Source of the DNA: Iphione sp. A-MEVVRFRX5
Taxonomy: Eukaryota
Assembly (NCBI GenBank): GCA_976226885.1
Contig: OZ320319.1
Span: 22,630,001-22,694,000, forward strand
Direction: 5' to 3'
DNA length: 64,000 nt
Shown one piece after another: positions 1 to 64,000 of this stretch (within the stretch, counting starts at the first letter, position 1; each line of letters begins with the position of its first letter). The notes beneath the pieces are model-generated. The model saw only the letters and a list, made by a program, of their open reading frames with translations, had not been told where the DNA came from and did no database searches. The translations under genes and the position numbers were made by a program.

Positions 1-1921
1 TTAAAGCAATATGTACATTTGTGAGACTTTGATTGAATAGGAAACATGCATAACTTCATAGGCGGGTGGATCAATTAGTGGTCTATGGATTCATGATTAG
101 TGCGCTATTACGGGCGATCCAACACGCTTAATCTAACACTGAAATACACAGCCCCATTAAAACATTTCTCCAATTGCAAACAGACCGGAATAGATGAAAT
201 AGTTAGTTGGGAAAAATTTGTAGTAAATCATGAATGCACGATGTCTAATTCAATTGGAAACAAATGCTAAGCAACCCCCCACAGATGTAAAAGTTATTTG
301 AGCCGTCTTCCAATGTACATGCCTACCTGAATTCCTCATAGTATCCATCTTTCAACTCAAGGCCGAGCCATTTAATAACGTTATACAGGAGACCTCTGCC
401 AGGGGGGGGATTCTGTGGATTACCTTTGTAGCTTCAGTCATCCCATAATCATCCTTGAAGGCAATCCTGTTACTTTCCAGGAAGAGCCCGGATATTGGCT
501 GTAGCCTCACCTTCATCTGCCTCTGAAAGAGAATGGCGAATTTGAGTCCCCGTAATGAGTAGAAAGATGAGAGGGCCCACAAAAAAGGAAGGAGAAAGGG
601 GATGGCACTGCTCGAGTTATGATCCGTGCGTAGGTGAGTGGCATCATACTGTCGACGTTACTATTGACATGCTGGTCGTGCATGTCTCACAAATCGGGTC
701 CCGTTTCACTGAACGCAACTCTGGTCGAAATGGTGAACTTGACACAGTGAAGGGGCACACTGGACCGCATGACCGTACCATTTCCAAAAATCAGCTGAAC
801 TCGCAATTTTGCTCAAGGTAAAGGTTTTGATAAAGTGAGGTGTAATGTATTTAGTATTGGTGAAGGTACCTAAAAGGAAATGGAACCCCATAAAGGTTGT
901 TTTATTACTAGTACATGTATATCAAACACCAATGCTTGGGGGCATCAAATGTATCATGTGCTACAGCTCTCCTCTAACGTTTTCAGGTTATTTTGTTCTG
1001 AGACTAGAGGTTAAAATTCTGATATGATAATATGAGAAAATAATTGCAGCTCTCTCTTCCACCCGTCACATGCCTATACAGATAAAGCGGGAAACTACTA
1101 CTTCAGTAAGTTTTACCGACAGCGCAACCCAAAACATAAACACATGAGAATCAAGAGTTTTCTGAGGTAGTTATTCACGCACACACGCACTAACACAACA
1201 CTAAACGACACAAACACACAGGTTTACGTTGTGACTTAAAACTTTATTACATTTACAAACCGCTCGCCACTCCTGTGAGTAGAAACGGCCAAGTTTCAAT
1301 CAAATTGTTTGTCCTTTTTGCCCTAAATGCAAATCCATTAGAGGAAACAAATCTAACAGACTGGAAGACCATCACACACGAATTTTCTTTCTTTCAAAGA
1401 GAGTGAAAAAGTAGGTGTCTGCTATTTTATTTTCACTTTGTGTTCACGTTTTGCTCAGATGACTGATAATTATGTGCCGTGTACCCTGTTAATACCAGAG
1501 AGAGAAGACCACGTGGAATTGCATTCTGGTTTCACCAAATGTTGAAAGGGACATTTGGCAACTTGTAATTCGAGACATGAAGAGGTCTCCTCGGGGGAAA
1601 TAGAATTCATTTCTGGTGTGATCCGACTGGGAAAGCAACGAGTAAAACAGCGATTTAGGGGATTAACACCGATGGACTCAAACGACTGCAGCAAATAATG
1701 AACACGTTTTTTTTTCTAAGCAGTGTTCCCGTTGTTAACCCACGAGAAGACTTGTATTGCGAGGGGTTCGATGAAACATACAGGGTATCTAATCAAAGGC
1801 ACATGTAAATGCCATGGTATCAATTGGATCCCTCGTGCCGGTCCATCACTGGGTCCGTGGGGTTGAGTGTGCTGCCAGCGAAGAGAACACAGTTCCCCGA
1901 GAGCCACCTGTACTCGCCACG

Positions 1922-1986
1922 ACCACCCATCACTACCACCACCACCACCACCACCACCACCACCACCACCACCACGTCCACCACCA
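1922..1986. repeat. (CAC)n trinucleotide microsatellite
   Basis: Visible run of ccaccaccacc; explains the poly-H/T/G/V ORFs at 1716-2128. Confidence 0.95.
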
Positions 1987-4900
1987 TGACGGGCATCAGC
2001 ACCGCCAAACACAGACCAATGGAGTGCCAATTACCATAATCCAATTCAGCACTTCCGCTGTAATCACCTTGATGGTAAGCGACCTCTTGCGACAATCAAG
2101 GCCATCAAGAGAACAGGGCTGCCGGTAAGAACCGGAAGGGGGGGGGGCGGAGGGGGCGCGGTCGGTGACAGGAGGGAAGTCAGTGTTAAAGTATGCTACG
2201 ACACAATGATGTATATCCTGGTGATCTGTAGGACCAGATATATGAGGAAGGACACTCATTGCAATGCGTTAGTGCCGTCATTACAATGACACCTGTTTTC
2301 TCCATGTAAAAAGTTATGTTAATGTGTGACAACTAGGCGAATGTAATGAATTTTTATAGGATGAAAGACTTTATAGGTGTCAATAAACAGACTTACATGT
2401 ACATTCACTTTTATATGGTTTGTATTTATGGAGAAAGATTTTCACCAACCACAAAATTGTGATACTTATTTGATGTTGTAATGTGAGCCTGAAATATCTG
2501 GTTCACTCCATATGCTGAATGCAGCTGGGTGTAAATCTCTTATAGTTTGTGTGAGAGAACGTCTGTTGATTCACAAAAAATGATATAGCCTATAGACATG
2601 GTTTTTCTTAGAAAGTTGCCTAAGCCCATTGACAGAAATAGCCTGTCCATCACTTCTGATTGGTCACTCTGGTAATAGGTAACCGAGCAGGTAATAGAGC
2701 ACCTGGCAGAGCAGTCACGTGACCAGCTCTGGTACATGAAACTGTATCCTTACAAACTTGTTCACACTGAAAATGACAGAGTAGAGACACGTCTCCGCTC
2801 CAGTGTAAAGTCATGATGGTGATCATGAAATAAATTGCTCATAATATAGCATAGAGCACTGGTAAAAATTACTAGTTTTAATCTTATATCATTATAGGTC
2901 GTTACAATGAAGATCTATTAACGTAGTGATGCGCGAGAGCATGACATAATCTAGTGGAAAGATATTATTTGTAAATTTCAGACATGTTATTCCAATAATG
3001 ACTGTTGTCCATATCCATTTTCTTAGTTTAAATCGTGATATATATATATGGAAGGTCATGCATACATTTTTGACAGCTTTCCTCCCAGAGAATACCAGGA
3101 ATCTCACATTAAACACATGTTAGGTGACTACGGCCTTAGAGGTGGTCTCACATCTTGTCTGTTTCGGTAATCCTTCATGGTTAATTAACCTAGCACTTGA
3201 AGGCCTTGACGTTGTGCATCCTTCACTTGACTTTAATTGTTGGTACTACTAAAACTCTTGCAAATTTCCTACGTGCAGAAGACTATTTAGCAAAGGTCTC
3301 TGGCTAGAATACATTTTATTGGGCCTAACAGTCAGAGGCCATTAAAGTTGAATAAAATATCCAGCCTCCCAGCGATTAAGTTAATTAAATAACACTTTTA
3401 TCTCTGTTGGAGATAAATAGACATTTATGTCATTTCTGATTTAGTAGAGAGAGGGCATGGCTTTGGTTCTTCATCAGTACGTTTACCTGTGAATACTCTA
3501 TCATTTTCAGCGGCTCAGCTTCCGCATAGTCTGCGACTTGAGGACATGTGATTTTTTTTAGAGTCAATAATGAATTGGCTTCTTTAACCTTTTCATGCAA
3601 CAGAAAAACTTTTCAGTGGGATTCACAATTTTGTCATAACAACCATAAACATTGATAGGAATGAAGTCTGTTTTCTCCTCATTCTCAATGATGCTCGCAA
3701 ATAAGGACGGAGACGTTTTGTTTTAAAAAACGTGTACTTCACTACAAAATCGCACTGTTGAATGGAAACTCCAAAAAAGAAATAACTTTGTAAATTGTTT
3801 AGATTTAAGGTCATCAGCCGAAAGAAACCTGCAACAGAATGAAACAGAATGGCCGTCGTCTACTATGTCAACAGCCACACGTTTTTGCTTGACACAAGTG
3901 GCTACGTACGTGAAAGAGAACGATTTTACATCTTTTATGACCTTTTAATTCAAAGTGTTATGACAGACAAGGACGAATTGGGTTAGCCATTTACTATCAT
4001 CGTTTTTGCGACCCCATTGAATTTGGTTGCACATCTAATTGACTTGCCAGACAACACATTAGTTAGTGTAAGAGGCGATTGTTTTTGTTTGAGGAGATCA
4101 AAAATTGATATCGCTATAGAAACTGTTACGGTTGACCTGATTTTGTGAGTTATGTTCCCATTTTTAACGTATCAAATCTTAAGGAGTTAATTGACAATTT
4201 TTGTCTAACAGCCTCCATGAATACTGGAATAAACGGTTTTTTTGTGAGTTGGTGGATATCTATATTGCTGTGTAGAGGATGGACTCTTCCAGTCTTGGTG
4301 AAGAGGGAGATTTGTTTGTAATGCGAAGTTGAAATTAAAGGGAGGATAACCCCTATTTTAAGGTAGACTTCCGTGTTTTCAGTCGTCAGCATCGGGAATA
4401 TTGTCCGGAGCACCTTATATGATAAAAGTCATTGCTTTATATACTCTGTTTGCTCTCTCCAAATTTTCCAATATTTGAATGAATTCTTTAGGGGAAGCGT
4501 CGAAAGCAAATTAGGAGATTATAGGCTGGAGAATTTCCTTAAAGGCACGTTGGCTTTTGGTATACATGTACTTCCCTTACAGATTAATCTTACAAACATA
4601 GTGAGTGAGAACGGGAGATTCAAGCATGGACAAACGAAGCTCTCTAGCATTGAGGTTAATGAAAAGTTTCAATATTTCTGTTAATATTACAGATAGAATT
4701 ATTCCTTTTCGGCAGCACAAAGGAGATATAATTACAATAACTCATAATAACCTTTTCATTTTTCCATCAAAAAGATTCAGAAGGAGACAAAGATGGGTCT
4801 TTCAGCATTGAAAATGCCGAGGGAGGCCGCAGGATGTCTATTCCAGAAGCTCATGTCAAGACATTTGGCAGTGGGTAGAGTTATCTCCTCAAAAGCGATC

Positions 4901-5933
4901 GGTGAATTGTGAATAACATAGAGCAATGCATTACATCAAGAAAGGTACTAAAATACAAAGCACTAATCATGAACATGAAGATTTCCTTCCAGCTAAATAT
5001 ATGTTGTACTTCCGCAATCTATTCATGTTTAATAACTCACTAGTTAGCCACCTTATCGGCGAGGAATCAGGCAGTTCCAAGCTGACGTCTATGTGGTTAG
5101 CCAGAAACTGTAAACCTTCTACAAAATACACTTTGGCCAGGTTGTCCAATACACCTATTATTGTGGTGCTTGGACATTATCTGATCTCACTTGTCTTTGA
5201 CTGCTGATGCTCTTCAGTATTTCTTACCTACAGAATCTTGCTGACTTACAAAATATTATCTGTAACAAGATATGTAACAAGAATTGTACTAGGACGTCAG
5301 GGTGCCAACATTTAAAGAGAAATAATGATGAACAGTGTAAAAGCCTCCAGTGATGCCTATTCATTACTCCTAACAACAACCCTGGCCATCAGAAATTCAC
5401 ACCATCACATTACCCGACTCTTTTGCAGGCAGAGTGGAGATTTCTGAATAAACATACGTGGGATAATACCTGTAAAAGAAGGAGGGAAGAAGCTAGTTAA
5501 TGAAGCAATGAATTTGTTTAAGACTGAGTGCATCAAATGAATGAGTTAAAAAAAGGCGCGAGACACTTTGGGTCACAAGGTAAGTTGTCTCCTAGGCTAT
5601 ACATCATTAAGAGACGCATTTTTTGCGTACCAAAACGTTAAAGGATTCCTTGCAAAATTTCTCCTTTTCAGTAAGTCCACAAAAAAATACCTTTTTCATG
5701 TAATACCTCCTTAAGAAATTAACCCTGATTTATCAACACTTCCCTACATTTAGAGTAAAGATTCTCAATCCTGATAACTCGCAAACTAAAAACCCTCGCA
5801 GTGGAGACATTCAACTACAAGGCAATGCGGTCTATGCCACCCGATGTCCTCTTAAAGAGCCTCAACTGTATATTTTCTGGGCCGTCTCCACTGAACGATC
5901 TTATTCGAGCAGCTCTCATAAGAAAAGTGACAG

Positions 5934-6003
5934 TAGATGTTTCAAACGACTCGAGCAATGAGCGATAGATGTTTCAAGAGATTCAAGCGGTGAGTGATAG
6001 ATG
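5934..6003. repeat. Short imperfect 32-bp tandem duplication (~2.2 copies)
   Basis: tagatgtttcaa recurs at 5934 and 5966, and tagatg at 5998. Confidence 0.7.
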
Positions 6004-9000
6004 CTGAAATGTCATGAGAACCAGACATTCGTACAATCGATAGTCGCAAAAGGTCATCATCAATTAATGGGATGAAAAGAAGTCCCCAAATAATCTCATT
6101 TCTTAGGGAAAATGTATCCAGACAGGCTTCACAAAAAAATTAGAAGTTAGAAGCAATTAGATCGGGATTAGGACGTAATTTTACCAGAAGGAGATAAGAG
6201 GAGGTCGGCGGGGCATACAGTACAGGCCTTGAGGGGATATTTCGGTTCTTAAAGGACTTCGCCAAGCATTAGTTTCCATTCTACTGCAGCCAGTCTGTAT
6301 CAATGCTCCGTCGTATTCTACTAGACCAGCAATCCATCTCTACCAGCCAGAAACCTGAGTGAAGGAAATAGCGAATGATCCCCGCTTGCCCCAAAGAGGT
6401 GATTGATTTCATATGCTGCATTGACTGCTGTCCCTAAGGCGTTGGCAGAGCACCATTTCATACTAGGACCTGAGACGAACTGTTGTAGCACTCACTCACC
6501 AGAGTTATCGCTCATAAGGTTGGTGAACAATACGAAGACTGATGCGCCGCCTCTCCCGCATGAGTTCTCGATATGAGGAGGCACTGCTAATAAAAAGCAT
6601 GTTGGATCACATTTCTTTAAGTGTCCGGGACTTTGTTGATATATAGTATTTTGAATTATATTCCATTAAATGTCTTTGCAAAGTTGGTTGGATAGTACAA
6701 TGTATTTTACTTTTGTACCTGAGATCAATTGTTTGGCCACTGAGCTTATCACTCTTGAGGTCTGAAAACAATAAGAGTTTTGTTCCCCAGTGAGCTCTTG
6801 ATATATGAAGACTTTGGTAGTATAAAATATAGATCCCTGTGTGTGACTTAAATGCATAAACAAGAGCCTTCCAAACCCCATTTAGTTCTTATTCATATCG
6901 ACTGTACCAGCATTACCTTGTTCTTTTTATCGCTCACAGCTTTGGTAAATAATAAAATAATAAGGCCACACTATGCGTTATCCATCCATCAAGACAAGTT
7001 AGCAAGACTTGTGTGCATATATTCTATATACAATTTGTGCACATTCGATATTTTCAATATATCTGAAGGGCATGTTACACTTGTTGTCTATACCAATTGG
7101 AAATTCAGTTTGTCAGGAATAAATAGGCTATTGCCTGCGTTGATATTCACGAATTTTACCAATCTACACAATCTAACTGATGTGTTCCGTAAATTATGCT
7201 GTTGCTACGTTGTAAGCACCGGCAGAAGTACACTTCAGCTTTACCCACATAAGTCTCACCGTAAGAAAACACACCTAGTGGCGTTTTATCAATCATACTG
7301 TAAGCGTGAGCTGCCGGTGGTTTCATGCTCAGACTAATTAATTCCAAAGTATATTTCGTTTAAGTTTTTTTCCCATCTGTTTTAAACAGCAGCTCCTCTC
7401 CAGAACTCGGTCTATCTATATGCCTTAAAGGTACACTCCGGAATGTTTTGTTCTTGTTTTCATTTTCACTGACAAAATATCCCTTCTGTAGCGGATGCAT
7501 ACAACGGTGTTTTAAATGCATAAATATAATGTGTGTATTTAAAATGACTGGATGTATAAACCTTAGTGGCCAGTTGAAGGGATGTTCTTTTTCTATGAAA
7601 TTCACTGCCTTGTGAATAAGTCTGAGCTTATTCATATAATGTTATCTTGTAGTAAAAAACAATTCTTCATTGATAAGGTCTTGGTATAGCACTAAATTAG
7701 CTGTTTACCCGGATGAATGTTTCATGCGGATAAAGCCTGAACAAAAAATATGTTACCGGTGACCTTGGTGACCTTGATTTTGGTAGCAACGAAAGTTTAT
7801 ATTTTTTTCTTGTTGTGCATATCTTTGGAACGAATATTGATACAGACATGTAATGCCCGATTGAGTTCCTTAGATCAGTAGCTTCTAGAGGGTATAAGTT
7901 TTTATTTTAAATCCAAGTACTCAAACTGATATCACCATACACTGTTGTTGATATCTGTAGTAAATCACATTAAAAACTAACATTATAAAACTGAAAAAAG
8001 GGACATTAACTGCAAACTGATGCACCCATAATTAACAGTGTATACCTGTATATGTACATGTATAGAGTATGAACGTTCTACCACGAGAAACGTCGCATGC
8101 CTATAAAGCGATTCTTTGTTTTGATAAGAAGCAGCCTACATGGTCCCGCTCCTGAGCAATAAAATAGAGCCGGAAATTTTTAAACAAAATATTTCATAGT
8201 AACTAAGCTTCAAATTTGTCACTTGGCTGGTAATTTTCCAAATCTTCTATTACGCAGTTTGAAGGTACAGATATCAATGGCGGGGTTTTAAATTTGGGTG
8301 TTTTCGTGAGGCAGTTAAATTGTGCATTTCTTGCAAAACATGCACGTGAATTATTTCTGAAAACAATCTCCCGAAATTCGTGATATACGTATTATTCCTG
8401 CGCAGGAAAAGATCGCTTTACATAATGGTTTTAACATGGACGGATTTCATGGACAATCATTCACCCATGATTCTGCCTATACTTCGTTTACAATTAATGC
8501 AGTTTTCCAAACATAAAAGGTAGAGGGTAATGCCGAAACCATGCCCTTTCTGTCCTGCATTATTGAGTTACGCTCCCTCACAAGAATATTCGATGAGTAT
8601 TTCATACATTGTCAATGTGCCAGCTCTAGGAACGAGAGAAGTCGCAAAACGCAGCCAGTGTTGTTTTTGAAGTAGGCGGCTGGGGGCGCTGCAGTATAAT
8701 GAGAAACGGCTTTAAACCACGTGGAATCAATCGTGCCTGTATTACCTCACGTACATGTAAACACTGGAGGCATATGACACCCAGCCAGCCCTAGCCTTTC
8801 TATCAAAGAGAAATATTTGGGTTTCCTATGAGGTCGATGGGCCTATGACACCCACAGGTTTTTCTAATAGGTTTGATGGAGAACACGTCAGGGGAAGGTG
8901 AATCAATTGTAATTGTAATTAATCTTTACCTCTACTGTGTTTCCAGCATTGCCGTGTGCGCCTTTCTATTCAGAAAGAATCTGAGGATTTTTTTCCTGGT

Positions 9001-9461
9001 TATAAACCATTCCTAAGGCTCAGAACGCATTTAGCATTCTCCTGAAACTTCGCACACCGGTTGCAGTTTTAAACTGATACCTTTGGACCCGCTAGATGGA
9101 CAGATCCTTAACCAAGACCACCATCACTGCTGATTTTTGTTTATTTATATTTCTCATTCTCAAGTGTTTTTGAATCATTGATAAATGTTCTTAGTTTGCA
9201 CCTCCTGAATTGCATTTCGTTCCTTATACGTAAAAATGAACACAACTAATTAATGAGTACAAAGTGACGATACGTTTAATTGGGCACATGGACACCAAAA
9301 CTGCTCACAAGGTTGGCTACATGTATACAGATAGACAGACAGCCAGACATAGTCAGAAGGACAGAGACACAGAGAGACGGATTACGAGACAGAAATAGTC
9401 GATCTCGGAGCGAAAAAGGAATTGAAAGAGATAGAGTATGCAGAATATTGAAGGACGTGAA

Positions 9462-9472
9462 AGAGAGAGTGA

Positions 9473-9508
<36 letters not shown>

Positions 9509-9526
9509 CAGAGAGACAGAGAGACT
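9462..9526. repeat. GA/GACA compound microsatellite
   Basis: agagagagtgagagagagagagagacagagacagagagacagagagacag; explains the SLSLS/RERQ ORFs here. Confidence 0.9.
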
Positions 9527-12500
9527 ATGGCAGTGGGAGTAAGAGTATTGAGCTGCTGGAGATGGCGTGAGTGATTTCTGTTCACTGCACCGTGAAGAAA
9601 CTTCCTCTTTGTCTTCTAGCACTGCCCACTGCCGGCTTTTGTACAAACTAATCAATAACTTCCGCTAACCATCTCTCCCCCCACGCCGCTCCCTCAAACG
9701 CACACGAGAGCAAAAAGGCTCTATAGCCCAGAGCACAATTCAAGCTAGCAAAACATAGGGAAAGTGTGTGGTAAGAGGAGGAAACAGCAATAGAGAGAGT
9801 ATTACGTGGAGAATAGAACTAAAATGTGTTACAAGAAAAAGATGACAGACCGGTGGAATATCACCGTGGCAAATATTTATATCCTATATTATATAGCATT
9901 GGTACAGGGTGGCCAGGGTGATTCCCAAATAAATCACCAACAACTGCTCCAAGGGACTCTGGTAGTCAAATCCTGGTGTAAAATATAGCATACTTTCTTG
10001 ACGGTGCCATCCCGATTCCATGAATCGCCCAAGAAATAGGGATTGGGCCGTAGCAGTTGATACCGATGGCAGAAATCACACGAAACCTTTAAGAACAGAA
10101 AGCTTTACGCAGGAAACTACCCAACCAATAAATCCAAATAAATGGCCCTTGCATGAAGAAACGGGGGGGGGTCTTTTAACTCATGTCTTTATGTTCTACG
10201 AGACGTATTTTCTGAGTAGCATTAATTTTCTTGACCTACTCCTTCAATTTAAACCACAACAAGGGTGACAGGCACATGGCTCTCTGATAATGCATAATCA
10301 TATTCCGAAAGCACGAGACCAACTCTCTTCATGGGCATCTCAACTGGGAAGGCAACTCAGAATGTAATGCATATTTGACTGACTGATCCCGCATGCAGTT
10401 CCTAGATACAACGTCTTTCCTAAGTGGCAGAAAATGGTATGCACCTAAGAAATATATAAGGTACCTACAACAATCAGAGACTTATAAGAGTTGAGCAATG
10501 TCCAACCCTCCCAGTGATGGGTCAATTGCAATCCCTTGCGTTACATCTACAACGGGCAGTGAGCAGTTGGGTAAACGGACAATTTTTCCCTACATTTCAT
10601 TCATTACTTCGCCTCTCTGGCCTCTACTGTTGAATTTTTCATCAAAGCTGCCGCCTTAGAAACCAAACACTATTGTGGAAGCTACAACTGAGGGTGACCG
10701 GGAACCTATGGGGGGCTTCTATCGATCGCCATCTTGGTTTTAAGTTCATAGGGACTGGCGGTACGTTAAGGCTGGAGGCGGTCCTAAGTAGAACTTAATC
10801 TACCAGTAGATCTCCCCGCCTCAGACAAACACCACCTCGTTACTTTCGAAGTTTCTTCCTTTAAGAAACATACTGCCCTACTCGGCACTGATACCCTTAT
10901 CGACTCACCCTTTCAACCTCACACGGTCATTCTCTCCACCTCGTGCACACGCTCCTGTATTCCTCGACTACCCCAGCGATACCATTGGTTTACACAGATA
11001 CTCAGGCTTACACGTCTAAATTCAGTCTTAGCACCATCACTGCTAGTGCAGTGGTTGTGGAACTACAGGCACATGGGTATTTTGTAATGCGTCGTTGCAT
11101 TCCTCTTGTGTTGGTGGTATTCAGTTTTTGTATCATGACCATTCATAATTATGCACTTGATACATCGTATCAAGTACAGTGAATCAGGACCCGCTAAGAA
11201 TGAGTACAGTTAAACCTTACCATCGCAATATTTCCTGGTACCAATAATGCAATAAGGAGGGTACTGAAATAGTATGGGGATTTACATTAAATGGTCTCCT
11301 TCTGCACCAAGTTAGTTTGCTTGTAAAAGGGTACTGGAGTTGTTGCAATGGTGAGGATTCACAGTAAAATGTATCATTTATGTTGCATGCCCTGCTTTTA
11401 TTGGATTATTATCACATTGAGATAGCAGGACCACTCATTCTCTATAGATATTTGTGGCGAGTAGATCAGTTTACACTTGGATATGTTGCTGAATAATTCA
11501 CCGATAAAATTTTCAGCTGATAACTCCTCCCAACATGAAACATCCCTGACATGCACATCCGGCATAGACAAGCTGCTTGCTTCCTAGGCCTTTTCAATGC
11601 TAAAACACTCAACTTTGAGCCATTGTAACATAGAGCCTATTTCACCAAAATATACAAAAAACTACTGTGAATCATTATAAGTATGTCTCCTTTATTCTGT
11701 GAAAAGGAAATAATTCTATCTGTAATATTAACAGAGATTATTACCACCGGGTATACCGGCTCCCTGCATCCAACTTCACCATCTGTTTGGGCCAGAGGTG
11801 CAAGTAAATTGCTTGGATTTCCATCTCCATTCAGACTGCAGCCCTCCTCTCACATAGGCTATCCCTGAATGACTGTCCGTCCAATCTAGCTTGAGGGGGC
11901 ACTCCTGGTGACAGCTCTGGGTTGGTGCAGTCTGCAGCATGAGTGACAAACATAGTTCCTTGTGACAGAGGACATCGTTTAGGAAGGGAGGGTGTTCACT
12001 CTATCCCTCCATTCGTGCTTGCTACCTCTGATCCACTTAGAGGAGACAGCCCCTTCAGCAAACATTCCACATCCTTCGCTGACTCTGCCTCAGGTGGTTG
12101 GCCCCTATCAGCTTATCCCCCCGCCCCTGAGATGGCTTTAACTCCATGACAATGGATCCTTCATTGTATGGGTTCCTTTCCTGCATGATACAATTGGGAG
12201 GAAGATGGCTCCCTTGCCTCCTCCCAAACGAGAACACTGTTTTCACCAAGTTACCTCGCAGAGCACCTGAAGCTCAACCTGATGCTGCCAGAGCCGATGA
12301 AATTGCAGAGATGAAACTAATTTCGCCTCAGGATGTATTTAACCAAGTTCATTCAGATGGGCCTGAGGTGTACAATGTGTTGCTGACCATAGCAAAAGCT
12401 CCACCGACGTTGCCTTCCTATGTTCTTGACACCTCTCTGGAAACCATCCCAGAAGTCGAGATGTATGGGCCTGTTCCTCCTCCTACCATCAACAATGATC

Positions 12501-12559
12501 TACCAGAAGAGACAGATCACTGAGTGCTATCATTGGCTTCATGATTGACAAAGGTGAGT

Positions 12560-13050
12560 TCAGAGAGGGTGATCAGCTGGTCCTGAGTGAATTTCTTGTA
12601 ATATCCTTTTTGGATGCTCTTGAGGCAAAATTTCTTGTAGGTGAGTTGTCTTGGCATCAAACTCAAACCAAATTCGGTACAACACTCCTCCTTTGATCAT
12701 GAGCCAATCCCATTGCTTACATAAAGCTTGAGCTTCTTCTGGCAAATGGCTAATTTGAACACATTTAGGCCTTTTAGATGATATTTCTGTCAATTTCAAC
12801 ATTAGTCCAATTGACTCCTCCAGAAATCATTTTCTTCACTTTTCAACATTGTCTGGGTCACTACTAGTTCCTACCTGTGATCAGATGGAGACCTTAACAG
12901 AAACTTCAGGATGCTCTCCTCCATACTGTTTAATTGGTAGAAGTTGAGACAGAGCTTCAGCATTCCAGTGACATTCTCCTGGCCTATGTTGATATCTGAG
13001 GTTGTCATTTTCCAAAATTTCAATCCACCCATCCACCTGTTAGTGCGGCT
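12560..13050 (-). mobile_element. pol: Degraded Ty3/Gypsy pol fragment (RNase H C-terminus to integrase N-terminus)
   Basis: Minus strand reads WIEILENDNLRYQHRPGECHWNAEALSQL (the RNase H end motif W.E.L..Y...I.HRPG..H.NADALS), then QWDWLMIKGGVLYRIW...QEILPQEHPKRILQEIHSGPADHPL (RH-IN linker and first His residues of the IN zinc finger). No LTRs seen. Confidence 0.8.
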
Positions 13051-16000
13051 GTTTCATGATAATTAATGTCATGACTTCTGATATATTTTTGACTTCTCGT
13101 CAAGAGCAGAATGTACACTGAAAGAAAACCATACATCAAAATCATAAATATTTTATAAACAAATCAGCCTCTACGGTGCCACTAATGTCAAAGTATGAAT
13201 AGAATTTGTCATTAAGCTAAATTAACTTGCGATTTCAATAGGAAATACCCCCTTCTATAACCTCCTGCAAATACCTCCTTTCAACGTCAGGCTGGGATGG
13301 AAAATATGCTCATCCCCTTCACTGTTCCACTATCCAACCTGTCCTCCCATACCTAAATTACCACTTTACTCGAATCCCACCAAGATCCAACCCATTCTCC
13401 CATATGCTCGTAACCCCGCCGTTTCATCTTCCTCCTCTCTGACGTCTGCTACACCCACACCTACCTTCCATCTTGCACGTGACAGCCTTCTATACATGTA
13501 TAGTTGGCTGAAAGATGGCTTCAGGTTAGACAGCTGCTTCTGCCATTAAATATAAAGAAACAAGTTCAACTGTCGTCAGATTTTCCACGCGCATAACCAT
13601 TCAGGCTAAATTATACTAAAGATACCACCACACTTGGCTTTTCAAATCGTCCTGCACTTTTTCCACTAGAGTGTGTGTATTTCTCCGATATTCGTTTTAA
13701 TTATTTTTAATTCCCCTCCGGAAAGTTTGACCTTATGATTGGTATCTTTCGCTCCGTTTTTTCTATCTTTACCTTGCTTTCCTCTCCCAGTAACTTGCAC
13801 TGCTCCATGCAAGTGTATAGATTTACGGCGAGCAAATGCTCCTGTCGTACTATAGCTGCGAGTGAGCAGCAAAACTTTACAGAGCTATACTTTCTTTGTA
13901 GTCGAACTACAGACAAGCTCTAGCGCATTTTCTTCCTTGGGCCCTCACCTTTCATATGAACTTTGTTGCATCAAGATCTGACCACTATGAGGGAAGATAT
14001 GACTGTTTGACTAGCTTTGCTACCCATTTCATTGATTGTTCTATGGTCATCCTGCGCCCTATGATGATGCATTTGGGGATAGGTCCATTCCTTTATATCC
14101 TTTGATCCCATCTGTATCGTTGGTCCAAGGCGGTTTTTCCATGTACACGTTATTCTGCTTTAGATAAGTATCCATTTCAGATTTGATGGGTTATCACGCT
14201 TATTGATGCTTATGGAAGCAATAGATTTCAAGCAACCTGGACATATCGTGGTCATTAATTATCTCCCAAATTCGTCTGTTTCAGACAAAATGACTGCGTC
14301 TCCAGGTAAATGGAAAAACCACCTAACCGTTGACACCCTCCGTCTCCCCCCCAAACATCCACCACCCCGGTTGCTCATCATTGGCCTCCCATTCCTTCTC
14401 CAGTTTCTCTTCCATCACTTGACCCTATACCCACTCTCCCATTTTTCTTCGTATACGTTCCTGACCCTGCCTCACTAACATGCCGCCTCCCAATTACCCT
14501 TCAGTCTATCTCATTAGGTGCCTAGCAAGGATCCCTAAACCCTAAAATAAACTTCACGAGCCACACGACCCCCACCCATCCCAGTCACACCAATCGTCCG
14601 CAGTTTCTGACCCTAAGTGTTACTGATATGGTTTCGATTGATCCTCGGACGCGAATGAAGAGGGAGCTGTTTTGGATAAGGCAGGTTTCAAAATGGAGTT
14701 GCACGATCACTAACGCAAGGGATATGTCAGCAGGCTGTAATGCAGCTTCACAAAATGTTCTGGAAAATACATTCATATGCAAAACATGGCTTAAATCAGT
14801 GGCAAACCCCACGTGTGGGTCCAAAAAGAACTATGTGGAAGAAAATTACCTTGTATATAACCAATCCAACATCATTTGAATGATAATTTTTACCTTGAAC
14901 CTAACGCTTACCGTTAGGAACGTTTTCTTGTGCTAGGAACGTTATCATAAAGATACATTTGTGTCGTTTTCTTTTGCTCCATGTGATCTAGATACAAGGA
15001 TAAAGGATTGACATTACTTTGTAGAAGTCTCCTGCAGTTAAAAACTCTTTCTATTCAACTGTAAACGTGAAACCATGGTCTACTAAACCTGATTAGTTAA
15101 TCTCTTTGGGATTGAACATTTGCCTTCGTTAATATGTAATGATCGTTTTTGACTGTCTGCTTGGATTCTTGACAGTCTAAGAATGTAATGTTACTTTATT
15201 GACTTGATGGCTTCTACTGATTCCTGATGTCTCTGGCACTACGCGAGGAGCAAAAGCATCAATGTTCCAGCGATTCTTACACATTTTGCGTCATTCGTTT
15301 CTAGCCGTCTGGAGATCCAGCGCAGTAATCCACTTATTGGATTTATTCATCTTAGATCCTATTTCCAGATAGTTTATGTTCTGCGCCAGCGCACTGTCAC
15401 GCCGTCGGAAGTTTTACTGACAAACTGACGGACTGACGCAGATCACTGAACCCATCAGGGAAGAACAGGGGCAAGTAAATTGTTCAGTCATTTTTCTGAT
15501 TCTCAGCGAAGCTGTGTATCAGGCATCTTACCTGGCAATCATCGAAAACACTAATTAATTTACTTTGAATATCAACTGATCAAATTGAATTAGTGTTCAT
15601 ATTTTGAATGCCAGTCACAGACTTCGGCCACAGAGGCGATGATGAAGAGTTTACACGGCTTAATTTCTCTGACTGTCAAAAAAGTCGACAGTAATCGGCA
15701 TGATTAGTGGATTACGGAACTCCAAAACTGATCGACAACAACAACATACTAATTGATCATCCTTCGTTTAACAGTTCACCTATACCTGTAGATACATAGG
15801 GGAGAAAAGAGAGTGTATTGAATAAGAGAAGGGTCGACGTGGGAGCACAGTGTCAATTATCAGAAGACTGATTATCTATGGGACCAGGTAAATAGATGAC
15901 ATGAAAATGAGCAGCGCAGAAACTAGGCAACACGTTGTCCTAGCGACAGGGGATCAAAGTACTTAACTGGACGTGGGCAACAAAGTCAACAGGTGACATG

Positions 16001-17811
16001 AGAACTAGAAACAACCAGGGCAGCTGGATAGTAGAGAAATGAGCAAAATTTCATTTCATTTCATCGTATCTTTAACCAGGAACTAGATTTTCTCAGTAAA
16101 TAAGAGAAACCCTGGTCAGTAAGACCATTGGGAGACACAAAGACTGGAAGACAGCCGACGATCTGTAAAAGTATTAAATTCAAGAACAAGCAAATTAGAA
16201 ATCAATTGCAAGGATAATAGGCGTCGAGACAATAATGAGAAAGACAACAACCGCAAGGCAGTAAACCTAGAACAGGACAACAACACAGCATGACAACTGA
16301 GCGAGAGAAAATCTAGACAACACGTGAAACTCGTTGACAAGACAAAGGGTACTAAGAGTCCGACTTTTACGAGGAGGTTTTGATGTGTGTGAAGAGGGCA
16401 AGGGGTGGGGTTTCAGTGGTGGTTACCAATGACGGAGGGAGGAGGACGGAAAGGCGTACTACTCGAGGCTTTATTGGACAAAGATGAAGATGGAGGTGGA
16501 GCGTGGAGTTTAGGGTGGCACGTGTTCAATCGTGGGTGGGATCCTGCAGGACTGGCGTAGACGCCTGACGTCTAGCGGGAAGGTATGGCAGGGAGGAGAG
16601 CAAGAGAAAAGCGTATAGTCGTAATACAAGGAAAGAAACACTTAGATGGTAGTGGTGGGTTGGCAGTCATTAAATAGTTATAGTAAAAAAAACGAAACCT
16701 TGGCAGGTCAATGACCTTCCACAAGCGTAAGTTTTTATTCTCTTACTTCAATATAACTCGGAATGCTTCCTCAATAAACCACTTCTAACCATGATGGACT
16801 GGACAGGTGCAAAACTGAATAGCACCCGATAGGAACTATAATGAGAGAAGGAAGTCTTGTAAACGTACACTAATTAACGAACTTGTCTCCACACCTGCCC
16901 ATGGCATTAGAGACTAATTAAGAATTCCAAGATAACGGCAAGCGTCTAAAAATAGAGACGGAGGCCGGTAAACATGCACACCTGCCTGTAGTCATGTACT
17001 TCTTGGAGAGCAGGAGGGAAAAAAGGGGTGATTCAATGAAAAGTAAATCTAGAAAGATAATAAGGTTGAGATTGTAGGAGAAATACTTACGGGAAAGGAC
17101 AGCAGCCGATTCAAAGGCTTTGATGTTTTATGGAACGGTTAGAAAATAAAACTAAGACTCTCTCTCTCTCTATATATATGGATTCCCTTCGTCCTTCAGA
17201 TATATATCCAGATAAGAAGAAACCTGGATCTGATGAACTTAAAAATGCATAAGAATCACTGTGTTTCCTGAATATTCATCTGAATACGAAGAAGCTCCGG
17301 ATACAAAGTCTGTTCATAACAGGGGTTGACCATACAAGAACTAGTGGTATATATATACATATCTATGTATATTTTTATAGCATATCTGCCATCTTCACTC
17401 TATCTATATCTATAGGCTCTAAGGAATTTACTGAGCATTACCTTGTTAAATCCCGACCCTATGCATCCAATGTACCAGCCCCTACTCATTCAGTATCACA
17501 TGTAGAAAATATATGGATACCAGCGATAGATATCTATCAATGTAGCATACCATCACTTACACCAGCCCTACAATCACGAGGAGGAGCGACCATGTCTCAT
17601 ATAACATTCAGCACCACCTAGTGGCTGACCACTTCCCAAGGTGACTGTGAGGCCAGCTAAATTTCCATGTATACGTGTTTTTTTTCCCGTACTGTGTGAC
17701 TGTTTCGAAAATCGGCATATTTTTCGCAACCCCTGCAGAGGGGTGCTTTCCGTGTATATGTGTTTCTGTCTGCGTTTGTTAAAATGGTGTAGAAAGGCTG
17801 GTTGACGGGTG

Positions 17812-17815
<4 letters not shown>

Positions 17816-17871
<56 letters not shown>
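17816..17871. repeat. (GA)n microsatellite
   Basis: Pure GA run of about 28 units. Confidence 0.97.
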
Positions 17872-17876
<5 letters not shown>

Positions 17877-18524
17877 CTGTGTGCATGTGTGGGTTTAGCA
17901 TGTGTTTGCTGATTGGAAGGAATCCGACCCAAATCTGTGTAAATGGCGAGTTTTCTTGTGCGGATCGGAAGGAATTCCATCCAAATCTGTATAAACTGAG
18001 GGTTTTTTTTATGCAGATGAAATGCAAATTACAAAATATTTCACATCTATCATGTGATAGACTTTGTCTATCCCACGGAATACCCCCTACTTTCTATCCT
18101 ACTGGCCCTTGTGGGTCTCTGGAGTCCGGAAAGTCCGGAAAAGTGTAGTTTTACGGCCCAGGCTCGTTTTCGGTCGCCTGATGGGTCACTGTATCACTGA
18201 AAGAATTACCATACATTATCATATGTGAAAGAAAACGTAATACCGATGGTCGTATTAGGGGCATAGCCATGTCAGTTATGTGACTAAATAGAAATCTTGA
18301 AGAAATGCAAAAACACATGAACTCCAAAACATCCGTGTGTTTAACGTGTATAAATAGCAATTTTTTCACACATAAGTATCGATACATTTCTGTGTGTGAC
18401 CAAAAACACGTTTTTAAAGGTTGAAGATAGACAAATCAATAAAAGTTTGATACAACATTCCAGAGAGATCTGTCACTTAATGAACAGTTAGTGAAGCAGT
18501 TTGGCGCCGCTGGAGGGCGTCATG

Positions 18525-18538
18525 GTTACTATGGAAAC
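18525..18538. promoter_or_regulatory. RFX X-box-like motif in a small GC-rich island
   Basis: GTTACTATGGAAAC fits the X-box pattern GTHNYY-AT-RRNAAC. Motif match only. Confidence 0.3.
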
Positions 18539-21500
18539 CGATCGGCTCATCTGGCGTCTCATCAGACGCCATCAGGCCCGCAGCGACTGGTGCGTACGCA
18601 TCCAAACTGGCGTACCAAGTGCGTAGGTTTGGCTGCTACTCTGGGTTTTAATTATTTTGACGTCTTGTATTGCAGACTACTGATTTGGTCTTTTTTTAAT
18701 TTTCTTCTCTGTGCTCGTATTAGGTATGCTCATTTGCATCATATTTCTCTCGGTTTTTCTGGCCCCTTTCATCAGAGTATTCTTTTGTTTTGTCTCTGTT
18801 TTGTTTTTCGTCCTGGTCTTTTTACATGATCGGTTCACCTATGCCAAGTCCTTATCACTTTTGTCCCATCACTTTTCATCTCTTCCTTTTCTCTAATTTT
18901 TCCTAAAATTTTGTTTTATCTTACTCTTTTTAATTACCAGTGAAATTTCAGGTGACGCGTTTTGGGGCAAGCAATTCCATGTATGCTAGCAGTATGAGGG
19001 TTTGTCTGTGCCCCACTTTCGAAGTGGAAGTTATCCCAGAGATATGGGCTGATAATGCTTGATAAGACCTGATAAGACCTGATTAAATGATTACTAACGG
19101 AAAAATCATTATTTTCAAATTGAAATGATAAGGAATGTCAACAAAGACCACAAAATCAGGCCATAAATATATAATATTTATAATATTTTATATTTATATT
19201 TATAATATAAATTTGCTCTCATCATCCTGCCCTGTGCAGCCGGTGGCAGCAACTCTCACCATTCAAGCAGAGGTTTCTCCAGAACTAGCAGATATGTATA
19301 TAGAAGATATAGAGTCCCAGGCCTGTGTTTGGTCACCACCACCACAACCACTCTTGCTATCTCCTCCACCACCTCCTACAACAGCTCCTCCTCCTGCCAG
19401 TATGACACCCTCTTCACTGCCCCCACTGTCCCAATCATACGGACCCCAATAACATAATGAACAAAGAGGTACATAATGAAGAGGAGAGTGACATTGTCAA
19501 GATGTCAAGGGGTAATGCAGACTCCCTTAATCGCCGCAAGGAAAATTAATGGAAATGATTGAGGATTTGATAGATATATTATCTTTATGAAGTGTTTTTC
19601 TCTTCTTGACTTTTTATTATCCTTGGGGCTTTGAGGCCGTAGGACTGCTTGCAACAACATAAATATCGATGAAAATATTTCCCAAATAAAATTTTGAAGC
19701 CAGTGTGAGTTGTCCACGGTCTTACTTTATCCACTGAATGACACACATGACAATCCATCGGGGGTTAGGCGTGGAACTGCATAGTGTTCTAAATATAGGT
19801 TCCGCACTCAATGGAAGTTGTTGGATGTTCTTGAAAGAGTAAACATAGTTTGTATGAATATCGGGGTTGTTCCGGCAGATCATACCAGAAGAGAAGTCCC
19901 AATCTATCATCGACCATAAGTGTGCTCAGGAATAATCATCAGACAGATGAAAGAAATATAGGGACAACGTATTGAATAATTGTTGTTATAATGAATCTAC
20001 ACTTGTATATCGTATTTCTGAGTTTGTGAAACATCTGCGTAACATCGCTCACTCCACTAGGGCTCAAGGGTAGATAAGAATAGTCTGCCATGAATGAAAG
20101 ATACTTGCACTTGTAGTGTGCACTAATACCTACTTGGGCCTAAATTGAGTGAGAGCTACTCTTTCAAAAGGACCTAATCGTTGCTGATTCAGACACGTAC
20201 GCGCTGCAATATAATACCTAATTCACAACCAAACATTAATGCTTTCTGTTGATACTTCTTTGTGTTTTTTTTATTTCATCAAATTTTGTTTCTGCTATTT
20301 TTATTTGGTTCATTTTGTTTTAGTTCGTATGGGAAGCTAAATTTAGAGTTAGACATACTTTAAGAAGGATCTTTTTGTTGTTTCGTTCTTATATGAAGGG
20401 CTAATGTTTTCCGATAGGATGCCTCGTGACATTCTCTCAATGAAAGACCTTTAAATCTTAGACCAATATACAAAGAGTTATATATTCTGATTCAGCATGT
20501 CAAAGAGTGTCTGCTGCACTTTCTGTCTAGCTGATTCGCCTATTTTGACTGGGTGCCATTTCCAAAACGTTGGCCCAAAATTGGAAAGGTCCTGCTGCCA
20601 GTCCTCTGCCCCCCGCCTGCCCCTCCGCACCATCTACTCATACCCACTGGTGAACAAGACCGGGACGGACGTCAAATGATCGATAAGGCTATAAAGGTAC
20701 ACGCCAGCCTGAGTAATCCGGTCACATCGCTTCTCATCGGAAACTAGTCACCTGGTAAAGAAACGCCGTGCAGATGGATGTGCCAGGAGTTCCTCTTTTT
20801 TGGATGGTATTTAAGTAGAACACACATACAAATACACGTGCATGTATATACGCATTCAAGAATGTGTGTATGTGTGTGTATGTGTATATAGAGGAACATG
20901 CAGGTAAATATATTTCCAAAATTTATATCCACATCCTTTGCTGCGGGACGAGTGTCATTGTGACGTCATCACTCGCGTCACTCTGGTGACTATATCAGGC
21001 GCGACATATCTACAACCGTTGAGAATTCGCGTAATTAACAGGAAGGTCATGACATATATCATACCAAATTTCAATGAGAGAATTACTGGATTACCGATGT
21101 CGGAATTAACGATAACTCTACTGCTCTTGTCATAAAGCCGCGTGTCTCTCTCTTTCTCTCCGAGGACAGCCTACAAATTCTCCTCCTCCCAGACGCCCAC
21201 TCTCCTTCCATTACTCACCGACAGGGGGATCTAACCTTGTATTATGCCTCCCATTGGAGGGAAAACCCTCCCACCCCTCGGGTCACCCATATCTCAGCAC
21301 AGCTGTCGCGAGGTGGTCCTATCTTTCCTTATCAATCCCCTATCAGCGCAGCCAGAGGGGTCCTTTGATTGGACTGAATGGTGTTTATCAGATCAGTCCT
21401 CCCAGAATGCAGCCCGGCTTTGATCCGGTAGATGATCAAATCGCAGTCCGCTGCTGGAATCAGCTAGTAGTACCCTGGGCAGAAGCAGCAGCCGCAGCAG

Positions 21501-22258
21501 AGGAAGCAGCAACTGGACCAGATTTAGTAACAGTTTCGGTACCACATTACACCAATAGATGTACCATAAACCACACTGCAGCACATTGTTGCGAGAACGA
21601 CTGATCCAAGATGCCGAGATGATCTCATATTCATCCCAGCGATCACATCGGTCTTCTTCATTCTAGTACCGCCATCCATGAAAATGAAATGGCCAACTAT
21701 TTAAGTTTACATTGGTGCTTCGAGATGATGTTGTGGACGACACATTACAGCATGAAATATTGATCCCATGCCCAATACTATCAGTTGTTTATCCGGATGG
21801 TAATCCATACTCAGCCATCTGTCACCACCCTCTATGTGAAGAAAGTATCTTTATTGTAATATTTGTAGATAGTAACATTTGCACATGACCTAAAAACTAC
21901 ATGACAGCAAAAGATATTGATCCCAGGCCCCAAATCAACCCTTTGCCTATGTAAGAAAAGATCCAATGCTAATCATCGAATTAATCCAGTGACAGGACTG
22001 GTATGAAGTAACATTGGCCGGTCTAGTTAAGTTAATCTGGGTAACATCTTACAACAGAAACGGACTTTTTACCTGTGGTTACCGCTATTTAACTATCCAT
22101 ATTTATGACATTGCCAACACGAAAACTTCCAACATCTACCTTGTTATATAACAGTCACCTATACAATAGAATCTCTATTTGCTACCAGTGTAATTTCCAA
22201 CCATTCTGAAATAATATTGAACTTCTGACTTTTGGAATGTGTATCCAACACCCAAAAT

Positions 22259-23083
22259 TGTAAAGGACGAGGCCTGTAGTAGGGAGTTTGTAGTAGACTT
22301 CAGTATAGGATTTAAGGTAGGATTAAGAGCAGCCTCTGGCAGATAATAGGTAGGGAAACTTTTAACAAGCAATGACATGTGGCTAGCTAGAGCTCTGCTG
22401 TGAATCAATATAGAATCAATATCATGTATGAGTCTCATTAACCAAGGATATCATTCAGTGGGGTTCTCATTAAATAGAATTAAGCAGGATAGACAGGGGG
22501 CATGGAGAGATCACCACTGGTTGGAGCTGATATATCGTATCAGGAAATGATGAAACAAGGGCTGAGAAGGGTTTTACTTGGAGGTGAAGCATGGGTCATG
22601 AGCATTTAGCAGTATGGTATGACGTGATAGTAGAACAACAGACCATTCTGGTTCAATAAGGATATGCTGGCTCTAGTTAATAACTTGTATAATCCAGAAC
22701 TGATTGACGTCAGCAAGGTTTGGTTAAGATCACGTTGTTGGAAAGTGTCTGTATGTAGCTGTATATGCAAATATGATGATTTGATGAAATAAAAGTAAGA
22801 GCAGACTGACACTGACAGCATTCACAGAGACAGAGACTGGCTGAGCAGACCCCCTGATACGACAAGACATGGAACGACCAGGACTGAGGCTCATATTGCT
22901 ATGACATAGGTGTTGAGTGAAATTATTGGTGGGACTTCCCACTAGTATGTGATTAAGGAGAAGACAGGTAGGTCCTTCTACTTCATCTGTAGGTGTGGAT
23001 TAGCAACCCACAGGTAGCCTCTGGTGATGGAGATGCGTCCTGCCCCTGTGAGGAAACCTGGAGGAGGAACTGGTGTCCTTACA
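22259..23083 (+). repeat. 5' LTR (825 bp)
   Basis: Starts TGTAAAGGAC and ends GTCCTTACA (near-perfect terminal inverted repeat); AATAAA at 22788-22793; matches 30913-31737 except at 7 positions counted by eye. Confidence 0.97.
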
Positions 23084-23087
23084 GTTT

Positions 23088-23105
23088 TGGCAACGAGGAT
23101 GGGAT
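23088..23105 (+). other. Primer binding site, tRNA-Ser(GCU)-like
   Basis: TGGCAACGAGGATGGGAT lies 4 nt after the LTR and matches 17/18 to the complement of the metazoan tRNA-Ser(GCU) 3' end as I recall it (TGGCGACGAGGATGGGAT). Confidence 0.8.
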
Positions 23106-23239
23106 GTCATGGAAGTAAGGAGAGGAGAGGAAACTCCCCAGCCATGTGGTGCAAGTAAGTGGAATCACGCCATTTCGCAAGTAAGTGTTGTGAAGGAAAG
23201 AGTGAAGCAGTGAGCAGTATAGACAGATAGACAGCAGTC

Positions 23240-24222
23240 ATGGCACAGGCCCAACCAGCAGCAGCCGAACAGGGCGGCATACAGCAATGCAGGCTAACCT
23301 CAGAGAGTATACAAAACGAATGAGCCCTTGTGATGGAAAGGCTAGGGACGAGGTGAGGAAGTTCATTGAGGATTTGGAAGCAATCAGACAGTGGTTAGCA
23401 GCCCCTGATGCCATGTTACTCCCTGTACTGGGATATCTGACTAAAGGAACACTAAGATCTAGCATCCAGACATTTCTAGCAGGGAACCAGCTGGGGCAAC
23501 AGGCTACATGGCCCCAAGTAAAGGCCCATATAATAGCCACCTTTTTAGAAGAGGATGAAATGGAATTCAGACGCAATGAGCTAGAGAAGATGAGACAGAG
23601 GCCATATGAAACTTTAAGAGAGTATGGACAAGGATTTTTAGAGGCCATGAACAGGGCATACACCCCAGTTCAATTGCAGGACCCTTTAACAAGAGCACGG
23701 GTTATAAGGTTTTACATCCAAGGTATCAGCGATAGAAACATAAGAGAGAAAGTCCATCTCGTACGGCCTGCCACAATACCAGTTGCCATGGCACGTGCGA
23801 ACGATGTAGCCAGGTCGGTGACCCTGGCTAAAGAAGAGAATAGGGGCCCATGGCCAGGAGAGCAAGAGAAGGGGAGGAAGGAAGAACCCATGGAGATTAA
23901 CCTGGTTAGTGCAGGAGGGCAGTTAGGGGACAAGAAGTCGACTGAGGAAGTCATTGAAGAACTGAAAAGGCAGGTACGAGGGCTGCAGAAGCAGGTGACG
24001 AAACTAAGTAAGAAGGAGCCGGGGTCTGCACCACTACCATCACCAGTGCCCCACCAACCCCGTGTCCCCACTGCACAAGCCAGGCCAGACAGAAGACGCT
24101 GGGATGAGAATGGGACCCCCTATTGTCTGAGATGCGGGAGGCTAGGACATATTAGTCGCGAATGTGGAGGCAGAGCACCAAACCAAGTGAATGAGGTCAG
24201 TGAAGACAGTCAGGGAAACTAG
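23240..24222 (+). CDS. gag: Gag. Open frame from ATG 23287 (311 aa); probable original start at ATG 23240 cut off by a 1-nt deletion
   Basis: C-terminal CCHC knuckle CLRCGRLGHISREC, an EPMEIN motif, a retrotransposon capsid-like helical region, and position directly after the PBS. Confidence 0.9.
24213..24219 (+). promoter_or_regulatory. -1 programmed ribosomal frameshift slippery heptamer G GGA AAC
   Basis: X XXY YYZ heptamer in the gag frame immediately before the gag TAG. The -1 frame (GGG AAA CTA GGT GCC GTG) runs open into the pol ORF. Confidence 0.85.
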
Positions 24223-27200
24223 GTGCCGTGTTGGCCGAGCGGCCTGTCATCCATTTGTCCATTCATGGAGTCAATACTGACGCTCTGGTTGACACGGGGG
24301 CCGCCTGTTCCTTGGTAAGTGAAGACCATTTTCGTTTCATCTGTGGCCGAGTTCACCGGCAGCCAATACTTTCAGCTACACCTGCATTGTGTAGTGTATC
24401 GGGACATCACCTTCATGTGTTGGGAAAGGTGGTGCTGCCTGTAGGGGGTGGAAGGACATTTGAAGCAGTAGTTGTAAAAGGATTGCCCCATGATGTGATA
24501 GTAGGGGATGACTGTCTCCGGGATGGAGGAGCAGTCATTAACTACAATAGGCGGACTGTTACTCTGGGAGGTAAGGACTATCCCTTCCAGACGGCAAGAG
24601 GGATACCGGTTGCATGTGTTGGAGTGGGTACAAGGTGGGCTCACATATACCCTGAGGCGTTTGCTAACGAGACAGAGCCTCTGGGCTGCGTGAGTACTAC
24701 CTGTACCATCAACACAGGGAGACAAGGACCCCTCCACCAACGGGCATACCGAATGCCCTTGTCTAAGAGGAAGCTCGTTGAGGAAGAGCTCAACAAGATG
24801 CTTGCTGATGGGGTGATTAGGCCGTCTAGGTCACCGTGGGCATCTCCGATCACCCTAGTGCCGAAGAAAGATGGGGGAACAAGGTTTTGTGTAGACTATC
24901 GGCGCTTAAACGCAATTACCGTGAAAGACAGTCACCCTCTTCCACTTGTTCAAGACATTTTTGATCAGTTTGGTGGCAGCACGAAATTCACAACCTTAGA
25001 TCTTAAAAGTGGATATTGGCAAGTACCGATGAATGAGGACTCAATAGAGAAAACGGCATTTGTTACTCATAAGGGACTGTATGAATTTCTGGTTATACCA
25101 TTTGGACTGTGTAACGCCCCAGCGTTGTTTCAACGGTTGATGCAGGAAGTATTGCATGATTTGATTGGACAGTGTGTGATGGTACATCTAGATGATATAG
25201 TAATATACTCTAAGACTGATGAAGAACATGTGAGGAACACAAGAACGGTGTTGGAACGACTTGTTGAGGCCGGCGTGAGGTTGAAACCATCAAAATGTAC
25301 ATTTGATGCAGAGGAAGTGAAATTGTTGGGATACGTCGTGTCCAGGGATGGTATCCAGTCAGACCCTGATAAGGTGGCGGCTATCCGCAACTTGGATACG
25401 CCTGCCACAGTAAAGGAGGTGCGAAGTTTTTTGGGAATGGCTGGTTATTACAGACAGTGTGTAGAGAACTTTGCCGCCATTGCCGCACCTTTGACAGAGC
25501 TGACAAAGAAGAATGAGAGATCGGAGTGGACTGAGAGGCACCAACGAGCGTTTGAGCAGCTGAAGGCTCACAGGTAATGACTCACCCCAACCCCAGTAAA
25601 CCTTATAAACTCTATACCGATGCATGCGACTATGCAATAGGGGGCATATTGGTACAAGAGGTGGATGAGGTGGAGCGAGTTGTGCAGTATGTGTCGAAGA
25701 AACTCGAAGAGCGACAGAAGAAGTGGGCTGTGATTGAGAAGGAGGCCTGGGCTGTAATATACTGTTTGAAGAAGCTGCGCCCCTATCTGTATAGAGCACA
25801 GTTCACCATCTTAACTGATCATAAACCTCTCAAGTCTTTGTTTTTACAAGAGGTCGCAAATACTCGGATTCAGCGGTGGGCAGTGTTGCTCGAAGAGTAT
25901 GGAGCTCCCATTGAGTATAGGCAGGGATCCCGCAATATCAGAGCCGACATGCTCAGTCGGATAAGATCACCCGCTGAGGCCTGCCTTATTGATACCCCAG
26001 CTCGGTGGACTGTTCCGCAAGAGGAGGCAGAGGACGAGACACCTATTCCTTGGGATGCAGATGGGCTAGATATCGAGCAGCTAAGACGATGGACGAATAT
26101 GAGAAGGGCCGGGATGGGAAGGATGGTCAGTACATCCTACGGGGAGGTCTCCTCTATGATACCTCTGAAGAAAATGGGGCCACCCCCTACCCTCGGCTGG
26201 TCCTCCCTCCCTCTCATCGATGGAGAGTGATCCGTCGGGCACATACTGAAGTTGGGCACCAGGGGGTGAGTAGGACTCTATGGCGACTGAAGGAGGCTTA
26301 CAAGTGGCCAGGTATGAGACGGGACGTGAGGGCCACCTTAGCCCGATGCTCTCGCTGCTCTATGCATCGGGATACCCAACAGCACGCACGCCCTGGGGAA
26401 ATGCCCCTGGCAACATATCCAATGCAAATTCTGGGGATGGACTTGACCGGGCCTTTTGAGATGTCATCTGAGGGTAACCGGTATGTACTGACTGTTATTG
26501 ATCACTGCATGGGATGGGTGGAAGCCAAGCCTATTCCATCAAAAGAGGAGCGGAACGTCTTAAACTTCCTAGAGAGGGAGTTTATTCCACGGTATGGTAC
26601 ACCAGAAGTGATTATTACTGACCAAGGAGGTGAATTTAATGGTGAGGTTCTGAACAGTTACCTGAAGCAAATGGACATTGATCATAGGCGAACCACCCCT
26701 TACCATCCCCAAAGCAATGGACGAGTGGAGAGGTTCCATCGCACACTGAAGAAACTCATCAGGAAGTTAGTCAATGGTTGCAGTAGCTGGTGGGAGGACG
26801 AACTAGGGAACGCCCTCCTGGCCCACCGGATATCTACGTCAGTTGTAACAGGATACACACCGTTCTTCCTGATGTACGGGCGGCAACCAAGGGCACCGAT
26901 GACATCAATGTTGCGGCGCCTGGAGGGTCACGACCCCACTGTGGTGAGTGAGAGGTTGGACTCTTTGGTAAGAGCTCTGCAGGAGGCGGCCCGGCGCACT
27001 CAAGAGTCATGAGAGCTCAACCGGAAACGACTCCAGGCCCGTGCATCGAAACAGGAGGTGCAACCAGGGGACACAGTGGTCCTGAAGAATAACAGGGCAG
27101 CGCAATTTGATCCAAAATGGCACACCGAGTATGAAGTCATCCGTGTTTCAGGACCAGTAGTGCGTTGCCGACATCAGCGGACGGGTGCTATAAAAACGGT

Positions 27201-27624
27201 CCATCGGTCACAGATTCGGATTGTGCCAAGGGATCTGGTGTGGGACGTTCCCCCACCATTGCCACCCGTGAGACCAAGGCAAAGAGCTTATCTGCCCCAC
27301 GCAGTTAAGTCGAGGTACGAGGACGACCCTGATTGGACTCCACCCTTGCCTTTGCATTTGCCACGCCCATCCCACCCACCACGCATGAGCACCAAGCGGA
27401 AGGGGGAGCCAATCGAGCAAGAAGAGGCTCTCAAGCGACAGTGCACTGCGAGGGCCGAGCTAACTGAGGAGCTGATCGACACCGACCCTATTCCGCTGAG
27501 GAAGCGCGTGGGGGAGGACATTGGCAGCGGACAGGGAGCGACTTCCAGCAAAGGACCATGCATTTTGTGTGCTGGACTCTGCTCTTGCTTTGTGGTGCAG
27601 TCACAGCGACAGCATCACTACTAG
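24213..27624 (+). pseudogene. pol: pol (protease-RT-RNase H-integrase), disrupted
   Basis: LVDTGA (PR); VDYRRLN, LDLKSGYWQ, PFGLCNAP, HLDD (RT); LYTDACD, TDHKPL, ADMLSR (RH); H-x-H/C-x2-C, DLTGP, TDQG, YHPQSNGRVERF (IN). Frameshifts near 25570 and 26088; in-frame TGA at 27010-27012. Confidence 0.95.
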
Positions 27625-29537
27625 AGGAAGATGGCATCTTGGTCACTGAGATGGGGGCTGGACGTGAAGTGGTTGGAACATGGACTGTCCTAGTCACGAT
27701 CCGAGAGCCCCTGCCAACAGAAGTCAGGAAACTGACGGAGACAGTGCGAGCATACCTTGAACGTGCGCAGGGTATGGTGTCCAACCGGACATACAAGATG
27801 TGGACTGGGAGGATCAACCAGGTTGGGGACGCCTTGCCTGACGAGTCACCCAGTGATAGTAATCCTGACCGACGGAAGCGCGGTATCATCGACGGAGTTG
27901 GGCGGTTAAGTAATTGGTTATTTGGAACCGCCACTGAAGAAGAAATTCAGAATTTGCAGAACATTGTAGAACAGTTAAGGGGGGCTGAGGTTGAACTTGT
28001 GCATGCGCACAATGCATTGGTGACACTGGTTAATAAGACGATATGGACTCTCAACAGACAAGGACGGCAGTTGCAGATTGACGAAGACCACATACGAACA
28101 TTAGAAATAGCAGCACAAGGGTTAGACCGAGCTGTAGCATTAATGGGTAAGCAGTTGACAGAATTAGAGGTTGGACAGGAAGGAGATAGGGTGTTAAATG
28201 AACTGGAAACGATCTACAGAAGTTGGAAGAACAAACACGAACTATTCATTGACCAACGGCGCACACTTGATCGTGGATGGTTGACGGTTGATCTTCTCTC
28301 GGCTGAACAATTAACTGAGGTTTTAATGACACAAGAGGGGGAGCTAACATCACATTCCCTCCCACTCCATTGGTACTATCAAAATGTCATGGTTGAATTA
28401 TTGTGGTCGAAAAAGAATGAGTTTGTATGTAAGGCAGATATTCCAACGGTGAATGATGAAGAGTATATTCTGTATTCCATTTAGTCTGTACCAGTTTACA
28501 CGGGTGTTGATGATGTTTGGCAGAGGACAATTGGTGTTCCTGACAAGGTAGGTTGGAACACGCGGAGGGGAGGTATTATTGAAACATCAGAGTGTTATGG
28601 AGGTAGCCCTATAGTCTGCCCACCCACAGTCCATCACCGTCAGGAGCAATGTGTTACAGGGATCATCACGGGCCAGCAACAGCAACTTGAAACATGTAAG
28701 GTTGAATTGTTTTCTGATCCTCGCATCAGTGTTGCATACAAGTTAAGCCAAAATGTATATTTGTTTTCAGGAAGAAATGATTCTGATGTTTCTATACAAT
28801 GTCTTGGTCACCAGGAGAGACGGGAAGTAATAGGAAGGGCAAGAGTTTTCCAAATTAAACCAAGCTGTATAGCGCAGACTGAGTCTTGGCATATAGCTGG
28901 AGAACATATCCGTCAAGTGGCATTAGATAATGCCCAGGAGACCGAAGTATCACAAGTAATTGATTTCGGCTTTAATATTCGAAAATTGGACGATTTTAAA
29001 AAGGTAAAGGAGCTAGTTCGGCATCAGCCTATAACACTGGAGGCGGGTGATCAGAGGGCATTATGGGTTGAACCACCTGTTTTGGGAAAGAAAACTTTGG
29101 TTATGGGTTCATCCATTGGATCTGGCATATTTGTGGTTATTGTAGTAATCTTTGTTATTGTCTGCTGTTGCTGCCTGCGTCGAAAAGGGAGGAACTTCCT
29201 CACGATGGATTGCTGGACACAGGCTGAGGCAAAAGGTAAGGGAACACCAGGCCTGCGACTTGCTAACTTGGTCAAGTTGCAGGAATTGTCCGAAGCTAAG
29301 AGCACTCAGCCATTGCCAGCTGCTCAAAAGGTTGTCAGGGATATCACTCCGCGTCAGGAGTCTGTCTCGCCGGGGAGTGCTCGGTCCTCGCGGGGCTCCC
29401 CGCTGATAGACAGGAAAGTGGAAGCTGGCATGGCACCTGTGCAATCATCTTGTGGGGAATCTGTAGCTAGCATAACTAGTGGGTGCCTAGTAACTGATGA
29501 GACGCTTGGGGAAGCGCCTCGCAAGTACCCTTGGTAA
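27558..29537 (+). pseudogene. env: env, F-type class I fusion glycoprotein (baculovirus F/errantivirus-like), with one in-frame stop
   Basis: Signal peptide MHFVCWTLLLLCGAVTATA; furin site RRKR (27870-27881) followed by fusion peptide GIIDGVGRLSNWLFGTAT; heptad-repeat region; TM segment GIFVVIVVIFVIVCCCCL. TAG at 28482-28484, after which the same frame continues into the 28707-29537 ORF. Confidence 0.9.
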
Positions 29538-29589
29538 AGCAGACCTGTGTTTCCCTGATAGGGTATGGCAACTTACCTAATGGCATAGT

Positions 29590-29750
29590 GTCTGTATCTC
29601 CCCATGAAGAATAGGATACCGCCTATTCATTGACAAGGTAGACCTCGAAGTGTTCTTTGCATTACTTGGTACCTGTATTCCCCGCGAAGAATAGGATAGC
29701 GCCTATTCACTGGTCAACATTCCTGGAGTGTCTTGAGCATTGCTTGGTGG
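29590..29750 (+). repeat. 80-bp imperfect tandem duplication, each unit carrying a GAATAGG-N6-CCTATTC hairpin
   Basis: Hairpins at 29609-29628 and 29689-29708, exactly 80 bp apart. Confidence 0.85.
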
Positions 29751-30009
29751 ACCCTTTCGGATTGCGTAGTGTGGCGGTTGTGAGGTTATTCATTTACAAG
29801 TAGTGGTGTTCTCCTATTGTTGTTGGTACCTCACAGCCGTCCGCACCCTTAGTATTGTTAGGGTTGTTTACGGTTGTATTATTATCATAGCATTAGTGGT
29901 TATACAACTTCTATTCTTGCAGTTATATCATAGCCTATAGTAAGTCTATATAATCATAGTGGTAAGTCTGTATAATCATAGTAAGTTCTTAAGTAATAAT
30001 ATTATAACC

Positions 30010-30867
30010 ATGGGAGTAATTGACCTAGAAGGGGTTAGTCTTACGCGATTAGCACATCATAGTAAGTATTTCCAGGCCCTGTTGGAGTATGATGGTATTG
30101 ATGAAGAACATGTTTGTGAACTACCCCCAATTTTTGACAAAGAGGAGTATATGAAAATCTTAAAACTAATGGGTTCTGACGTTAGCGACCTCGAGGTGAC
30201 TGCTGGAGTGTGGGCCTGCATGTGGCATGGCCAGGCTAAAACATTCCTAGAATTTATCAATTTCTTTGCGTGTGACAACTTGTTCATGCATCTGTTGGAA
30301 TATGGGATAATTCACCAGCCGTGGCAGGCACATGACTTCCTGGGGGAGGTCTTTGAGCTGTACGGCACCGGTGATCCTCGTGGTTCCCTTGCTCTGAAGT
30401 TTCTATCAGAATATGCAAAGTATTGCCCCGAAATTTTGATCCAGAATATTAAAAATAAACAGGCCAGACGGACATTTTCTAAGGGAAAGATCCGTTCTGT
30501 TCTACGAAGTTTTGAACGGAGCGAACTCTACAGAAGCAGACAGCGAACCACAGCATGCTGTACCTGTAGGAAGCCTATTGTGTACGTGCAGAACTCCGGA
30601 TGGCACATTTGGCAGGCAAGCCGGATGCCATGCTGCGGTGCGGTAGTGCATGGGTACTGCTTTTGGGAACTAGTTGATGCCTGGGACTATTGTCCGAAAT
30701 GCGAAACCGTGTTCGAGGAGGACGGAACCCTGACTCCTCGGGTGGGCCTGAGTGTCTACCATGTCCTGTCCCAGGTATTGGACAGGAGGGAACGAGCGAG
30801 GGCCGAACGCCGTGAGGCCGAGGGCATACCACCGGAAGTTGTTATCCCACCGCCGCCTCGGGGGTGA
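30010..30867 (+). CDS. ORF4, accessory protein (285 aa): BTB/POZ-like N-terminus plus RING-type zinc finger
   Basis: Open frame with ACCATGG Kozak context. RLAHHSKYFQALLEY...ELPPIFDKEEYMKILKLM...FLEFINFFACDNL resembles the BTB pattern. C-x2-C-x21-C-C-x4-H-x2-C-x10-C-P-x-C at 30556-30702. Domain calls are by motif recognition only. Confidence 0.7.
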   Translation: MGVIDLEGVSLTRLAHHSKYFQALLEYDGIDEEHVCELPPIFDKEEYMKILKLMGSDVSDLEVTAGVWACMWHGQAKTFLEFINFFACDNLFMHLLEYGIIHQPWQAHDFLGEVFELYGTGDPRGSLALKFLSEYAKYCPEILIQNIKNKQARRTFSKGKIRSVLRSFERSELYRSRQRTTACCTCRKPIVYVQNSGWHIWQASRMPCCGAVVHGYCFWELVDAWDYCPKCETVFEEDGTLTPRVGLSVYHVLSQVLDRRERARAERREAEGIPPEVVIPPPPRG

Positions 30868-30898
30868 AGTAGATTTTGGAATCCCGATTCCAAATCTT

Positions 30899-30910
30899 AA
30901 GTGGGGGGGG
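30899..30910 (+). other. Polypurine tract
   Basis: AAGTGGGGGGGG, 2 nt before the 3' LTR. Confidence 0.85.
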
Positions 30911-30912
30911 TA

Positions 30913-31737
30913 TGTAAAGGACGAGGCCTGTAGTAGGGAGTTTGTGGTAGACTTCAGTATAGGATTTAAGGTAGGATTAAGAGCAGCCTCTGGCAGATAA
31001 TAGGTAGGGAAACTTTTAACAAGCAATGACATGTGGCTAGCTAGAGCTCTGCTGTGAATCAATATAGAATCAATATCATGTATGAGTCTCATTAACCAAG
31101 GATATCATTCAGTGGGGTTCTCATTAAATAGAATTAAGCAGGATAGACAGGGGGCATGGAGAGATCACCACTGGTTGGAGCTGATATATCGTATCAGGAA
31201 ATGATGAAACAAGGGCTGAGAAGGGTTTTACTTGGAGGTGAAGCATGGGTCATGAGCATTTAGCAGTATGGTATGATGTGGTAGTAGAACAACAGACCAT
31301 TCTGGTTCAATAAGGATATGCTGGCTCTAGTTAATAACTTGTATAATCCAGAACTGATTGATGTCAGCAAGGTTTGGTTAAGATCACGTTGTTGGAAAGT
31401 GCCTGTATGTAGCTGTATATGCAAATATGATGATTTGATGAAATAAAAGTAAGAGCAGACTGACACTGACAGCATTCACAGAGACAGAGACTGGCTGAGC
31501 AGACCCCCTGATACGACAAGACATGGAAAGACCAGGACTGAGGCTCATATTGCTATGACATAGGTGTTGAGTGAAATTATTGGTGGGACTTCCCACTAGT
31601 ATGTGATTAAGGAGAAGACAGGTAGGTCCTTCTACTTCATCTGTAGGTGTGGATTAGCAACCCACAGGTAGCCTCTGGTGATGGAGATGCATCCTGCCCC
31701 TGTGAGGAAACCTGGAGGAGGAACTGGTGTCCTTACA
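30913..31737 (+). repeat. 3' LTR (825 bp)
   Basis: Direct repeat of 22259-23083; AATAAA at 31442-31447; followed by the AAAT TSD. Confidence 0.97.
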
Positions 31738-34700
31738 AAATAACACTGCCAGTTGTTTGAATTCTGTCAGCACACTGTATACACCTAGTCTTTCTGTTTG
31801 CACAATATGCTGTAAATGTATACTGATTTTACCTTTCTTTAATCAGTGTGAAATCCAATCGGGCTCCCAGGTGATGTATTTGTCTGGCTAAACTGTGTGT
31901 GCTATGGCCAAAAACGTTCACAAACCATGGACTGTTACTACGTAACAGTCCTGGCTCAGAACAGCTGAAACAAACACGTTCCCCTTTGTGCTTCTGCATC
32001 TAACAAAAAAAAACACTTTTACTACTGGAGAAACGAGGACATGCAATAAACACTGTATTTCATACTCCCTAGTTTAAAAAAAATAAACAGGCAGATCATC
32101 CTGGCAATTAGGTCTCAGCATGTCCGCATGTTACGCAACCATTTAAATTCCCCTGTACTTTACAATCCACCCCTAAGAAAAAACAATTCCTCTTTGATGG
32201 TTTCGGTAAATCTTTGCCCATAATTAGCGCCGTGACATGCAGGCTTGCCGTTAGGGGCTCACGACTCCCTGCTTGCCCCGAGCGGTCATTCAGTCGTGAT
32301 TAAATACCATTACTTTGAAGGCAAGAGACAGGACAATCATTCTAGATGAATTACATGAGAAATTTCAATCAAACACGTTGGAAATGGTCCTGTTTTAACC
32401 GTTCCAGGCTGAGACGATGATAATTCTGCACATTTCACTGGTCCATATAATTAGTCTTCATTTAAGTGAAGGTGGTAATCTCAGTCATTATTTGAAATAA
32501 GGCTATATAATGATACTCACAAATAATATATATATATAAACAATTTTCATGTTGTTATATATCTACAGGCCAGCACTTGTAGACAATGTCTGCATCTCAA
32601 ATTGTTTTGTTTCGTGAAAGAAATAGGATATGATCTCAATTACTTGAACAATTTTATTCTAATCGGACGGGCAGTAATTTGATCCTGAGTTTACTTTGCT
32701 GGGTGTGATTTAATACTTTCCATTACAACTGGACGCTAGAAATAATTGTCTTAAAACTGAGTACCTGACAATATCTGAGTTTCAGAAAATACATATCCAG
32801 AGGGTTTAGAAACATGTCTGGTACAATATAGCGAAGCGATGACGACGAAATATTGTATTAGACCACTCTGCTTTTAATAATTTTCTAATTGTCTCAACTT
32901 TCTGTCTTTTTGTTCACGGGGAGATCTCGATGTATTCACAGAATACTATGAGAAGCGAATAAACCGATTGAAATCGACAAATAATCAGCAAAGGACTGAA
33001 CAATATAGTAATGTAAACAGACTGGAAAATATACGGAGCGTAAAACCATATTGAGGCAAAACTCCTGTGGCATCATCTGTCGAAGCCGTAAAGTTATTAT
33101 ATCGAATGTATCATTATGACCGTTTAAAGATTAAGATCTGATCTATAGTCTCCATTCGAGAACAGCTGCCCCTCTAAGTAGTACTTACAATCATCCAACA
33201 TACAAGATGCCTACCGCTATCTGCGACAGATTAAGGCTCACTATCGTGTACAGCAGCAGCTTTGAGGGCACTTCTACGTGCAATATCGTTATTTTTAGGC
33301 TTCAAACAAAGGGCAGGATTAAAATGGTATTAATCTGAAAACACACGACAGGCACTTTCAGGAAATCGGCGTTCCTCTGTCACTATCTGCAGCTCCTTCA
33401 AGCAAAATGTGTACTTTTACTATTTAGTTACGCAAAGGTTTCAAAGTCACACTGTAACGGGTCTTTTTACCACTCGTAGATGTGTAAATTGTATTAATGA
33501 ATGTTCCACATGTAACAATAATTTCATTAGATAGGAAAATTATCATAATTGATAATAGTCTACCAAATGAATATGATACCTTTGAATGACACCCTATCCT
33601 CAGGCTTCTTTCTAATAATCCTTAGTTTAATAATGTCGAGTAAAATATCCCTCTGCATACTGCGCCTAGCCGAGTAAGTATCCTGGCCAGTGGGGAAGAA
33701 AAAGGAAAGATTTATACCAAGATTTTGCAAACATCCGCTCTCTTTCATACATGTGGGCAGCTGAAATAGTTCCACGTCTTCCCACTGGGAGGCGCGCATG
33801 GTATTGCCCATGATTCACCTGCAGTCTCCGGAGAAATCGTGCTTGAAGACGGAAGAGAGGACGTTACCGTTGGCATGAATTTAAACAACTACTTGTTTGC
33901 CTAACACGTACCACAGGTGTGCAGCCAGGCAGTGATTCATCTTCCCGAACAAAGCCAACGCCCGACGTCGTCTTGTTAAACGTCTGTATCGAGTGTCAAG
34001 GGTCCATAGTTCAGGTTTGAGTATTATATGCAGCACGAGGATCGGACATCCTCCATTATGTGAGTCTTCACAGATCTTTTTTCTTTCATCATTTATATGA
34101 TGCATTGTACAGACATGACGTTATAAATGAGTACTTTCAACTTTGGTTTTATGGCTGAAAAAAAACCTTGGGACGTGACGGCCAGGGAGGTGAGGCAAGC
34201 ATGTAGGTATTGACCACAGATTTCCATGGGATAAGGGCCAACTTCCACACTTACGTTGTTCGGATTGCACCGCATTAGCGTGGCATCAGGGTTGCATCAC
34301 ACTAATCCAGTAAGTGGCTTTTCCTGCATACTCCCGCAATGATGGTTCCCTCTGCTTGAATTTGGCTAGCGTTGTGTGAGTGAATTTCCCACCCTTTCCC
34401 ATTTGTCAGAGGACAAAGTATGTATTGTAATTTTGGAACATGTGCAGTTTTCCCTTAAATAAAATAGACATGATCTAACGTATGTTCACACAGATTTTTC
34501 TGTGCTACAACGGTCATCTGCTCTTTGCTACTTAAGCGTTTGTATGTGTTTGCATGAAAATCATCAGCAGTGTCTGAAAAGGAACGATGCAAATGCAGTA
34601 CACAAATGTAACACAGGTATAAAGACGTCCTTATTGATCATCACCTGTTGGTTTAAAAAAGTAAGGCAAACACAGCAAAAATACAATGCATATAAAACAA

Positions 34701-37533
34701 CATCAGTGTGGAAACCAGCCCTAAGTCTATTACTTGTGTCTAGAGGCAAAACCATCTTCCCTCAACTAACACTTACAAACTGCTATTATCAATTTATAGT
34801 CCAGGAATGTAATGAGGATCTGTCATCATAAGAACACATCAGGTGCCTTTTTTGTAATTTACGATTATGTAAAATGACGCTTTCAGATTAAGCGACAGTA
34901 TATCAAATGGTGGTTCAAAGGTTTCTCTGCCTGTTGATAGTGATAGAATGGACAACGAGAAAAGCCTTTCTGACTCCTTAATGCCCTACTTAATAAGAAG
35001 AGATAAAGTCTTGGTTCAGCATACGCTGATGTGAAAATAAACCCTTTCTTCTTCTTAAAAAAAACGTGTTTTTTTGTGAAGGGTAGTGAAACGTGCTTTG
35101 TCGGGGGACGAATGTATCAATTTTATAAGCTTTCCTACGTATATACCACAAAACAGCTGGGAGTACAAAGAAAGAAGGTTACAGAGAATTTATAAAAATC
35201 CACTGTGGAATTAGAGAGCAGATCAACACTAATAAATACGTCATAAAGTTATAGGCCGCTTCAGCACGAAAGCACATTTCGTAACCTATAGACCGTCTTC
35301 AGATACGAACATACTCTGTATACAAATACACAGCTCTGCCTCGTCCTCAACAGCGAGAACTCTATAGTTACGGAAGAGGAATTTGTAGTTTCAGCTTTTG
35401 CGTAAATTCTGGCATATCTAATGTTTGTCTTTTAAGTAAAGATCCAATATTAATACCATTATCATAATAGTGTAGCAAAGACAGGTTCTGTCTCGCTAAT
35501 TGAGGGCGTAATTCTGGAGTATGTGTCTAGGATGATTAGTAATTCATTCTAAAACACCATTATGTGTTTTAGAGCAGGTCATGTGGCCACTCCATTATTA
35601 AGGTACTCTGGTATCTACTCCATTAAGTAATGGAGTAGCCAATCCGAAATTGAGGACCTGCTGTTTTTGTTCATTGTCTTATGCAACTTTCTCTCGGAAT
35701 GGCACCGTTGTGTGACCTATGCAGTATATAGAGCCTGTACCGTTTCTGAAAAAAGAGACATTCTGTCACTGCACTATAAGAGGGTTACACCCAGTAGAGT
35801 TCTACACTTGGAGTGAACAAAATATTTCAGTGTGGACTATTTCGCTAACCATCACTCTTCAGGACCCGGCTTATATTACAATAAGTTCACATTTTCTAGA
35901 AGACCTCAAGCCAGCAGCATCCCTTGCAAGAATCAGCTGAATTTATGTAGCTTAAGGTCGATATCAATCAGTGGTCATTTTGTAAACTATGAGTGATTTA
36001 ATAAACACTCTACATTGCATAACATAGTTACAAGTATTCATGGACTAAAGAGTATTTCGGTAAATGCCGATCAAAAATAATGCTAGTCATTCATGACCTT
36101 GGACTCAGAAAATATCCTCGACCAAGATTAGTGGTAAATCTAACCGTCGACCACAGGTCAGAGCTCATGTGCACATTGATTTTCATTGACACAGTGTGAG
36201 GTCAAGTTTAGTTAGCTATGTCACCAATGCTTGTCAAAAGAGTGCTGGTCTGCTTAGAACCTGTCTACCGCAGAAGTTTGTCTCTGTTCGGATAAGAAAA
36301 AGAAACTCCATTTCGAACCTACAAGAGGTCTCCTTGTCGTCCCTTCTTACGATGGAACGCATGTCCTCATTCTACCTATATACATGTAATCATGAAACGA
36401 TGAACGCTCAATCATTTTCATAAAATTGAAAGTTTCAAGACTACTCAAAATTCACCCGAGGTATTGAGCTGGTATGTTCTATCCTTACTTACATCGTTAT
36501 AATATTTCGTTTTTACCCACCGGATATTTCCATTTTGTCAGCAATCCACAATAAACTTTCATGCATAAAACCATCCTTTTAAAAAGAATAGATCAAATGC
36601 TAACATTCCCCGACTGCAAGGATGACACAGAGTGGGGCTGACTCGCCAACCCTTCAAGGACCCAAACCTCACGGCAAACGTAGTCAACCTGGAATTGGTC
36701 ATCATAAATCCAAGGCTAGCAGTGACAGGGTTACTTCGCCGGTATGAAAAGGTCAACCCAGATGATCCAGATTTAGGGACCTCTTTAAAGGGTTTCAAGA
36801 GTTAGGTGGGCTCAATACTTCTCCTTGACATTATGGTTTATGTCCGGTTTATGAGGTATAGGTTGCACTGCGACTTTTCTAGTACATCAATAAGATATAT
36901 TGCGGCGGTTTGGTCAAGGATGGCTAGAAAATTATCCTCAGAAAGATTATCCTCAGAGAGTGGCTTTTTTCAATCTCTAGGGTGTTGGGTACCAAATGTG
37001 TTACACATTATATTTCTATAGTTCAAATAGTAGATATTGAATAAGAGACGAAAAAGACGGTACTTGCTGTATTTTGATGTCTGCAGAATTTTAGTCTTGC
37101 CTTCATGTGTGCCGGCGAGCATTTTCATCTGTGTGTGTTCATTAATTTTACTTACGAATGTTGCCTCCATGTGTTTCTCTGTATGTTTTCATGTGTATGT
37201 GCGTACGTGTGTGCGTGTATGTGTGTGGGGTGGAGTTTGAAGAATATCGGCCTTGATGTCTTCAGAGGAAATAAATCACAGCTCCTGCTGGAAGGGGGGG
37301 GGAGCTGAAGTTGGATGGGTACCAAAGGGAGGCGTGAGAGGTTGGGGACTGGCCGCCCGGAGATAGGGCCACCCTGTGAGGCTTAAATCGACGGGAACGG
37401 CCGAGAACTGACGAGAACTGACTATAAGCGCGCCACCTGTAGAGACGCTACAAGCCGCCCTGTTGGAATGATAAGGGTAATTGTTCAGGCGTCGGCAGCC
37501 TCGCTTGCGCCGAGGCACGTGCTGATTGGCTAG

Positions 37534-37585
37534 TTCTGTTTGGCAGGCCGGGGCGCCCGAGGGCACGCCGGCCTGCCAAACAGAA
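37534..37585. repeat. Perfect 18-bp inverted repeat with a 16-nt GC-rich spacer (hairpin/cruciform)
   Basis: TTCTGTTTGGCAGGCCGG (37534-37551) and CCGGCCTGCCAAACAGAA (37568-37585). Confidence 0.9.
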
Positions 37586-39589
37586 AAACTATTGATTATT
37601 GATATGAAAAATATAGCGCGTTATATGTAAATTACGTCGGGTATATCAGACAAAAGGAATAAAGGGTGGGTAAGTTGGGAGTGGAGATAAGTAGACTATT
37701 GTGCGAGACAGAGAGGGAAGGAGCAGCTAAGGAATCTGGATGGAAAAGGAAATTACAGTAATAATGGAAGGCAAAGTCTATATGTTGAAGCGAAGCCGTG
37801 ATGTCTGTGAGAAGCGATCGTGCCTGGAAATTATCGTCACGATGTCGACAGATTAGAAAGGAATGGATGAATAATATAAAAGTCAGATGAAGGGACAGGC
37901 AACCAGAGGACAGAAAAAAAGATTTAACAATATCAGAGGGAAAACAGGAACATATAACAATATGGGAAGAGTAGCGAAATCGAATGAGGTACAAAAGAAG
38001 AAAGAGAGGGCACAGAGAAGGGACAAAAGTGAGTAGGAGGGCCGAGGTATAGAGAAAGAGAAACCGACGGATAGGTAGACAGATAGGCACATGAACAGTG
38101 AGACAGACATACAAACGGGGAAACAGCGCAGACAGAACGTAGCCCTAATATGGACAGAAAAAGTAAAGTTTTAAAAGCAGAAAAGACACGGTCAGCACTA
38201 TTTTTCCGGAAATACCTATGGTTAATCCTCAAGTCGAACTCAAATGTCTGTCGTATCAAGTTGACAACCGTATTGCTGCATTATAAAGAAATAACACAAG
38301 CAATCCATCAAACTTAACACCAGCCTTGAACGGACACTTGAATCGTTATCGCAGTGACCATTCCGAATCTTTGTCAGAATTTATATTCCGTCACAAACGG
38401 ACTGAGACGTTTACATCACCTATGCTCTGACGGCGTTTGAATAGGAAAAATAATCACAATAAACGATGGATTTGCACCGCACACAGTTATCAGCTGTAAA
38501 AAGACAAGGACGAGAGAGGGCAATCTTTATTTAGGGGGGCGGGTGTTTCTCCAGCTGGAAGGTGATAAATTCCAGGCACTACCATTCAGGACAGTTTAAT
38601 GAGGCAGGCATTCTGGAAGATGCTAAATCTCTGTATTATCAAAAGCAAACCACTGAAGCAACTTTAAGGCGTGTGCTGGGACACAGGCATTGTCATCGTG
38701 GTGGGGTAATAAACTCTGCAATAACTATCACTTCCGCCAACTTAAGCGCCACGTGACGAAAGCAGGCGCCAGAGTCAAACAGTTCAAGATGAGCTTAGGC
38801 TTTATTTCCAGTTGACAACGAGACTATTGTTTTTTCTGGGATCATTCATAAAACCATGTCTTTTAGTAGGAGTATAGTTTGGCTTCCGGCATATCAGCAT
38901 TGAATTAATATGTTGTTTGATCCAAGACTGTTTTCTAATACAACCCATTGAGTAATTATTCATCAAAGAAAAGGATTATATACAATCAGCATAATCAGTT
39001 ACAATTATAGGCTATAAACGTATGCCTTTCTAGACGGTGCGGTGCTGTAAATTTAAAGAATCGAAGATCTTATGGGAGACCTTTAAGTTTTAAGCATGCC
39101 TACCAAAAGATATTCTGATTTGACAAGATGTACATGTACGTGACCTGAATCAACAAGGAGACCTTTTCCTAATAAACGTGTGTTGTCAAACTCAGTGAGA
39201 ACATCCTGCAACCAATGTCCGGCTACCTACAGTACCCATCCTACTCACTACAACTCATGTCCTGCTCAATACACCTGCTTTCCTATTACCTACAACACCA
39301 TTCTGTCCACTACAACTGCCATCCTGATACCTACATATACTACCCTACTACCTATCCAGCAACTCAGAGAAGGTCCTGCTACCTAAAACTGCCGTCCTGC
39401 TCACTAAAACCACTGTAATCTCTCCTGTGTTAGTTCATCATACATATACACCTTATTAGTGTATGTATGTACGTGCGCGAATACAAGTTTATGTGTATGA
39501 AGACTCACGAGGGAAACCAAACAAGGGTTGAGACCAAAATTGATCAGTCCCAAACTTGGTTGCCCCTGCGGGTTTTGACCGAACTTCAG

Positions 39590-39750
39590 TAAAACACATA
39601 GATATCAGCGCGGACATCATGAAGTACACCGATATTTCCTCTTCAGTGCAATACACAAATACTGCTTCTTCCGTGAAATACACGTATATCATCTCCCTCG
39701 TGTAATACATAGAAAGCACCTCTTCCATGAAGTGCACAGATACCACCTAC
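39590..39750. repeat. Degenerate 27-bp minisatellite (~5-6 copies)
   Basis: tg(a/c/t)a(a/g)t(a/g)ca(c/t) recurs at 39620, 39647, 39674, 39701 and 39728. Confidence 0.8.
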
Positions 39751-40337
39751 GCCATGCCGCTCCTCACGCAAGCCTGATGGACCTATTTGCAGTCACCTTC
39801 CTCCCGACACATCCATACATTTAAATCAAACTGCCATCATGGAGGACAGCCCACGTGACCAGAACCTAACCCTTGGGGAGGAAAGCCGGCACGGAAACTC
39901 TCTGCTCTCGCAACTTGTACAACTGGGATGGTGTCTAGCAGTGGCGAGTTTGCCTTGGGGATTCCCAGAATATCCGTCGTATGTGTGAAGGAAAAGCGCT
40001 CACTGCACTAAAATATCTCCCATATTCAACCCCCCACCTGTAATGGTAAGCGCTAATGGTGGGCGTACTGTTGTGTTTTCTTCAAATCAGCGTGAAGATA
40101 TATTTTATTCCATATAGAGAAATGAGAGAACATACATGTATACCGTAAATAACTAAATTTGCCTAATTTGATGTCAGTAACAGTTATCTACAAGGGAGGA
40201 CCAGATTCAGCATTATATTGTATTCCTTATAGCAGAAAGCAAACTTAGGAACACATGCCCAATAGGGACAGGTCTCTAATAGGGACACTTTCAGGGAGAA
40301 CACATTATCTGTTTTATATATTAATCGAAGTCTGTAA

Positions 40338-42910
40338 CAGCAGCTAGAAAACCTCCAACTGTGACACTGATCATTCACTTGTTGGGGCAATAGTGTGCCT
40401 TTAATCAAAGTGGATCCACATCTCCAAGCAGAAAGGGTGGCCACACATCAACACTGCGGTGATCTCTACAGCAGATCTCCTATTAATTGACAAGGCCCTC
40501 AAGGATTGCCCAACTAGCAATACAGAGGAAAGGTGGGGGTACATCTGTGAAGCTATCTACAACTCTGCCATAAACACCTTTTGCAAGCAGGAGAGGAGAA
40601 ACCCAGACTAGTTTGAGGCTAGGATCATAGAACTCAAGCCAGCTATTGCAGCACTATTAGACTATATGAGGGAACCTTCATAGAAAACACTAATTATATG
40701 CAGGATGGCCAGAAACAATATCCAGGGCATTGCTATGAAATGTGCCAATGACCACTGGTTTAGCATATGCCAGAGCATCCAACTAGAGTTGAACGTCCCA
40801 ATTACGGTCACCCTGTGTTCTTGTCTGCATTTCAGCCGTGGCCACTTTGTAGAACTGTTAGTAGGATATTGAATGGGGGTCAAACGTAGCACTGAATTTG
40901 ACCAGTAAGAGTCCTAAAAGTACTACATTTGCCCAGTAAAAGTCCTAAATGTACTGAATTTGACCAGTAAAAGTCCTAAAAGTACTAAATTTGACCAGTG
41001 AAAGTCCTAAAACTACTGAATCTTATAAGTAAAAGTCCAAAAAGTACAGAATTTGACTAGTAAAAGTCCCAAATGTTTTATTCATGTCCATCTTTGAAAA
41101 TGACTTCTGAGGCCTCCCTGGAGCCCCAAATTCGCACGACAGCACCTCGTCCGCAGGGTTATTCATCTCTGCCTTTCAAAATGACTTTTGACGCCTCCCT
41201 GAAGCCCTCAATTTGCGCTTAAGCAGTGTCCGAAGGGGACACTCTGTAAAATTAGCTGTCCTTATTCTAGATATCTGGGTATAACGCTCAACAATATGAA
41301 AGCCCTCGGTTCTTCTTCAAATGGTCTGCATTTGGGATGCGTCTGGATCCCAGACGTGTCTGCAAGGGGACGTCCCACTGTATATACTGACTATAGGAAC
41401 ACACATGCCATATACGAGGGCATGAAGAATGTGCTCAGTCCAAGTGTCACCAAGATTGCACCACTAAAGTCTAAAACCATAACAAGCCATGGCAGGCAGA
41501 TGGACACATAGGCAGACCACTACCAGCAGCTGTACTCATGGGAAAATGTTATCACTGACTCAGCAGTCTAGTATATCAAACCCATGCCAACCATGGAAAA
41601 ACTTGATACTCCATCCTCACTGGGAAGTGATGGCATTCCAACCAAGGTCATTAAAGCTGGGAAAGAAACCTAATTCCTCAACTACCTCCATGAGCTCTTA
41701 CTGCAGTGTTGGGAGGGAGGAACAGTTCCACAAGCCATGCAAGATACCAACCTCACATTACTATACAAGAACAAAGGAGACCACAGTGATTGCAATAACT
41801 ACCATGGGATCTCTCTTCGCAGCATTGTCAGCAAGGTCTTTTCCTACATAGTCCTGGACAGACTTAAGTCACTTGCAGAGGGTATCTACCCAGAGGTGCA
41901 GTGTGGCTTCAGAGAAGGAAGATCAACAGTCAACAGGATAGGATGCCCCCCAAGCTCCTAAAATGATTATCTCTTTCCATGAAGAAATGAGAGGCACTGT
42001 CCAGTACAACGGATCATCTTTAGAACCCTTTCCAATCTGTAGTGGTGTGAAACAAGGATGTGTCCCCACTCCAATGTTCCTCAGCATCTTCTCCCTGCTG
42101 CTGCAGTACAGCTTTAACCAGTCTAAAGATGCATCTACATCCACACAAGAAGTGATGGGAGTCTTTTCAACCTTGCTCATCTCTGTGGAAAGACCAAGGT
42201 TCACCTTGGGTGTGCACACTGAGGATGAACTACAACAACTCATCAACCACCTGGCAGATGCAAGTAATGTGTTTGGCCTGACCATAAGCATCAAGCAGTC
42301 CAAAATTCTGGGTCAAGATGTCAGTGCTGACTCAATGCTTTTCATCTATGCTGTCTGAGGGCGAACTTGGGTATCACCTGGCAGGATCATATCCCAAACA
42401 AGGACGTGCAAGCAAAAACAAAAATACCAAGCATGTTTGCCCTTCTCTCACATAGATGTCTACACTGGTTGGGTCATGTCATATGCATGCAAGATGGCTG
42501 GATCCCCAAGGACACCCTGTATAGTGAGCTCACCCATGGCTTCCAGACCCACCAGCAGGCCAGCCCTGTGATTTAAGAATGTCTGCAAGCATGACCTGAA
42601 GGCTGGCAACATCCATCCAGATGACCTCAAAACTACAGCTGCTGATTGATTTTCTTGGAGACATGCTGTTAAGACCAGTCTTGAGCTGAGTGAGGGGAAG
42701 AGAGGAGACCATTGGAAAATAAAGGGAGAGTGCAAACAACAGCAAGTACAATCAAAGTTTACAAAGATACTTGCAGGCTTTGCCTGCAGTTACTGCAATA
42801 AGCTTTGCCGTTCAAGGATAGACCTGCACAGCAACTGCAGGTGCTGCCACACAGACTAACCAAGGCACAAACTGCCCCCATTGTCTCCCAAGACAGACAG
42901 ATGCCAACCA
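40338..42910 (+). mobile_element. 5'-truncated, degraded RTE-clade LINE
   Basis: End of the APE domain (CDTDHSLV), RT motifs (DGIP; LLQCW..GTVPQAMQD; LYKNKGDHSDCNNY.GISL; QCGFR.GRST; GVKQGC), a C-terminal C-x2-C zinc-like motif and an RTE-type 3' end (gacagacagatgccaac). Flanked by a 17/20-identical direct repeat at 40318-40337 and 42911-42930. Confidence 0.88.
40890..41075. repeat. 31-bp minisatellite, 6 copies, inside an insertion that interrupts the RTE
   Basis: Unit consensus tactgaatttgaccagtaaaagtcctaaaag. Confidence 0.92.
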
Positions 42911-45900
42911 ATATTAATTGGAATCTGTAATAGGGACATATCTCAATTAGGGACGGTTCTGGAAAGAACCAAAAGTGTTCCAATTAGAGACTTTTAACGG
43001 TAAATCACTGTATGACTATTTTCCGGATCTCTTTATACCCTTTCCGGATGGAAATTAGAAAGGAAGTGTCAAAGAAAATACAGCAATTCATATTTCAAGA
43101 CCAAAATATTCAGCTCCACATTTAACTGTGAACTTTTTGTCCTGATACTAAAAACGATAAAGATGCTACGCCTTTTCGGAATATTGCATCCCAGAAACTC
43201 CAGCTGATATCAAGTGTACGGCTTGCCTCCCCCGTGGGAACAAGTGTTCTTATTGGTGCTTGGGGGATCTGTTCCTTCCCATAATGCTCTGTGGTATGAT
43301 AATGTCACAGTTGATACTATCTGAAGTACATTTGGATTACTCATTTTGAAATATTGCTGCCAAACTTGTATACAGTGAGGAACATTGCATCATTAATGCT
43401 ATAGTAGATAAGGTTTCACTATCACCGATGTTTCACGGAAAAGTGGTTTTCGCATGCTGCTGTTTAAAATATTGCTCCAAATGGAGGTTGGAATTTAGTG
43501 TGGAGTCGACTTAGGTCGCTTTCTGGTTGCATGTAATTGTTATCACTACCTGTTCCGTATTTCGTCTCTGTCTGTTCAACTACTAGACTAGTTTTCTCAG
43601 TGAAATCTAGTGTGGGTAAGGTCTTTGGTGTGAGATAACACCTAGTCCAGAATTGGAATGTTCTGTCTGCAGGCCCATAGCCAGGAATTGTTGTAGATAC
43701 CCCTGATACCCCAAAGGTAGACCTCCTGTAAACCATATATACTCTATGTAAGCCTATAGGCATTAGGTTTTGTGGGGGGTATCAGACAATACCCTTGGCT
43801 ACGGGCCTGGTCTGGACAGGCCAGTCAGCATACTGAAATCTATCAGCACTACAACTGTAAAATCATAATTGAAAGATATTTTTATTGCAAATAGCCATGG
43901 TTGGTCTGAGTGGGTGTATTTAGCAACGTTCTCTCTTGTCTTGTGCGAGAGTGACTCACTACAGCAATCTGCCACTGTAGTTCACTAGAATATATCACAA
44001 TAGATTATACTTCAATAAAATAGTCGTAATTGATTGAAAATGTCAGAAAAAAAGTTTGTTATGGCATAATTGATAGTTTAGCAAACGGTTATTTAGCCAC
44101 TGACGAGAGAAGCTGCCACGGCAATATTCAAGATGAATAATAAGCAACCACAGCTACTGCAGGCGTATATAAATTATACCTCTTATTTCACCTGATAGCA
44201 GGCGCAACAGTGCATAGAAGTGACTTTATATTGTACTATTGATACATTGCTCGGATAGTTTACCTATTTTTCGCCATAGTCTACGAACGTGCAGCACAGG
44301 TTTCCCTGTATCACAGATAAATGAGTTGTTCTCATATACAGAGGCACCTTTCTATCGCTGAACGTTTTAATCATCCTTTTCCCCGCCAGCCCATTGCAAG
44401 AACCTTGTACAGTGCTTACATACATTCTTTCGTTCTCCAATTTCTCACTGAAGTTGTGACAGTGCGACATTCTTTCTCTTATTGCCCATCAGTGAGTCTT
44501 CTCCAATGCCTAACGGGGCGGTCCCCAATGCAGACATTCGTGTTTCTATTTCTTTCTGCAATGTTTTGATAAAGTGACATACTTTATCCTAGATGTTTCC
44601 TATTTGGAGAATCCCACTTAAAGGACATTTATTCTCGTCTATTTCTGATATGTGAGTTTTATATGGATGCATTCGTGCTTCTATTGCTTACAGGATTTCT
44701 TATGTTGAGCCATTTGTTATCCTCTTCCCTTATATAGTCTCATGCGGAGGCACCCTTTCTCTTATTCCTTGTCCATATTCAGGTGTCCTCCCCCACAAAG
44801 CTACTAAAGAACCGGCACAGTTATCAGCTTATGACATGATTAATTCACAAAGCTTTTCATACCCTTGACTCTTGTTTTAGCTGCTCTCTCATCTAACACT
44901 TTCAATGCCTGATTTGTCATGGCTCCATGGCTGAAATTAGCAATGCAGCAAATGATGGGGCGGATTTGAGCAAGGCACAAGTTCCTAACAATGCGGCGGT
45001 CAAGAGGCAAAGTATCCGTCCCTCATTCAGAGTACACTTTTCCGACTGTGTCCTCCTACAAACATTTCTGTACGTGCTGAATTCTGAGCACGTTTTATCC
45101 AGTATTTATGCACTCCTAATATTAATAGAGGTACCGTTATGTCCATGCATTATGGACCAAGAACAAATACAGTCGTCACCTACTCCTGGCCATTACTCTC
45201 ATTAGCTACACCTTCACTCAGGCCACCTTATTTCATATTCTTTGCTTGAGAGTTGTACATATAGACATGGCTTCTCACACAGTCATTTCACTCTATCCTA
45301 ACTACCGGTTCCAACAGCAAACCCCCCCACCCCCCACCCCCCCTTCTTCCAAGCTTCTCTACTTTCCCCATCGCCGCTTCCAATATGGACTCTGCCGCTC
45401 TTGGTGATAGGTGGTCATGATTTACGTCCACTTAGCGCCTTAAACAACATGGCTGCCACTTCCTCTGCTGCCCCCCCCCCACCCTGCCTCTCCACCTACA
45501 TTCCCTCCACTTCACCCCCTCCTTTCTGTCCTATGGGCACCTCCTATTCCACCAAACCCTCCGCCTTTCCCCACCTCAACACCATTCGCCGCTTGTTTCG
45601 TTCATTGTATCGATTCATTAATCCCAAGAAAGTTACCAAAAATTGCAGGATCAGATCAGAAGTGGCATTAAATATTTACCTGACAGAGGGCGCTTGCAAG
45701 GCTTAAACATCTTCTCGTCATAATTTCAAAACTGTTCTTTCCTTGAAAAGTGCTGCAGGAATAAAATGGAAGGCTAGGCCCAGACCGGTTTAATCTGGAC
45801 TTTAAATTTATCTGTAAGTTGAAGAGTGAAGAAGAAAAAAAGATTACGACATTCTGTAAATAGTCGGTTGACCTTCTTAATGCTGTAAGTGGCCCCTTTC

Positions 45901-48900
45901 AACTGGGGCCACATACATCAATGATAAAAGGGCGCAATGTGACTAGTGTTGTGGAACAGCAGCCCTGGGAGCTAGTCACATATGCGCATGCATTAGATCT
46001 GAGGCAATATTTCTTTACTGCCATGTTGGTGTAATGGGCGGGCTGTAGTGAGCTTCGGGGGAATACTCCCCTGAAATATGTTTTATGGGGATTGTTTCCT
46101 GCCTTGAGCATATGCGGTCAGATACGGGAGTCACCCCCCAGTGAGAAATCGGTAGAAGAACGTGACATTTCCTTTGGTTGTTGTTTGCGAAGATGCCTGC
46201 CATCAGACTGATGGACTTAGAGGAGATTGGCTTCACGCATATCCCAGAAATTTCGAGGCTAATGGTCAATTATCTACATGATATTTCCATAAAGTAATGT
46301 GGTGTGTGCATGTATGTAAGCTGTGTGATCCATCAGACAAAACACCTTGAGCCATCCGTTGCGCTTAAGGATCGTACTGCGCATTTAAGGTACTGCATGT
46401 ATTGTATTAGCTGCAATGCAGTAGGATGAATACTGCACAGATTTCTTCAGACCAGACATACGTCTAGACAGTATACTATTTTTAGAAACTCTTATGTAAT
46501 ACTGTCATACATAAACCACATGTTTTTTCAGAATAAACAGACCCTTTCTCCTTGCACATGCAAGATAGATCACATGCACAACAGTTTAGTGTTATTGGAG
46601 TGAACCAGATTCTTTATCTTTGCTAACTTATTTCATCTTTGAGCTCATCCAGACACACACACGTTACCGTATAAGCGCCCGTGATTCCACAAATGAGTCT
46701 GTTAAAGAGAACTATAAGGAATACCTGTTTACGACTCGTGTAGAAAAACATGATAGGAATCATGATTTGGGCGTCCAACTCCAGTGATTTTGCGAGGTGC
46801 ATCAACGTTCTTCCGCTGTTTTAGAGGTCAAAGAACAAAAAGAAGTATACATTTGTGGCAATGATTCAACAAAAGTGGGGAGGCATGCAGAAAGGGGTAT
46901 TTCATCTTGAGGGAGCTGTTTTCCTCCACTGCATTCCGCTTATAGTCCCTCACCTTTTGACAAGGTAATATTTATTCTTGTCAAAACGTTCCCCGAGGGA
47001 AACCATCTCTTTTTCCAAAGTTTTCTCGGTTGTTTCATACGAGGTCCACGCGAGACATCTCACCAATGAAAATGACTCGTTTTGGAAACCTTGTGCTCTC
47101 TGCCTTCCGTTATATTTCGTTCATGCCGTATGTCTTTCGTTCCTCTTCGTCTCCTTTTTAGGCATATTATTTTTCCTCTTGTGCTTTTTGTTATACATGT
47201 TAATGTATCTGTATATCAGTTTTTCTTATTTATTTTTCCTGTCCTTCCTTCAATATCTTTAATAGTATTGCTACTCCCTCTACTTCGGTTTCTTCCTCTT
47301 CTTCTCATTTTATTTTTCTATATTTTCTTCTCCTGCATATGCCTTAATGATGTGCTACACTTTTGTGTTTGTTTGTTTTCCTTCTCCTTCTACCCTGACC
47401 AAGCTGTTCGGTCAGTTTTTCATTGTATATTTTTCTCAGTCCTACGTCACACCTTGTAAATAGGCCTATGCATATTCTTGTCAATTCCCTCATGAAAGGA
47501 GGGTAGGAGTAGGTCACACTTACCTCATCCTGTCCTATCTCACACTTTCACGCAGTAGTTGCTTGGATAATATGTGCTATGTCGGCGCTGTATGTCTGGA
47601 AGGCCTACTGAACGAAGGATATATTGAGGGCAACCTAGGAGTAAAGGCAGTTATTTATGGAGGGGACATTGGTGAGTTTGTCACGCCATCGTTGGTCGGG
47701 TGTGGCGAAGGCAGTTCAAATTGAAATTGCTACAACTGTCCTTGGTGTCTTAAAAGGTGCATTTCTATATTTTTAGGAGGAAAGAGCTGGGTGTGTTAAT
47801 TCTTCATTTGGCAGCAAGCTCCTAAACATATTGTATATGTTGTCTACATGTAATAAAGCTATTTTAGGAAGCGAGTGGGATGAGCTTCTGAGGTGATGGG
47901 CCTTTTGTGAACTAGAAACATAGTTATTGAATTCAAATAACATATTCACAAGGTTGTTATTGGAGAATGTAATGACTAGTTCTACTGCTAATGCTGTCAT
48001 TACCACTATAAAGAGTGTTGGTGAGGCAATTTAGACAATAGCTCCACACACAGCTGCTTGTGGTTGGGGATAAGTTGCTTGGACCGCACTAGACAGTAGC
48101 ATGACTGTGGTCCAAGCAGATGATTTTCCAACCATGGACAGTCCCCTTGGGTGTTGGTATTGCCTTTATTCCATGCATATTTAGAACGAATTTATGTTTA
48201 TATAAGAAATTTTTAAAGGGTTTTGTAAATCTGTATAGTAAGCAAGCCTTTCATCATTTTTATTTTGTGAATTCTGGTTGCCTGGTAGCAGGTTCCTAAT
48301 ATAACATGTCTTAGTCTAGCAGCTAGAGTGCTGGCAATTAGTAGATTTGAACAATTGACAAAATAAAGAATCTGGTTCACTCCAAATACATGAAAATAGT
48401 TGTACATGGGAGATCTTTCTCTAGAGTGCAAAGAAAAAGGACCTGTTTATTACAAAACATACTTATATACTTCATGGCTACATAACATTTGCTAAAAACA
48501 GACACAATGTCTAGACATATAATCTGGACTAGAAGAAATTGTGTAATCATTACATAACTGGTGCCAAATTAAGCTACAGACTCTTATTGCACCAGAGCCA
48601 TATATGTCACATATGTCACAGTTACTTAACTATGCAATACCTTATACGCAATACATTCTGTCTCATATTCAAAACTTCACTGGAAGTGTATCACCCCAAA
48701 TGGAACAGTACCAAACAGAATGCTGCCAATTCATGCACACACTACACTAACATCATCATATGGTGTATAAAGCATAGGTACTCGTTCAACTATGCAAATG
48801 CACAAGGAATAGGGTGTTTGTTAACTTCTAGTTTGTGAGTGAGTTGATCTTTTTAAAAAAAAACATATATTGGGAGGGAAATATGCATTAAATCGCTTTA

Positions 48901-51900
48901 TAACGTGTCAAGAGTGCTTATACAGGATAGTTGTAATCAATCCTGCCATCACTCAGTAAGGAACTGTTAATACTTCAATTGAAAAAGTGAAACAACGTGT
49001 CTCTGTACTTTTGTTTTGTAGACTTTTCCTAAAAGCTTGAAATCACATGATGTCTTGGCAATGAAATGACCTTTGACCCAGTACCAGCCTACCATGTGGT
49101 AGACAGGCCGCATAATCTTCCTTCTAGGAGGGGTGGCAAATGCTCGCGTGTACAGCATGGGCATGGAAAAAATGTAATATATTTAGACCATGTAATCTCA
49201 CCCCCTATTCAACCAGGTTCCAGTAAGACAAATAGCCTATGTAGCCTACACCAAATAACTATATAGCCTATATAGTTGTAATTTTCTGTTTCCATATATA
49301 TCTTGATTCCATCATTAGCATTTGCTCTGACAAGCAATTCAGATGATGACGTTAAATACATGTTGACAGCACTAGAAGGATTGCAATCGTAAAAATTCAC
49401 TCTATAATGAAAGAAAACATAACAAGTAATTTGAAGCAAGGTGCAATCTATTTGTAGAACTGACTTCAGTTCCTTATATATAGACCATGTCACCAGTGGA
49501 GGTTGATTCAATGGATAGAGATGCTGCCCTTATTATGTTCTTCACTTGGGTTTCTTTGTGATAGGTAGTATACAACCTTGCGAAGTTCTTTACAGCACAG
49601 TACCACTAGTGTCAGATCCCGCAGTAAGTGTAGTATGGGGGCACTGGATTCTGCTCCAGCCACCACTAGGATGCAATTACATTACACTAGGTATGCGATG
49701 CATGCAACCATCATATATCACTGTAGGATATTTGTCTTTTCCTTCCCCCTCTGCCAGTATGTCATTTATATTCCACAACTATTTTTTTCTTTCTCTCCTC
49801 TAAATTCCTCCCTTTCTTCTGTATTTTTCTTTCCTATTATTTTCAGCAATAATTTCGATCTGTTATTACATTTTACATTTCTCACTTTATATCTCTCTGT
49901 TATCTTATGGAGTATTGGGTTAGACATACTGAATATATTTATATTACTACCTCTTGTCTTTTCCATAAATTCAAGGGTTTGATACATGTAGGCGGGATGT
50001 AAGGGTCATTTATAAACTGCACCGTAACGAACATTATCGCAGTCTATTCCCCTGCAGATACGTATGAAAGGACAAGGGAGTAATCGGGAATGCATGTAAA
50101 TTATGAAATCACATCTAATGTTTCATGATTAGTACTTTATTTAGCTTGATTTCGGCTAATATAAAATTATGTGCTGTATTTTTCCAAATTAATCTCACAT
50201 GTCAGTCACATTGATTACATATTGTACATACGATCTGACCACAATATTGGAGAGAATGAAAAAATATTATCATACAGTGTGTTTCATTGGAGAGAACACA
50301 AAATCATTATCATACAGTGTGTTTTATTCTCAAATAGCACAACGGTATCGCACTAGTATCTCTGTCCATATATACTTTCTCTCACTCTCCTCATGTCCTT
50401 CTCTCGATGAGCTTACCAGAACATTCGAGACAATAAAATATATTATCACATAGTGGTTTTTTTTTAATTCTCAAAGAGTACAACTGTGCTGAACTAGTAT
50501 CTCTGTCCATGCATACATTCTCTCGCTCTGTCAACCTCTCTTTCGCTCCCTCTTCCCGGCGTTCTCTTCCACTCTCCTTTTCCTGTCTCTCTAACCGCTT
50601 TCTTCCTCAGTTCCTGTGGCTGTAACCTGGTTCCCATTTCCACCCAACACGACCTTGACCTTGTCACCAAACCACTACCACTAGAGGTCAGGCTGCTCGC
50701 CCCTGATATGACCTCTGCCAGGCGGGCATTTAGTCGGTCGTTACAGTAATGTGGGCTGCTTTCCCTTGGTTTATCATCACTCTGTACCCCCACCCCCACC
50801 GTTACCGACCCCCTTCACCTACCTCACCCCTCTCTCTAGATCCTTGGGGTCAGGTAGGCCAAGCTATTGACGTTACGAGGTGCCAAATTGACACTAATGA
50901 TCACGCCTGGGGGGAAAGGTATTACCTCCGGGAAGTTGCACCTCTCTGCTCGGTTTTACTCCAGGTCCCCTCTGCCTGTTCCCGAATACTAACCTCAGTC
51001 CTTCCATTCTGCCCTTTGGGCAGAGCAGCTTTTGTCCTTGCTTTCATTGCCAGTGTTCTGTTTCTACCATGAACTCCTAGCGTGTGTTCTTTCCTTTCGA
51101 TCTCTCATGTCTTGCTTGTTTTTTTTTCACTGAATTAACTCCACACTGTTCCCACCCTTACGCCAGTCCATTTTCCCGTTTCCTTTGGGAAGTACGACAT
51201 TTCACAGTTTGCTTTTATTCTAGGTCTGTTCTCTTTAGTTCTGTAATCCCAGCCTGATCCTCGCTGCATTCCCTACGGCAGCTACACCTCTCCGGTTGGT
51301 TGTTTTTGTTTCCCCAACTTTTTTCGCACTCGTATAAGCTTATTTGCTAATCCCTTCACATATTCACATTTTGTTGCTTTCTTTTACTCCTCGGCTCCCT
51401 TTTCTCACATCGTTGACATATTGCATTATCGATAGTTGGGGGTTAGTAATATCCTTGCTTGTGATGATTCTTATCTTTTTAGTACTAGCTAACTGACAGT
51501 CACTATTGTAAGGAATGTGTGCAATCCATCGTATATGACGACTTCTTTAGTGGCAAAATACGAACCACTTTAGGACCAGACTTTAATTCTTAAACAACAT
51601 ATTTTGTCAGTTTAGTTGTTTGGGGTTTACTAGAGATTTTGTGTAAATGTCCTATGATAGATGAATATACATGTACATATATGTATATATATATTCCTCG
51701 TAAAAGATACGATAAAATGAAATGAAATGTCATTCTGTGTATATGTCACGGTACACGCATAAAATTTATGATGGATTCACTATGTCATTCACTATGTACT
51801 GACATCATTTACTATACATTCCGATTTCCTAAAGAAAACTGAAAAAGTTCAAATTAAGGAAGGATAATGGGTCAGCGTAAGGCTATGGAGGCGATCAGCC

Positions 51901-53974
51901 ATAGTGAATGAGACTTAGGCGAAAGGGGAGTAAACAGAGGATGGGGGAATAAGAGGATCAGCAAATCGAAGGGAGGATAATTGGGAAAGGACCCAGTGAA
52001 TATCAGTAAGTGTAAGGAAAGCGAACCATGGATCGAGAGGGTACTGAAGGTCCAACCGACGGACATTACCTATAAGGACATACGTTGGGTGTCGGGGGTG
52101 TGGGGGTGGGGGGCAGTGAATGACAATAGGCAGTGGGAGGAGGGCGACTGTGTGTCGCGAGTGGCGTATGAAATCTCTAGGTGAAAGTTCTCAAAGTGAT
52201 GGACGGTCGGCAGCACCGGCGCCCATCCCGGCGTCCTGATTGGCTGAGGTCTCGGCCTTCCATTAACGATACCATTCAATGAGATCGCGTTTTACTTGGG
52301 CGGAATATTACATTACGTTGCTGCTTTTAAATCTCACTAATTGCCAGCATAGTGGTCGGTATTTCTTCTGAGGTCTTGCACCCGACATGGACGGGAGAAA
52401 AGTTCTAGGCTAAGATGATAAAAAGGGAGACAACGGCCTCAAATAGTGAATTGCGTGCAATCTAGGAAGTGACTTTTCAAATCAGAGGGAGGTCATAATG
52501 TCAGATGACTGAAAACAGTTCAGAAGAATTAAGGGTATCGTTTGGCATCTTAGAACGAATTCATTTCCTTCCTCGAAGATGAACATGGGGATAAGAACCA
52601 ACTAAGAGCAGAGAGAGCTAAGAGAAAAGGTGCGGAAGACATTGTACCGGAATATACAGAGATTGTGAGCTATTCAACGAGGAGTGAAGAGGGAAGGATA
52701 AGTGAATTATGGTCAGGAGGGAGAGGGGTGCGGATAAGACGGGCGACAGTAGAATGGGAGATAGAGGTGTTGTAGGAGCAAGAAAAGCAAGCGGGAGAAA
52801 AGGAGCAAAATGTTTTCCGACATCAAAGGCTGCAAAATGAGTTAATCAAAGCGGGTAGGTAGACAGAGAAGAAGGAAAAAGTAGAATCCATGAGTACCTT
52901 ATAACGAAAAGGTTTGGTCTGATCCGCAGATATGGAAATGCCATGGTAGACAGAGGCAGACAGAGACAGACAGACCAGAAGTAGAGAAGAAATCACGCAG
53001 GGGGGGGGGGGGTGGCAAACAGCCAACCAGACACGTCAGTCCCATGGCAGCTGCCCTTCTTGTTAATATAGGTGGCGCCACTGAGTCTAGCGACACGCCG
53101 TCTGACGACGGTTAAAAACACCTCATTTGTCAGGGTTCACGTGACTCCCTCTAGCGGGGGGCAACTCAATTATGACGTACAAGAAGGCGAATCTCGGGAG
53201 ATCAACGAGAACGCGAGCTCCGCGCCAGAGGTGCATTCTGATTGGTCCCCACACCGGAATTCCTCCCATTATCGCACACTTTGTCTCCAAGGCAACCCGG
53301 AGAGGACCGGTCCTTTTGAATTTTTGGGAGCCTTCTTGCGGACGCTTCAGACTAGATAGTTAGGATCTTTGTTGTTTGGGATCTTACTCTGTAGACGTAG
53401 AGAACACGATAAGGAATTGTTTTGTCTCCCTTGCTGAATCGTTTTGGGAGAAGGGACCACAGCTAGGGAATTAAATCCTCTAGAGAACCACTGTTAAGAA
53501 CATCTAGAGGCTTTACCCAGTCCTGGGGCGAATTCAGTCTATCCAACCAGCACGCACAGGTTTTCCAAATTTGAACATGGAAGGAAGTGAAAATATGCCA
53601 AAGACTAGGTTGTACTATTCTAAATGTAAATCAAATATATCACACATTGTCGGTTGTTGAATACTCATATTCTACTACAAAAAAAACTGCGAAACCTTTC
53701 ATAGAACTATGGTGGAGAAGCAATTTTATTCTGTTGTGGAGCCTTTGGTTAGTTAGGGACACGTGTATGTCCTGCCACTTATAGATCCACACATTTTCTA
53801 ATGCCGCATCTCACATTAATGGATTCACCGGTCAACCATTGCCCTTTAGATTTTTTTTACAAACTATGTAGTCACGCTAGACGGCAATTAAACAGGTAAC
53901 TACCTCCCGGCTTGACTTCTTAAAACCGTCCCGAAATTTAAATTTCATTCGTGCTCTACCACGGTAAAAATACC

Positions 53975-54033
53975 CTGCCATCTAGTGGAAGCGTTCTGTA
54001 TCAAGCTGTCTACTGACATCAAGCGCCATCTAC
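53975..54033 (-). promoter_or_regulatory. Tandem CTCF-like motifs
   Basis: Minus strand has CCACTAGATGGCAG (53975-53988) and GTAGATGGCGC (54023-54033). Motif match only. Confidence 0.35.
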
Positions 54034-55755
54034 AGCCCAAACTAGAACTGTCTATGAATTTCATACAACAGACGGCGCCAGCATTGCAGTAGGCATGTAT
54101 ACTGTGTGCAGGCGTGTGTATATGTGTATTGTCTTGCATTTTTTTTATCAATAGGCCTGAAGACCATGGAATCTAGATTGTCCGTAGAAATTACAGGAAA
54201 GATAGAAGATCATTTGACGCACACCATTACAAAATAGCCGATGTATTCCACATGCAGCGCATGCCGGGTTAAGAATTATCATTGCCCTCCATCAGACAAT
54301 GTTCAGGTTTATCTGTGCAACCTTGCTTTATCAAAATATCAATAGAAACGTCTACGCAGCAGCTTGAGCCAGCCGCTTGTCATCTAGGAGACAGTAGACA
54401 ACGCGGCCCTGTGTTAACGATAGTCCAAAGGCCAGACCGTGGAGTAGACTAGTACAATGGGACCTGTGATGTAACTGAAGGCTTTTAGTACTGGTATCAG
54501 CTCTGTAGACCTAGCTACATCGTATATACATGGAGATACTTATCATTTTAATTCTTTTATTTTTCCGGAGTTGCTTCCTCGCTTGGAGTTAGCTACATGT
54601 ATTTACCTGCAGTAGTTTTAATTCAGGGTCATCTTATCAAACCTTACCTTTATCATGGGATAACATAAGACCATGGCTTAATAGCATATCTGTGATATAC
54701 GTTATACAGTAGTGTCTCTTTATCCGGTAATCTGTGTTCTGTTATTTTAGTCAGATAAATCGACATATAGTAGATATGAAAGTACAGAGAAAACAATATG
54801 TTCCATCAACAGATATAGGTATTCTAAATCTCTGGAAACTGAGATTTCCCTTCATTTCTGAGGCTATGTATTAGCACCTAAAGATATTACATTCCATAAA
54901 AAAACATGTGATAAGTTAATCCTTACTCTTTACAGGATTTACTGATGACATTTATAAACGATTAGGTGAACTGCAAGTCACTGAACCAATTCTTACAGTT
55001 CGTATGCGTGTCCTTCCCCATATAATATTTAAATATAATAAATATATACAATTGTGCAACAACAAAATCATTTACTCAAACATAATTAATAAGCATGTGT
55101 ACATAGAGCTTCTTATAGATGTATCAGAGATATTAGATATATCAAGCGCTAACTAATGATATTTCCTTTATGGTGTACGAAGGACGACACTAAGACTACT
55201 TAAAAAAAAGGAACAATCTTCTATTCAATTCACGAGAAAAACATATCTTACCGGCCGACTAACATAATTATGTCTGTCATAGACATTTACAGGTGATTTA
55301 TTCCACATCGTTTGCACGTTTCTTCATTGCATTTGGCACCTATCACAGTCTTTGCATGCAACGTGTTATATATCACTTCATTCCGTAATATTGACACGAC
55401 ACATTGTAAATACTTCTATACAGTTACATAGGTAAATGGGCAGTTCATAACTACGTGTACATGTATACATGATCATTTCATCATTGACAATGATGTAATC
55501 CTTCCTGTAATACATATCAGTAAGGCATCTGTTATCTATCAGTTGACTGCACATATATACATAGATATATATTTATACATGTATATCATAGGTGCAATTA
55601 GCCACAATTACCCGATCCTAAGCCAGTTAATTCTACAGGGATCAGAATGAATTGGGCAGCAACCATCCTCGTACTGTTTGAAGGTTTGCTGAGAACACCC
55701 TTGTTCTTTACTTAAATTGTCCTATTTGAGACGTGTCCCTATTAGAGACTTTAAG

Positions 55756-55779
55756 ATATATATATATATATATATATAT
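55756..55779. repeat. (AT)n microsatellite
   Basis: Visible run. Confidence 0.9.
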
Positions 55780-56326
55780 CGAAAAGCGTCATAGTCTTCC
55801 AAAAAGTGACTGCACTTTAGGTATGTCCCTCTTGGATATCCTAGGGTGACTTTGGACGATTGGGTTGTGTATACCCACTATTGTTATTGTGAATACGCAC
55901 TTTTCTGTGAAGTATATACCCTGACCTGTATGACTAAAGTATTTATCATGTACCCCTTATAACTTTCAATATTTTATAGTCAGCATAAGTTGTTGATAAC
56001 CTTACTCTTTAGGCTCATCACATGCCCATTACATTAATTTCAAATATTTCTTTCATAAACTACAAAACAACATGTACTTTTATGATGTTCTGGCACTAAT
56101 AGTAATGATAAAATATTCAATGGTTTTCTTCTATGTCGATAATAATGACATTTTTTTAAACTGTTTCCCCAATTCTGTGATATTTCATCTTTACATTACA
56201 TCCTCAGGTGCAACTCATAAGATATTATGTATATGGATGTTTCAATCTAGCCCATCAAATCCTATGCTGCAGTAGCAATGTCCTTTAATGCATCACATCA
56301 GGACAATGTCACTGTCCCTCCTTTTT

Positions 56327-56532
56327 TTAATTCATGGTGAAGAATCCCACATATCGTGCGAACTGCGAATTGATGTTGATAACACATTCACATCCCATTC
56401 GGACTGCACGGTCAATGGTAAACCATTCATCAACAATGACCAATTCTCCATTCTTCAGGCCCAGTGCACAGTAGCCATCTTTTTTCTTCAGCAACTGCAT
56501 AGGGATAATCTTCTGCTTGCAAATCCCGTGTG
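56327..56532 (-). CDS. Noggin/Trunk-like cystine-knot gene, last coding exon (5 of 5)
   Basis: Acceptor tttcttttacag, phase 1. Encodes (P)HGICKQKIIPMQLLKKKDGYCALGLKNGELVIVDEWFTIDRAVRMGCECVINI...MN*, a C-x-C cystine-knot end. Confidence 0.88.
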
Positions 56533-57425
56533 CTGTAAAAGAAATGTAATGTAATGCTTAGGAAGATGATAGCTTCTAAAGGTACTGCTTTTGAAAAGTG
56601 TTACTAGGCATACTGAATCAAGGACTGATTTTACCATTTGAAAGATCTAAATCATCTGAACCCATGGTATGTAGCATATTAGTTGTTACCTCAACGTTTG
56701 GGCAACGATCATATTATGAAGTTTACCATTCTTTCTGCTACTTGATAGGAATTTATGATTAGACACACGCAACCATTAGATACCCACGGGTGTTCCATAG
56801 GTTCATTCTCACATGCTACCAAAATCATGGTGTTTATAGATAAGATACTAAATATGTTTTTCATTTATATGAATGTATCAATGCAGGAATTTACCATTGA
56901 TGTTACTTCGTATGTACCAACTTAGTATATTGCGTACCATTATTTTTTTTAAACTACGAACAAAAATGTTGGAACATTTATAATTGAAAATGGGAAGTCC
57001 AGTGTCTTCCTTACAACAGTTCCATACAACATATGTTATAGCTACAGAAATCCAGATCATACATGCACGATGCCATTACTTTGTTTCTATGTGTACCATC
57101 CCTACGTTCTTGCTGTCCATTTTATCCCTGAGTGCTATGTAGACGGAATAATTCAGCAGTTAGCAGCTTTTTGTTAAATATTTATCATATCAATCTTTTG
57201 TCATATATGTGTTATGCTATGGCGTTTGTTGTAAGCGGTTTAATTTCCCATCAGCTTGGTTTACATGATCACTTTGGTAATGTTGGGCTTTGCTTAAATG
57301 TTTTTCATGCTAAACCTTCTAAAACGTTTGCCATTATTGGTGCAACACGTTTCTTTTTTAACCGAGACCCCGACTTCTATGATGTAGAGTGCAATTTTCA
57401 AAACAAATAATAGTTAAATACTTAC

Positions 57426-57605
57426 GTATGTCATCGACAATGAAACAAAACGGGTCCGCCTCCAGACATTGGGCCTCATTTATTATTGCAGGCCAGTAAT
57501 TGTCGCCGAGATTTGTGGTGGCTGAACACGTGGTACACATGTACAGATGTGTGTTCTCCTGGGTTTTCGTACCACGTGGTACACACATCTCGAGGTTTGA
57601 CGTAG
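57426..57605 (-). CDS. Noggin/Trunk-like gene, coding exon 4
   Basis: Acceptor ttctccttttcttctttag, donor gtaagt, 180 bp, phase 1-1. Encodes CVPRG...MCTTCSATTNLGDNYWPAIINEAQCLEADPFCF. Confidence 0.9.
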
Positions 57606-58186
57606 CTAAAGAAGAAAAGGAGAAACGATCAATGTAATGTGGCAGGCAGTGGATATAGGGCACCAAGGTAGGAACAGCAAGATAGAAAAGCATGTCGATG
57701 TGAGAGTTAACACGCTCCAGAAATCATTATAAATGGAATAAAATAGAAATATCCTGGACAATCACTCAGAAAGGGGTGAGAACAAATGATAACAAGTAAA
57801 TAACTAAGTGGCTAAGATGTGCAGGGAACAGACATTCAAATATCGCACGAAGGGATCAGAAAGAGAAAGAGAAGCCCCGGAACAAAACAGTATGAGAGCA
57901 GCCAGATTTTACAAATTTAATGTCATAGCAGGGCAGAGGGTAGTTCGGAATTAGACATACAGAGGATAACAGAGGAATAGAGAGCCAGTAGTATGGTAAG
58001 AGGAGAATGTTGGCCAAGATTAAAGACATCGTCTGTACGACTGTGTAACAGAGTGAAAGTTCGATGGTAACATTGAAGAGAGAAAGGTAACAGCATATTT
58101 ATTTCATATTCGAACATGACGATAATGTCTAAATCCTGAACTTTTACGCGATCGTGTCGACTGTAGTTCCCTAGTATGATACAGAC

Positions 58187-58445
58187 CTAATTCACTGTCT
58201 TTGATAGTCCTAGGCAGACCGATCTCCTCCGGTAGGACGAATGGTCTTTCCTGGAAAGGAGTCACACTCGGATTGCCAGCCTTGACTGTGTCTTCCTCTT
58301 TGGGAGGAACTCCCTTCTCAGTGTTCTCCTTAGGTTTGCCGGTTGTCGCTTCCCTCACCAGGTGTAGCAGTGAAGCCTTCAATGGGGGTTGTTTCTTATC
58401 GTCTCCCTTCCAGTTGGGTTTCCACTTCGGATCAAGTTTCTTATC
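58187..58445 (-). CDS. Noggin/Trunk-like gene, coding exon 3 (3' boundary uncertain)
   Basis: Acceptor cgtatttttag, phase 0, DKKLDPKWKPNWKG... The phase-1 donor I favour is a weak TAG|gtctgt; alternative phase-1 GT sites lie further downstream. Confidence 0.65.
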
Positions 58446-58844
58446 CTAAAAATACGAAACACATTCTACTTTATCAGACAGGAAACACATTATTTCGTTA
58501 TACAGCCAAGTCCCAGGTTCCAACTGTCTTATGTGTCGGTTCAAATTGGTACTTAGCATTTATAAACTTGTCGGACTATTGAATTCCTGTTATCTGCAAG
58601 AACTATCAAGCTTGTGGCAATTCAAACAGGAGGGCAACTCCGAAATAAGGGCTTCAACAGTTTATATTCCATAATATAACCACCTTAGATAGTAGGGTTA
58701 AACATTGTCTGGTTCTATTGATGGTTCTAATTCTCAGTTGCTACTATAAAGGTCACTTTGCAGATGGTTCTTTACCTCTATAATTGTTCCATTGTATGCA
58801 TAGTCACTAGATTTACCCTTCAAAAGCAGCAACTAGCTACTCAC

Positions 58845-59119
58845 AACATAATTGTAGTCTACATTAAGTAGAGATGGAAATGTCTCCTGTGCAGTCTTCA
58901 GGTCTTTCGCCATGTACTCCTTGATAAATTTGCCTCCCTTCATTTCCAGTATGGACAACTTGTCATCATCGGTCAAAGGGTGGAATCGGTACTTCTGCCG
59001 ATCGTTGTTGTTGATGCTTTTACACGGCACCGTTGTGTTCCTGATGATGGTAAATCCAAATTTGTTGATCAGCAACTGATCGACTGACGGGCCCTTGACA
59101 TCATAGCTGTCTTCCTGCC
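58845..59119 (-). CDS. Noggin/Trunk-like gene, coding exon 2
   Basis: Acceptor ttatttttattcaaacag, donor gtgagt, 275 bp, phase 1-0. Contains LSILEMKGGKFIKEYMAKD, resembling the Noggin/Trunk N-terminal L...LG..F...YM motif. Confidence 0.82.
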
Positions 59120-59896
59120 CTGTTTGAATAAAAATAACACGTAGATCGATTATACAAAGAAATCCATGACAGAAACGTGAGATTTTTGTTATCCGCACTG
59201 CATTTTTGAAAGTAGAGGAAAGCATTCGGGTGGACTTTCCAAGTAGAAGTATATCACTCAGGCGCAGGCAGTGCTGAAAACAAAATGTCATAATTAAGGC
59301 AGCTCATCTAGGTTACTCTAGACACTATAGAATAAGGCATGTACTGTAGGGTTGATTGTGATATCACCACTAACAGTTCATATTTTTATGTAGTCTGTTA
59401 GACGTGTGGTCAATAATGGCGGTGGCACCACGGCCAAACTTGTACAAAAGTGTACTTGTTGAACCTGGGTCTTTCTCAAGGTGACCTTCTCCTGTTATCT
59501 CCTGTCCAGAACATTCTATTTATCGAAACCAACAGGAACATTGTAGCAGATATATTTATAGCACCTGGTTGCAACACTCTAGCTAAGCTATATGTATTTT
59601 TAGAATGTGGAAAGGAACACTGTAACAATTTCCTTCCAAAGTCAGTCACTAAGTTGCATAGCTAGTTGGTCATTTGACCTTTATCCGACTAGTAATTATG
59701 TGATAATACCCACAGGTGTGAGAGATGAGCGTGACCACTTCAGTCAAGTATTAAAGGAAGAGGCTGAAGGGGTGAGCGCCTTTAAAGGGACAGCTTAGAG
59801 GTGTGGGAAAGAGACGTAGCCACTTAAATTGAGCATTATGTTGGAGGAAAACAATGCTCGGAGGTGTGAGGGATAGAGTGAGATTCACACTGACTG

Positions 59897-60050
59897 CAAC
59901 TCAGATGTTTATTCCTCAAACTCACTATAACTCAGGTTTTTACTGCTCAAAGTCACTATAACTCAGGTTTTTACATCTTAAATTCACTATAACTCTGGGT
60001 TTTACTCCTTAAACTCACCATGACTGAGGTATTTACTGTTCAAACTCATC
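59897..60050. repeat. 31-bp minisatellite (~5 copies) in an intron
   Basis: Unit aaactcactataactcaggtttttactgctc. Confidence 0.9.
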
Positions 60051-60375
60051 ACAAATCTCTCCCTCTTTGTGTGGTGTGTGTTTGTGTGTGTCTGTGCCAT
60101 GAGTTAACTACAGATTGGCCTTAGGCCATAAAATCTTGGATCGGTAAGCACCTCAAATGGAACACCCAGAACCAACGGTGTCCCTATTAGAAAGGTACCA
60201 CTGTACTGTTATTTTTAGATATAAATATACTGTGCATAAATATGGTACAAGATTTTAATATAAATTATAGTTTTTATCTCCAATGTTATTTTCATTTATC
60301 TTGATATATCGATGTACGTTATTTGATCAATGGACACTGCCATATCATCGTGATTGATCATACAAATTGTCTTAC

Positions 60376-60436
60376 CTTGAACACCACCGGTGCTCAAGAG
60401 CACCAGTAACACGTGAAGAACTAGCTGACTTGTCAT
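60376..60436 (-). CDS. Noggin/Trunk-like gene, coding exon 1 (signal peptide)
   Basis: MTSQLVLHVLLVLLSTGGVQ(G), donor AAG|gtaaga in phase 1. An acceptor (tttcgtttatctttcag) 8 nt before the ATG implies an upstream non-coding exon. The five exons total 981 nt, i.e. 326 aa plus stop. Confidence 0.85.

Positions 60437-64000: not shown

Follow-up and report, generated by a model that had tools for sequence, protein, structure and literature searches.

A conserved fourth gene with a predicted BTB-RING product in an env-bearing Ty3/Gypsy family of an annelid

We analysed a window of 64,000 nucleotides from Iphione sp. A-MEVVRFRX5 (contig OZ320319.1, positions 22,630,001 to 22,694,000 of the forward strand) and found that window 22259-31737 is a Ty3/Gypsy provirus in the order LTR-PBS-gag-pol-env-ORF4-PPT-LTR. 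Sequence comparison indicates that its fourth gene, ORF4, is a family-wide gene under purifying selection that has descended vertically alongside the reverse transcriptase (RT). Its product is predicted to combine a BTB/POZ core with a helical linker and a RING finger. We consider it moderately probable (about 60%), on the basis of these predicted domains, that ORF4 is an element-encoded ubiquitin-ligase accessory gene whose product would mark a defence factor of the host for removal. The conserved, putatively BTB-RING fourth gene is what is new here, and it was not identified in the initial annotation; env-bearing annelid Gypsy elements are not new, because they have already been published (PMC13524379).

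Organisation of the provirus and its RNA signals

The LTRs are 825 nt each (5' LTR, 22259..23083; 3' LTR, 30913..31737), have TG...CA ends and show 7 differences (99.15% identity), and the provirus is bounded by AAAT target-site duplications at 22255..22258 and 31738..31741. Four subfamilies share a conserved AATAAA at LTR position 530. All features of the provirus lie on the + strand. The PBS (23088..23104) is complementary to host tRNA-Ser(GCT), with one mismatch in this copy, and the polypurine tract occupies 30899..30912. The four genes are gag (23240..24222; Retrotrans_gag and a CCHC knuckle), pol (24204..27624; PR-RT-RNaseH-IN order, Ty3/Gypsy type), env (27558..29537; F-type, class I) and ORF4 (30010..30867; 285 aa). 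The four-ORF LTR layout with a clean 4-bp duplication that had been proposed for this DNA could be located in full: LTRs, AAAT, PBS, PPT and four frames. This layout is not due to chance, because 4-bp duplications are present at 18 of the 20 loci with both LTR ends readable and the genome contains at least 74 matches to ORF4. A Pfam search of 70 flanking frames found no host gene near the provirus.

The copy in the window is defective, which the initial annotation does not mention, and ORF4 alone of the four frames is open. The frame from the family start codon of gag (23240) closes after 27 codons, pol is interrupted by breaks near 25570 and near 26070 and by a stop at 27010, and env has a stop at 28482.

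Several RNA signals suggest how the genes would be expressed. The tRNA-Ser would prime the genomic RNA, and a G-GGA-AAC heptamer ahead of the gag stop (24213..24222), seen in subfamilies A, C and E (those checked), is predicted to direct a -1 frameshift into pol that would yield Gag-Pol. A predicted splice donor, CAA|GTAAGT (23178..23186), is present in 23/23 loci with a PBS, and the leader around it diverges. The candidate ORF4 splice acceptor is a conserved pyrimidine-rich tract followed by YAG (29809..29836), with the YAG retained in 25 of the 26 loci having the tract. Splicing of the leader donor to the acceptor at 29836 would give the RNA from which ORF4 is translated. There are upstream ATGs in the leader, and five other A copies also have them 3' of the acceptor.

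The spacer between env and ORF4 carries two copies of a hairpin, at 29599..29629 (slightly diverged, with a GAATAGG / CCTATTC stem) and at 29679..29709. The 24-nt hairpin core has 43 exact genomic matches compared to 0 in the control; it occurs at family loci of subfamilies A, B and C, is invariant across subfamilies with near-saturated synonymous sites, and is absent at the eight other env loci checked. An Rfam search of the spacer found nothing.

The env product has a hydrophobic N-terminus, an RRKR furin-like site, a fusion-peptide-like GIIDGVG, a heptad region and a transmembrane helix. Baculo_F matched weakly in all seven env sequences, env matched the fusion protein of PDB 9w4d (E 1e-13), and a low-confidence env model gave a Foldseek match to RSV/hMPV F. 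Contig scans found no env in viral contigs and five distant env loci in metagenome contigs; at the one of these five that was read (L076), an env frame is followed by a gag frame, with no ORF4-like frame. We rejected a splice acceptor directly before the env ATG as a family trait, the AG of subfamilies A and B being missing in 5 of 6 C/E loci. We likewise rejected the idea that CTGATGAG, which lies at the env end, forms a hammerhead, because this sequence is not conserved in subfamily C.

Distribution of ORF4 and selection within the family

ORF4 follows env in three open-frame subfamilies and in one decayed subfamily, and env sequence adjoins it at 39 of the 48 ORF4-containing loci examined. 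Between subfamilies, where dS ranges from about 0.5 up to saturation, ORF4 has a dN/dS of 0.12-0.16; the range is 0.05-0.20 in env and 0.02-0.07 in gag/pol. In the RT tree, subfamilies A, B, C and E form one clade (support 100/100), and the topology ((A,B),(C,E)) is common to the RT and ORF4 trees. The subfamily-wide linkage, low dN/dS and RT-like branching imply that ORF4 is a gene of the family rather than a one-off capture. Within subfamily A, the one pair tested gave an ORF4 dN/dS of 0.79, as expected if the changes post-date insertion.

The initial annotation had reasoned that copies lacking ORF4 would point to a one-off capture. Such copies do exist, although the capture that they were to signal is not what we found. 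A young copy (L040), with 99.9% identical LTRs, has lost ORF4; the env locus L100 has no ORF4 within 2.7 kb; and it is absent from two sister env families. ORF4 is therefore dispensable in cis. Intact copies, which had been suggested as worth seeking, were found: all four frames are open at 7/31 loci. LTRs are identical at 6 family loci, and the family is a recently amplified one with many very young copies.

The predicted ORF4 protein and its possible roles

The predicted layout of ORF4 is a BTB/POZ-like core (about residues 1-105), BACK-like helices (to about 177), a RING finger, and a helical and proline-rich tail, and the structure model has a pLDDT of 93. The RING ligands are C183/C186/C208/C209/H214/C217/C228/C231, and these eight are kept in 38-39 of 39 family members. 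Their spacing is C-x2-C...C-C-x4-H-x2-C...C-x2-C, of which the C-C-x4-H-x2-C core is non-canonical. The top profile match is the HRD1 RING (E 2e-6), followed by Pirh2, AMFR and RNF126, and the window protein does not reach the Pfam RING cut-off.

A BTB/POZ fold is likely, judging from the structure model. VIA places BTB/Skp1/ElonginC folds at every rank from 1 to 26, the best being the Nac1 POZ domain at Z 7.0, under Z 8 (rmsd 3.0, 88 aligned), and the Nac1 POZ is also a weak profile match (E 0.013-0.06). Atlas features for ORF4 are RING and BTB. Foldseek with the ORF4 model returned nothing at E<=0.001, and Pfam BTB had no match across the 39 family members. The BTB match starts at about residue 36 of its targets, and the predicted BTB part therefore lacks the usual N-terminal dimer segment. 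The post-BTB helices align weakly with the BTB-BACK proteins SPOP, vaccinia A55, KLHL3 and KBTBD4.

A full HMMER scan of public assemblies recovered 39 ORF4 relatives, all unnamed; the P0011 and P0022 clusters among them come from contigs of 0.4-2.3 Mb, and P0008 from one of 18 kb. A word-index protein search found no relative with a single sequence and one with a profile, and scans of viral and metagenome contigs found no ORF4. A look-up of sequencing runs for env-ORF4 listed none. No cellular parent appeared among the own-genome matches to ORF4 and two distant relatives, in a search made exon by exon with the best candidates only; all matches were already known ORF4 loci.

If ORF4 is a ubiquitin ligase, its RING would bind an E2, its BTB/BACK part would recruit a cullin or a substrate, and its target would be a silencing or restriction factor. 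Counting against this reading are the non-canonical RING spacing, the missing Pfam RING match, the variable residue that follows the last RING Cys, the BTB match under Z 8 with nothing from Foldseek at its threshold, the dispensability of ORF4 in cis, the dN/dS of 0.79 in subfamily A and the upstream ATGs. A rather doubtful alternative is that ORF4 is a regulator like Rev, Tat or CERV, without ligase activity, in which the BTB part oligomerises and the zinc domain binds viral RNA (for example the spacer hairpin) or chromatin, and thereby drives either the export of unspliced RNA or transcription from the LTR. An element with a strong donor and acceptor has to export its unspliced RNA, the hairpin core has the invariance and restricted distribution described above, the top matches to the BTB part come from POZ domains that belong to transcription regulators, and CERV of Cer1 offers a precedent, as described in the available part of PMC10309623. 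However, the profile matches are to RINGs of E3 ligases, the post-BTB helices resemble those of the cullin adaptors SPOP, A55 and KLHL3, the architecture of CERV is described there as different, and a host-side copy has kept ORF4 and lost the hairpin.

The weak resemblance to KBTBD4, SPOP and A55, in which a BTB is followed by BACK-like helices, is consistent with another and improbable reading: that ORF4 is a Cul3-type adaptor whose RING-like zinc domain binds substrate, like poxvirus BTB-kelch proteins or Vif, instead of recruiting an E2. The residue after the last RING Cys is variable, with no conserved Arg/Lys, as this reading would predict; but some of the hydrophobic positions that characterise RINGs able to bind an E2 are retained in part, with Ile/Val/Leu at residue 185 in 25/39 members and Pro at 229 in 17/39. 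It is very improbable that ORF4 stems from a recent capture of a host gene and travels with the element as neutral cargo. Capture of ORFs downstream of env is described for LTR elements in the available part of PMC6431247, and some copies here lack ORF4, yet the ORF4 dN/dS of 0.12-0.16 over near-saturated dS and branching that matches RT already largely refute this reading, and the search among own-genome matches gave no cellular parent. We favour the element-encoded ligase; it is likely that the element uses ORF4 to manipulate host cells, in the way that complex vertebrate retroviruses use their accessory genes.

Relation to known elements

Among complex vertebrate retroviruses, bel and nef are located 3' of env, and Vif, Vpu and Vpr hijack cullin ligases. 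The provirus resembles these viruses (spumavirus bel1/bel2, lentiviral accessory genes; GyDB table, PMC2238898) in having an accessory gene beyond gag-pol-env, and differs from them in its Ty3-like RT and F-type env. The RT best matches Ty3-like sequences (E 1e-68, compared to 1e-35 for foamy virus and 1e-28 for MLV, with HIV RT also far behind) and is not of the retroviral lineage that defines Retroviridae; no search here found ORF4 similarity to complex-retrovirus accessory proteins. The complex-retrovirus-like organisation proposed initially therefore holds for the fourth gene and the layout, and the likeness does not extend to the RT, which is that of Ty3/Gypsy.

LTRs, PBS and PPT around an internal region are hallmarks of Metaviridae (PMC7879559), and the PR-RT-RH-IN order with a Ty3-like RT and a gag with CA and NC agree with this family. 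The canonical internal region has one, two or three genes (ICTV text, PMC7879559), and four genes are under selection here; this is not grounds for exclusion, because the ICTV text describes the canonical member. The Ty3/Gypsy pol and F-type env in gag-pol-env order also correspond to the operational definition, which asks for an env of F or gB type, of the 'ancient errantiviruses' with F-type ENV reported in Annelida (Chary and Hayashi, eLife 2026, PMC13524379). Mitochondrial gene order identifies the host as an annelid, which bears out the earlier inference of a non-insect host. The suggestion of an undescribed lineage of invertebrate retroviruses was overstated, since a published catalogue already includes env-bearing Gypsy elements from annelids and from other non-insects (PMC13524379).

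With the annelid ancient errantiviruses the family shares its Ty3/Gypsy pol, gag-pol-env order, LTRs, tRNA PBS, multiple young copies, annelid host, and an F-type env with a furin-like site and fusion peptide. Those elements are annotated with three ORFs only, in contrast to the four here, and the main text of PMC13524379 does not contain RING, BTB, accessory, ubiquitin or zinc finger. None of the 19 Ser_GCU rows of its supplementary file 1, in which many rows have no PBS call, is an annelid. Cer1 of C. elegans is likewise an LTR element of an invertebrate, and it makes an additional regulatory protein from a spliced RNA, as would be the case for ORF4. According to the available part of PMC10309623, CERV has exons in common with gag, contains H/M/G domains and a C4-type loop, and acts in gRNA export; ORF4, unlike CERV, has a frame of its own, located between env and the 3' LTR, and is predicted to adopt BTB and RING folds. 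The planarian Burro giant Gypsy and rotifer LTR elements with captured ORFs also carry extra domains, which in Burro include ubiquitination- and apoptosis-related ones; the Burro domains lie mostly inside a giant polyprotein, unlike the separate ORF4 (PMC6431247, PMC5408684). 'BTB' is absent from the text of both papers, and 'RING', 'ORF4' and 'fourth' from that of the rotifer paper.

The predicted N-terminal half of ORF4 is like that of poxvirus BTB-BACK-kelch proteins (vaccinia A55), and its RING-like C-terminal domain is like that of RING-H2 ligases (HRD1, Pirh2), with identities to A55/HRD1/Pirh2-type proteins of about 10-24%. Unlike these proteins, ORF4 would combine both parts in one 285-aa chain with the unusual C-C-x4-H-x2-C core. 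We found no four-gene BTB-RING element in the openly accessible literature searched.

Accessory counter-defence genes are regarded as a hallmark of the complex retroviruses of vertebrates. If our reading is correct, Gypsy elements would have reached the same accessory-gene solution independently, and whatever ORF4 targets would indicate an annelid pathway against retroelements; we know of none that has been characterised in these animals. The ORF4 analysis defines an unannotated protein family that is cheaply testable on published elements. Tentatively, and with the odds somewhat against it, we propose that a broad clade of env-bearing invertebrate Metaviridae may be 'complex metaviruses' with a BTB-RING ligase after env as counter-defence; the 39 relatives would be counterparts of ORF4 in other animals, the gene would sit without annotation in the 1.2-2.8 kb that separate env from the LTR in annelid elements already published, and hosts would have domesticated it at least once. 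One ORF4 copy is still open though the surrounding provirus has decayed, a pattern that suggests host co-option.

Structure and host of the provirus

The provirus occupies positions 22259-31737 of the window (+ strand), as delimited by its LTRs and target site duplication (TSD). The two LTRs are 825 nt each, differ at 7 positions (99.15% identity), have TG...CA termini, and are flanked on both sides by AAAT. Retrotrans_gag, RVT_1, RT_RNaseH, Integrase_H2C2, and rve matched above the Pfam cut-off, zf-CCHC and Baculo_F matched more weakly, and Ty3 is nearest to the window RT among solved structures. These LTRs, flanks, and domains bear out the LTR-gag-pol-env-ORF4-LTR organization with a 4-bp TSD proposed in the initial annotation. 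This provirus is a defective copy: from the family's gag start the frame stays open for 27 codons only, pol carries three breaks, and env carries one. The ORF4 frame (30010-30867) is open in this otherwise broken copy. The primer site is complementary to host tRNA-Ser(GCT) at the tRNA's 3' end, and this tRNA would prime the element RNA; the complementary tRNA pattern had 11 matches in the genome and 0 in the control, and ARAGORN called tRNA-Ser(gct) at 2 of 3 loci checked. Elsewhere in the window are a short RVT_1 fragment (41674-41958, + strand; E 1e-4), probably of a decayed non-LTR element, and two 31-bp minisatellite arrays (40891-41073, 5.9 copies; 59898-60048, 4.9 copies).

The window lies at G000:C15:22630001-22694000 in a 1.18-Gb assembly. 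Its 15.5-kb mitochondrial contig carries all identified protein genes, named from translations (cox1 alone by Pfam), on a single strand; they run nad6-cob-atp6-nad5-nad4L-nad4-(gap)-nad1-nad3-nad2-cox1-cox2-cox3, the gene order common in annelids. This order makes the host an annelid, in keeping with the earlier proposal of a non-insect host. Degraded cox1 pieces at G000 C4:89642397-89642808 are probably a nuclear mitochondrial insertion.

ORF4 as a gene of the element

At least 74 ORF4 matches occur in the host genome and fall into tiers of roughly 94, 76, 65, and 58-61% identity. We examined ORF4 at 48 loci, made up of the window copy and 47 others; their selection by ORF4 match biases the counts towards linkage. 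Family gag, pol, or env was present on the strand of ORF4 in 41 of 48 and env in 39, whereas three retained no more than a short piece of integrase and four were isolated fragments. In the reverse view from env, which left out a few small env fragments, three family env loci had no nearby ORF4 match; ORF4 was removed by deletion in L040, was not found within 2.7 kb in L100, and L099 is interrupted. All four frames are open in 7 of 31 loci scored and the ORF4 frame in 24 of 30.

Nei-Gojobori dN/dS between subfamilies ranges from 0.12 to 0.16 in ORF4, from 0.05 to 0.20 in env, and from 0.02 to 0.07 in gag and pol, with some saturated subfamily pairs giving no ratio. In the RT tree, subfamilies A, B, C, and E form a single clade (100/100) with topology ((A,B),(C,E)), and a quick ORF4 tree recovered identical groups. 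Because of this dN/dS and the agreement of the trees, the family-wide ORF4 is not the one-off capture that would have refuted the initial annotation; it belongs to the element as a genuine gene. In two sister env families, whose RT is 50-55% identical to the window RT and whose PBS differs, env extends to the 3' LTR and the internal region measures 6.3-6.5 kb, compared with 7.8 kb in the window provirus. Several further env-bearing families at L041-L050 (env 23-33% identical), some with long open env frames (499-843 aa), showed no ORF4-like frame after env.

LTRs are identical at six family loci, and a 4-bp TSD is present at 18 of 20. For the subfamily A LTR, 40 of 140 candidates were scored and gave at least 41 matches, many of them probably solo LTRs. 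Internally deleted copies were also seen: L040, L022, and L028, with 99.9% identical LTRs, lost ORF4, part of env, and IN-env, respectively, and L081 lacks env, suggesting defective genomes mobilized in trans.

A host-side ORF4 copy

Three mutually identical, open ORF4 frames, 61% identical to window ORF4, occur at L035 (8001-8855), L036, and L037 (G000 C2:18302413, C22:32998373, and C22:48003176) without provirus gag, pol, env, or LTR around them. They lie in a duplicated segment of >57 kb with copies about 99.7% identical, and could partly be assembly redundancy. The adjoining integrase remnant shares 67% identity with subfamily C and contains two gaps as well as stops, whereas ORF4 is 76.5% identical to subfamily C without a gap, with codon-position identities of 0.81/0.89/0.60, dN/dS of 0.12, and GC3 of 0.30 versus 0.51. 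The gap-free, constrained ORF4 beside a decayed integrase suggests that this copy was kept under selection after provirus decay, consistent with co-option as a candidate domesticated gene. At one edge of the segment, broken frames in the L060 region (G000 C2 ~18321700-18326000) resemble, by eye in translation, Polinton/Maverick-type DNA polymerase B and zinc-finger proteins.

Predicted function and expression of ORF4

Among 1.84 billion representatives, a profile search picked up 39 ORF4 relatives (18 at E<1e-10), mostly full length at 250-330 aa; the 20 looked up, from ENA, Logan, NCBI, and JGI assemblies, were all unnamed or 'hypothetical'. Two clusters contain several near-identical copies each on 0.4-2.3 Mb contigs, one with fragments, a pattern that would be expected of a mobile gene. 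In an AlphaFold2 model built with 39 sequences (pLDDT 93), the structural neighbours of residues 1-105 are BTB/POZ, Skp1, and ElonginC domains (VIA ranks 1-26; best match Z 7.0, rmsd 3.0, 88 aligned), and alignments reaching residue ~177 have BTB-BACK partners. The top Foldseek rows (KBTBD4, SPOP, vaccinia A55, and poxvirus BTB proteins) were not significant. The N-terminal part is likely, though not decisively, a BTB domain. The C-terminal zinc domain, whose eight ligands are kept in 38-39 of 39 sequences, matches RING-H2 ligases in a profile comparison (HRD1, E 2e-6), with unusual ligand spacing.

These predicted domains point, with a probability of roughly 60%, to ORF4 being an accessory protein of the ubiquitin system that targets a host defence factor. 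That ORF4 instead regulates RNA export or transcription seems doubtful, that it is purely a cullin adaptor is improbable, and that it is neutral cargo is very improbable indeed.

Such an accessory protein would be made from spliced RNA, using a leader donor and an acceptor YAG. CAA/GTAAGT occurs in 23 of 23 leaders, although the leader around it diverges, and a conserved pyrimidine tract and YAG lie 76-173 nt upstream of the ORF4 ATG in 25 of 26 tract-bearing loci; the tract is missing at two old loci. A -1 frameshift would occur at G-GGA-AAC, upstream of the gag stop. The family has no conserved acceptor beside the env ATG, and one option is expression of env from an internal promoter, as is reportedly found in Oikopleura Tor elements. 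Directly after the env stop is a hairpin, in one or two copies, with an invariant 24-nt core (43 exact matches in the genome, 0 in the control). This hairpin (window 29599-29709) has no Rfam match; subfamily B has one copy of it, and A and C mostly have two.

Relation to known env-bearing elements

The catalogue of Chary and Hayashi holds 1,512 Ty3/Gypsy elements with env, including many annelid elements with F-type ENV; three ORFs were required for entry, and the sections examined nowhere mention a fourth gene (PMC13524379). The env-bearing annelid Gypsy element is already known as a type, which weakens the proposal of an undescribed lineage. What appears undescribed is the BTB-RING fourth gene under selection, the unnamed family to which its protein belongs, and the possibly co-opted copy. 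No four-gene BTB-RING element was found in the literature; this covers neither Repbase nor Dfam, either of which may contain an element whose ORF4 is unannotated. ICTV describes members with between one and three genes (PMC7879559), additional ORFs downstream of env are already known more generally (PMC6431247), and CERV offers a precedent for accessory proteins (PMC10309623). The distance from env stop to 3' LTR is 1.4 kb in the window provirus and an estimated 1.2-2.8 kb in 33 of 54 catalogued annelid elements with LTR calls, a lead only, as the flank definition behind these coordinate-based estimates misfits some rows and LTR starts may be partial (PMC13524379).

Unbroken natural envs have a hydrophobic N-terminus, basic cleavage site, fusion-peptide-like segment, heptads, conserved cysteines, and a transmembrane helix. 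All 7 aligned envs matched Baculo_F weakly, the env profile matched a PDB 'fusion protein' (E 1e-13), and a low-confidence model (pLDDT 49) matched RSV and hMPV F. The nearest outside relatives are two unnamed ENA proteins (40-44% identity). On a metagenome contig (L076 3993-8412), an open 711-aa F-type env frame is followed on the same strand by a gag-like frame, representing either env before gag or tandem elements.

What the first reader, a model, noticed from the sequence alone, without database searches (positions are those of the whole stretch)
30010..30867. Retroelement-encoded BTB-like plus RING protein: a candidate ubiquitin-ligase accessory gene
Seen: an intact, intronless 285-aa ORF inside the provirus with eight Zn ligands in RING-like spacing (C-x2-C-x21-C-C-x4-H-x2-C-x10-CPKC, C4HC3 order) and an N-terminus resembling BTB/POZ (LAHHSKYFQALL). 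Established: BTB domains can recruit Cullin-3, RING domains recruit E2 enzymes, and lentiviral Vif/Vpx/Vpu and herpesviral RING proteins use ubiquitination to destroy host restriction factors. Inference: this Gypsy-type virus may encode its own E3 or E3 adaptor against host defence such as piRNA/silencing or innate factors. I know of no such gene in Metaviridae but cannot search. It is the only unbroken gene here, although at the observed lesion density that alone is not significant.
Basis: partly seen in the sequence, partly recalled or inferred. Interest (0 to 1): 0.92.

Follow-up and report, generated by a model that had tools for sequence, protein, structure and literature searches.

The report
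Mobile-element gene: BTB-like plus RING finger
The open reading frame is a real, conserved gene of a previously unnamed family, a probable ubiquitin ligase, carried both by envelope-bearing gypsy-type retroelements and by unrelated Maverick-type DNA elements; no such gene was found described for either.

Summary
The 285-aa ORF at 30010-30867 is as described. It lies inside a 9,479-bp LTR element (22259-31737), between env and the polypurine tract. It is not a chance ORF: an all-against-all HMMER search found about 25 full-length relatives (best E 1.5e-38). All eight proposed zinc ligands are invariant or nearly so at 20-35% identity.

A family profile matches only RING-H2 ubiquitin ligases in the PDB (HRD1 E 1.5e-5), not PHD fingers. 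Canonical ligand 4 is missing, and a conserved cysteine next to ligand 3 stands in its place. The BTB reading rests on weaker lines that agree: a confident AlphaFold model (pLDDT 91.6) whose best Foldseek matches are BTB proteins (E 0.04-0.3), and a non-significant, collinear profile match to NAC1/Miz1 BTB motifs. Pfam BTB finds nothing.

Relatives sit at the same place in a related gypsy element, next to integrase or env in others, and inside multicopy PolB-plus-integrase (Maverick/Polinton-like) elements. The best reading is an accessory RING E3 shared by virus-like elements. Ligase activity and target are inferred.

This copy sits in a decaying provirus: pol and env are broken, gag is also intact. 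The host is unknown.

The parts
22255..22258 (.). Target-site duplication, left copy (AAAT)
   Evidence: Same 4 bases at 31738-31741
22259..23083 (+). 5' LTR, 825 bp, TG..CA ends
   Evidence: Direct repeat of 30913-31737 with 7 mismatches, 99.15% identity
23084..23105 (+). PBS-like stretch just after the 5' LTR
   Evidence: The LTR end plus this stretch (about 23077-23105) is the only non-coding segment that still matches the related element in L013, 86% over 29 nt
23287..24222 (+). gag, unbroken (311 aa)
   Evidence: Pfam Retrotrans_gag 8.4e-7 and a CCHC knuckle; no internal stop; 38% identical to the L013 gag over its full length
24228..27624 (+). pol (protease, RT, RNase H, integrase), broken: 2 frameshifts and 1 in-frame stop at least
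   Evidence: Pfam RVT_1 4.6e-36, RT_RNaseH 1.8e-35, Integrase_H2C2 8e-16, rve 1.5e-12 on separate ORF pieces; break counts
27558..29537 (+). env, F-type, broken: 1 in-frame stop
   Evidence: RRKR site followed by a fusion-peptide-like stretch; weak Pfam Baculo_F 0.0011; a transmembrane stretch in the C-terminal piece; break count
29538..30009 (+). Spacer between env and the ORF. It holds two 38-nt direct repeats, a pyrimidine-tract-CAG (29910-29922) and repeated GTAAGT/TATAA motifs (29940-30007)
   Evidence: No unusual RNA fold, z -0.21. Any role in expression is inference only
30010..30867 (+). The ORF of the finding: 285 aa plus stop, unbroken
30010..30273 (+). Residues 1-88: BTB-like core (strand, two helices, strand, three helices)
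   Evidence: AF2 secondary structure; Foldseek top hits SPOP, KBTBD2/4, vaccinia A55 and poxvirus or giant-virus BTB proteins; collinear weak match to NAC1/Miz1 BTB; S18 in 17 of 20 and Y20 in 20 of 20 residue-bearing rows, P39 in 21 of 21
30274..30537 (+). Residues 89-176: helical half (BACK or 3-box-like) and a long basic connecting helix
   Evidence: AF2 helices 89-176 at pLDDT above 90; the Foldseek matches extend over BTB-BACK targets with 170-200 aligned columns; S157 in 22 of 24
30541..30729 (+). Residues 178-240: variant RING-H2 finger
   Evidence: Ligand columns are 24/24, except C208 at 23/24; PDB profile hits HRD1 1.5e-5 and others; beta-hairpin plus a helix starting at H214/C217
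30730..30864 (+). Residues 241-285: C-terminal helix and Pro-rich tail
   Evidence: pLDDT 92-95 for residues 261-285, so the tail is modelled as packed rather than disordered; P274 in 15 of 24
30899..30912 (+). Polypurine tract (AAGTGGGGGGGGTA) abutting the 3' LTR
   Evidence: The same G-run plus a TGTAAG-type LTR start follows the homologous ORF in L013
30913..31737 (+). 3' LTR
31738..31741 (.). Target-site duplication, right copy (AAAT)

Best explanation
The ORF is a genuine accessory gene of integrating virus-like elements. It belongs to an unnamed family of 270-330-aa proteins carried by env-bearing Ty3/gypsy (errantivirus-like) LTR elements and by Maverick/Polinton-like DNA elements. The protein has a divergent BTB-like core, a helical BACK-like extension, a long basic helix, a C-terminal RING-H2-type finger and a packed Pro-rich tail. 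Most likely mechanism (inferred): it is a self-contained RING E3 ubiquitin ligase. The finger would recruit a ubiquitin-charged E2. The BTB-like half would dimerise the protein and/or hold the substrate, or a cullin. The substrate would be a host protein that limits such elements, or less likely one of the element's own proteins. Shown: the gene, its family, the conservation of its zinc ligands, its kinship with RING-H2 ligases, and its carriage inside two unrelated classes of element. Inferred: zinc binding at the altered second site, E2 recruitment, the target, and the benefit to the element. The copy in this window sits in a provirus whose pol and env are already broken, so it is probably a relic and not an active gene.
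For: Family: 25 true relatives, best E 1.5e-38, aligned over the full length. Ligands C183, C186, C209, H214, C217, C228 and C231 are in 24 of 24 members and C208 in 23 of 24, at 18-33% identity to the window protein. RING kinship: the full profile and the finger-only profile hit only RING-H2 E3s at E below 0.01 (HRD1 1.5e-5, RCHY1, AMFR). zf-RING_2 matches 4 of 24 members. Foldseek gives HRD1 RING prob 0.98. The residue before ligand 2, an E2-contact position in known RINGs (my knowledge), is V, I or L in 15 of 24. Fold: AF2 with the family alignment gives pLDDT 91.6 and pTM 0.78. BTB proteins head both Foldseek lists, and the N-terminal profile's first PDB hit is a BTB. Element carriage: (a) in the window, between env and the PPT/3' LTR; (b) in L013/L016, ORF, then the same G-run PPT, then an LTR with a related start, then a related LTR end and PBS, then gag and pol whose RT is 61% identical to the window's; (c) in L006, just after an integrase C-terminus that matches the window's; (d) in L004, just before an env-like ORF; (e) in L007-L012, six copies encoding the identical protein in one assembly, five of them beside PolB or its remains and all six beside an integrase-bearing block (L008: PolB 6.7e-40, rve 2.6e-11); (f) in L002 and L001, beside PolB. 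Selection: between two near-identical copies the ORF has 4 synonymous and 1 non-synonymous difference (omega 0.065, binomial P 0.008). Rapid divergence fits a host-interface protein: ORF 20%, gag 38%, RT 61%, RNase H 69% identity between the window and L013.
Against: The window protein alone reaches no Pfam threshold. Canonical ligand 4 is absent, and two adjacent cysteines binding one zinc is unusual, so the second zinc site may be altered or lost. In the window protein the residue before ligand 2 is Thr, and the residue after the last ligand is rarely Arg or Lys in the family. The BTB evidence is statistically weak throughout: Foldseek E 0.04-0.5, TM at most 0.45, profile E 0.16, Pfam BTB 0 of 24. 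The selection test rests on 5 sites. No expression data exist. Host organisms are unknown: relatives come from unnamed metagenome or assembly contigs, several of them marine. Four member contexts were uninformative (L005, L017, L018-L020, L021).
Confidence: 0.55

Rival explanations
1. A non-ligase regulator. The finger would be a protein- or nucleic-acid-binding module and the BTB-like half a dimeriser, as in BTB-zinc-finger transcription factors. The protein would then control transcription, RNA export or packaging of the element rather than ubiquitination.
For: Ligand 4 of the RING is missing, the linchpin position is not basic, and the window protein has Thr at the E2-contact position. A long basic helix precedes the finger. 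Two members give weak PHD_ash2p_like hits at 2.5e-4. Baculovirus immediate-early RING proteins appear among the weak BFVD matches. Extra ORFs of LTR elements with RNA-export roles are known, e.g. CERV of Cer1 (PMC10309623, title and abstract listed).
Against: Every PDB hit with E below 0.01 is a RING-H2 E3 ligase, and no PHD finger is listed. The predicted finger has the RING hairpin plus a central helix.
Confidence: 0.2
2. A Cullin-3 substrate adaptor. The BTB-like half would dock on host Cul3 as poxvirus BTB-Kelch proteins do, and the finger would serve as the substrate-binding or regulatory module rather than the catalytic one.
For: The best fold matches are Cul3 adaptors: SPOP, KBTBD2, KBTBD4 and vaccinia A55 in complex with Cul3, and poxvirus BTB-Kelch proteins.
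Against: The BTB matches are not significant. Cul3-contact residues could not be assessed. A domain with its own kinship to ligase RINGs makes a borrowed Rbx1 unnecessary.
Confidence: 0.12
3. A passenger: a captured host gene or chance ORF with no role for the element, intact here by luck.
For: Intactness of this copy alone has a chance of about 0.5. The element is decaying. The position of the gene differs between elements: after env in the window, before env in L004.
Against: Homologues occur in at least three further retroelement contexts and three PolB-element contexts. The ligands are invariant across the family. Differences between near-identical copies are in synonymous excess. No homologue was seen in an ordinary host-gene setting.
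Confidence: 0.05

Closest known systems
HRD1 / gp78 (AMFR) / RCHY1-type RING-H2 E3 ubiquitin ligases (cellular)
   Same: Ligand spacing with a long first loop, His at ligand 5, and a helix after ligand 6. These are the only significant sequence relatives in the PDB (1.5e-5 to 5e-3) and the best finger fold match (6f98).
   Different: Ligand 4 (His) is absent and a vicinal Cys precedes ligand 3. There are no membrane spans or CUE/CHY modules. The N-terminal half is unrelated. The carrier is a mobile element.
BTB-BACK Cul3 adaptors: SPOP, KBTBD2/4, poxvirus BTB-Kelch proteins such as vaccinia A55
   Same: The predicted order of secondary-structure elements in residues 1-176. They are the top fold matches in the PDB and BFVD. 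The poxvirus members are virus-encoded.
   Different: No Pfam BTB match (0 of 24). There is no Kelch or MATH substrate domain. The protein carries its own RING. The scores are not significant.
Virus-encoded RING E3 ligases (herpesvirus ICP0, poxvirus p28, baculovirus IE2/PE38, nimavirus RING proteins)
   Same: A virus-carried RING protein presumed to act on host factors. Baculovirus and nimavirus RING proteins appear among the weak BFVD matches. The functional analogy is from my own knowledge.
   Different: Those belong to large DNA viruses and have other N-terminal domains. No sequence relationship was found.
Lentiviral Vif, Vpx, Vpr and Vpu
   Same: An accessory gene near the 3' end of a retroelement. 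The proposed theme is use of the ubiquitin system against host restriction (my knowledge).
   Different: Those proteins have no RING and borrow cellular cullin ligases. No similarity came back from any search here.
Extra ORFs shared between unrelated retroelement classes in bdelloid rotifers (Rodriguez, Kenefick and Arkhipova 2017, PMC5408684)
   Same: The same accessory ORF type is found in mobile elements of different classes, which is read as modular gene sharing (abstract).
   Different: Those ORFs are GDSL esterases and DEDDy exonucleases shared among retroelements. Here a RING protein is shared between a retroelement and a DNA element.
Accessory regions of Mavericks and adintoviruses, including 'Oncoid' proteins with paired CXXC motifs
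   Same: Variable accessory ORFs near PolB in PolB-plus-integrase elements (PMC8097293; PMC8502044).
   Different: Oncoids are defined by LXCXE-type motifs, and only 1 of 24 family members has one. Neither paper mentions RING or BTB.

Membership tests
RING finger, RING-H2 type (Pfam zf-RING_2, PF13639) | Ligands 1, 2, 3, 5, 6, 7 and 8 present with cross-brace spacing | tested here: met
   C183, C186, C209, H214, C217, C228 and C231 are in 24 of 24 members. C209 to H214 is 5 residues and H214 to C217 is 3, as in the HRD1 alignment.
RING finger, RING-H2 type (Pfam zf-RING_2, PF13639) | Ligand 4 (His or Cys two residues after ligand 3) | tested here: not met
   That column holds S, V, A, N and Y as its commonest residues (A in the window). 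A Cys directly before ligand 3 (C208, 23 of 24) is the only candidate substitute.
RING finger, RING-H2 type (Pfam zf-RING_2, PF13639) | Significant sequence similarity to established RING E3s | tested here: met
   Profile against the PDB: HRD1 1.5e-5, RCHY1 1.4e-3, AMFR 5e-3. zf-RING_2 matches 4 of 24 members, best 8.9e-5. The window protein alone gives only E 0.066 to 6f98 and no Pfam hit.
RING finger, RING-H2 type (Pfam zf-RING_2, PF13639) | RING fold (hairpin, central helix, two zinc sites) | tested here: inconclusive
   AF2 predicts strands at 178-201 and a helix at 215-224. Foldseek gives 6f98 prob 0.98 and TM 0.56 on the target, but E 0.23.
RING finger, RING-H2 type (Pfam zf-RING_2, PF13639) | E2 binding and ubiquitin transfer | not testable with these tools
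   Only column shares could be given: V, I or L before ligand 2 in 15 of 24, and Pro after ligand 7 in 6 of 24.
BTB/POZ domain (Pfam PF00651) | Match to the BTB sequence profile | tested here: not met
   0 of 24 members at E<=1 among the 25 families listed. The N-terminal profile against the PDB has a BTB (NAC1/Miz1) as its best hit, but only at E 0.16.
BTB/POZ domain (Pfam PF00651) | BTB core fold | tested here: inconclusive
   The element order in residues 1-88 fits a BTB core. The top PDB hits are SPOP, KBTBD2, KBTBD4 and A55, and the top BFVD hits are poxvirus and giant-virus BTB proteins, at E 0.04-0.5 and TM 0.25-0.45.
BTB/POZ domain (Pfam PF00651) | Dimerisation and/or Cul3 contact (3-box) | not testable with these tools
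   No multimer prediction tool was available.
PHD finger (C4HC3) | C4HC3 with 2-4 residues between ligands 3 and 4, and sequence kinship to PHD fingers | tested here: not met
   The two cysteines are adjacent (spacing 0). No PHD finger is listed in the PDB profile searches. There are only 2 of 24 weak PHD_ash2p_like hits.
Ty3/gypsy LTR retroelement with env (errantivirus-like), for the carrier in the window | LTRs, TSD, PBS and PPT; gag, then PR-RT-RH-IN in that order; an env with a furin site, fusion peptide and membrane anchor | tested here: met
   The env assignment to the F type rests on the RRKR site plus a fusion-peptide-like stretch and a sub-threshold Baculo_F hit (0.0011). It is compared with the description in PMC13524379.
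Maverick/Polinton, for the carriers of relatives | Protein-primed PolB plus rve integrase in one multicopy unit | tested here: met
   In L008, PolB scores 6.7e-40 and rve 2.6e-11, with a chromodomain. Six copies encode the identical protein beside the same integrase-bearing neighbours, five of them also beside PolB or its remains.
Maverick/Polinton, for the carriers of relatives | Terminal inverted repeats, capsid genes, ATPase and protease | not tested
   Only up to 6 kb each side was read. No inverted repeat lies within L008, and the neighbouring ORFs have no Pfam match.

The most novel reading that the evidence does not exclude
A previously unrecognised family of BTB-like/RING ubiquitin ligases is a counter-defence module. 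It has been exchanged between two unrelated kinds of integrating virus-like elements of animals, env-bearing gypsy-type retroelements and Mavericks, and it diverges rapidly in an arms race with a host factor that restricts both.
Probability: 0.3. Interest if true: 0.8.

Novelty: new variant of a known kind. Interest (0 to 1): 0.62.

Why it matters
Virus-encoded RING ligases and viral hijacking of cullin ligases are well known for large DNA viruses and lentiviruses. In the papers I could search and read, gypsy-type envelope-bearing retroelements are described with three genes only (PMC13524379). Maverick accessory genes are described without any RING or BTB protein.

A conserved fourth gene of probable ligase type, shared with Mavericks, would mean three things. 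First, these 'simple' elements carry host-manipulating accessory genes, as complex retroviruses do. Second, gene modules move between RNA-based and DNA-based mobile elements. Third, it would give a handle for finding the host factor that both kinds of element must overcome.

Tried and rejected
- **Blank or poor first searches.** Pfam on the window protein alone gave nothing usable. AF2 without an alignment gave pLDDT 46.5, and I did not use that model.
- **Word-indexed protein search.** It was blank for the single protein and nearly blank for the two alignments. The family was found only by the exhaustive HMMER search.
- **Exact look-up of the window protein.** Not on record, so the source genome could not be identified.
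- **Spurious hits.** P0008 and P0026 are unrelated repeat proteins and were left out of the alignment.
- **PHD reading.** Rejected.
- **'Oncoid' reading.** Rejected, because an LxCxE motif occurs in only 1 of 24 members. No PPxY, PTAP or YPxxL late-domain motif occurs in any member.
- **Spacer repeats.** An RNA element there is not supported (z -0.21).
- **Window-wide scans.** Rfam and tRNA scans found nothing. Other long ORFs in the window gave no Pfam family, so there is no clue to the host.
- **env pieces against the PDB.** Nothing relevant.
- **tblastx of the uninformative loci.** It found only matches between the ORFs themselves (and PolB-to-PolB matches for L001), so those contexts stay unknown.
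- **dN/dS for the window copy.** Not possible: its closest relative is 35% identical and there is no second copy in the window.
- **Deep branching of the family tree.** Unresolved, so the direction of transfer between element classes is unknown.
Full report
**1.

- The ORF listing shows an open frame at 29959-30867 on the + strand. Its first ATG is at 30010, in a strong initiation context (ATAACCATGG), and gives 285 codons without a stop.
- LAHHSKYFQALL is at residues 14-25.

**2. The carrier element**

- Two 825-bp direct repeats (22259-23083 and 30913-31737) differ at 7 positions (99.15% identity). They begin with TG and end with CA, and are flanked by AAAT on both sides.
- A PBS-like stretch follows the 5' LTR. 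A polypurine tract (30899-30912) abuts the 3' LTR.
- Separate ORF pieces between the LTRs give Pfam hits to Retrotrans_gag plus a CCHC knuckle, protease plus RVT_1 (4.6e-36), RT_RNaseH (1.8e-35), and Integrase_H2C2 plus rve.
- The env has an RRKR site followed by a fusion-peptide-like stretch, a membrane anchor and a sub-threshold Baculo_F hit. [quoted passage not shown]

| Gene | State |
|---|---|
| gag | unbroken |
| the ORF of the finding | unbroken |
| pol | at least 2 frameshifts and 1 in-frame stop |
| env | 1 in-frame stop |

- So 'the only unbroken gene' is wrong.

**3. It is a gene family**

- The word-indexed search was blank. The exhaustive phmmer search of 1.84 billion representatives returned 27 hits, best 1.5e-38. 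Twenty-five are proteins or fragments of 139-358 aa (mostly 250-330) that align over the query's length. Two are unrelated repeat proteins.
- In a 24-member alignment (A1), identity to the window protein is 18-33%.
- Even so, seven ligand columns are 24 of 24 and C208 is 23 of 24. S157 is 22 of 24. Among rows that have the N-terminus, Y20 is 20 of 20, S18 is 17 of 20 and P39 is 21 of 21.
- No member carries a name or a precomputed Pfam domain.

**4. The finger is a variant RING-H2**

- The A1 profile and a finger-only profile (A3) match only RING-H2 E3 ligases in the PDB at E below 0.01: HRD1 (1.5e-5), RCHY1/Pirh2 and AMFR/gp78. RNF126 and the Arkadia group follow more weakly. No PHD finger is listed.
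- Pfam zf-RING_2 matches 4 of 24 members, best 8.9e-5.
- In the HRD1 alignment, C209 pairs with ligand 3, H214 with ligand 5 and C217 with ligand 6. The residue opposite ligand 4 is not a ligand, and the extra conserved C208 lies one residue before ligand 3.
- Whether the second zinc site is completed by this vicinal Cys cannot be decided here.

**5. The fold**

- With A1 as input, AlphaFold2 gives mean pLDDT 91.6 and pTM 0.78. Without the alignment it gave 46.5.
- The model has these parts:
  - a strand, two helices, a strand and three helices in residues 1-88;
  - further helices to residue 147, then a long helix at 158-176;
  - a hairpin-rich finger with a helix at 215-224;
  - a final helix and a confidently placed Pro-rich tail.
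- Foldseek against the PDB puts SPOP BTB/BTB-BACK, KBTBD2, KBTBD4 and vaccinia A55 BTB-BACK at the top, together with the HRD1 RING. All are at E 0.14-0.5 and TM 0.25-0.45.
- Foldseek against BFVD puts poxvirus BTB-Kelch and giant-virus BTB proteins on top, at E 0.04-0.3.
- An N-terminal-only profile (A2) has as its first PDB hit the NAC1/Miz1 BTB, at E 0.16. The match is collinear over the S-x-Y-F helix, the following strand and helix, and a later helix.
- Pfam BTB matches none of the 24 members.
- My reading is that a divergent BTB-like domain is probable but not established.

**6. Where the relatives live**

I looked relatives up by exact protein identity. Each look-up returns a contig stretch and a gene table.

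Retroelement contexts:
- **L013 and L016** are from different samples and are 99.87% identical. The homologue is followed about 65 nt later by the same kind of G-run tract and an LTR start resembling the window's. Next come an LTR end and PBS that match the window's, and then gag (38% identity), PR-RT (61%) and RNase H (69%). The gene therefore holds the same position, last before the 3' LTR, in a related element. Yet the two ORF products are only 20% identical.
- **L006**: the homologue follows an ORF whose N-terminal part matches the window's integrase C-terminal region (3e-8).
- **L004** holds the closest relative (35% identity). The homologue is followed 56 nt later by an env-like ORF with a leader, N-glycosylation sites, an RHKR site, a hydrophobic stretch and heptads. 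This ORF is unrelated in sequence to the window's env. The gene order differs there.

DNA-element contexts:
- **L007-L012**: six contigs of one assembly each carry a copy encoding the identical protein. In five it lies downstream of PolB or its remains: an intact 1,261-aa PolB in two (PF03175, 6.7e-40 in L008) and broken pieces in two or three. In the sixth (L010) a second integrase block takes that place. On the other side, in all six, an opposite-strand block ends in an rve integrase with a chromodomain (2.6e-11). PolB and integrase are the two hallmark genes of Mavericks/Polintons.
- **L002**: near the end of an 18-kb scaffold, four ORFs upstream of a 1,198-aa PolB.
- **L001**: beside PolB debris amid repeated fragments.

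Uninformative contexts:
- L005, L017 and L018-L020 showed nothing useful. L021 has the gene repeated with a 1,456-nt period.

Tree:
- A neighbour-joining tree gives three supported clades:
  - window + P0001 + P0002 + P0003 (78%);
  - a retroelement clade around P0022 (100%);
  - a clade containing the Maverick-borne P0018 (94%).
- The deep order is unresolved.

**7. Selection**

- Between L013 and L016 the ORF has 4 synonymous and 1 non-synonymous difference (omega 0.065; P 0.008 for such an excess of synonymous changes). gag and PR-RT have none.
- This is a hint of purifying selection on very few sites. It also shows that 5 of the 6 differences in 4.5 kb fall in this ORF (P 0.002), which I cannot explain.

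**8. How it most likely works**

- Shown: the family, the ligands, the kinship to ligase RINGs, and carriage by two classes of element.
- Inferred: a self-contained, probably dimeric RING E3. Its finger would recruit an E2 and its BTB-like half would hold a target or a cullin. It would act on a host factor that limits integrating virus-like elements.
- The very fast divergence relative to RT and gag fits a host-interface protein.
- Rivals are a non-ligase regulator, a Cul3 adaptor, and a passenger gene. Their weights are in the rival section.

**9. Literature**

[quoted passage not shown] It contains no occurrence of RING, BTB, accessory or ubiquitin (PMC13524379).
- The vertebrate Maverick study and the adintovirus study mention accessory regions but no RING or BTB protein.
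- Three further full-text searches found no precedent.
- Sharing of extra ORFs between unrelated retroelement classes is known from rotifers (PMC5408684).

Noticed in passing
   Followed up: yes
window 29592-29629 and 29673-29709: Two 38-nt direct repeats (89% identical) lie in the spacer between env and the ORF. The region shows no unusual RNA fold (z -0.21).
   Followed up: partly
window 29910-30007: Just upstream of the ATG there is a pyrimidine tract ending in CAG (29910-29922). There are also three GTAAGT motifs (29940, 29962, 29981), the first two each followed by TATAA (29949, 29971), and a third TATAA at 30003. These could be splice or promoter signals for the ORF, or could mean nothing.
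   Followed up: no
L004 1307-2128: The closest relative of the ORF is followed by an env-like ORF (leader, N-glycosylation sites, RHKR then a hydrophobic stretch, heptads). This ORF has no detectable similarity to the window's F-type env, so the gene order and the env differ.
   Followed up: partly
L021 298-2065: The P0003 homologue is repeated head to tail with a 1,456-nt period. The second copy is identical over the 104 codons on the contig. This is either a tandem array or an assembly of a small circle.
   Followed up: no
L013 versus L016 (4,526 aligned bases): Five of the six differences between these near-identical element copies fall in the 924-nt ORF (P 0.002), and four of the five are synonymous. 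gag and PR-RT are identical. This is unexplained.
   Followed up: partly
L010 1-12987: In one of the six Maverick-like copies the homologue is flanked on both sides by inverted copies of the integrase-bearing block instead of PolB on one side. It is a rearranged copy.
   Followed up: no
L008 10788-11906 (- strand): The Maverick-like integrase carries a C-terminal chromodomain (Pfam Chromo 4e-5), as chromoviral gypsy integrases do.
   Followed up: no
L002 1-218: A 15-nt tandem repeat array sits at the end of the fetched stretch, upstream of the homologue on an 18-kb PolB-bearing scaffold.
   Followed up: no
L013 1-1265: More than 1.2 kb upstream of the homologue in the related gypsy element has no open frame longer than 60 codons. 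The window's spacer is only 472 nt.
   Followed up: no
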